A stretch of DNA of 34,031 nt from a virus (taxonomy: Duplodnaviria; Caudoviricetes). Of this stretch, positions 1 to 34,031 are shown piece after piece. Under the pieces are notes generated by a model. The model was not told where the DNA came from and made no database searches. It saw nothing but the letters and a program-made list of their open reading frames with translations. The stretch is from positions 1 to 34,031 of the IMG/VR virus record IMGVR_UViG_3300025653_000125. One strand, given 5' to 3'. A program made the translations under genes and the position numbers. Numbering within the stretch: the first letter of the stretch is position 1; each line of letters begins with the position of its first letter.

Positions 1-2
1 CA

Positions 3-2423
3 GGAGGCGGTGATATTCGTCTTGGCGCTCGCTGGAACGACGATGAAGACAAGATATACATCAAGTTACGCCAAAGCTCTGATGGGTATTCTCCTGACCT
101 TTCTGTTGGTTTGGGAACAGACCCCAAGGTTTGGTCTAACTCATACACATCAGTGCAGTTTGGTACAGCAGGTTCACTGTTTGCACAAAACGGGGACTCC
201 TCAACGTGGCTTACATCAAACGTCTATATAAACAGTTCTGGCAATTTTGCTCGGATACAGACTGACTTTGCTGGTACATACGATATAAGCAACGGCACCC
301 ATCGTTGGGGTGTACAAGGCTCGGGCAATGCTAACTCAACATTTACATTGTATCGAGCAATGTATCTTGATAACGCAGGCAAGCTGTTGCTTGGACCAAA
401 TACTACTGGCGTTGGTATCAGCGGGGGCGATTTCCGTGCAGTTAGCAAGATAGATCTTCATGACACAACGACAGGCGCGTTCCGAATCTACAACGGCTCA
501 ACCTTCCGTGGTGGTTTAGGTACTGGTCAGTGGGCGTCAGGCGATACAGCCAATGTCAACAAAATGGCGTTGTATTCTGCGCACGACATTCAGTTTTACA
601 ATAATAACGCTAGCGCCCCGTCCGCTCATTTCACACTCGCTAAGCTGATAAAAACCCGTGCGTCTGAAGCTACAACAGGACAGCTAGAGCTTCGAAATGA
701 GGGCGGCATTACTAACGGTAACTTTGACGGAATTTACTTCACTCAAGGTTCTGCTGGTGCGACCCCATTAGCAAGTATCCGATGTGCGTATTTAAGTAAC
801 GGATACCCTGAACTTAAGTTTTACACTCGTAGCGGATCAGCACAAGAAAGCGAAAGGCTTGTAATAAGAAATGACGGGAAAGTAGAGCTTACAAAGCAAT
901 TGCAAGTTGGCACTTTCGCAAACAGTCAAAATAACACTGGCGAGGCATGGATAGGCAGATCAACAGACAGAGAAGACGGGACTTTAACCGTCCAGCTTGG
1001 TGGCAATAGCGCAAGCAACACGTTCTTTGAAATTGTTGACAGGGCATGGACTAAGGTCATGTATCGCTTCGCTGGTGATGCACCCCAAAACTCCATGTAC
1101 GTCACAAGCGCAGGTAGGACAGGCTTGGGTCTCGGCTCGCCACAATCAAGATTGCACATTACAGAAACAGGCGGCAACGCTTACAGCAGTACCATCACGC
1201 GAGGAAGCAATCATAAAGGCTTGACCATTACCCAGCAGAGTAATGGCGATGATATGACGGGCATTTACTTTGCAACAGGAGGCTCGGGGCAAGGTTCGCA
1301 CTGGAGCGGCATAACAGGTTCGCGTAGCGCCAACGCGGCGCACTGGGGAACCCAGCTTAATTTTTATACCCATGCTAACGACGTGGCAAACCTTAACGAC
1401 GCCACCCAGAAAATGGTCATCAAAGGCGATGGCAAGGTCGGTATAAACAACAACTCCCCGACTTATATGCTGGATGTAAAAGGTCTAGCTACTGAGGCAG
1501 AGCCTTACGCGACTATTCGAGCGCAAGCCGCTACTCAGTTCGGCGGTTTTTTAGCGGACGCACCGACACAGTCGCACATTCGTTTTGCCATCGGCGGCAA
1601 TGTGAAATGGCAGTGGCGCACAGGCACCAATGTCAGCGGCGATCTTCGTGCCTACTCGTGGGATGGTAGTGGCGACGTATTTCAGCTAACCACGGCAGGC
1701 TACCTAACACTAAGCAACGGAATCACGCTTGGTGGACGTTTGCAGATGTCTGGCGACAAGCAGATTTTCACATATTCAAGTACGGTTGTTTTCGATCACG
1801 ACACCAATAACACTCCCGTTGCGTTCCAAATGAACAAGGGCGGCAATTACGCAGGTACTACACGTAGTTTCGGCGTACTGAATCTTTCAAGAACTAACGG
1901 GTCGATTGCAAACGGCAACGGATCAAGCATGTTCTTCATGTTGAAGGCTGACGGCGGTTCTCTTGTTGAATACGCAGGGATTACGGGCGTAAGAGAAACC
2001 AACACCACAGGCTCTCTAGACTTTCATAGCTACAACCGCAACGTTCAGATGCGGATGGATAACTCGGGCAACCTTACTTGCGCGGGTAACGTCACTGCTT
2101 ACAGCGACCCATCTGATCGCAAGCTAAAAGAAAACATCGAGAATATCCCTGACGCAGTTGAAAAGGTTAAGGCACTTAATGGTGTGACCTTTAACTATAA
2201 AAAGGATGGCAACCGATCTACCGGTTTGATTGCACAGGAAGTGCAAGAGGTACTGCCAGAGGCTGTCTATGAGTCTAAAGACCTAGATGGCAATGAGTTC
2301 TTAGCTCTTAACTATGGAAACACTGTCGGACTTTTGGTTGAAGCAATCAAAGAGCAACAATCAGAAATCGACGCCCTTAAGAAAATCATCGAGGAGATGA
2401 AAAATGTCAATCACCAAGACTGA
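3..2423 (+). CDS. Tail fibre protein with C-terminal intramolecular chaperone (peptidase S74); 5'-truncated by the window edge
   Basis: The frame is open from base 3, upstream of the track's TTG at 111. G/S/T/N-rich with repeated 'xxIxxdGkVgig' modules. The C-terminus 'SDRKLKENIENI...GLIAQEVQEVLPEAV...LNYGNTVGLLVEAIKEQQ' is the S74 chaperone signature. Confidence 0.9.
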   Translation, partial: GGGDIRLGARWNDDEDKIYIKLRQSSDGYSPDLSVGLGTDPKVWSNSYTSVQFGTAGSLFAQNGDSSTWLTSNVYINSSGNFARIQTDFAGTYDISNGTHRWGVQGSGNANSTFTLYRAMYLDNAGKLLLGPNTTGVGISGGDFRAVSKIDLHDTTTGAFRIYNGSTFRGGLGTGQWASGDTANVNKMALYSAHDIQFYNNNASAPSAHFTLAKLIKTRASEATTGQLELRNEGGITNGNFDGIYFTQGSAGATPLASIRCAYLSNGYPELKFYTRSGSAQESERLVIRNDGKVELTKQLQVGTFANSQNNTGEAWIGRSTDREDGTLTVQLGGNSASNTFFEIVDRAWTKVMYRFAGDAPQNSMYVTSAGRTGLGLGSPQSRLHITETGGNAYSSTITRGSNHKGLTITQQSNGDDMTGIYFATGGSGQGSHWSGITGSRSANAAHWGTQLNFYTHANDVANLNDATQKMVIKGDGKVGINNNSPTYMLDVKGLATEAEPYATIRAQAATQFGGFLADAPTQSHIRFAIGGNVKWQWRTGTNVSGDLRAYSWDGSGDVFQLTTAGYLTLSNGITLGGRLQMSGDKQIFTYSSTVVFDHDTNNTPVAFQMNKGGNYAGTTRSFGVLNLSRTNGSIANGNGSSMFFMLKADGGSLVEYAGITGVRETNTTGSLDFHSYNRNVQMRMDNSGNLTCAGNVTAYSDPSDRKLKENIENIPDAVEKVKALNGVTFNYKKDGNRSTGLIAQEVQEVLPEAVYESKDLDGNEFLALNYGNTVGLLVEAIKEQQSEIDALKKIIEEMKNVNHQD

Positions 2424-2670
2424 CGCTATTGAGCGAATCACAGTTGTTTTAAAAACCCCGGCGGATACTAGTGATGTAATAGTACAAAGTAGAGTGACGT
2501 GGGATGACCCAGACGACGATCAGCTTCCGATCACGCGCGAAAACGTCCATACCGTTCAGAAGTACGAAACTAGCTATGATGAAAATCAACAGGAAGTTAC
2601 TACTGAAAACGATATTACTGGCGAAGACCAACTCGTACAGGACATCTGCGCGGCAGTCTGGACTGACTAA
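2404..2670 (+). CDS. Small acidic tail-fibre-associated protein (88 aa)
   Basis: RBS GAGGAG upstream; overlaps the fibre stop; ends 'VQDICAAVWTD', a pattern common downstream of marine phage fibres. Confidence 0.7.
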   Translation: MSITKTDAIERITVVLKTPADTSDVIVQSRVTWDDPDDDQLPITRENVHTVQKYETSYDENQQEVTTENDITGEDQLVQDICAAVWTD

Positions 2671-3257
2671 TGGCTCTCCAGACCTCTGGTGCTATATCGC
2701 TGAATGACATCCACGTTGAGGCTGGCGGGTCTACGGGCACGTCGGCTTCGATGAATGATGCGGACATTCGGGGTCTTATTAGTAAGGCTTCGGGTGCCAC
2801 TATGTCTTTTAGTGAATGGTATGGGGCTAGTGCTGGTCAGGACATTGTTGTTACGCAGGGTTCTGCTACTACGGCGTACTACAGCGTTTACGGCTGGAAT
2901 AGCTCTGGTCCTACGGGGTCCAGAAGCCCAACGACGTACACAAACTCAAGCAACAACGCTCGTGGAATCGAGGGGATATATAGACTGACATCGTCTGCTG
3001 GCACGTTTTTCTATGTAACTCTTAACTGGTCAACTGCTAACAGCATTCCAGACAACGATTTCACCAGCATCAGCATGGTTTGTAATGGCACTACAACAAC
3101 GCTCCTATCCTCTGAGGCATCCACAACTTACTTAGCTGGCGGATACCAAAAAAGGTGGGGCTGGGATAGCTCCAACGGCTTGGACTCGACTGAGCTTGCC
3201 AACATCAATGCGGAGTGGGACGGCTCAGGCAACATCACGGTGACGTTTACGACATGA
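2670..3257 (+). CDS. Putative fibre-tip adhesin / receptor-binding protein (195 aa)
   Basis: TAATG coupling. The N-terminus 'MALQTSGAISLNDIHVEAGG...MSFSEWYGAS' is typical of small proteins following S74 fibres; the C-terminal part is aromatic and S/T-rich. Confidence 0.65.
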   Translation: MALQTSGAISLNDIHVEAGGSTGTSASMNDADIRGLISKASGATMSFSEWYGASAGQDIVVTQGSATTAYYSVYGWNSSGPTGSRSPTTYTNSSNNARGIEGIYRLTSSAGTFFYVTLNWSTANSIPDNDFTSISMVCNGTTTTLLSSEASTTYLAGGYQKRWGWDSSNGLDSTELANINAEWDGSGNITVTFTT

Positions 3258-3502
3258 GCAGGACTATTAACTATGACACACCAGCGGCAGATGCGATTTA
3301 TCTGGAGGGCACTATAACGTCCCCGTCGATAACGCAGGAAACGCCAGTGACGTTTAGGGTTCCAATGATTAGGACTGACGGTGTAAACGACATAGAAGCA
3401 ACAGTTGCCCATCTAAACGTTATGGAGGATTTGCTCGATCGAGAGATCGAACTGAACCCCTCGCTTGCACGGGTTCCAATGGACCCTCCGGTGATTGAGT
3501 GA
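3254..3502 (+). CDS. Hypothetical protein (82 aa, MSRTINY...)
   Basis: ATGA overlap with the previous stop makes 3254 a better start than the track's 3215. Confidence 0.65.
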   Translation: MSRTINYDTPAADAIYLEGTITSPSITQETPVTFRVPMIRTDGVNDIEATVAHLNVMEDLLDREIELNPSLARVPMDPPVIE

Positions 3503-4011
3503 TGATTACGTTTGCGACAGTAAACAGTATTGATGATTCGGAGTTTGACACACTGTTTACCGCGTCACTGCCAGATATGGATGCCGGGAGTTTTCCGTGG
3601 CGTATCCATGGTCAGCTCACGGACATAGAAAAACGAGACAAGCTGCGAGCTGACTACGAGCAGTTACTCAGTGAAGGTTTCGTATGGCGTGTGTCAGATG
3701 ATGACGGTGTATTGATGCTCAATGCGGGTATTCAAAATGGCACCTCTGCGAACTGGATTTTAGGTCTAGTTGGCACGAATGCTGCTGGCAGTAAGTCGTA
3801 CCTGTACTCACAGGAGTACGTCGATGCTCGGAATGCTTATTGGGCTTTGATCGGCATCACCGGCTGGACCTTGGAAGCATCTGGTGCAAACACGCCAGTA
3901 CACAACCACATGGTGAGTCGTCAGAATGCTAATGCACTTGGTGCCAGCATGACGACCCAAGAAAGAGTTTTCAGCCCAGAGCTGACGTTTACGGATATCA
4001 CTTTAGGATGA
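3499..4011 (+). CDS. Hypothetical protein (170 aa)
   Basis: Coupled to neighbours by GTGA and ATGA overlaps; globular composition; no motif recognised. Confidence 0.7.
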   Translation: MMITFATVNSIDDSEFDTLFTASLPDMDAGSFPWRIHGQLTDIEKRDKLRADYEQLLSEGFVWRVSDDDGVLMLNAGIQNGTSANWILGLVGTNAAGSKSYLYSQEYVDARNAYWALIGITGWTLEASGANTPVHNHMVSRQNANALGASMTTQERVFSPELTFTDITLG

Positions 4012-4670
4012 AGCGATTACTAACGCTTTTGCTGGTTCCAAGTATCGCCCTGGGACAGGTTCGGGAGGATGCCGAGCCGGACATGGATCCGCGTGGTGGA
4101 GACAACACCGAGATTGAGGGAGATCTGTCAGAGATCAACATCAATAGTCCGCGCACGACCAAGACATATCAAGGTGCGGGTGCTGGTAGATCGATGCCGG
4201 TATCTAGCGCAATCAGCCCATCGCTGATGTCGTCGGGAACTGCATCCTGCTTGATATCGAAGTCTGAGGGTTTGCAGCTCGTGGGTATTGGTGTCAGTCG
4301 AGGTAATTATGAGATTGATCACCATTGTGAGAGACGCCTTAACAGTCAAGCCTTGGCTGGCGCGGGGATGCGAGTGGCGGCAGTAGCTTTGCTCTGCCAA
4401 GAGGCAACCATTTGGCGGAGTATGTTGGTTTCGGCAACTCCATGCCCGGTCCTTAAGAACGGCAAGCTGCTGGTTGGTAAGCGGGCACTACAAGAAATCA
4501 AAAGCAATCCCAATTTATGGATTCCTGACTGGGAGGGAAATGAAGACTGGTACACACAAGTTTTAGCGGGAGAGGACAATGTTGAGGAAAACACTTCAGG
4601 CTCTATCTCTGATCGTTATCGCACCTCTAAGCGTAGCGGACGAACTGGGCGACCTAATAACAACCAGTGA
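4008..4670 (+). CDS. Exported, Cys-containing protein with signal peptide (220 aa)
   Basis: MKRLLTLLLVPSIALG signal peptide; four spaced cysteines (ASCL, HCER, LLCQ, TPCP). Confidence 0.7.
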   Translation: MKRLLTLLLVPSIALGQVREDAEPDMDPRGGDNTEIEGDLSEININSPRTTKTYQGAGAGRSMPVSSAISPSLMSSGTASCLISKSEGLQLVGIGVSRGNYEIDHHCERRLNSQALAGAGMRVAAVALLCQEATIWRSMLVSATPCPVLKNGKLLVGKRALQEIKSNPNLWIPDWEGNEDWYTQVLAGEDNVEENTSGSISDRYRTSKRSGRTGRPNNNQ

Positions 4671-5424
4671 GGACATCAGAGCAACATTTCGTTACGGTAT
4701 CTCCGCAGTTGGGGGTATGGCTCACTACGCCCGTAATAATGGCATTGCCAACTCTGGCGTCGTCGATCCCGGACTAATCGATAAAGCAAAGCAAGACGCA
4801 TACAACAATGCGCTTCAGAACTTCAAAAACGCCACATACACATGGGACCCCAATGCTGAGGATTACTTCACAGAGCAAAGTAACAACAGCCTAAACACCA
4901 TGTCAGAGGCAATCGATGCCTACGTTGATGCGGCTACTGCCGTCATCATGGTGACCACCATCGGCACCATGGCTGAGGAAGCAGCACAAGCACCTGATGC
5001 CAGAGAGACAATCGCCCTCCAAGAGTACGCAGAAGCAAACGATGTTTACCTAGATGACACTGAGGTAGAAGACTACAACTCCGCTCTGGAAAGCGTAGAG
5101 GTGGCAGCACAGGCGGCTGCTGCTTATACGACAGTGGCAAACGATGCCTCCCTCCTAGAGAGCGCAAACGATGCGGCATATGCCATGAACGTCACGTTCG
5201 AGGAATCTAACAACACGTTCTTTGACGCAGCCACAGGAACATTAACGGTCGAGTGGGAAGGCGAATCACAGTCAATTGCTCTCGACCTCAACGCATATTT
5301 CATGCAGGACACAGACATCATAACTACCGGCGCGGATACGCTCTTCTATCGCACAAGCCCCGAAGGCGGCTGCTGGTTCATCGAAGATCAAGGGGAAAAA
5401 GAGGCTTGTATGTATGGCTCTTAG
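4579..5424 (+). CDS. Exported acidic alpha-helical protein with signal peptide (281 aa)
   Basis: RBS GAGGA before ATG; MLRKTLQALSLIVIAPLSVA signal peptide; C-terminal Cys pair. Confidence 0.7.
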   Translation: MLRKTLQALSLIVIAPLSVADELGDLITTSEDIRATFRYGISAVGGMAHYARNNGIANSGVVDPGLIDKAKQDAYNNALQNFKNATYTWDPNAEDYFTEQSNNSLNTMSEAIDAYVDAATAVIMVTTIGTMAEEAAQAPDARETIALQEYAEANDVYLDDTEVEDYNSALESVEVAAQAAAAYTTVANDASLLESANDAAYAMNVTFEESNNTFFDAATGTLTVEWEGESQSIALDLNAYFMQDTDIITTGADTLFYRTSPEGGCWFIEDQGEKEACMYGS

Positions 5425-5944
5425 TGACTTGGAATTATCTGTAGGCGGCGTCTCTTTTAAGGGGGTCTACCTAGCTATAACTTTCACTGCGGCATCGACG
5501 CTGGCAGGTGGCATCTGGACTGCGAGCCAGTTTTTCGCTCAGCTCAATGAGCAATCTGAGGCAGTTGTTGCGGCAACAGCACAGGCTGAAGGTCTGTCGA
5601 AAAGGTTCGACGATCTGCGGGAAGGCAACGTGCTTCGGCTTCAGGACATGGACAAGAAGCTCAGCAACATGGAGCAAGCCATGAGTGCTGCTGACGTTGA
5701 AAACCTGCAAGGTAAGTTGAGCGAGTTAGGTGCCAACCTAGAGCAGATTATGGACGCACAGAAAGAGCTTTTAGATATCCGGGACCGCATCGCTAGTGCA
5801 GAGAAGATCTCTTCAGAGAGTGAAATCAAGGTCAACGCCAGACTAGAAAGTCTTGCCAATCTGGATGCTCGCTTGGCTAGATTAAGTCAGGATATGGATG
5901 ACCTCTGGGCAGCGATTGATGACATGTCACCGCTGGGAGGCTAA
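5414..5944 (+). CDS. Membrane-anchored coiled-coil protein (176 aa)
   Basis: Hydrophobic N-terminal segment (GVYLAITFTAASTLAGGIW) followed by long heptad repeats. Confidence 0.75.
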   Translation: MALSDLELSVGGVSFKGVYLAITFTAASTLAGGIWTASQFFAQLNEQSEAVVAATAQAEGLSKRFDDLREGNVLRLQDMDKKLSNMEQAMSAADVENLQGKLSELGANLEQIMDAQKELLDIRDRIASAEKISSESEIKVNARLESLANLDARLARLSQDMDDLWAAIDDMSPLGG

Positions 5945-5964
5945 TAGTCTCCAGACCGCGTCAA

Positions 5965-5973
5965 TGGTAGAAT
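5965..5973 (+). promoter_or_regulatory. Possible extended -10 promoter (TGgTAGAAT) upstream of the holin-like gene
   Basis: TGnTAnnnT match in the only sizeable intergenic gap of the late block; no clear -35. Confidence 0.3.
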
Positions 5974-6019
5974 GACGTGACAATTTAACCGCACGGACCG
6001 CAAAACTACGGAGAGGATC

Positions 6020-6403
6020 ATGAGTATTCTCGGGTCTGTGCTGGGCAATCTAGGCGGCAAGGTTGTTGAGGCAATCGACAGTCGCGGTCAACGAAAGCAC
6101 GAGCAGAAAGTACAAGCGCTTGAGCTAGAAAAGCTACGCCATTCGAAGCAGATTGAGCTGATCCAGCAGGGTCAGCAGATGGATAATGCGTGGGAGCTAG
6201 AGCAGATCAAGAACTCGGGATGGAAAGACGAGTTCGTTTTGCTTTTGCTGTCGATTCCTCTGGTCATGTCATTCATCCCCAAGATGCAGCCTTATGTTGT
6301 TGAGGGCTTTGCCGCGCTGTCTACAACTCCAGAGTGGTATCAGTGGCTCATCCTCGCTGTATTCACTGCGGTCTACGGCATCCGCGTCTGGAGACGCAAA
6401 TGA
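6020..6403 (+). CDS. Holin-like membrane protein (3TM holin / GTA-release type)
   Basis: Amphipathic N-terminus, 'SGWKDEF' motif, two C-terminal hydrophobic helices and basic tail WRRK; RBS GGAGAGG. Confidence 0.65.
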   Translation: MSILGSVLGNLGGKVVEAIDSRGQRKHEQKVQALELEKLRHSKQIELIQQGQQMDNAWELEQIKNSGWKDEFVLLLLSIPLVMSFIPKMQPYVVEGFAALSTTPEWYQWLILAVFTAVYGIRVWRRK

Positions 6404-8052
6404 CCGGCTTCAAACTACAAACCTTTGGGGGCAAGGCTCCCAAGGTATTTGCGCGTCTTCTGCCTGAGGACATGGCACAAACAGCAACTAACGTAAGGCT
6501 CGACTCCGGGAGACTGGAGCCGTGGAAAGACAATGCGACTACGACGATCACTCCAGTTGCGAGCTACTCTATATCTGGAAGCACTAAGACGCTGTTTAAG
6601 TACAGTGACTCTATTTGGATTGGGCGAAATGAAGAAGTTGATTTTGTCCGCTCACCGCTTGCTGAAGACCAACACGAACGGATATATGCTACTGGCATTG
6701 GGGGTGGTTCTGGCTATCCTCGGATGACCCTGGCATCGATCGTTGGGAACGGTACTTTTTATGCGTTAGGAATACCGAAACCTTCACAATTTTCATCGGT
6801 CGCACTATCTCCTGCAACATCTACCAAGCAAGATGAAGAGATTCCGCAAAGCAGAGCTTATTCCTTCACGTACGTTAGTGCGTACGGCGAGGAAGGACAG
6901 CCCTGTGATGTACCGGCTAGCCAGATCGTCGATGTTTACTCAGATCAGAGCGTGGTTTTGACGTTCCCCTCGAACCCTTCTGGCAACCACAACCTCAGCA
7001 AGAAGCGAATCTATCGCACGGATACCGGCGGTACGTTCCGGTTTGTTGCGGAAGTAACTCTAGCAACCACAACACATACTGACAGTAAGGAAGAGGCAGA
7101 CCTTGGTGAAGCTGTACCCACCACAACATTCGATCCACCACCTGACAATGTGTCCGCTGACCATCCTGATGGTCCTATGTTGGGTCTGGTCTCTCTGCCT
7201 AACGGAATACTGGCGGGATTCGCCGGTCAGACAGTATGTTTCTCCGAGGCATTCCAGCCACATGCTTTTCCAGACGAGTACAAGCTTACGGTCAAGTCGG
7301 ACATCGTTGCTCTTGCCCCAATGCCCTCAGGTGTACTGGTCTTAACCAAAGAAAAGCCAGCCATCATTTCAGGTCTTGATCCGTCAGCGATGGCGCTGTC
7401 TGAGATCGACTCAAACCAAGCGTGTGTTTCCAAGCGATCAGTGGTCGATATGGGTTCTGCTGTCATGTACGCAAGCCCAGACGGACTGGTTATGGCTACC
7501 GAGACTGGCGGTCTCAAGGTGGTAACAGAACAGTTGCTCACCCGAGACCAATGGCAGGAGCTAGTACCTAGCTCAATCGTAGGCTTCAACTGGGAGGGGC
7601 ACTATATTGGTTTTTACAACACCGGATCAGCACAGAAAGGCTTCATTTTCGATCCCCGTGGAGGAAAAGATTCATTTGTTGATCTTAGCTTCCACGCGAG
7701 CGCGGGGTTTAATGACCTCGAGGAAGATGAGCTATATCTGGTAATTGGCGGTGCGGTGAAAAAATTTGCGGCGGGAACAAATCTTTCCTACACATGGAAA
7801 TCCAAGAAGTTCTACGCACAGCGACCAATCAATCCGGGGGTTGCCAAAGTTCAGGCAGACGCCTACGGATCAGGCATTACATTCAAGCTGTATGCAGACG
7901 GCTCTCTGAAGCACACAGAGACAGTTACCAACGACAGCTTGTTCCGACTGCCATCCGGCTACAAAGGACATGAGTTTGAGATTGAGTTGAGCGGTAGTGA
8001 TCCGATCAATGAGGTCTGCGTCTACGAGTCTGCCCGAGAAATCTATGGCTAA
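6400..8052 (+). CDS. Podovirus tail tubular / virion stabilisation protein (~550 aa)
   Basis: Likely start is ATG 6400 (GGAG RBS, ATGA overlap). Motifs 'FGGKAPK..RLLP..AQ.A.N', 'YSFTYVSAYGEEG', 'KRIYRT', 'FSEAFQPHAFP', 'YASPDGLV', 'WKSKKF', 'FRLPSG'. Confidence 0.75.
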   Translation: MTGFKLQTFGGKAPKVFARLLPEDMAQTATNVRLDSGRLEPWKDNATTTITPVASYSISGSTKTLFKYSDSIWIGRNEEVDFVRSPLAEDQHERIYATGIGGGSGYPRMTLASIVGNGTFYALGIPKPSQFSSVALSPATSTKQDEEIPQSRAYSFTYVSAYGEEGQPCDVPASQIVDVYSDQSVVLTFPSNPSGNHNLSKKRIYRTDTGGTFRFVAEVTLATTTHTDSKEEADLGEAVPTTTFDPPPDNVSADHPDGPMLGLVSLPNGILAGFAGQTVCFSEAFQPHAFPDEYKLTVKSDIVALAPMPSGVLVLTKEKPAIISGLDPSAMALSEIDSNQACVSKRSVVDMGSAVMYASPDGLVMATETGGLKVVTEQLLTRDQWQELVPSSIVGFNWEGHYIGFYNTGSAQKGFIFDPRGGKDSFVDLSFHASAGFNDLEEDELYLVIGGAVKKFAAGTNLSYTWKSKKFYAQRPINPGVAKVQADAYGSGITFKLYADGSLKHTETVTNDSLFRLPSGYKGHEFEIELSGSDPINEVCVYESAREIYG

Positions 8053-11000
8053 GCGCAAGGCTAATTTAAGTGTCCCCATCAAGTGGGGCGCACCGGAGAA
8101 ACGTTTCGGTGAGTCAATCAAGGAGAACCTCGATATCCTCATTGGACATCGGGGTAACCCTATTGATCGTGCGGTTACTTTTAAAGACCTACTCGATACG
8201 AAAGTGTTGTCTCTGGCGGGAAACGCCTCGCTGAGTACCGCCGGGGACAACCCCGCAAACTACATCGTTCCAAGTCAAGGCGATACGACCGTTCAGTTTC
8301 CACCCGCACCAACAAGCTTGGCTGCAAGCGGTGCGTTTCAGAACGTGGTGCTTACTTGGGACTTAGACACCTACGTCGGTCACTCTCACGTTGAGATTCA
8401 CCGGCATACGTCCGACAGTATTTCAAACGCAACATTAGTGGCTCAGGTTTCTGGCTTTACTGGGATCTACTCGGACGCTGTTGGATCGAACGCTAACTTT
8501 TACTACTGGGTTCGAGCGGTCAATATCAACAACGAGATTGGTCCGTTCAACAGCTCAACCGGTGTCAATGGCACAACTCAGCCAGACCTCACAGTTATCA
8601 TGGATTTGCTGGCTAACCAGATCACGTCGAGCGAGCTGGCTCAAAGTCTTGCATCGCCCATAGCTCAGATTCCGACCATCGATTCCTTGCTTGGCTCGAT
8701 TGAGACCTATACCGGCTACACAAGCTCGTACTCTGGTAACAACCTGCTGAGCAGGATATCGACCACTGAAACGACCGCAACACTTGCCAATACTCTTGCA
8801 GGCAACCTTGAGACGTTTACGGGCTACCTGTCCAGTTACTCTGGAAACAGCTTGCTGTCGCGCATCGGATCTGCCGAAACTACGGTTTCAGGGCACACAA
8901 CTAGCATTGGTACGATCAACTCATCGATCACCTCGATTAACAGCTCGATAACGTCGCTGAACACGGCGACCAGTAACTTACAGACCTCACTATCTGATCT
9001 GTCTGCAAACACCGCCGACGTATACATTCAGGCGACAGCCCCAACCGGTACGATTGCGGCGAACTCTCGATGGTATGACACATCTGACAACAACGAGCTG
9101 CACATCTATTTCGACAGTGATGGCAACGGCACTAGCGAGTGGGTAGAGGTGAGCGATCCTCGTGTTGAGTCAAACGAGACAGACATTGCTGCACTCGAAA
9201 CCGAGGTGTTCAACACTGACGGGTCAAGCAGACTGGCAACGGCATCAGCGTTTTCGACCCTCAACACGACCGTGGTGAATCAGGGCAGTAGCATCACCAG
9301 TCTTACCACCGATGTGACTAGCCTTAAAAACGAGGTGTTTGATAGCAATGGTGGAAGTCTGCTTGCGACTGCCGCCGCGCTTGGAACGACCAATACAACG
9401 GTATCTAACCAAGGCACCAGTATCAGCTCGTTACAGACCGACGTTACGGCTCTAGATGGCGCTGTATTCAATGCTGACAACAGTCTGAAGTTAGCCTCCA
9501 CCTCTGCGTTAAACACGCTTACGAGCGACGTGAGAGCGATCTACGACGGCACTAACCCGAGCATCGTAAAAACCATACAGGCAGACGTAACTTCGCTAGA
9601 GGGTCAGGTATTCAACAGCGATGGCACCGCTAGACTTGCCACGGGATCAGCACTCAATACCCTGACCAACACGGTCACAACACAGGGCAACAGCTTAGGT
9701 ACGGCTCAGGGCGACATTACAACACTCGAGGGAGCTGTATTTAACTCGGACGGTACGGTCAAGCTTGCGACAACTACGTCGGTCACCGCGCTGACCAATA
9801 CAGTCAACACCCAAGGCGGAAACATCACGACGTTACAGGGCGATGTTACTGATCTCGAGGCTGAGGTTTTCAACAGTGACGGTACTGGTCGCTTGGCTAC
9901 TGGATCAGCGCTGACAGCCCTGAGCAACACGGTCACTACGCAAGGCAGCTCGATATCTACCGTGCAAAACGACGTGACCAGCCTAGAGGGAGCCGTCTTT
10001 GATTCTTCCGGCAACGTAAAGCTAGCAACGACCACGGCGCTTGGGGGTCTTACAAATACAGTCGAGGCTATTTACGATGGCACCAATCCTTCTGTTGTTA
10101 AAACAATTCAGACAGACGTTACCTCGCTTGAGTCGGAGGTCTTCAACTCAGATGGTACTGGTCGCCTAGCAACGGCGTCTGCGCTTTCCGGGTTATCGAG
10201 CACCGTAAGCTCCCAAGGTGGCAGCATCACGACCCTCCAGACCGACGTAACGGATCTTGAGTCACAGGTCTTCAACAGTGACGGGACAGCGCGTTTGGCT
10301 ACGGCTAGTGCCCTGAGCGGCGTTAGTAGTAGTGTCAGCACCAACTCGGGCAGCATAACCACCATACAGGGTGACGTGACCAGCCTTGAGGCAGAGGTAT
10401 TTAATTCAGACGGTACATCCCGTCTAGCTACTGGGTCTGCTCTTACGTCGCTTAGTAATGATGTTTCGGCAATCTACGATTCAAGCAGTAACAGCACGAT
10501 CGTTGGCAGTATTCAGTCAGACGTGACCTCGCTACAGGGCGCAGTGTTTGACTCGAACGGAGCGGTCCAGCTTGCTAGCTCTTCGGCTGTAACACTACTC
10601 AACAACGAGGTATGGGGTAACGGTGTCACTCCATCAGGCGCAGCATCCTCAAGAATCGACTCCCTAAACAGCGCAATTACCAACCCATCGACAGGTTTGA
10701 CTGCTCTGTCTGGTGCGCTCTCTACACTCAATACAGAAGTGTTCCCAAATGGCACTGCAAGCGCCAGCAGAATAGATACCCTGGACACGGCAGTTTTTGA
10801 CTCTAACGGAACGGTCAAGCTTGCTACAGCTCAGGCTGTCAGTGCTTTAGAAACTGAGGTATATGGCTCTTCTGGAGCGTCTGCTAGCCGCATCGATGGT
10901 TTATATACTGCGATCTACGACAGCAACGGCAACTTCGAGTTTGCGACTGCATCGGCGTTCAATACTTTAAATACAGCCGTAACCGGCACGGGTGCTATTG

Positions 11001-13159
11001 CTGACAAGGTAGATAACATCGCCGCATCCATGTTCGTAAACGGCGACACCACCGGCACACTGCAACTAGCTACGTCCTCAGCTCTCAATACTGTGACTAC
11101 TGAGGTGTTCCCCAACGGCACCACATCAGCAAGCTCAATCGATACGCTACAAAGCGCGGTGTTCGACTCAAATGGAGCGGTCAAACTAGCCAGTGCTACA
11201 GCGCTTAACAATTTAGAGACCGAGGTGTTCGGTTCGGGCGGTGCATCTGCCAGTAGAATCGACGGCTTGGTCACCGAAGTTTTCAATGGCGATGGCTCCT
11301 CCAGACTTGCTACCGCAGCAGCTCTTACTACGCTCAATACAGAAGTAAACGGTAGCGGAGCAATCAGTGACAAGGTGGACAACATTGCCGCCGCAATGTT
11401 TGTTTCTGGTAACACTGAAGGCACACTGAATCTAGCAACCGCTGCGGCTGTCAATACACTCACGTCCGAGGTATTCCCTGACGGAACTACAAGCGCAAGC
11501 AGACTAGATACTCTCGATGCTAGCGTCTTCAACTCTGACGGCACGGTAAAGCTAGCAAGCGCCACTTCAGTTTCAGACCTACAAACAGAGGTCTATGGCT
11601 CTGGTGGTGCGGGAGCTAGTCGCATTGATGGGCTGTTCTCAGAGGTGTTCAACTCAGACGGTTCTGGGCGACTCGCTACAGCCGCAAACCTAAATACCGT
11701 CACCACAGAAGTGTTCCCGGACGGGACGGCAAACGCTAGTCGCATCGACAATCTAGCGACCGCTGTTTTCGACAGTTCCGGCAACGTGCAGTTGGCATCG
11801 GCTCAGGTAGTTAGTGACCTCACGACAGAGGTGTTTCCGAACGGATCGGCTAATGCCTCATCAATCGATACCGTTACTGCCACAGTTGCGGGGCAAACCA
11901 GTTCCATTCAGACACTGCAAACTGTTGTAGGTGACGCCAATGGCGGTCTTTCCAGCCAGTACTCGGTCAAGCTAGACAACAATGGGCACATAGCTGGTTT
12001 CGGAATATCAACCACCGATAACGATGGCACACCAACATCCGCGTTCATCATCAGGGCAGACAAGTTTTCGATTGTCGCTCCTACTGCCAGCAACCAGCAG
12101 ACAAATAGTCCCGGCAACTCTTCAGAGCTGATTGTTCCGTTTGTCGTTCAGGCAGCTCAGACCACTATCAACGGTGAAACGGTTCCGGCTGGTGTCTACA
12201 TGGACACTGCCTTCATCAAAAACGGCTCGATCACCAATGCGCTGATCGGTGACGCGGTAATTGATGATGCGAAGATCTCAAACCTGTCGGCAGCAAAAAT
12301 TACGGCGGGAACAATCTCCACATCACGCCTAAACATCGATGGCGCTACTCTGACAGCAGACCCCGTTACAGGTGCTCTGCGTGTAGATGAGATAAATGCG
12401 AACCAAATTACCGCTGGCAGCATTAGTGCGACAGTCATGTCTGCCACTGACATTTACGCCAACAACCTGCTGGGTGATGTAAACGTTATTCAGTCGTTTA
12501 GGGACACTCAAGTACAGCAGTTTGCAGGTGGCGCTAACACGGGCACCTATGGTGGTGACCTGACGTTCCTCGAGGCGACCTTGGCGGCAAGCACCCACAC
12601 GGGCACGGGGCATATCCCTTACGCTCAGGCTAGTGGCTGGTTTAACTCCACAAGCAGCAAGACTTATCGCATCCAGATGTGGATGAAAGACAACTCGACC
12701 GCACTAACCACGATTGGCACACCCGTTACGGTACAGACCGGGGGCTTCAAAAGCTCTGCGTTTATTGAGTTTAGCGGCGATGTGCGAACCCTTGTGCCTC
12801 AGGGCAACACATTGGTGAGTGGAACCAATACGACAACGGTTAGTAGCGCCTTCTATACAGCCTCTAACAGCCGGACGAGGGTTTACGTGGCAAGTGCAGT
12901 CGGCTTTTCAACGAGCGCCAGCGTCAGCACCCGGTCATCAGGGGCTTACCAGCTCGTTGGAGAGACTCGATTCAAGGCAAGTACAGACCTATACATGCCG
13001 TTCTCAATATCGGGTACACGAGGCATTGCGACCACCGGAACAATCGACATGAAGCTGGTGATGACGCGCTTCGGGTCAAGTGGTGTCACAGCCCCAGATA
13101 CGGGCAGCTCAGTGGATTCGATAGGCGAAGTAAGCGGCATGATTATAGGCATGCGTTAA
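8045..13159 (+). CDS. Long tail fibre / host-specificity protein: FnIII-like N-domain, repeat coiled-coil shaft, gpJ-type (DUF1983-like) C-terminal region
   Basis: Likely start is ATG 8045. FnIII-like 'PPAPTSLAASGAFQNVVLTWD...YYWVRAVN'. Lambda-J-like 'QYSVKLDNNGHIAGFGI...FIIRADKFSI...VPFVV...VYMDTAFIKNGSITNA'. Confidence 0.8.
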   Translation: MAKRKANLSVPIKWGAPEKRFGESIKENLDILIGHRGNPIDRAVTFKDLLDTKVLSLAGNASLSTAGDNPANYIVPSQGDTTVQFPPAPTSLAASGAFQNVVLTWDLDTYVGHSHVEIHRHTSDSISNATLVAQVSGFTGIYSDAVGSNANFYYWVRAVNINNEIGPFNSSTGVNGTTQPDLTVIMDLLANQITSSELAQSLASPIAQIPTIDSLLGSIETYTGYTSSYSGNNLLSRISTTETTATLANTLAGNLETFTGYLSSYSGNSLLSRIGSAETTVSGHTTSIGTINSSITSINSSITSLNTATSNLQTSLSDLSANTADVYIQATAPTGTIAANSRWYDTSDNNELHIYFDSDGNGTSEWVEVSDPRVESNETDIAALETEVFNTDGSSRLATASAFSTLNTTVVNQGSSITSLTTDVTSLKNEVFDSNGGSLLATAAALGTTNTTVSNQGTSISSLQTDVTALDGAVFNADNSLKLASTSALNTLTSDVRAIYDGTNPSIVKTIQADVTSLEGQVFNSDGTARLATGSALNTLTNTVTTQGNSLGTAQGDITTLEGAVFNSDGTVKLATTTSVTALTNTVNTQGGNITTLQGDVTDLEAEVFNSDGTGRLATGSALTALSNTVTTQGSSISTVQNDVTSLEGAVFDSSGNVKLATTTALGGLTNTVEAIYDGTNPSVVKTIQTDVTSLESEVFNSDGTGRLATASALSGLSSTVSSQGGSITTLQTDVTDLESQVFNSDGTARLATASALSGVSSSVSTNSGSITTIQGDVTSLEAEVFNSDGTSRLATGSALTSLSNDVSAIYDSSSNSTIVGSIQSDVTSLQGAVFDSNGAVQLASSSAVTLLNNEVWGNGVTPSGAASSRIDSLNSAITNPSTGLTALSGALSTLNTEVFPNGTASASRIDTLDTAVFDSNGTVKLATAQAVSALETEVYGSSGASASRIDGLYTAIYDSNGNFEFATASAFNTLNTAVTGTGAIADKVDNIAASMFVNGDTTGTLQLATSSALNTVTTEVFPNGTTSASSIDTLQSAVFDSNGAVKLASATALNNLETEVFGSGGASASRIDGLVTEVFNGDGSSRLATAAALTTLNTEVNGSGAISDKVDNIAAAMFVSGNTEGTLNLATAAAVNTLTSEVFPDGTTSASRLDTLDASVFNSDGTVKLASATSVSDLQTEVYGSGGAGASRIDGLFSEVFNSDGSGRLATAANLNTVTTEVFPDGTANASRIDNLATAVFDSSGNVQLASAQVVSDLTTEVFPNGSANASSIDTVTATVAGQTSSIQTLQTVVGDANGGLSSQYSVKLDNNGHIAGFGISTTDNDGTPTSAFIIRADKFSIVAPTASNQQTNSPGNSSELIVPFVVQAAQTTINGETVPAGVYMDTAFIKNGSITNALIGDAVIDDAKISNLSAAKITAGTISTSRLNIDGATLTADPVTGALRVDEINANQITAGSISATVMSATDIYANNLLGDVNVIQSFRDTQVQQFAGGANTGTYGGDLTFLEATLAASTHTGTGHIPYAQASGWFNSTSSKTYRIQMWMKDNSTALTTIGTPVTVQTGGFKSSAFIEFSGDVRTLVPQGNTLVSGTNTTTVSSAFYTASNSRTRVYVASAVGFSTSASVSTRSSGAYQLVGETRFKASTDLYMPFSISGTRGIATTGTIDMKLVMTRFGSSGVTAPDTGSSVDSIGEVSGMIIGMR
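9170..11900 (+). repeat. Intragenic degenerate tandem repeats (43/48-aa units, then ~40-aa units in 122-aa super-repeats)
   Basis: (E/A/Q)VF(N/D) codons recur at 9203, 9332, 9461, 9605, 9734, 9863, 9992, 10136, 10265, 10394 and 10541. EVFP recurs at 10736, 11102, 11468, 11708 and 11828. Confidence 0.9.
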
Positions 13160-13189
13160 TAGAGATTTTATGGCAAAAAAGGTACACTT

Positions 13190-13654
13190 GTGGCTCTAGA
13201 ATTTGTTGACATTCGAAAAGTTTGGGATGTCATTCGACCGGGCTTAGAACTAATCCATTCTGAGAATAACCCGGACTGGAGAATCGAGGATGTTTACGCC
13301 GCGTGTGTAAACCAGCGCTCGTTTCTTCTCATGGATTCCGCACGGACCGCCTCAGGCTTCATCGTTCTTCAGACGAAGTCTCACCCTTTCAGGGACAGCA
13401 AGATAATGCTGATCTGGATCGCCTACGATCCTGTCCCCGGAAGCTTGATGACTTATGCCGACGAGCTGGAAGCCTTAGCCCTGAACACAGGGCACTCAGA
13501 AATAGAGTTTTTAACGCCTCATCGTGGGCTATGGGATCTGGGACAGCAGTACGGATACCGACTTCGATGGGCGACTTTGACAAAGAAGCTTGAGGGCGAG
13601 AAATGGGCGGCGGCGATACCCGAGTCAGGGAACCAGAATCACAAGCAGCGTTAG
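13190..13654 (+). CDS. Putative GNAT-fold virion assembly protein
   Basis: Size, alpha/beta pattern ('SGFIVLQ', 'MLIWIAY', 'EIEFLTPHRG') and position immediately before the ejection genes, as in many podoviruses. Confidence 0.55.
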   Translation: MALEFVDIRKVWDVIRPGLELIHSENNPDWRIEDVYAACVNQRSFLLMDSARTASGFIVLQTKSHPFRDSKIMLIWIAYDPVPGSLMTYADELEALALNTGHSEIEFLTPHRGLWDLGQQYGYRLRWATLTKKLEGEKWAAAIPESGNQNHKQR

Positions 13655-14169
13655 CTGAGCAAGCGGCGATTATGTACAACAACTACAGGAGAGACTTTCT
13701 CCCTGTAGAGATGGGCTTTTTAGACAGCGTTGATCGTACATTCGAAGATCAGGCATATGCTGATGCCGGCGGCAGGGCTTCTACCCAGATTGCGGGGCTG
13801 TATGAGCAGCAAATGCCCGAGTTCAAGCGATCTTTAAATAACGCCGGTTTCGATCCCAGTTCAGGAATGTATCAAGGTCGATCCAAGGCTTTGGAGGCAG
13901 CTCAGTTCCGGGGCATGGGCACAGGCGCAGCAGACGCCATGATGTCAAACACTGATCAGGGAATCGCAGGACTCACAAACTTTGTTCGCGGTGGTCAGAA
14001 CCTCGAAACGCAAGCCATGCAAGGAAACATTGACCTAGCTCAAAACCAACTAAGTAGAGCTGGCAACATCGCTCGCCGTGACTTCGCTTCTGCAAGCGGG
14101 ACTGCCGGTGCTCTAGGAACCGGAGTAGGAATGGCTGCTGCCTATGGGCTCGGAGGTCGTTACTCATGA
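13603..14169 (+). CDS. Internal virion (ejection) protein
   Basis: MGGG N-terminus; A/G/Q-rich helical body; C-terminal glycine-rich hydrophobic segment GALGTGVGMAAAYG. Confidence 0.7.
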   Translation: MGGGDTRVREPESQAALAEQAAIMYNNYRRDFLPVEMGFLDSVDRTFEDQAYADAGGRASTQIAGLYEQQMPEFKRSLNNAGFDPSSGMYQGRSKALEAAQFRGMGTGAADAMMSNTDQGIAGLTNFVRGGQNLETQAMQGNIDLAQNQLSRAGNIARRDFASASGTAGALGTGVGMAAAYGLGGRYS

Positions 14170-14693
14170 ATTTTGATGCCTATATGTCGATGCTTAACCC
14201 AGAAATGCAAGCACAGGTTGGCTCCTACTATGGTCGCGGCGGTTACGGCGGACCGTTTGGTGGCTCAACTCAAAACTACGGTAACGGGTTCATTAACCCA
14301 TATCGATATAGCGGGCTGAGTGTAAAGGAGTCTCCAGGTGACAAGCTTTATGCGGACATCATCCGTCAATCTACCCGGGACTATGAAGAGTTTTATGCGC
14401 CACAAGAGCGCCGGCTTCTCGGGATGATCACCAGCACTGGAACAACCTTCCTGCCTGAAGAGTTGGAACGCACTCGAGGTGCGATATTGGGTGCGGCAGA
14501 GAATGTTCAGGGAACTAGTGACCGAAATGCAGCAAGACTGGGCATTCGCAACACCGCGATGGATCAAAACAACATCACCTCGACGCTTGTTGGCGGTGCC
14601 AATGAGACCCGAATGCGCGACGTTGATCGACGACTGCAGATGATTACGGGCGGGCTATCCGGCGTGTCGGGCAAGGCAAGGAGTATCGGCTAA
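14166..14693 (+). CDS. Internal virion protein (175 aa)
   Basis: ATGA coupling; G/Y-rich N-terminus; position in the ejection cluster. Confidence 0.65.
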   Translation: MNFDAYMSMLNPEMQAQVGSYYGRGGYGGPFGGSTQNYGNGFINPYRYSGLSVKESPGDKLYADIIRQSTRDYEEFYAPQERRLLGMITSTGTTFLPEELERTRGAILGAAENVQGTSDRNAARLGIRNTAMDQNNITSTLVGGANETRMRDVDRRLQMITGGLSGVSGKARSIG

Positions 14694-15265
14694 TGAGTGG
14701 ATTAATTAGTTCAGGTCACGCAAAACGCGGTATCGCGATGAAAGGCTTTGCAAAAGTTGCAGAGCTAGACACTCAGCGAGCGAACATGCAGGACCAGCTT
14801 GATGCCGCAAAAGACCAGCAAGAAAAAGCCCTGCTCGGAACCGGTGCCGGCATAGGAGCGCAGTACGGAATTAGCAAGGCAATTGCTGCTAAGGGTGCTA
14901 CGGCGGCAGGAAGCATGTCTCCGGCGATAGCAGCGCCTGTGACTAAGACGACTGCAGCTCTTGGCAGTGCTGTACCGGGAGTCAATACAGCAGCTACCGG
15001 TAAGGCTGGCTTGGCGTTAGCAAAAGCCGTTCCCGGAGCACCGGCTGCGGCGGGTGGAGGTCTTGCTGCCGGCGGTACCGGAGCAGCGGCAGCTAGCTCA
15101 AGTGCGGCAGCGGGAACCGGCGCAGCTGCGGCAGGATCGACTGCTGCTGGTGCTGCAGGAGCTGGTTCAGCGGCGTCTGGCGCAATGGCTGCGCTTGGCA
15201 CGATCGCAGCCCCTATCGCGATTGGGATTGGTGCCGCATTTCTCCTAAACAAATTATTCGGTTGA
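14693..15265 (+). CDS. Ala/Gly-rich membrane-inserting ejection (pilot-like) protein
   Basis: TAATG coupling; low-complexity A/G tract; hydrophobic C-terminus 'IAAPIAIGIGAAFLLNKLFG'. Confidence 0.7.
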   Translation: MSGLISSGHAKRGIAMKGFAKVAELDTQRANMQDQLDAAKDQQEKALLGTGAGIGAQYGISKAIAAKGATAAGSMSPAIAAPVTKTTAALGSAVPGVNTAATGKAGLALAKAVPGAPAAAGGGLAAGGTGAAAASSSAAAGTGAAAAGSTAAGAAGAGSAASGAMAALGTIAAPIAIGIGAAFLLNKLFG

Positions 15266-15273
15266 GGTAAGCC

Positions 15274-16755
15274 ATGTCATTTGCAGACGGCGTTGTAAAG
15301 GGTTACGGGCTAGTTCAAAACACGATGAACGCTGCGGAGGATCGTGCGTTTAGAAAAGAACAACAAGGCGACCTAAGAAACTACCGAGCTCAAACCCTCG
15401 GCATACAGCAGCAACAGGCTGACGACTTAGCAACCTATCGCGATCAAAATCTTTCGCTGCAGCGCGACGTCAAGACGATGGACCATCAATACAGAGTTCT
15501 TAAGGCGGCGTTTGATGCTCAAAATCAGGAGCGAGATGACGGCAACGCGGCAATAACTGCTCAAGCAGCTCTCGTTCGAGCCGAGACGGATGCCGGCGAA
15601 TCGGCGCAGGACCTTGCTGATGCCAAGGATATTACTGACGGAAAGATCCTCAACAATATTTTTGAGATAGCTCAGAGCGGTGACACTCAAAGACGCCAAA
15701 ATCGTGACTTGGTGTCAAGCTATTTTGATCAGCTCGAGGGGAGCCGGCTGTTTCCAATCGACACGATAATGTCCACCGACTTTAACGTTCACTCACAAGA
15801 GCTCTCTGGACTAATCGAGTCAATGGCGACTGGGCAAAACGTTCAAATCAATCAGCCTCAGCTTGCTGCACTAACTGACATCATGAGCATCAATAACACC
15901 AAGGCAATCGGATCCAAGGTTGATAGCCAAACGTTTCCAAATGCTCCCGCGGAGTATGAGGGCTACACCATTCGCGATATTAACCTTGCCGATTTAGAAG
16001 CCGTTGGTGGAAAGATCCGGGGATCAGTATCGGTTGAGCTGGAAGACCCCAATGGTGGGTCCGTTTTTTATTACCCGACCCTTACCGAGTTCCGAGGCGG
16101 AAATACAGCCCAGCTCGAGATGGAACCCGGTGAAGCTATGCAAGCCATGTATGGCAGGACAATGATGTACAACAACCTTCTTTCTAACACCGTGTTTAAA
16201 GAGGAAGTAAACAACTACAAGGTCGATAAGCGCGGCGGTGCAGATAAGGTCAAGGCTAGAACTGCGTCTGAGGTTAAGCGAGTTACGGACCTATTAGCGA
16301 AAAACGACTCAAACCAAGCCAACGCTCTGTTTATTGAAAACAACGATCTTCAGGGCTTGGTTATGCCGGGAGAAAACCCTGCAGACTTGCAAAACAAGCT
16401 GGCGCTTTTGGAAGAGCGAGCCGAGCGCAGATACTTATACGGCACCCCAACAGAGTCAAAAGTCAGTCGAGCGCAAGACTATGCTGCCCAGCTTCGAGGT
16501 CTTATGCCTCAAGTCAATGTGGATACTGGTGACCGATCTCTCAAATCATCAGGTGCCAACAGCCGACAGACGGTTAGAGGTAACGGCATTGTTTCCTTGA
16601 GCGAGCTGATTGGTGACGTTAACGAACTAAATCCAAATCAAATGGCGCACATTAACGCCATGATCAATAACCCGGATGACATGACCATTCCGGCAGCTAA
16701 GTTTGAGCGGCTACAACAATATTTGATCAACCAAGGCTTGATGGCTCGACCATAA
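15274..16755 (+). CDS. Internal virion (ejection) protein, 493 aa
   Basis: RBS GAGGT; 'MSFADGVVKGYGLV' N-terminus followed by Q-rich coiled coil, typical of DNA-transfer proteins. Confidence 0.7.
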   Translation: MSFADGVVKGYGLVQNTMNAAEDRAFRKEQQGDLRNYRAQTLGIQQQQADDLATYRDQNLSLQRDVKTMDHQYRVLKAAFDAQNQERDDGNAAITAQAALVRAETDAGESAQDLADAKDITDGKILNNIFEIAQSGDTQRRQNRDLVSSYFDQLEGSRLFPIDTIMSTDFNVHSQELSGLIESMATGQNVQINQPQLAALTDIMSINNTKAIGSKVDSQTFPNAPAEYEGYTIRDINLADLEAVGGKIRGSVSVELEDPNGGSVFYYPTLTEFRGGNTAQLEMEPGEAMQAMYGRTMMYNNLLSNTVFKEEVNNYKVDKRGGADKVKARTASEVKRVTDLLAKNDSNQANALFIENNDLQGLVMPGENPADLQNKLALLEERAERRYLYGTPTESKVSRAQDYAAQLRGLMPQVNVDTGDRSLKSSGANSRQTVRGNGIVSLSELIGDVNELNPNQMAHINAMINNPDDMTIPAAKFERLQQYLINQGLMARP

Positions 16756-16765
16756 GGGGAACCGA

Positions 16766-19700
16766 ATGGCTGGCATAGTACTGGGTCGCAAAACTCCATT
16801 TGCCCCCGAACTTCCCGAACAAAAAACTGAGGACCTTGGTGACAAGCTGACTGAGGGTGGAATCCTTGCGGACACTCAGTTCGGTAAAGGCTTAGATGCA
16901 GGTATCGACCAAACCCAAGGTCTTGGCGGTGCGCTCAAAGCCACGGTCGGTAGCGCTATTGGCAATGAGGAGTGGGTCGATTCAGGTCTAGCTTACTACC
17001 GCAAGAAAATGCAGGACGCTGCCAACGTAGGCGCAAATGTCACCTCCGTAGAAGAGATAGATTCATTCGGTGATTTCACTGATTGGGCTGGCTACACCCT
17101 CGGAACGCTGGTGCCTGATGTGGTTGGTGGCGGCGTTGCAGGTGTTGCGGCAAAAGCTGGTACTAAAAAACTGCTAAAAAACAAGCTCGAGCAGGAAGCT
17201 GATACGATCGGCAAGCGTCTTGCAGAAAAGGTCACTCAAAAGAACTACGACGCTGCTGCCGGATTTGTTGGTTATAGCGCAGCACAGAACACCGCCTCTA
17301 ACTTTGCTGAAATCTATGAAGAAACCGGTCTTGAGGCTCCCGGCAAAGCCCTAGCTGTTGGTGTGGCTCAGGGAGCGCTCGATCGTTTTGGCGTTCCACA
17401 GCGAGCATTCAAGCGAATGTTTGGATCGGACGGATTAGAGCAGTTTAACGACGACATTGCTGAGCGAGTCTTTATGAGTAAGGACTACGTCTTGGCGGTG
17501 GGTCGTGAGGCGGTCAAAGCTGCTGGCGTAGAAGGCTTCACAGAATTTACTCAGGAGTTTTTGGGCAGAGCCGCAGTGGCATGGGCAGAAGAAAACCTGC
17601 CTGAAGACCAGCAGCGTGAGTTCTTGGAGATCGTCGCAGATGAACGATCCAAGTCCATGTACATCAACTCCTTTGCATCCGGTGTTCTTGCCGGAACTGC
17701 TGGCGGTGCCGCAATACAGGCGACAAAGGTGGGCGGCAGACGCCCAGACCAGCCCGGTCCCGAGGGTCCCGAACCGTTTAGCGAAGAGGCTGAGCAAGCT
17801 CGCATCAATCGTATGCCTGAGGCTCGTCGTAAAGTTATTGAGCTGACCCAAGCAGAGACAACTATCGACCCGGAGGGGGGTCCGACACCAGAGCCGACGC
17901 CCGGTACGGTCGCGCTTACCCCTGAGGAAACAACAATACAGCCCGGTCAGGACCCCAGCATGGACATTTTGCTGGAGGGGTACGACAGACCGCCGGCAGA
18001 GCCGATGCTGTACTGGGGCAACATGCCTGTGCCGCTACAAAAGCAGCTCATTGTTGACGGCATGGAAGACGATATAGCTACAGAGGCTGACCTGAGAGCA
18101 GCGGCTGAAAAGCTCGAGGGCACAGAAAGATCTTCTGCGCTGAACGCTATCAATGCGTCGGTAAATCGTGGCACTCGTCGTGCAGTACCACTGGAAACGC
18201 AGCAAACAGATGAGTTCGGCGGCGAGATCTTTATGGTCAGCACACCAGAAACTCTAAGCCAAAAAATCGAGTCGTTTAACGATGCTGCTGCGCGTGGACC
18301 AATTCCCAAAACAACGGGTGAAGGAGAGTTTGCATCTCAAGGCGTTACTGAAGCGGACATAAACTTCAATATCACACCGTCTCGGGGTCCTGTGTCCATG
18401 CTCACCGAGGACGGCAGAACAGTTCAACTGCCCGGTCTCACCGACTTTGTAGGAAGCACCGACCCAACAGCCAACCCAGCCCTCGAGGAAGCGGCGTCTA
18501 TCTACCTTGACCTCGCAATGCGTGGCGTACCAAAAGAGTTTCGTGATCTTGTGAAAGGCACTCACGTCCTTTCAACTGAGGACATACCTCACGACGCAGA
18601 GGCGGCTTTCCTCGACAGGTCTAGTGTGATCGGCATGAGGTTCGATCACTTGCTAGAGGGAGCAGATGACGAGCAGAGAGCTCGCCGCAATCGCTTCAAT
18701 ACAGCGCATGAAGTAATGCATGCAGCTGACTTTAGAAACGGCTACTCATCTGCTATCGATCACTTCAAAATGAAGGTAGAAGACATCGACGGCGATGGTC
18801 AGCCTGATATCTCTATGGGTAGAGCCATCGAGGAAATCTTTGACCTATGGGAGTCTGACGCAGAAGGAGCTGGCTTCTTTTCGTACCCACTAGACGCCCT
18901 TTACGACAACATCGCTAAGCAAAATGGCGACCCAGAGAAGATCCAAGGTGTACTCGATGGCGCACGAGAGGAGCTGTTCGCTCAACTTGGTGCAGCCTAC
19001 GTGGCTAACGAGGGATCGATACAGAAGAGTTTGCCGTTTGGGCATAGTATAATCGAGGACATATTCGCTAACCCTGTTCCGGCAGAGCAGTTAGTAACTA
19101 ACGACGTAAGAGGTTTGTATGGGAATCAGGAAGCTAACCAAGAAACCCCTGTCTCCGAAGGTGCAGGAGTACCTCGAGACGTTCGGACACCTGCCGAGTC
19201 AGGAGGCGTTCAAGTTCAAGACGAAGGAGGAGCTGGAGGAACTGGCGGACCTAGCCTTGTCGAGGAACAAGCCAGTGAAAGCGTGGGCGGAACGCCCGAA
19301 CCTGAAGCTGGGGACAGTGCAGGACAAGTATTACCAGTAGAGCGCACAGAGCTCAGGCAAAGCTTACTTCAAAGCATTCCTGAAGGCGGAATATCCTCAG
19401 CTCAACTGTCCGAACAGGTAGGACAGGAAGAAGCAAACTTCCGTGATCTTCTAGATCAGATGGAGGAAGACGGAGAAATTACCTCCGAGCTAACAGCTGA
19501 CGGCGAGCTTTACCTGCCCGCATCCTCCGAGCCTAAGTTCATCAAGAAAGGCGCGGAGTATTTGCTACAGAACTCCCGGGGCAAGACCACTGGAAAAGCA
19601 TCCGTAACAAAGGCGATCAATCCCAAGAATGCAGCCAAGCAAATACCTGCTCTTCAGGCGCTGAGCGATCGACACGACGATCCGCTGTCCTCACCTGCCG

Positions 19701-22700
19701 CATGGCTGAGGTTCGAAAGAGATCTTACGGGAAGTAACACTACGATCCGACCGCCTCACGGACTGATCTCTCTGTACAACGACATAGATACGTGGGTCGC
19801 TACTCATTCGCGCCTGTCTGATCAACAAGTACAGGCAGCTAGGGAGGGGCTAGAAACCGCTCGAGAGATGGGCGAGGTCTATGCCTCAGGGGAAGCAACG
19901 CCCGACATAACCGGAAAGCTCATGCTTTGGGGCATCATGTCGAGAATGCTCACCGCCTCGGCTCAAGAGGCTGGCTTTGTTGATCTGCTAACAAAAATGC
20001 CCGGGGCAAAAGATGACCCCGCAGGTGACATCATTCAGAAAACGCTTGATGGCACCATGACAGAGCAGGACGTGAAGAGCTGGGAGAAGGCAGTAAAACG
20101 CCTCATACCAGAGGGTTCGTTCGGTCGATCTGGCACAAGCAATGCTAACGATTGGGCAAAGTTTATGCTCAAGATGTCTGAGCGCACTGAAGACGGCAGA
20201 AGCAGGCTGGAGGAGCTGCACGATCTTGTAGGTAATCGATCAATCTCCACCGTAGATGTTCGTCGTCAGTTCCAGGGGATGATCAACAACCCCGGAATCG
20301 GCAACAAAGTATTCTCGTTCTTAATGTTAATGACCGGGCGTGACGACGTAGTCATCCTCGACCGGATTCAGCTCAACTCAATGTGGGATGCGGGGCGTTA
20401 CGGCAAGCTTATCTACGACGACATTGCAGATGAGTTCGACAAGGGGCACGGTCTGGCTCGATACGAAGCGCTTGAGAAATCTCTCAACCAGCGCATCAAA
20501 GAGCTTTATCGGAGGCTTGGTCGAGAAGATGAAGGCTCAGTAGGCAGATACCATTGGGAGAGCTGGGTTCTGAACTCAGGTCAGGTCGTTGCACACCCAA
20601 CGATGAAGGGGCTGTTAGACGACGCAAGAGGTGCAGACACACCTTATGCCGACATGGGTGCGCCTGAAGGCAAGATGAACCTGTTTAGGTACGGCGCGAT
20701 CTACGCCCGAGACCCTGACGGCAACCCGTATTTCCTGTATGCTGATCAGTCAAACAAGCCGTACCGTTTCACCCCAAAAAAGTTCTCCGAATTCTTGGAT
20801 CAAGTCAAACTTCGGAAGCGCAACATTATCCCGAAAGGGTTCAAGGTAAGTGAATATGACAAAGGATTCCCTTGGTACGAAGCCGATGGCGTCAACAGAG
20901 ACAACCTCGATGCCCTCATCCGCGAGTACGCAGAAAGAGAAGCAGTTGAAAGCGACTATGCTGTTGAAGAAACTGATGTCCAAGACGACGCCGATGTCGG
21001 CGGACAGCCCGAGGCAGAACGCCCAAGATACATAAAGGGCAAGCGAACACCGGACAATAGTCCACCCCACGAAGTCACATTCAACCTCGATGACGAGTAC
21101 CTTGTAGATAGGGACCTTTCGCAGCGCCTAAACAGGCTAATGCCAAAGAGCTTTAGCAAGGCTCTTGTCGATCGTTACGGAAGACTCAAAGAGCTCGAGG
21201 ATCGTCTCGCTGCCAGTGTCGGTATGGACCGCATGCCGGCATCAGTATCTGCTTACGACGCAGAAAACCTTATGCACTCCAAGGTGCAGAATCAGATCGA
21301 AGAATTTGAGAACGACTACATCAAGCCAATAGCGGCAATGATGAAGGCGGCAGATCTCGATGGTGAACAGGTAGGTCTGTACTTGCTGGCTAAGCATGCC
21401 CCGGAACGTAACAGGGTCATTGCCGAACGCGAGCAAGCCATGAGGGCGGAGCAAATAGATCGCCTCAACAAAGCACTTGAGGACTCAATGGGCGCTCTCG
21501 ATCGCCCGGTCGAATCTATCACTGAGCGACTAGACAAGCTTGAGAACGAGCCTCTCCGATTCCAAGACACCGGTTCGGGCATGACCGACTCTGAGGCAGA
21601 GTCTGTGATCGCCACGGCAAAGCTCGAAGACAAGTATGACGCGCTCGAGGAGATCTCAAGCAAGGTCTACGAGATGCTTTCTGACATGCGTCAGAACATG
21701 GTTGACAAGGGCTTGCTGGATGACGAGACAAAAGAGGACTGGCAAGACACGTATGAATTCTATGTGCCGCTGAAGGGCTTTGCCGCCCTAGAGCAAGACG
21801 GCGACATGGTTGCGGGTACTGGGGCGAAAGGCTTCAGCGTTACAGGCAAGGAGTCCTTTAAGGCGAAGGGTCGTGTAACCATGCCAGCCAATCCACTGCT
21901 AAATGCGTTTGTGGACGGCGAGACAAAAATTATTAGGGCGGAAAAAAATGTAATCGCCCAACGTCTACTGAAGATGCTCAGCAAGTTTAAGTCTGACCAG
22001 TGGAGCGTTTACCCGCCAACGCAGTACCCGTTCCAAACGCCGCCAGACGATATTAGCGTGCGGAAGAGCAAAAGCCAGATGGCTTCTGAGATGCGCCCCG
22101 ATGACGACAAGGTTCACCGATACATACAGGTAAAGCGCAACGGGCAGGACCACTTCATTGAGATTCGCGATAAGGAGCTGAACAGAAACCTGCAGGCTGG
22201 CAGTGTGGGCATATTCAATTCCGAGGTTGAGTCGTTCAACCAAATCATGACCTTTATGCGGGAATTCCAGAACTTCCGTCGCGACATGATCATCAACTAC
22301 AACCCAAGCTGGGGACTGGTTAACCCAATCAGAGACGTTCAAACGGGACTCGCTTTCATTCTTGCCGAGCAAGACTCTCGTGCCGGCAGGCTGAAAGACA
22401 AGGACCTGATCTGGGAGGTGGTAAAAGGATGGGGACCATCGTGGAAGGCGTTGTGGCGTGATGCTCGGGGCAATGAGCCCAAGACAGATGAAGCTAAAGA
22501 GCTGGCGCAGTTTGTTAAGGACTATAAAGACGACGGCGCTCCTACCGGCATTGCTTACAGCAAAAGCATTGATGAGCAAGCCCGCCGCATTGAGACGCTG
22601 ATAAAGCGAGGAAAAATTAGAGAAGCGTTTGCTTATTTAGGCAAGGTTGTTGAGGACTTCAATCAGGTAATGGAGAACGTTACCCGGCTGTCCACTTATA

Positions 22701-23956
22701 TTGCCGCACGAAAATCTGGGGTCGAGAGAACAACTGCTGCGACCGTGGCTAAAGACCTGACAGTTAACTTCAATCGCAAAGGGGAGCTCAGCTCCGCAAC
22801 AGACACCTTCTACCTATTCTTCAACGCTGCAATACAGGGCAACGTGAATACTGCCGAGGCTGTATTGAAGTCAGGCAGGGATGGCGAGAAGCTTACCAAG
22901 GCTCGAATGGTCGCCGCGGGGCTTGTGCTTGCCGGGTTTGCAAGGACGTTGATAAACATCTGGATGTCTGGTGAGGATGAGGATGGAGAGTCTACCTACC
23001 TCGACTACAACGAGTATGCCCTAAAATCAGGAATGCTATTCCGTATCAGTGATGAGCAAGGCTTTGCATTGCCTAAGGCGTATGGATGGGGCTTCTACGA
23101 TGACGTAGGTCGTTTGGGCGCTGAGCTGGCTATGGACCTCAAAAGTCCAGATCAGGTCGGTGTGGATCTGCTGACATCTATGGATCGGCACTTTAACCCC
23201 CAGGGTATACACGCCGTCTCAGATGACCGAGATGCGTCAGAGTCAGTAATGCTGAAGCTAGGCTTCCTCGCCGGACCGGACGTTACTGACTTCGCTCTAG
23301 AGCAAGCTGCAAATATCAACTACTTCGGGGAGAACATTACGATCCCCCAGAACCCGTTCTTGGTGCAGAAGCCCAAGTCACAAAAGACCCGCAGGCGCAC
23401 GTCTGATTGGATTGAGAGCACAACTAAAACCATTGCCGAGCTGAGTGGTGGTGACGACTACATCCCGGGCAGCGTTGAGGTCAACCCAGATAGAGTTCAG
23501 CACGGATTAGATTTCCTGCTCGGAGGTGTTGGTAGGTTCTTCAATGATGCAGCCGACACTGCGACCAAGTCTCTGAATGACAGACCCGGAGACCTGAAGG
23601 CTGACGACGTACCAATCATCCGCACGTTCTTCCCTAGAGTCAGTCAATACAAGGATCGAGTTACTTATTACGACTCTCGCAACGAGTGGCTCCAGTATCG
23701 AACGCAGATCAGAGACGCTGACGCAGAGGAAAGCAAGACACTTGTAGAGCGTTACGGCAGAGAGCTGTACCAGTTCGAGACCTTCCACAGTCAAGCAGAG
23801 AAGCAGCTCAGAAAACTGTCCAAGCAGAAGAAGCTACTCGAGGATAACGGTGTCATCGATCCAATGGTGCGATATGAAAAGCTGGACGAGATCACGGCTC
23901 AACAGGAGCTGATCTTCGACCGGTACAACAAGAAGTGGAACGAAGTTAAACCCTAA
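16766..23956 (+). CDS. Large polyvalent ejection protein (zincin-like metallopeptidase, HhH-glycosylase-like domain, C-terminal LPD38-like region)
   Basis: 2396 aa. Gly/Ala-rich N-terminal helices with 'EGFTEFTQE'. HEVMH at 18707-18721 with downstream ELFAQ at 18971-18985. 'PGIGNKVFSF...DVVILDRIQ' at ~20291-20371. C-terminal 'YVPLKG', 'NPIRDVQT', 'DLTVNFNRKG...FYLFFNAAIQG', 'LPKAYGWG'. Confidence 0.85.
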   Translation: MAGIVLGRKTPFAPELPEQKTEDLGDKLTEGGILADTQFGKGLDAGIDQTQGLGGALKATVGSAIGNEEWVDSGLAYYRKKMQDAANVGANVTSVEEIDSFGDFTDWAGYTLGTLVPDVVGGGVAGVAAKAGTKKLLKNKLEQEADTIGKRLAEKVTQKNYDAAAGFVGYSAAQNTASNFAEIYEETGLEAPGKALAVGVAQGALDRFGVPQRAFKRMFGSDGLEQFNDDIAERVFMSKDYVLAVGREAVKAAGVEGFTEFTQEFLGRAAVAWAEENLPEDQQREFLEIVADERSKSMYINSFASGVLAGTAGGAAIQATKVGGRRPDQPGPEGPEPFSEEAEQARINRMPEARRKVIELTQAETTIDPEGGPTPEPTPGTVALTPEETTIQPGQDPSMDILLEGYDRPPAEPMLYWGNMPVPLQKQLIVDGMEDDIATEADLRAAAEKLEGTERSSALNAINASVNRGTRRAVPLETQQTDEFGGEIFMVSTPETLSQKIESFNDAAARGPIPKTTGEGEFASQGVTEADINFNITPSRGPVSMLTEDGRTVQLPGLTDFVGSTDPTANPALEEAASIYLDLAMRGVPKEFRDLVKGTHVLSTEDIPHDAEAAFLDRSSVIGMRFDHLLEGADDEQRARRNRFNTAHEVMHAADFRNGYSSAIDHFKMKVEDIDGDGQPDISMGRAIEEIFDLWESDAEGAGFFSYPLDALYDNIAKQNGDPEKIQGVLDGAREELFAQLGAAYVANEGSIQKSLPFGHSIIEDIFANPVPAEQLVTNDVRGLYGNQEANQETPVSEGAGVPRDVRTPAESGGVQVQDEGGAGGTGGPSLVEEQASESVGGTPEPEAGDSAGQVLPVERTELRQSLLQSIPEGGISSAQLSEQVGQEEANFRDLLDQMEEDGEITSELTADGELYLPASSEPKFIKKGAEYLLQNSRGKTTGKASVTKAINPKNAAKQIPALQALSDRHDDPLSSPAAWLRFERDLTGSNTTIRPPHGLISLYNDIDTWVATHSRLSDQQVQAAREGLETAREMGEVYASGEATPDITGKLMLWGIMSRMLTASAQEAGFVDLLTKMPGAKDDPAGDIIQKTLDGTMTEQDVKSWEKAVKRLIPEGSFGRSGTSNANDWAKFMLKMSERTEDGRSRLEELHDLVGNRSISTVDVRRQFQGMINNPGIGNKVFSFLMLMTGRDDVVILDRIQLNSMWDAGRYGKLIYDDIADEFDKGHGLARYEALEKSLNQRIKELYRRLGREDEGSVGRYHWESWVLNSGQVVAHPTMKGLLDDARGADTPYADMGAPEGKMNLFRYGAIYARDPDGNPYFLYADQSNKPYRFTPKKFSEFLDQVKLRKRNIIPKGFKVSEYDKGFPWYEADGVNRDNLDALIREYAEREAVESDYAVEETDVQDDADVGGQPEAERPRYIKGKRTPDNSPPHEVTFNLDDEYLVDRDLSQRLNRLMPKSFSKALVDRYGRLKELEDRLAASVGMDRMPASVSAYDAENLMHSKVQNQIEEFENDYIKPIAAMMKAADLDGEQVGLYLLAKHAPERNRVIAEREQAMRAEQIDRLNKALEDSMGALDRPVESITERLDKLENEPLRFQDTGSGMTDSEAESVIATAKLEDKYDALEEISSKVYEMLSDMRQNMVDKGLLDDETKEDWQDTYEFYVPLKGFAALEQDGDMVAGTGAKGFSVTGKESFKAKGRVTMPANPLLNAFVDGETKIIRAEKNVIAQRLLKMLSKFKSDQWSVYPPTQYPFQTPPDDISVRKSKSQMASEMRPDDDKVHRYIQVKRNGQDHFIEIRDKELNRNLQAGSVGIFNSEVESFNQIMTFMREFQNFRRDMIINYNPSWGLVNPIRDVQTGLAFILAEQDSRAGRLKDKDLIWEVVKGWGPSWKALWRDARGNEPKTDEAKELAQFVKDYKDDGAPTGIAYSKSIDEQARRIETLIKRGKIREAFAYLGKVVEDFNQVMENVTRLSTYIAARKSGVERTTAATVAKDLTVNFNRKGELSSATDTFYLFFNAAIQGNVNTAEAVLKSGRDGEKLTKARMVAAGLVLAGFARTLINIWMSGEDEDGESTYLDYNEYALKSGMLFRISDEQGFALPKAYGWGFYDDVGRLGAELAMDLKSPDQVGVDLLTSMDRHFNPQGIHAVSDDRDASESVMLKLGFLAGPDVTDFALEQAANINYFGENITIPQNPFLVQKPKSQKTRRRTSDWIESTTKTIAELSGGDDYIPGSVEVNPDRVQHGLDFLLGGVGRFFNDAADTATKSLNDRPGDLKADDVPIIRTFFPRVSQYKDRVTYYDSRNEWLQYRTQIRDADAEESKTLVERYGRELYQFETFHSQAEKQLRKLSKQKKLLEDNGVIDPMVRYEKLDEITAQQELIFDRYNKKWNEVKP
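19119..19340 (+). CDS. Candidate overprinted small gene nested in the polyvalent protein gene (73 aa)
   Basis: +1 frame; RBS-like TAAGAGGT at 19107-19114; protein-like amphipathic helices, while the host frame here is a low-complexity G/E/P linker. Confidence 0.6.
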   Translation: MGIRKLTKKPLSPKVQEYLETFGHLPSQEAFKFKTKEELEELADLALSRNKPVKAWAERPNLKLGTVQDKYYQ

Positions 23957-23966
23957 GGAGATAGTC

Positions 23967-24074
23967 ATGCACGACGGTAAACCCTGTAAAGGAAAGCGCG
24001 GCAAAAAATCCATGAAAAAGGCTTTGCCCAAGCGCGGTCAACGAGCTGCGACTAACAAGCGCAAGCGAGGATAG
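23967..24074 (+). CDS. Very basic microprotein (35 aa, MHDGKPCKGKRGKKSMKK...RKRG)
   Basis: Below the track cutoff; strong RBS AAGGAG; fills the gap after the giant gene. Confidence 0.65.
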   Translation: MHDGKPCKGKRGKKSMKKALPKRGQRAATNKRKRG

Positions 24075-24078
24075 TTCG

Positions 24079-24243
24079 GTGGCTAATGAGCCCACAGACA
24101 AAGCCCTGTATGCCCGGGTCAAAGCCGCAGCAAAGAAGAAGTTCAAGGTCTATCCATCAGCCTACGCCAACGCTTGGCTTGTGCGTGAATACAAGAAGCG
24201 TGGCGGTAAGTACAAGACGGTGAAGAAGCGTGGCAAAAAGTGA
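24079..24243 (+). CDS. Basic microprotein (54 aa, DUF5872-like)
   Basis: GTG start with GAGGA RBS; 'PTDKALYARVKAAAKKKFKVYPSAYANAWLVREYKKRGGKY' is a motif I recognise from marine phage small proteins. Confidence 0.75.
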   Translation: MANEPTDKALYARVKAAAKKKFKVYPSAYANAWLVREYKKRGGKYKTVKKRGKK

Positions 24244-24496
24244 CGGCGGTCTGACACGCTGGTTCAAAGAAGACTGGCGCGATATCAAGACGGGTAAGAA
24301 GTGTGGACGGTCAGGGAAGGACAAGAAGAAGCGTCCTTATCCTGCTTGTCGTCCCTCGAAACGTGTTTCGTCGAAGACACCAAAGACAAGTGGGGAAATG
24401 TCTTCCGCTGAAAAGGCTCGCATGAAGAAGGCGAAGACAAGCTCGAAGAAGATACCGTATTCTCATCAGAGAAAGCGAACTGCGGCGAAGCGCTAA
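24230..24496 (+). CDS. Basic small protein (88 aa), usual partner of the preceding family
   Basis: 'GGLTRWFKEDWRDIKTGKKCGR...YPACRPSKRVSSKTPKT' motif; overlaps the previous stop. Confidence 0.75.
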   Translation: MAKSDGGLTRWFKEDWRDIKTGKKCGRSGKDKKKRPYPACRPSKRVSSKTPKTSGEMSSAEKARMKKAKTSSKKIPYSHQRKRTAAKR

Positions 24497-24692
24497 CGCA
24501 GTTAAGAAAATCCACCACGTCCGTTTTGGTGCGTTGCACCACGACGATATCGATGTCCACGAGCGACAGATCCTTACCCGACTTACGCAGCTCCTTTAAG
24601 AAGTCATGCCTGTGCTTGGACGTATCATAAAACGTCGTTACCGGCGGACATTCGTTGTGATCTACAATGCGATAGATGTTCCAAGTGGTCAT
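24285..24692 (-). CDS. Hypothetical protein next to attP (135 aa; 3' half antisense to the 88-aa gene)
   Basis: Strong RBS GGAGGT before ATG; the first ~65 aa look globular and occupy otherwise empty sequence. Confidence 0.55.
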   Translation of the reverse strand: MTTWNIYRIVDHNECPPVTTFYDTSKHRHDFLKELRKSGKDLSLVDIDIVVVQRTKTDVVDFLNCVSASPQFAFSDENTVSSSSLSSPSSCEPFQRKTFPHLSLVSSTKHVSRDDKQDKDASSCPSLTVHTSYPS

Positions 24693-24703
24693 GATTTACC
24701 TCC

Positions 24704-24758
24704 AAATAAAGCGGGTATCTCACCCCCCGCAAAGGCGGGTCGGATGGGGTGAGAACCC
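24704..24758 (-). terminator. Long hairpin plus U-rich tail beyond attP (tI/sib-like position for the int transcript)
   Basis: Minus strand: GGGTTCTCACCCC...GGGGTGAGATACCC stem followed by GCTTTATTT. Confidence 0.5.
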
Positions 24759-24820
24759 AAACAAGGGTTGGAGTCCATGGGGCAGAATGCAGCTATCGAG
24801 CGCATCTCATAAGTGCTTTG

Positions 24821-24833
24821 TAAGTTATTGATA
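24821..24833 (-). promoter_or_regulatory. IHF-like site in the left attP arm
   Basis: Reverse complement TATCAATAACTTA fits WATCAANNNNTTR exactly. Confidence 0.6.
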
Positions 24834-24866
24834 TGATGAAAAAAGACAGAAATAACAAGGGGTTCC

Positions 24867-24914
24867 ACCTTGCCAAGGTTGAGGTCGCGAGTTCGAATCT
24901 CGTTTCCCGCTCCA
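24867..24914 (+). mobile_element. attP core: 3' 48 nt of tRNA-Gly(GCC)
   Basis: ACCTTGCCAAGGTTGAGGTCGCGAGTTCGAATCTCGTTTCCCGCTCCA contains the anticodon loop, T-arm, 3' acceptor strand and CCA. The 5' half is absent. It lies ~100 nt downstream of the integrase stop. Confidence 0.92.
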
Positions 24915-24934
24915 ATTTCTGTTTCGTCAACAGC

Positions 24935-24946
24935 ATCAACAAGTTA
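24935..24946 (+). promoter_or_regulatory. IHF-like site in the right attP arm
   Basis: ATCAACAAGTTA fits ATCAANNNNTTR (the first W position mismatches). Confidence 0.5.
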
Positions 24947-24978
24947 CGTCTGCCCCTATGGGGTCCAACCTAACTGTA

Positions 24979-25021
24979 AGGGACTCGGCGTGTTCAACGA
25001 ACCCGGGATCCCTCGTTTTTT
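24979..25021 (+). terminator. Intrinsic terminator facing the att core (would end the host tRNA transcript in the prophage)
   Basis: AGGGACTCGG...CCGGGATCCCT stem followed by CGTTTTTT. Confidence 0.6.
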
Positions 25022-25911
25022 CAAGGTTGGAGTACCCCTTCCAACCTGTTAATTACCACTCTCTTATGCTCGGTTCCCAAGTGGGTGTACCGGGCAATCG
25101 AGTTCAGGCTACTCCAGTTGCCAAGCTCCTTGAGCTCGACGGCTTGAGTGCCGTTCTTTATGTGCAGACTGGCGAACGTGTGGCGCAGAGTGTGGAACGT
25201 TGTTCCGGCAGGTAGACCTGCATTCCGCACCGCTTTTCTCCATGTCTTATTGCACACCGCTTTTACCGATAGCGGGTTACCACACTGCTGGTAAAACACG
25301 TATGCAATCTCACCTACCCGGGGGCGGTTGAACTGCAGATCCAGCTTGTCGTTGTGACGCCGCCTCAGTAAAGCTTGAAGCGTTTTGCCGATGGGAATAC
25401 ACAACGGTTTGTTGTTCTTCATCTCGGCTGCAGGTATGACGATCTCTTTGAAATCATCCGAAACATACCGCCACCGTAGGAGTCTGACATTGTTGTTTCG
25501 CATCCCGGTGTGGACTGCGAACTTCGCCATGTCAGCTCTCAGCGGATCTAGGTTTTGGAGTAACCGTTGTATCTGGTCGGGCTCCAAATAGTTAGTCCGC
25601 TTGTTCTCCTCGAGCAGCTTAATTTTTGGTGGGACAAACTGTAGGTCCAGCTCCTCGACACCGAAGTTAAGCATCGCTCTCAGATAGGTCAGGTAACAAT
25701 TGACGGTAGCCTGTGCGAGACCGCGTTCCTCGACCAGTTCCTGCTGCATCATATAGATGTCAGCTTTCTTGACCTCGTCGATTGGTCGGTCGCCCCACCG
25801 GGCTTTCATCTCTCCGATGACCCTACGTGCGACTTCGTTTCGTTCCTTGCCTCGAGAGCTTTTGCTCTTGAGATAGACACCTGCAAGTTCATTAAACGTC
25901 CATTGCTTCAT
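25021..25911 (-). CDS. int: Tyrosine integrase (likely start 25911, 296 aa)
   Basis: Catalytic set TGMR, MKN, FHTLRH, LGNW, RYTH; core-binding 'ATVNCYLTYLRAMLN'; GGAGAG RBS before MKQWTF; adjacent to attP. Confidence 0.93.
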   Translation of the reverse strand: MKQWTFNELAGVYLKSKSSRGKERNEVARRVIGEMKARWGDRPIDEVKKADIYMMQQELVEERGLAQATVNCYLTYLRAMLNFGVEELDLQFVPPKIKLLEENKRTNYLEPDQIQRLLQNLDPLRADMAKFAVHTGMRNNNVRLLRWRYVSDDFKEIVIPAAEMKNNKPLCIPIGKTLQALLRRRHNDKLDLQFNRPRVGEIAYVFYQQCGNPLSVKAVCNKTWRKAVRNAGLPAGTTFHTLRHTFASLHIKNGTQAVELKELGNWSSLNSIARYTHLGTEHKRVVINRLEGVLQP

Positions 25912-25954
25912 TTCATCTCTCCATGAATGTGGAGATGCGCTCGAAGCTTTGGCG

Positions 25955-25983
25955 ATCATATGATGTTCTTTCTGCACAGTCCA
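25955..25983 (-). promoter_or_regulatory. Putative sigma70 promoter of int (TGGACT-17-TATGAT)
   Basis: Correct spacing; lies just downstream of the early-operon terminator; predicted +1 near 25948. Confidence 0.55.
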
Positions 25984-26000
25984 ACCTCTTAATCCGACTT

Positions 26001-26022
26001 AAAAGAGCCCCCCGAAGGGGGC
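26001..26022 (-). terminator. Intrinsic terminator of the leftward early operon
   Basis: GCCCCC-TTCG-GGGGGC followed by TCTTTT. Confidence 0.8.
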
Positions 26023-26029
26023 AAGCACA

Positions 26030-26148
26030 CTATGAAAGATCAGCTCGTAACGTGAGCCACCCGGAATTTAGTGAGGCGTTTTGGACACCGGTGCCTCTAG
26101 CCAGCTTTCACGGGAGCGGAATCCCTGTCCTATCTCATGGAGTGAGAA
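26030..26148 (-). ncRNA. Candidate structured RNA between the last early gene and the terminator
   Basis: Nested stems TCTCA/TGAGA, GGGA/TCCC, TGAAAG/CTTTCA, GAGGC/GCCTC and GCTC/GAGC; no family recognised. Confidence 0.4.
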
Positions 26149-26385
26149 TTAGTTAATCACTTCGCCCTCGGCGATTTCAGTTTCGCCATCGTCCGTGGGT
26201 AGAAGTTTTTGCAGGTCAATGTTGATAACCTCCAGCCCAATTCGAGCAAGCTCCAGGGTCGTGCCCATAACAGCCAGTGCGTTCTGACCGTTCTGTGCGC
26301 GAACCAAAAGCTCTTTGCAGGGTTGGCTTAGATCATCAACGTTGTAAGTTTGACCGTTGACTTGGATTTGTTGCTGTTCGCTCAT
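26149..26385 (-). CDS. Small hypothetical protein (possibly DUF6447-like)
   Basis: RBS AGGAG; 'IQVNGQTYNVDDLS' followed by a helical hairpin. Confidence 0.7.
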   Translation of the reverse strand: MSEQQQIQVNGQTYNVDDLSQPCKELLVRAQNGQNALAVMGTTLELARIGLEVINIDLQKLLPTDDGETEIAEGEVIN

Positions 26386-26777
26386 CGCGTCTTTCTCCTA
26401 GCGTTGTCGCGTATCAATCGATAAGAGCGTGGCGCGTGAAGCGACAGCTCTGCTTGGGGTGAATGTCGATCCGTGAATGAATGCCCTCTGCCACATACCT
26501 CGCAGTACGGTTCAGCTTGGGCAATCCTGTCGCGGACACCAACCATCTCAATCGCCACTTCTGGATTAAGCTCCAGTGGATCATCGCCAACCCGGATGAC
26601 GTGCTCTTCAACACCCAACTCTGATTTGACATTGATGATCCCTTCCTGACGGTCTCGATAATTTCTGACGCCGCGAATCCATATGCGGTGGTCGAAGGAT
26701 GCGTTTGGATTTTTGTCATCTAACTCATAGCCTCCGTAAACCACCGTATTTACAGCTCTGGTGATTCGCAGTCCCAT
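26382..26777 (-). CDS. Hypothetical protein, possibly a tandem CsrA/RsmA-like RNA-binding protein with a CxxC insert
   Basis: N-terminus 'MGLRITRAV' and C-terminus 'QAELSLHAPRSYRLIRDN' resemble CsrA beta1 and beta4-beta5. The gene itself is well supported; the function is tentative. Confidence 0.5.
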   Translation of the reverse strand: MGLRITRAVNTVVYGGYELDDKNPNASFDHRIWIRGVRNYRDRQEGIINVKSELGVEEHVIRVGDDPLELNPEVAIEMVGVRDRIAQAEPYCEVCGRGHSFTDRHSPQAELSLHAPRSYRLIRDNARRKTR

Positions 26778-26789
26778 ACATTGGTGTCC

Positions 26790-27131
26790 TTAAATTGCGA
26801 ACGGGTCCTCTCCGAAGGGGTCGCTCGCTGGTTTTGGTGCGGTCTCGGCTGGACTTTCATTTGCTGCCGGCGGGAGCCAAAGATCAAAGCCCAACTGAGG
26901 ATTTCCAGATTGGTTGATCTCTTGTGTCACCTTGATGATGAAATCCAGCTTCTCTCCGTTTGGGGTGTCGATAGCAAGGTTGCCACTCCATACGGGTATT
27001 AATTGAGCTTTGCGCTTTGGGTCAAGATCCCGGTACCACTGATGGGTCATGAGGCGATTCTCTTCTTGTTCTCGCCTGTCCTGATCCATCTTCCATGCCT
27101 TGCCCTTGAGGGGTTTGCGTTCATATGCCAT
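26790..27131 (-). CDS. Putative single-stranded DNA-binding protein
   Basis: Follows ERF and exonuclease; 'PVWSGNLAI' strand, Pro/Ala linker and acidic aromatic tail DPFGEDPFAI. Confidence 0.55.
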   Translation of the reverse strand: MAYERKPLKGKAWKMDQDRREQEENRLMTHQWYRDLDPKRKAQLIPVWSGNLAIDTPNGEKLDFIIKVTQEINQSGNPQLGFDLWLPPAANESPAETAPKPASDPFGEDPFAI

Positions 27132-28150
27132 TACAGCGCTCCATATTTGATGTTGATTTGACGGGTGTTATTCACCCGGCGGAATGACTCCGGTGAGCCA
27201 CCCCGATCGAGGACGGCTTGATCGCCGCCTAAGTATTCGTAGGCTTTTCGGTAGTCGATAGTGGGGGTTCGGTTGATCAGCCTTACAGTGACAAACCCGT
27301 CCGTAACGGAGCAGTTGTACTGGTCAGCAATGCTCTTCTTGAGCACATCAGATTTCTTTTTGATCTCAGCGATCTCTTCAAGGTCGTCGCGATGGGTTTC
27401 CTCGAGGTCGGCTAGCCTTTGCTGCAAAGCGCTGAGCTCTTCCATTTCCTTTGTGGGCTGAACGGTAATCACCTCATCCTGCGCCGGCTCAAGGAACTCC
27501 TGACGCAGCTCCTCGTCCTGAGCAATCGTGTGCATGTGTTCGTACCATGCCTCGTACAGGCTAATTCTTTGCACAGTTCCTGCCGCGGGCTCTGGTAACA
27601 GCTTCCCGGGGACCGGCTCATAGAGCCAGCCATCGATGCGCTGCACCCTCTCAAGCACAAACTTCGGAGGTGACACGTCGTCCTTTGCGAGGTAGCAAAA
27701 GAAGTCACACCAGCTCGCGTCTAGGCATTCCATCTGCACGTAGACCTGCCACAGGTACATCTTCTTTTTTTCATCGAAGACGCTGTAGGGTTCCTTGTTG
27801 TACTTGGGGTACGGGCACTTGATCTCAATGCAGCCGTCCAAACCGATCAGACCATCCGGGCTTGCTGCAAGAAACTGATGCTTCGGGTGAACGATCAGCC
27901 CGGTTTCAGTCACCTCGTTACCGGTGTGGTACTCGTAGTAGTCCCGGGCTATGTTCTCCATGTCGGCACCGTGTTGTACCGCGGGACTCATCACAAACTC
28001 ACTGGGCTTGCCGCAAAGGTCTCTTACCTTCTTTCTCAGGTACTCCTGAGCCGTCTCGTACGGGTTGTTCCCTTCGAGCGAAGAGCACCCTGTCGCAGTG
28101 ATATAGGGCTTGCGTTCCTCGAGCCATGCATTGTCTTGTGTGCTAGACAT
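27131..28150 (-). CDS. YqaJ / lambda-exonuclease family recombination nuclease
   Basis: 'WLEERK..ITAT', 'HGADME', 'FLAASPDGLIG...IEIKCP', 'QVYVQM'. Confidence 0.92.
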   Translation of the reverse strand: MSSTQDNAWLEERKPYITATGCSSLEGNNPYETAQEYLRKKVRDLCGKPSEFVMSPAVQHGADMENIARDYYEYHTGNEVTETGLIVHPKHQFLAASPDGLIGLDGCIEIKCPYPKYNKEPYSVFDEKKKMYLWQVYVQMECLDASWCDFFCYLAKDDVSPPKFVLERVQRIDGWLYEPVPGKLLPEPAAGTVQRISLYEAWYEHMHTIAQDEELRQEFLEPAQDEVITVQPTKEMEELSALQQRLADLEETHRDDLEEIAEIKKKSDVLKKSIADQYNCSVTDGFVTVRLINRTPTIDYRKAYEYLGGDQAVLDRGGSPESFRRVNNTRQINIKYGAL

Positions 28151-28814
28151 TCTTCTGCTCTCCGAAGTTGTTCGCTAGCCAGCGCTCAAATACATCTGGG
28201 AGCGGGTCTAGCTTTCTGTTGCGGCAACCTTTGGCATAAGCTTTGAAGCGCTCTCTGGCTTCTTCGGGGGTCTGAGAATCAGCGACCCCAGCCTCTTTCC
28301 AGCACTCGCTACGCTGCTGATCAGCACTTGCTTCGGCTTTTTTCGCTGGCGCTTTTCTGGCTGGTGCTTTTTTTGCTGCGGCTTGCTCCTTTGCCTCAAC
28401 GACTGTTGGCAGCTTTTCCTCGGTTACGCTCTCGATAACGTCCTCATCGCCGCCCAGCCCGAGGGCAAGCATTAGCGAGTACCGCTTTGCGTAGGTGATT
28501 GCTCCTCCGTATTTGTGTTCGTCTTGCTTGCTGGCAGGTATACGGACAATGCCGGAGGTGAGCTGCCCGCCATGACCGTAGATAACAGTCTCGACTGCGG
28601 CTCCACCTTGGGCGGGATGAGATATGTGATGGAAGAAAAGACCCTCTTTGTGCATAAGGGGTCGGATGGTCTTTAAGATCTGCTCGTAGGTCGCGAACTT
28701 ACCGTAACCGCCTTTCTCGTCTTTGAGGACGATGATTTCCTTTTGGTGGAACTTGACAAGAGCGTCTTGTAGACCGGCAGACAATTGTGTCTGTACCGTT
28801 TGTGGCAATTCCAT
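28143..28814 (-). CDS. erf: ERF-family single-strand annealing protein
   Basis: 'YGGAITYAKRYSLMLALGLGGDED' ERF signature. Confidence 0.9.
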   Translation of the reverse strand: MELPQTVQTQLSAGLQDALVKFHQKEIIVLKDEKGGYGKFATYEQILKTIRPLMHKEGLFFHHISHPAQGGAAVETVIYGHGGQLTSGIVRIPASKQDEHKYGGAITYAKRYSLMLALGLGGDEDVIESVTEEKLPTVVEAKEQAAAKKAPARKAPAKKAEASADQQRSECWKEAGVADSQTPEEARERFKAYAKGCRNRKLDPLPDVFERWLANNFGEQKNV

Positions 28815-28846
28815 GTTGACAATCCATGATTAGGTTTTCAACACAG

Positions 28847-28875
28847 AGAATATGGGGTGGATCCCGATCTGTCAA
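28847..28875 (-). promoter_or_regulatory. Sigma70 promoter of the leftward early operon (TTGACA-17-TATTCT)
   Basis: Perfect -35, 17-nt spacer, ~30 nt upstream of the erf start. Confidence 0.75.
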
Positions 28876-28909
28876 CACTGAATACATAAATTGCAGACCG
28901 GGATGGGAT

Positions 28910-29419
28910 TTACCTCATTAGTCTGTTTTCCTCGAGGTACTCTGCGACTTCAGGTCCCCAGTGTGTGACGGTGCATGAAGCAAGCTTTGCAACGTTGATC
29001 ATCGTCCACATAATGCGACCTTTGCCGGCAGGAGCCATCTTAAGTAGATAGACCTCGGGCAGTGGCGCGTATTCTGTCAAGAAGCTAAGCACTGGCTCAT
29101 TGGTTGCCTGTACAGCGATGATTGAGTCCTTGATTGCCTTGTACATTGCTGGACGCTTGAATCTAATCTGGTCTATTTGATTGTGTTCGGGGTTGTAACC
29201 CTGCTTAATCATTGTGGCAACCGTGCCCTCATCAAGAGCGACGTTCCCCATGTCAGTCGTCATGACGCCGATGTATATGCCGTCCTCTCCGCCAACAGCT
29301 GGCGTCGTATCAGAACCCGAGTAATCCCGGTTTAAATTAACGTTGAGGACGCCTCGTTGCTTTTTAAGTAGGTCTGCAGCTTTGCTTTTCCAATACGCTC
29401 GATCATTGTGTCGTTCCAT
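28910..29419 (-). CDS. Hypothetical protein co-transcribed with the repressor (~169 aa)
   Basis: Likely ATG at 29419 (AAGGA upstream), overlapping the repressor stop; no motif recognised. Confidence 0.7.
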   Translation of the reverse strand: MERHNDRAYWKSKAADLLKKQRGVLNVNLNRDYSGSDTTPAVGGEDGIYIGVMTTDMGNVALDEGTVATMIKQGYNPEHNQIDQIRFKRPAMYKAIKDSIIAVQATNEPVLSFLTEYAPLPEVYLLKMAPAGKGRIMWTMINVAKLASCTVTHWGPEVAEYLEENRLMR

Positions 29420-29849
29420 TCCTGTCCTTCTCACCTCTACTTCTTATATCTGCTACTACTGCCAGTGAGTCTAGTACCGCTGCCCCCTGAATCTTGTCTT
29501 CATAAGCCTCAACCGTGATCTCCGCGAACAGTTGTGGGCTCATACTGTTTTCGTCCTCGACCTCAAGTGTCTTTACGAATGTGATGGCGTCTATCAGCTT
29601 CTTCGTGTTCAAGCCTGAAGAAGATTTACCGTACACCCATTCCATGATGTCGATTCCAAGATGGTCAGCAACCCGGCTTATCTCGCTATGCTCCCGGGGA
29701 ACCGCACCTGTCAGCCAATTTGAAGCCTGACTATGTGAAACGCCCAGCTCTTCCGATAGCCGCTGAGCTCTACCCCAGTTGGGATATTCTTGCTCAGACA
29801 GTTTTTTCGCGAAGTATTCTGCGCGGTGGTGCTTTGTCCATTCCTTCAT
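29403..29849 (-). CDS. CI-like repressor (Cro/C1 HTH, no S24 peptidase domain)
   Basis: 'AQRLSEELGVSHSQASNWLTGAVP...ISRVADHLGIDIMEW'; located at the divergent switch. Confidence 0.8.
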   Translation of the reverse strand: MKEWTKHHRAEYFAKKLSEQEYPNWGRAQRLSEELGVSHSQASNWLTGAVPREHSEISRVADHLGIDIMEWVYGKSSSGLNTKKLIDAITFVKTLEVEDENSMSPQLFAEITVEAYEDKIQGAAVLDSLAVVADIRSRGEKDRNGTTQ

Positions 29850-29921
29850 TTCTGCTCCATTTTGAGAGTGAGACCTGGAGTTTACCGATTCAACCCGGAA
29901 ATTGTAGCTGTTGATTCGTAC

Positions 29922-29972
29922 AGTATATTTCTAGACTTAACCTTGACAATTTAGTTTAGCCAGTCGTAAAGT
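29922..29972. promoter_or_regulatory. Overlapping divergent promoters of the genetic switch
   Basis: Rightward TTGACA(29943)-18-TAAAGT; leftward TTGTCA(29949)-16-TATACT. The two -35 boxes overlap. Confidence 0.6.
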
Positions 29973-30006
29973 CTGCAGTCACCACGGATTTGGGGGCTAA
30001 GACTGG

Positions 30007-30651
30007 ATGGAAAATTCAGCAACCGATTACACGATAATCGTCAACACGGTGATTCGTGACAATCGACTAAGCGCAAGTGACTTAGGTTTGCTGATCTATC
30101 TCCTCCACCTGCCCGAGACGTGGAAGATCCAACCCATACAGTTAGCTGATCGTTTCGACTGCAACAGACAAACGATTTACAGCCAGCTCAACCGACTCAA
30201 AGAGCTCGAATATGTCGAGCATCAACAGAGCAGAAAGGGTGGATCATTCAGCGGAGCTGAGTGGAAAGTGTCTAAATCACCGTATACGAAAAAACCGGAT
30301 ACGGTAAATCGAACACTACTAAGTACTAATAATTTACAAAATACGAATAGTACTAAAGAGCCTTCAACGAATTGGCGCGACAAGCTGTACGACGATCGCC
30401 CTGACTGTGTCCTAGCGGAAGCTTGGAAGCGCTGGATCGATTACAAGGTCGAGCAAAACAAGAACCGCCCAATCTCACAACGCACTGTCAGCATGTCGAA
30501 GAATCGACTCATCGCTCTCGACAAGAAGGGCTTCGATACCTCCGGGGTCATCGAGGTCACCATCAACCGCAACTGGAAAGGGATCGGTGACGATAGCTAC
30601 AGCGCATATGACCGCTGCAAGCGCGACCTCGCCGAGCAGCTAATAATCTAA
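30007..30651 (+). CDS. Phage replication initiator (N-terminal winged HTH, lambda O-like organisation)
   Basis: 'YTIIVNTVIRDNRLSASDLGLLIYLL', HTH, N/T/K-rich linker, C-terminal 'AWKRWIDYK...INRNWKGI'. Confidence 0.8.
   Translation: MENSATDYTIIVNTVIRDNRLSASDLGLLIYLLHLPETWKIQPIQLADRFDCNRQTIYSQLNRLKELEYVEHQQSRKGGSFSGAEWKVSKSPYTKKPDTVNRTLLSTNNLQNTNSTKEPSTNWRDKLYDDRPDCVLAEAWKRWIDYKVEQNKNRPISQRTVSMSKNRLIALDKKGFDTSGVIEVTINRNWKGIGDDSYSAYDRCKRDLAEQLII
30279..30356 (+). other. Candidate replication origin inside the initiator gene
   Basis: ACCGTATACG / ACCGGATACG at 15-bp spacing, followed by an AT-rich tract with two AGTACTAA. Confidence 0.45.
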
Positions 30652-32489
30652 TGGATATACGAGAACTGAAAGTCGAGCTGGGCAGTCGTGCCCTGTCTCT
30701 TTGCAACACACTACTTCCCGACGGCAGAGTCGAGGGTCAAGACTGGAAGGTGGGATCAGTTACCGGGGAACCCGGTCGGTCCCTCAGCGTTCACCTCAAC
30801 GGAGAGAAGCAGGGTCAGTGGATTGACTTCGCTACCGGTGAAGGTGGCGACATGATCGACCTCATCATGCATGTCAGGCGCGTCGATATTAAAGACGCAA
30901 TGGAATGGGGTCGGCGCGAGTGCAACATCAGAGAGAAGCACCACGCCAAAATCAAATCAGCACAACCCCGGGCGTACAACACTGCTCGATTACCTGAACC
31001 TTTCGGTGACAACGATGTATTGGAAAAGGTCATGCTCGACCGGGGCTTCCAGAACTGCTCTGCGGTTATCGAGCGTCACGGTCTGTTCAGCTACAAAACC
31101 AGTAAGGGGCTCGACGTTGTCTTCCCTTACTACAGCCCAGACGGTGCGCTTGAGTTTGTAAAGAACAAAGCACTGGATCATGACGGTCACCCCGGGATGT
31201 GTGGACAGAGCAATCTCAAGCCCATTCTTTTCGGCTGGCACACCATGCCGCCGGCGTGTCGTCAGGTCTGGATCACCGAGGGCGAGTGGGATGCCTGTGC
31301 AGCCTCGGAACTAGGATTCCCCGCCTTGAGCGTCCCGATGGGCGGCGGCAAAGGCGCGAAGCAAACCAAGTGGATTGCGAACGAATACGAAAACCTATCC
31401 CGATTCGATGAGATCGTCATCGCTACCGATATGGATGAACAGGGAGAGCTGGCGGCAAAAGAGATTGCGCAGCGGCTGGGTGACCGGTGTATCCGGGTCA
31501 AGCTCCCGGTCAAGGACATCAATGAACTGCTGCAGCTCCAGGGTGCTGAACAAGCCAAGTTTGTGCTGCAGAAATGCTATGAAGACGCCAAGTGGCAGGA
31601 CCCCGAAACCCTGCGCTCAGTTGCTGAGTTTTCTGACGACATTACCGACTACTTCGAGGACAAGGACAGCCGTACCGGCGGGTTCTCGATGGGCTGGGAC
31701 AAAACAGAGGAGATCGACTATCGATTCAGACCCAGCGAGCTCATTGGTTGTGTCGGCTTTTCTGGTTCAGGCAAGACGATGTTTCTGGGTCAGCTGTCGC
31801 TCAACGCAATCGCTCAGGACCAAAAGATTCTTGTCGCATCGATGGAGATGTCACCAAAGAACCTTCTGGGTCGAATGTTTCAACAGGCATGTGCCACGCC
31901 TGCCCCGACGCTCGAGTACCGCACCAAGATCATGGAGTGGATGGCTCAGAACCTTTGGCTCTACATCGACAACCTGAACCCGAAGATTAAAGACCTGCTG
32001 AAGTGCTTCGAGTACGCCTACCGTCGTTACGGTGTGAACGTGTTCATCATCGACAGCTTGACCTGTATGTGCTCACACGAGGACTACCGGAAGCAGCAGG
32101 AGATCGTTGAGCAGATAGTCCAGTTCAAGAACGCATTCAACTGCACGGTGTTCCTTGTCACCCACTCTCGCAAACAAGAGGACGAGTCCCGGGCTCCCGG
32201 TAAGTTCGATGTGAAGGGCTCGGGTGCGATCACCGATCTAGCGGACAGCTTCTTTTCAATTTGGAAGAACAAGAAGAAGACAGAGCACATGCAGATCTGC
32301 CGGCTGACCGGGGAAGAACCCAACCCGGACGTGGCAAAGCAGTGGGACGTTCAAGTCAACATTTTGAAAAACAGAAACGGACAGTACGAGGGTCGCATCG
32401 GCTTCGAGTTCCATGATGAGACCTGCCAGTACTTAGACAGCCGCGGGGCTAGACCTCGCAAGTACATCCAATGGAGTAAGGGAGCGTGA
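30651..32489 (+). CDS. Primase-helicase (TOPRIM + SF4/DnaB-like, T7 gp4/Twinkle type)
   Basis: 'WITEGEWDA' and 'ATDMDEQG' (TOPRIM); Walker A GFSGSGKT, 'SMEM', 'FIIDSL', 'LVTHSRK', 'KGSGAITDLAD', 'KNRNG'. Confidence 0.93.
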   Translation: MDIRELKVELGSRALSLCNTLLPDGRVEGQDWKVGSVTGEPGRSLSVHLNGEKQGQWIDFATGEGGDMIDLIMHVRRVDIKDAMEWGRRECNIREKHHAKIKSAQPRAYNTARLPEPFGDNDVLEKVMLDRGFQNCSAVIERHGLFSYKTSKGLDVVFPYYSPDGALEFVKNKALDHDGHPGMCGQSNLKPILFGWHTMPPACRQVWITEGEWDACAASELGFPALSVPMGGGKGAKQTKWIANEYENLSRFDEIVIATDMDEQGELAAKEIAQRLGDRCIRVKLPVKDINELLQLQGAEQAKFVLQKCYEDAKWQDPETLRSVAEFSDDITDYFEDKDSRTGGFSMGWDKTEEIDYRFRPSELIGCVGFSGSGKTMFLGQLSLNAIAQDQKILVASMEMSPKNLLGRMFQQACATPAPTLEYRTKIMEWMAQNLWLYIDNLNPKIKDLLKCFEYAYRRYGVNVFIIDSLTCMCSHEDYRKQQEIVEQIVQFKNAFNCTVFLVTHSRKQEDESRAPGKFDVKGSGAITDLADSFFSIWKNKKKTEHMQICRLTGEEPNPDVAKQWDVQVNILKNRNGQYEGRIGFEFHDETCQYLDSRGARPRKYIQWSKGA

Positions 32490-32824
32490 TGATTGAGCAA
32501 GAACAGTTCGCACAAAACATACGGAAAGCAGGGACGGCAGTTACGGAGGCTGAAAAGAAGGCATGCGAAATGGAAGCAGAAGAGAAAAAGCAGTTCGCCC
32601 TGCTGCAAGTAGAGGCGCTGGGCGAGGGGTACAAAACCGTGGCGTCTCAAACTACCTACGCAGACAGCAGCGAGAAAATGTTCATAGCGAGGGTCAATCG
32701 CGGAGTCGCCAAGGCAGAAATCGCGGCAGCGAAAGCGAACCTTCTAGCAGCTGAGGTCGAGTTCAAGGTCTGGCAAACCCAGATGGCAACACTGAGACAG
32801 GAGAAGCGTGTGTATGGCAGCTGA
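32486..32824 (+). CDS. Hypothetical helical protein (112 aa)
   Basis: GTGA coupling; coiled-coil composition. Confidence 0.7.
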   Translation: MMIEQEQFAQNIRKAGTAVTEAEKKACEMEAEEKKQFALLQVEALGEGYKTVASQTTYADSSEKMFIARVNRGVAKAEIAAAKANLLAAEVEFKVWQTQMATLRQEKRVYGS

Positions 32825-32993
32825 ACGAGTCATGCCCGACTGGATAGAGCTAGCCCGCCAGTCCATCGAGGCGAAGCAAAGCGAAAAGGTCCGAAAACAA
32901 ATCGATCATTTTCAGTGGCTGATCGAACAACGAAAAGCCGAAATCAAGCGAGACATGGAAGCCATGCAGAGAGGAGCCAATGACAGAGGATGA
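32814..32993 (+). CDS. Hypothetical protein (~59 aa)
   Basis: Fills the gap with overlaps at both ends; start uncertain. Confidence 0.55.
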   Translation: MAAERVMPDWIELARQSIEAKQSEKVRKQIDHFQWLIEQRKAEIKRDMEAMQRGANDRG

Positions 32994-33298
32994 AGTCAAG
33001 GAATCCAACCCGTGCGGAACGGGAGTGGATGGATGCCATTGTGAAGCACGGATGTGTCGTGTGTCGAAAGGAGTTTGGGATCTTCACGGAGACGGAGATT
33101 CATCATTTAGATGGCAAGACCAAACCGGGGGCGCACTTAAAGACGATCCCCCTGTGTTATCGCCATCACAGAGACGGAGAAGACTGCAGTGTTTATACCT
33201 CGAGACATCCCTTCAAAAAGAGGTTTGAAGAAAGATATGGAACAGAACAAGAGCTACTCGAATCCCTCCAGCGCAAGCTTGGATTCTGCTACACCTGA
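32990..33298 (+). CDS. Ref-like (RecA-dependent) HNH-type nuclease
   Basis: 'PTRAEREWM...GCVVCR...EIHH...IPLCYRHHR...FEERYGTEQELL'. Confidence 0.75.
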   Translation: MKSRNPTRAEREWMDAIVKHGCVVCRKEFGIFTETEIHHLDGKTKPGAHLKTIPLCYRHHRDGEDCSVYTSRHPFKKRFEERYGTEQELLESLQRKLGFCYT

Positions 33299-33536
33299 AC
33301 AGTGGGACCGGGTGTCGAAACCCCGGCACTATCGCTCTCATCACGATGAGTACCCAGAGCTGGAGTGCATCGATGCCATTCAGGCGTCCATGCCCCCGGA
33401 GCAGTTCGCTGCTTACCTCAAGGGCTCAGCCATGAAGTACCTGTGGCGCTACGAAAACAAGGGCGAGCCGCTGAATGATTTAAGGAAGGCAAAGACCTTC
33501 CTCGAGTTCCTGATTGCCCATGTCAATCAACAGTAG
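33237..33536 (+). CDS. DUF3310 (SaV-like) protein
   Basis: 'VSKPRHY...ECIDAI...KGSAMKYLWRYENKG...DLRKAKTFL'; likely start ATG 33237. Confidence 0.85.
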   Translation: MEQNKSYSNPSSASLDSATPEQWDRVSKPRHYRSHHDEYPELECIDAIQASMPPEQFAAYLKGSAMKYLWRYENKGEPLNDLRKAKTFLEFLIAHVNQQ

Positions 33537-33969
33537 GAACAAAGGAGCCACCTTCGAGCGCGAGGTGTGCCGTTGGATAGAGGATGAGTTCGGTGTGAAG
33601 GTTCGGAGAAACCTCGAGCAGTATCAGGTCGTCGATTTAGGCGACATCTTGCTGTCACCGTTCACCATCGAGTGCAAGCGCTACGGGTCGGGTAACTGGC
33701 ACAAGCCAGATTGGTGGGAACAAGTTTGTCGCGCTGCTCGCGATGACAGTATCCCGTTACTCATCTATCGGTTCGACCGACAGCCTACGCGGTTGGTGTT
33801 CCCCTTGTACGCCTTGGGGGACTACCCAACCAATAACGATATGACCTGCACGGTCGGGCTCGAGGAAGGGGCGATGATCATTCGCGAGGTATTGAATGCG
33901 ACCCGGAGACTTCAGGCACCAAGTGAGCCAGTCAGCCAAGAAGCTGTATTGGGATCAAGTACTAGCTGA
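33520..33969 (+). CDS. Holliday-junction resolvase (Hjc-like PD-(D/E)xK)
   Basis: 'NSRNKGATFEREV...RRNLEQY...GDI...IECKR...WWEQV...PLLIYRFDR'. Confidence 0.85.
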   Translation: MSINSRNKGATFEREVCRWIEDEFGVKVRRNLEQYQVVDLGDILLSPFTIECKRYGSGNWHKPDWWEQVCRAARDDSIPLLIYRFDRQPTRLVFPLYALGDYPTNNDMTCTVGLEEGAMIIREVLNATRRLQAPSEPVSQEAVLGSSTS

Positions 33970-34031
33970 CATCCACGACAGGTTCGAACCACAGTTTTAC
34001 AACCTAGCTGTCGAGACAGTCATCTACTACC
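33896..34031 (+). CDS. Hypothetical protein, 3'-truncated (MRPGDFRHQV...)
   Basis: GAGGT RBS before ATG 33896; frame open to the window end. Confidence 0.55.
   Translation, partial: MRPGDFRHQVSQSAKKLYWDQVLADIHDRFEPQFYNLAVETVIYY

Follow-up and report, generated by a model that had tools for sequence, protein, structure and literature searches.

A conserved 73-residue +1-frame gene nested within a phage polyvalent protein gene and its possible role as inhibitor of the upstream predicted zinc peptidase

Lambda Rz/Rz1, phiX174 D/E and comS in srfA are known cases of a same-strand, out-of-frame gene lying wholly inside another. Gene callers usually suppress such fully nested open reading frames (ORFs), so families of this kind are easily missed. 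The nested gene described here differs from these cases in having stand-alone relatives and marking the edge of a mobile cassette, and several unrelated nested families follow different domains. In the ImmA/ImmR and IrrE/DdrO switches the partner is an HTH repressor cut by the peptidase. The protein described here matches no HTH or repressor family in Pfam or PHROGs.

Among phage proteins, the polyvalent proteins of Iyer et al. 2017 are comparable to the present one in being giant and multidomain, with a zincin metallopeptidase (MPTase), LPD38 and swappable domains; according to the main text of that work, MPTase is their commonest domain, and self-processing or autoproteolysis is favoured as its main role (PMC5512222). 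The locus described here differs in that its effector-like domains can carry a hidden +1-frame partner gene; the same main text gives 0 matches for 'overlap', 'immunity protein' and 'linker' (PMC5512222). In the MuF polymorphic toxins, as the available texts describe them, a phage-delivered metallopeptidase is likewise followed by a small gene (PMC5576092, PMC3482391), and the slot directly behind the MuF toxin is the proposed immunity-gene position (Jamet et al., PMC5576092), although the table of Zhang et al. 2012 gives no immunity family for Tox-MPTase1-5 (PMC3482391). Unlike those toxins, the present protein has no MuF domain, its peptidase is internal and its partner lies wholly inside the effector gene. 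The Listeria Mtz-Tim pair, a phage-derived metalloprotease (metzincin) with a small TIMP-like partner, is also similar but, in the available text, secreted, encoded by separate genes, drawn from other families and subject to cleavage of the partner (PMC8235301). A literature search restricted mostly to papers outside subscription and to main texts brought up no description of such nested genes in the linkers of polyvalent proteins; supplements may list stand-alone families. The phage toxin-immunity theme would appear here in an unusual architecture, with the partner nested in the effector's own gene.

The window, by which we mean the whole analysed stretch of 34,031 nucleotides, is a partial temperate podophage-like record with integrase, primase-helicase, tail and internal virion genes. 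A plus-strand gene of 2396 codons (16766-23956) closes the virion gene block, following the tail and internal-virion genes. Its product is a large multidomain protein with a zincin MPTase and an LPD38 domain (22994-23617, plus strand; Pfam, E 1.2e-16), phrog_14770, phrog_616 and phrog_10691 match its C-terminal part, and its domain content differs among relatives, all of which fits a phage polyvalent protein. From the position of the gene, we propose that the protein may be packaged and injected at infection. MuF (PF04233) was not found in the giant protein of the window and is present in L039 and L043. Beside the integrase, positions 24866-24915 match RNA contigs at the 3' half of tRNAs of cellular origin and are likely an attachment-site core; ARAGORN found no whole tRNA there.

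The MPTase domain occupies 18452-19078 on the plus strand (residues 563-771 of 2396, internal and not C-terminal as in MuF toxins), with HExxH, read as HEVMH, at 18707-18721 and a third-ligand glutamate at 18971. The two histidines, the glutamate between them and the later glutamate are invariant in all 20 aligned peptidase rows, which share 19-92% identity, and HExxH is present in 41 of 42 loci, the remaining one being cut by a contig end. The AlphaFold2 (AF2) model of the domain (pLDDT 92) has the three-stranded sheet and flanking helices of a zincin fold, and VIA-align places it beside zincin folds of the lethal-factor/PPEP type (Z 9.1-11.3, rmsd 3.3-5.0, 139-169 aligned residues); Foldseek matches were weak (E 0.2-1), as were sequence matches. 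The domain upstream of the nested gene is accordingly modelled as a zincin agreeing with the MPTase outlined in the main text of Iyer et al. 2017 (PMC5512222), and proteolysis is its predicted activity.

The nested gene, a predicted partner or inhibitor of this peptidase, lies at 19119-19340 on the plus strand, encodes 73 residues from an ATG, and is read in the +1 frame relative to the giant gene. The segment just ahead of it (19107-19114, plus strand) holds an in-frame TAA at 19107 and a Shine-Dalgarno-like GAGG at 19110-19113, 5 nt 5' of the ATG. The initial annotation had described the +1-frame ORF, its RBS-like site, a TATAAT at 19048-19053 lacking a good -35 and a start some 130 nt past ELFAQ, and these features are present as described, with ELFAQ at 18971-18985, 134 nt ahead of the ATG. 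Its impression of a helical protein agrees with an AF2 model that predicts five short helices (pLDDT 82), and its view of the main frame as a G/E/P/S-type linker agrees in composition, the property computed here, with 58 of 74 host-frame residues being G, E, P, S, Q, A, D or T. In the window alone the ORF is not remarkable, as the +1 frame stays open by chance in 27% of versions in which the host protein is re-coded synonymously (computed on L061, whose nested-gene DNA is identical to that of the window), single-locus openness has a median p of 0.21 by the same procedure, and the giant gene has two more alternative-frame plus-strand ORFs of at least 60 residues. Other alternative-frame ORFs of this giant gene, at 17616, 20388, 21636 and 22458, were set aside, as they match only the identical L024 or act as shadows. 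Since the window by itself is not beyond chance, proof of the gene rests on its relatives.

A search for loci of the small protein returned 19, and in all 19 the ORF follows an HExxH...ExFAQ domain and is read in the +1 frame of a giant gene; after more scans all 22 distinct strong matches were nested behind the peptidase. In L034 the nested gene follows the peptidase only after an insertion of about 115 residues (L034:2089-2460), still in the +1 frame and with its own RBS. When loci were retrieved by the peptidase only, a homologue stood in the same frame and place, as a small ORF of <150 residues directly behind the peptidase, in 38 of 38 viral loci among the matches listed, 25 of which had not been fetched via the small ORF; the patterns were drawn from one MPTase clade and applied to about 40 of the 64 parts of the collection, so this count does not speak for all MPTases. 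Among the matches listed, the +1 frame is thus preserved in the giant genes of relatives (38/38), a check that had been proposed beforehand. Across 42 distinct loci, the start codon lies 19-22 codons ahead of the core motif in every case (21 codons in 36), an in-frame stop stands 0-39 codons upstream of the start in every case, and 40 have an RBS core of at least 4 nt.

Selection acts in the frame of the nested gene, the subject of another check proposed beforehand. When 21 sequences were compared over 66 codons, with L049 excluded, identity was higher in the nested than in the host frame for each of the 210 pairs (mean 52% against 37%), and the 11 closest pairs all have nested pN<pS and host pN>pS, where pN and pS are uncorrected proportions and the sequence pairs are not independent. 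Between the window and L006, the nested frame carries 8 silent and 5 non-silent changes and the host frame 2 silent and 11 non-silent. As controls, none of the 42 loci has an open third frame, the +1 frame within the peptidase is open in 2 of 41, and seven shadow ORFs give the reverse of the nested-gene selection pattern. Mean identity is 43% for the nested protein and 38% for the peptidase, and their distances correlate at 0.82, which is not taken as co-evolution because the two genes are physically linked. Three computable outcomes that could have spoken against the gene, namely stops in the +1 frame, a lack of stand-alone homologues and a lack of own-frame selection, did not occur. Judged from sequence comparison, the 73-residue ORF is almost certainly a real, conserved gene, and likely one that is separately translated.

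The TATAAT at 19048-19053 (plus strand), in the last peptidase helix, is the candidate -10 box of an internal promoter, and similar boxes stand about 43-65 nt ahead of the start in many relatives; a promoter scan of the window returned no full sigma-70 promoter and no good -35 for the nested gene. A tyrosine occurs in the last peptidase helix of 38 of 42 loci. Whenever N, T or D follows this tyrosine, the codon of that following residue has T as its last base, in all 26 cases (11.9 expected; 9 clusters at 60% identity), which completes a -10-like hexamer some 43-58 nt ahead of the start, against 128 of 430 for other such dipeptides. The final T of the box is absent in 12 of 38 loci, and the window itself is without the helix tyrosine, its TATAAT sitting 5 nt further on in another frame. 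Within single loci, neither the promoter nor the RBS scores reach significance when compared with synonymous re-codings (median p 0.24-0.31). In each of two marine metatranscriptome runs, from two studies, a single contig of low depth covers part of the nested gene (19100-19250 in one, 19162-19340 in the other), a weak hint of transcription only, because the runs were found using this region. Runs X15-X17 have low-depth contigs scattered across the region; X18 and X19 have no other contig on the giant gene. This missing cover is no proof, and the runs had been picked with 18300-19600.

The linker encoded by the same bases in the host frame (19118-19339, plus strand; residues 785-858) contains 3 large hydrophobics among its 74 residues and has pN>pS in close pairs. 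From the first base past the nested stop, relatives diverge or carry an insertion (junction 19341-19375), as seen in the L001/L002 alignment, in the X8 joint, which carries 303 other letters in one population, and in the loose ends of X14 and X20 at 19341. Because close relatives diverge from 19341 onward, the peptidase and the small gene behave as one module. The junction at 19341, one base after the stop, supports the view of a cassette in the initial annotation; immunity as a function is still a proposal. That annotation had also called the gene overprinted, and here the reverse order is probable, since the small gene seems to predate the linker, which has the look of a read-through product. 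The linker frame is probably the newer one, as losing the peptidase stop and later host-frame stops would turn a MuF layout into a nested one, and stand-alone MuF-linked relatives together with weak host-frame constraint point to the small gene coming first, although the tree is unrooted. Under this scheme, an ordinary pair of peptidase with stop codon and partner, as found behind MuF genes, would have lost the stop; the effector frame would then run on across the partner gene, whose bases it would translate into a low-complexity linker, so that complete cassettes of effector and partner could be chained in one polypeptide.

The stand-alone relatives in question are small ORFs directly behind genes for MuF with a C-terminal HExxH peptidase, present in 8 viral loci (4 distinct DNA sequences, one family). 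They encode 54-63 residues, their ATG overlaps the end of the MuF gene, which ends in an HExxH...ExFA peptidase, and they are read in the +1 frame about 38 codons past the third-ligand glutamate, the nested copies standing at 32-50 with one outlier at 159. HHalign relates the nested and MuF-linked families remotely (94%, E 1.3e-7). This single family was found via a motif that biases its score; against motif-kept shuffles, 8 of 10 members are beaten by at most 3 of 200, and two are not clearly above them (12 and 14 of 200). The corresponding peptidases align only over the last two helices (78%). A likeness to small proteins downstream of phage metallopeptidase toxins had been noted in the initial annotation, and remote relatives occupy that slot behind MuF-peptidases; together with the free copies described below, they also supply the stand-alone homologues that had been sought.

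Profile searching for the small protein yielded 63 clusters at E <=0.001, and P0020 and P0061 from that search are treated as probable chance matches; one cluster member comes from a Pseudomonadales MAG. The ESM Atlas returned only unnamed clusters, all <0.9. For the predicted fold, BFVD gave no match (best E 0.39) and PDB a best Z of 2.7, which does not make it a new fold. Among annotated phage records there is no match to the nested protein or to either peptidase, the one upstream of it and that of the MuF genes, and 8 such records at E 3-8 against the MuF partner were set aside as noise. In GTDB genomes, alignment A7 found nothing; alignment A8 found L099, a nested copy on a phage-like contig in a Flavobacteriales MAG, which is not host evidence, and the weak match L100, which was rejected.

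The 26 metagenome loci comprise 6 nested copies, 4 relics and 16 free copies. In the relics the small ORF is intact, the host frame carries stops, the upstream peptidase-helix region is retained, and DNA identity to intact phage genes is 83-90%. Free-standing copies share the start of the nested gene, and two of the 16 are interrupted (L106, L126). Six free copies have pN<pS in 15 of 15 pairs; one pair of free copies differs by 2 non-silent and 0 silent changes. Genes for tmRNA, tRNA-Ser, tRNA-Arg, a 5'-3' exonuclease, CobW and an amidohydrolase are among the neighbours of the escaped copies, and from these the contigs appear to be chromosomal or cellular islands. In a quick, unrooted tree of 77 columns, free and fused copies fall inside several nested clades, and well-supported branches require a minimum of 5 switches between the nested and the non-nested state. 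As read from these comparisons, the small gene has repeatedly escaped into cellular-looking islands and is under purifying selection. Many escaped copies have gained hydrophobic or membrane tails, as judged by eye, or T5orf172 domains.

Several individual architectures were recorded among these proteins. One island near tRNA-Ser holds two different free copies of unrelated clades (L113:120-1046 and L113:5001-5459); the first of these proteins matches P0032, itself a tandem repeat of the small domain. In L102:410-1876, P0047 and P0062 the small domain is fused to T5orf172 (GIY-YIG-like), at either end, by Pfam match, and P0065 is a T5orf172-like fusion by eye. Several membrane-tailed fusions have a common lysine-rich helix after the small domain.

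Clustering of 213 alternative-frame ORFs from 31 giant genes recovers the family of the 73-residue gene, with 31 members. It also yields additional +1 families, and each of these follows a domain of its own. Family F2 consists of +1 ORFs of 63-86 residues with ATG starts behind DUF7178 (L010:5952, L013:7519, L019:7774, L034:3963, L036:3774, L124:7050), and its members mostly have an RBS-like site (6 loci). Family F3 comprises nested ORFs of 61-70 residues behind a different, unnamed domain (L021:4392, L099:6693, L117:6711, L118:6768, L015:8392), with nested pN<pS in 6 of 6 pairs; close pairs of F2 and F3 alike have nested pN<pS and a less conserved host frame. F4-F6 are candidate families of two loci each (L017:2627 and L018:8095; L011:7390 and L022:7942; L026:8023 and L114:7194), with constraint in both frames. 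In the window, a second effector-like domain follows at 19541-21025 (plus strand), with copies of 54-63% identity in 14 other loci; this region (19541-21035) has a motif reminiscent of a helix-hairpin-helix DNA glycosylase, and there was no database match. Neither the nested families nor the second domain match Pfam or PHROGs. A +1-frame remnant of 25 codons at 20958-21035 (plus strand) matches the start of a longer nested ORF, which stands behind the second domain in 5 of 8 relatives examined (L065, L073, L076, L078, L080). At least two further nested families behind other effector-like domains suggest a general cassette design.

On this body of sequence evidence, the reading we prefer, with a rough probability of 0.62, is that the nested gene encodes an inhibitor (immunity protein) of the upstream predicted zinc peptidase, its other frame having become linker. 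Its frame, position, start site, own-frame selection, strict linkage to the peptidase and the cassette edge at its stop favour this; the self-processing role set out in the main text of Iyer et al. (PMC5512222) argues against it, as immunity would then not be needed. In the proposed mechanism, the giant protein would be packaged and injected and its peptidase would cut a host or phage target. The small protein would be expressed by means of a promoter and an RBS located within the last helix of the peptidase, and may bind and block injected or newly made peptidase in a producing cell or, given that the phage has an integrase, in a lysogen. Cells capturing the small gene would gain orphan immunity.

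Strict linkage and selection would fit equally well if the small protein were a substrate or regulatory partner, made in the lysogen, cleaved or titrated by incoming or induced peptidase, and acting as a switch for lysogeny, superinfection or the timing of self-processing. There is precedent for this in a phage-derived metzincin that cleaves an inhibitor-like neighbour, as the available text reports (PMC8235301), and in HExxH peptidase/repressor switches such as IrrE-DdrO; the small protein is also basic (14 K/R and 10 D/E) and as conserved as the peptidase (43% and 38%). Yet it lacks a match to any HTH or repressor family in Pfam or PHROGs, different small genes follow different non-peptidase domains, and repeated capture without the peptidase, including two copies in one island, suits protection better than a switch, which leaves this role unlikely.

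We are more doubtful still that a real gene is aimed at something other than the peptidase, such as superinfection exclusion, chaperoning of the giant protein or host takeover, and travels with the peptidase only through using a promoter inside it. Free copies that last without a nearby peptidase, many having gained membrane or T5orf172 tails, and relics that retain the upstream helix region agree with such a passenger; the recurrence of the partner-behind-peptidase geometry in unrelated MuF genes and the domain-specific partner families, which suggest cognate pairing, speak against it. That no independent gene exists, the ORF merely shadowing a linker or RNA element that is itself conserved, or being a tail made by +1 frameshifting from the giant frame, is highly improbable: the open frame is unremarkable in a single locus (median p 0.21), and the evidence for the gene consists of sequence and RNA contigs, not translation, but frame-specific selection, the near-fixed start distance and the upstream in-frame stop (each 42/42), free-standing copies that use the same start and a confident fold model (pLDDT 82) all oppose it.

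If the inhibitor reading is true, the same DNA would serve as spacer in the giant protein and as antidote, an arrangement that would explain both how toxic domains are chained in one injected polypeptide while their antidotes are kept and the odd G/E/Q/D-rich make-up of the linkers. As to whether MPTases act in self-processing or in attack on host proteins, a dedicated conserved partner favours a trans-acting effector. A survey of the +1 frame of linkers would give effector domains of unknown function their partners. A broader and more speculative picture, to which we give somewhat less than even odds, is that polyvalent phage proteins string effector-immunity cassettes together, with each effector followed by a linker whose +1 frame conceals the matching immunity gene in every case. 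The 'disordered linkers' would then contain antitoxins in large number that have escaped annotation. Marine bacteria would repeatedly steal these genes as orphan immunity and would have fused some of them to membrane domains or to the GIY-YIG-like T5orf172 domain; in such fusions the captured domain could sense injected peptidase and trigger defence. The escaped copies suggest one way in which marine bacteria may gain protection against phages.

Follow-up and report, generated by a model that had tools for sequence, protein, structure and literature searches.

The int-attP locus

The window, that is, the whole 34,031-nt stretch of DNA analysed here, is a 34-kb virus record with a completeness estimate of 63%. 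Its sequence was found mostly in freshwater-labelled runs and in some marine ones. In the lambda-like early region, O-like and primase-helicase genes diverge from a repressor-like ORF, and the leftward order is ERF, YqaJ, small ORFs, a terminator-like hairpin (26022-26007), int and attP (Table 1). The int product is a tyrosine integrase with the R-K-H-R-H-Y catalytic residues, of which R138, K165, H240, R243 and Y275 are conserved. Its ORF begins directly at the core-binding domain and has no N-terminal arm-binding domain of the lambda type. Integrases of cultured phages share only ~37% identity over 74% of Int, and the genome contigs scanned (17 of 64 parts) yielded no close Int relative (best 32%).

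Table 1. Coordinates of the features in and around int and attP
Feature	Position	Strand	Basis or remark
Intrinsic-terminator-like hairpin, 5' of int promoter	25997..26022	-	sequence; also in L002, L003
Predicted int promoter, TGGACT-17-TATGAT	25955..25983	-	sequence; corresponding -10 hexamers occur in relatives
5' segment ("lock"), predicted first 17 nt of int mRNA	25932..25948	-	pairs with RBS/start codon or with distal segment
Predicted OFF hairpin	25905..25947	-	folding
int, tyrosine integrase, 296 aa	25911..25021	-	PF00589, E 1.4e-25; phrog_1
Near IHF-like box	24934..24946	+	sequence; one mismatch to consensus
att core, 3' half of tRNA-Gly(GCC)	24867..24914	+	Rfam tRNA match; tRNA-bearing contigs
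Weak terminator-like hairpin, core to distal segment	24853..24875	-	-7.3 kcal/mol; missing in L003
Far IHF box	24821..24833	-	perfect consensus match, sole perfect one in window
Distal segment ("key"), complementary to 5' segment, beyond core	24791..24808	-	sequence; relatives
Core-like repeat GGTTGGA, likely Int site in far arm	24766..24772	+	sequence; conserved in L002-L004
Strong hairpin with U-rich tail, candidate 3' end of attP-spanning transcript	24704..24758	-	-28.4 kcal/mol

The attP has the architecture of a tyrosine-integrase site in a tRNA gene, a tRNA 3'-half core with IHF-type boxes on either side. The Rfam tRNA match spans 24846-24911 (E 0.022, below gathering), and tRNA-bearing contigs agree with the window over the core and diverge on both sides. 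Apart from this tRNA half, no curated Rfam family has an E below 1 across 23900-26400, and the exact tRNA-Gly core has no match in 401 sampled genomes. Both att boxes are judged against WATCAANNNNTTR, which we take to be the IHF consensus. The far-arm GGTTGGA has partners at 24964-24970, 25025-25031 and 25040-25046, and all four arm repeats resemble the core-type sequence CAACC. Core-like arm repeats together with an Int lacking the arm-binding domain make a simplified intasome possible, for which a Brujita-type integrase is presumably a lead.

An inverted repeat spans int and the core. The 13-mer reported in the initial annotation does occur at 24796-24808 (+) and inverted at 25932-25944, and its extension to 17 bp by AGCT (24791-24794 and 25945-25948), with base 24795 bulged, is equally present. 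The int promoter postulated there can be read as TGGACT-17-TATGAT, from which a +1 near 25948 is predicted; it is the only sigma-70-like match in 23500-27000, and weak alone, 2.6 being expected from shuffles. The U-tailed hairpin at 24758-24704 exists, and by eye is altered yet still pairing in L003, but it is not the first terminator candidate as had been claimed, since the weaker hairpin at 24875-24853 lies before the distal copy. The window contains 12 exact inverted repeats of at least 13 bp; this single repeat is therefore not significant, and the case rests on relatives.

Several other elements lie nearby. An 18-nt motif (26041-26058, minus strand) just 5' of the upstream terminator is identical in L002 and L003, and related hairpin-like motifs stand before U-runs in clusters 5, 8, 12 and 15; it is a possible antitermination or operator element. 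Variant contigs from DNA runs X3, X9 and X6 diverge at ~26041-26152 and skip 26181-26258, representing co-occurring relatives. Farther upstream, a 131-aa ORF with a CxxC motif (26382-26777, minus strand) has 42% identity to an ORF upstream of the L417 int and no Pfam or PHROG match; its product might target leaders containing GGA. A hairpin at ~24977-25013 (minus strand) follows the int stop directly, and its pairing is kept with altered letters in L002 and L003 (by eye). Directly after the 3' hairpin, a 135-aa ORF (24285-24692, minus strand; homologous starts in L002 and L003) is on the int strand and so would be linked to int only with attP intact. Beyond it, two overlapping plus-strand ORFs each match one half of DUF5872, 24079-24243 the first (profile 1-49) and 24230-24496 the second (51-114).

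Translation starts at and upstream of int

The AUG in UGGAGAGAUG (25918) opens just ATG-AAA-TGA, and the int start is the one at 25911. This mini-ORF (25910-25918, minus strand) overlaps the int start and is not found in L002. An in-frame GTG/ATG frame of 22 codons with a purine-rich SD-like stretch lies 5' of int (25977-25912, minus strand), and its GTG at 25977 would extend Int to 318 aa. The frame is open in the window, L002, L003 and the proteins P0003, P0004, P0007, P0008, P0010 and P0011, and a read-through transcript could yield the 318-aa Int. As a family-wide long form the 22-aa extension was rejected; it is confined to clusters 1 and 2 and one candidate in L057. In other relatives (L045:2594-2989, L050:2699-2998, L042:2415-2708), upstream ORFs of 98-132 aa enclose the predicted int promoter and 5' segment, and their stop abuts or overlaps the int start. 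These ORFs have no PHROG match; each may encode an excisionase, possibly with translational coupling to int.

Leader-distal complementarity across relatives

Relatives were collected by profile scans of viral contigs, metagenome contigs and genomes, which gave at least 462 matching entries, many being the same contig twice. The family consists of at least 184 entries with a score above 250, a callable start and an ORF beginning at the core-binding domain. The 171 loci with at least 280 nt downstream (up to 11 of them added outgroup; shorter loci were left out) collapsed to 93 haplotypes: 89 of the family, in 26 clusters at 70% identity, and 4 of the outgroup, which were excluded from counts. 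Complementarity between positions -45 to -12 and the 330 nt after the int stop was scored strand-symmetrically, with G·U and A·C penalised equally. Among 650 cross-clade pairs drawn from the first 27 haplotypes, the 99th percentile lies at 20, which served as the cut-off.

Leader-distal complementarity reached the cut-off in 80 of 89 haplotypes, representing 23 of 26 clusters with 28-100% identity, compared with a single haplotype (1/89) in the direct-orientation control. The clusters of L250 and L291, below the cut-off, have a G·U-rich or bulged duplex in the same place. The family integrase locus L041 has neither a key nor a recognisable att downstream, and an ORF follows directly; the outgroup L063, L065, L070 and L071 (27-29% identity) gave no match (scores 12-16). 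Where a match to the far IHF box was found, the distal segment starts -5 to +13 nt from it (69 of 72 scored haplotypes). The helices lie mostly at -42 to -15 from the AUG, on the strand that blocks the SD, and do not pair with the SD itself as in icaR. Their length is ~20 bp in some clusters and only 11-14 bp in many.

The comparison with related int-attP regions that had been proposed as a check of the repeat was carried out, and the pair proved to be conserved in position and covarying in sequence in 23/26 clusters. The paired sequences are unrelated between clusters, and both sides also change within clusters, for example between L050 and L054 (95% Int identity) and between L430 and L431 (94%). 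Furthermore, in four cluster pairs with a common promoter-side flank the pair is retained at an Int identity of only 38-54%. Chance, the alternative left by the initial annotation, is plausible for the window alone and is rejected by this pattern; the repeat is selected.

The att targets vary: tRNA-Gly, tRNA-Pro, by eye tRNA-Met-like and Ala-like, and also non-tRNA sites. In L331 and L289, the key follows the int stop at a distance of 50-90 nt and no tRNA half intervenes; the att core may fall within ~50 nt or in the int end. Among more distant integrases, 12 of 130 scored at least 21 in inverted orientation vs 5 in direct orientation, most without the layout. The long integrases L078 and L081 (22-29% identity, ~55-aa N-terminal extension) have the full layout on checking. 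Judged by these sequences, the switch class proposed below would extend to tyrosine integrases both short and long and to several kinds of att target.

Probable pairing as RNA

Mismatches within the helices are biased on the int strand: G·U outnumbers A·C 35 to 12 (p 0.001; within-cluster events are not fully independent), and 28 to 4 in the helix interior (p 2e-5). Counted at cluster level the ratio is 12:2, and the cross-clade null gives 329:348. Such an excess of G·U on the int strand is better explained by RNA than by a DNA operator, and the leader and distal segment likely pair as RNA. The bias fixes the strand and is equally compatible with action in cis or in trans, and with RNA-RNA or RNA-DNA pairing.

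In 22 of 23 cluster representatives, the best -10 match is a TAnnnT hexamer (chosen as best matches, with no background control), and it ends a median of 7 nt before the 5' helix segment. This position just before the helix makes the 5' segment the predicted mRNA start. RNA contigs touch 24711-24861 and 25829-25979 in 4 of the 6 RNA runs listed; they are sparse and unstranded, and none of those listed bridges the att core. In RNA runs X15-X18, the depth at the core stems from cellular tRNAs.

Folding of the leader and predicted opening of the RBS

The hairpin over the int Shine-Dalgarno sequence described in the initial annotation was recovered by folding, which predicts that the start codon is paired as well. 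GCUUCG pairs with 25910-25905 (the start codon region) and CAUCUC with 25919-25914; the SD GGAG is at 25922-25919. With the mRNA cut at the core, 11 of 12 pairs have probabilities of 0.79-0.99. The leader pairing is kept in L003, where joint changes affect the 5' end and codons 1-3. In 21 of 23 clusters, the predicted cost of opening the native leader exceeds that of shuffled ones.

The distal segment relieves this block in the folding model, in which leader and distal segment were joined via a short linker and the intervening 1.1 kb ignored. The opening cost falls by more than 0.5 kcal/mol in 20 of 23 clusters and increases in 2. The median drops from 8.2 to 4.8 kcal/mol, vs 7.2 with a shuffled distal segment, and the window value from 12.9 to 5.7 kcal/mol. 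The fold of the entire minus-strand RNA, suggested in the initial annotation as a check, went the other way. In this 1245-nt RNA (25948-24704) the long-range helix is not formed at equilibrium, and RBS opening is 12.1 with the far arm vs 11.7 without. The key is folded into a hairpin of its own, so that 9.5 kcal/mol must be paid to force the helix. This model speaks against the helix, though such long folds are unreliable.

Terminator-like hairpins before the key were seen in the window and 12 of 48 representatives. A conserved terminator downstream of the key was considered and is not supported, one being found in only 7 of 48.

A proposed integration-sensing switch

The locked leader and the attP-crossing key probably constitute an activating RNA switch that works only with attP intact. 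In the proposed sequence of events: i) the predicted promoter would initiate the mRNA near 25948; ii) the first 17 nt would fold onto the Shine-Dalgarno sequence and the AUG, turning translation off; iii) on free phage DNA, RNA polymerase would continue past int through the core and far IHF box, and the same RNA would thereby gain the complement of its leader ~1.1 kb downstream; iv) the key, as the covariation and the G·U bias suggest, would displace the hairpin and free the RBS, and its pairing would also shield the mRNA 5' end; and v) crossover in the tRNA-Gly core would send the key to attR, and int would then border host DNA. Placement of the key at the other prophage end follows from the established geometry of tyrosine-integrase recombination. 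With the key moved to attR, the prophage int mRNA would stay locked; Int would be made for integration, and the reaction that it catalyses would end its synthesis.

A different route would have to supply Int for excision. In some lineages only, a candidate is read-through from the upstream operon, with the in-frame upstream start in clusters 1 and 2 or the coupled upstream ORF in clusters 17, 20 and 21.

One relative, L088, represents an integrated-type junction on the int side: the tRNA-Pro is intact, the leader is retained and the complement is absent downstream. The attP-intact members of its cluster do carry the downstream complement. The L056 record stops exactly where its tRNA-like stretch ends, without the key; it was not counted as a junction because it is only 49% complete. 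No prophage with both junctions was present among the relatives found.

Alternative explanations

The key might instead act in trans, with the same activation, as a small RNA that is either processed from the 3' end of an attP-spanning transcript or transcribed from a promoter of its own. The fold of the whole mRNA, which disfavours the cis helix, agrees with this, as do the frequent location of the key within a local stem-loop (by eye) and the TATAAA-like hexamer before it in many clusters. A conserved hairpin presenting the key is not supported, however; the local structure is not significant overall (median z -0.67, the sense strand being more stable in 21/48). The TATAAA is part of the IHF box, and the near box has it too, on the opposite strand; inspection by eye showed no conserved -35 at a suitable spacing. 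Moreover, a trans key with a promoter wholly in the far arm would not sense integration. We regard this version as unlikely.

A second alternative keeps the cis duplex but reverses its effect: as a substrate for RNase III or decay, it would reduce Int with attP intact, e.g. on a long upstream transcript. The lambda-like gene order (repressor, ERF, YqaJ, terminator, int, att) and the ~20-bp duplexes of some clusters would suit such a role, and the icaR 5'-3' pairing is reported to give an RNase III substrate (PMC3868564). Many of the duplexes are just 11-14 bp, however, and the key pairs with the RBS-blocking strand rather than the RBS, with predicted opening in 20/23 clusters; a cut within the duplex would take away the blocker. 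Of the two outcomes offered by the initial annotation, freeing of the RBS fits better than RNase III decay, which we consider distinctly improbable.

It is very unlikely that the copies are DNA sites for one protein, an excisionase or repressor acting at the attP arm and the int promoter. In lambda, directionality-factor sites lie beside an IHF box, and the distal copy adjoins the far IHF box, where such sites are expected; the 5' copy overlaps the predicted +1. Dual control of this kind is known for P4 (Int/Vis) and KplE1 (IntS/TorI) (PMC2951348). DNA sites would not account for the inverted orientation throughout (80 vs 1) or the strand-specific G·U excess (28:4); nor is there a motif common across clusters, and double changes occur between near-identical integrases.

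Even less probable is an R-loop, in which the 5' end of the int RNA would pair with attP DNA as a guide or tether replacing the arm-binding domain. The family lacks that N-terminal domain, the distal copy stands at the arm position and the wobble bias would look alike. But L078 and L081 share the layout in spite of their N-terminal extension (~55 aa), the core-like arm repeats provide protein sites, and the conserved RBS hairpin points to translation control. Scarcely tenable is the last alternative, that an int-attP cassette, invertible or mobile, is bordered by the repeats, or that these arose by chance: the 12 repeats of the window and the exchange of cassettes between flanks among clusters speak for it, and against it stand the G·U bias, the absence of any match between upstream and downstream flanks (0 matches, 89 by 80) and, for inversion, the lack of a strand-changing joint in contigs of 4 DNA runs (contigs drop rare forms).

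Relation to known systems

The proposed activating, cis-acting switch is most likely a new form of att-dependent retroregulation, one that activates and works by leader pairing. In lambda, sib lowers Int through RNase III. The present locus resembles sib in that the distal element lies beyond the core, across att, where integration would cut it away from int, and in the lambda-like gene order. As lambda pI is within xis, so the predicted int promoter of clusters 17 and 20 is contained in the upstream ORF. Whereas sib is local in structure and reduces the Int made from the antiterminated pL transcript, the element here has its complement in a leader at a distance of 1.1 kb, and its predicted effect is to raise Int; its conserved feature is this complementarity and not an active local terminator or RNase III hairpin. 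Two accounts describe sib as a cis element distal to int and across att that acts post-transcriptionally and is removed by integration (PMC5300877, PMC2951348).

RNAs that displace an RBS-hiding hairpin are familiar from the anti-antisense sRNAs DsrA and RprA of rpoS and from toehold switches. In those cases the activator is a trans RNA; here it would be encoded across the recombination site of the enzyme that it regulates.

Long-range pairing to 5' regions is known in bacteria (PMC3868564, PMC5737220, PMC12697547). As in S. aureus icaR (PMC3868564) and B. subtilis hbs (PMC5737220), the two mRNA ends would pair across the coding sequence. The icaR pairing blocks the SD (PMC3868564), and that of hbs, 14 bp long, modulates RNase Y cleavage (PMC5737220). 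Neither mRNA is described as releasing an RBS from a hairpin or as having its pair separated by DNA recombination, in which the proposed int switch differs.

Integrase control that depends on the state of the element has been described for ICEclc, which has a tRNA-Gly target: through Pcirc/Pint of intB13, the excised form makes more integrase, favouring integration (PMC5812530). There the control is transcriptional, with joining across attP placing a promoter upstream of int; the element described here lies downstream of int and would act post-transcriptionally. P4 int and KplE1 intS also have int control tied to att-region sites, as here, but their autoregulation (Int/Vis, IntS/TorI) is negative and protein-bound, and the accessible text describes no leader-arm complementarity (PMC2951348). 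No leader-attP pairing switch appeared among the matches listed from the literature searched, in which older int-control papers (P22, phi80, HP1, 186) were mostly outside coverage.

Implications

On balance, we favour the view that these loci form a class of self-limiting recombination switch, widespread and undescribed, in which the int mRNA senses its own DNA substrate and no protein regulator takes part. To our knowledge, how a free-standing integrase promoter is prevented from destabilising its prophage is understood in few systems (lambda pI/sib, P4, KplE1 and ICEclc). The relatives supply natural compensatory variants. If the proposed switch is real, it suggests self-terminating integrase cassettes for strain engineering, and the leader-key signature could locate attP and the crossover side in uncultured phages. 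For the phages themselves, it would be a protein-free, activating solution, in which recombination removes the enzyme's own translation key.
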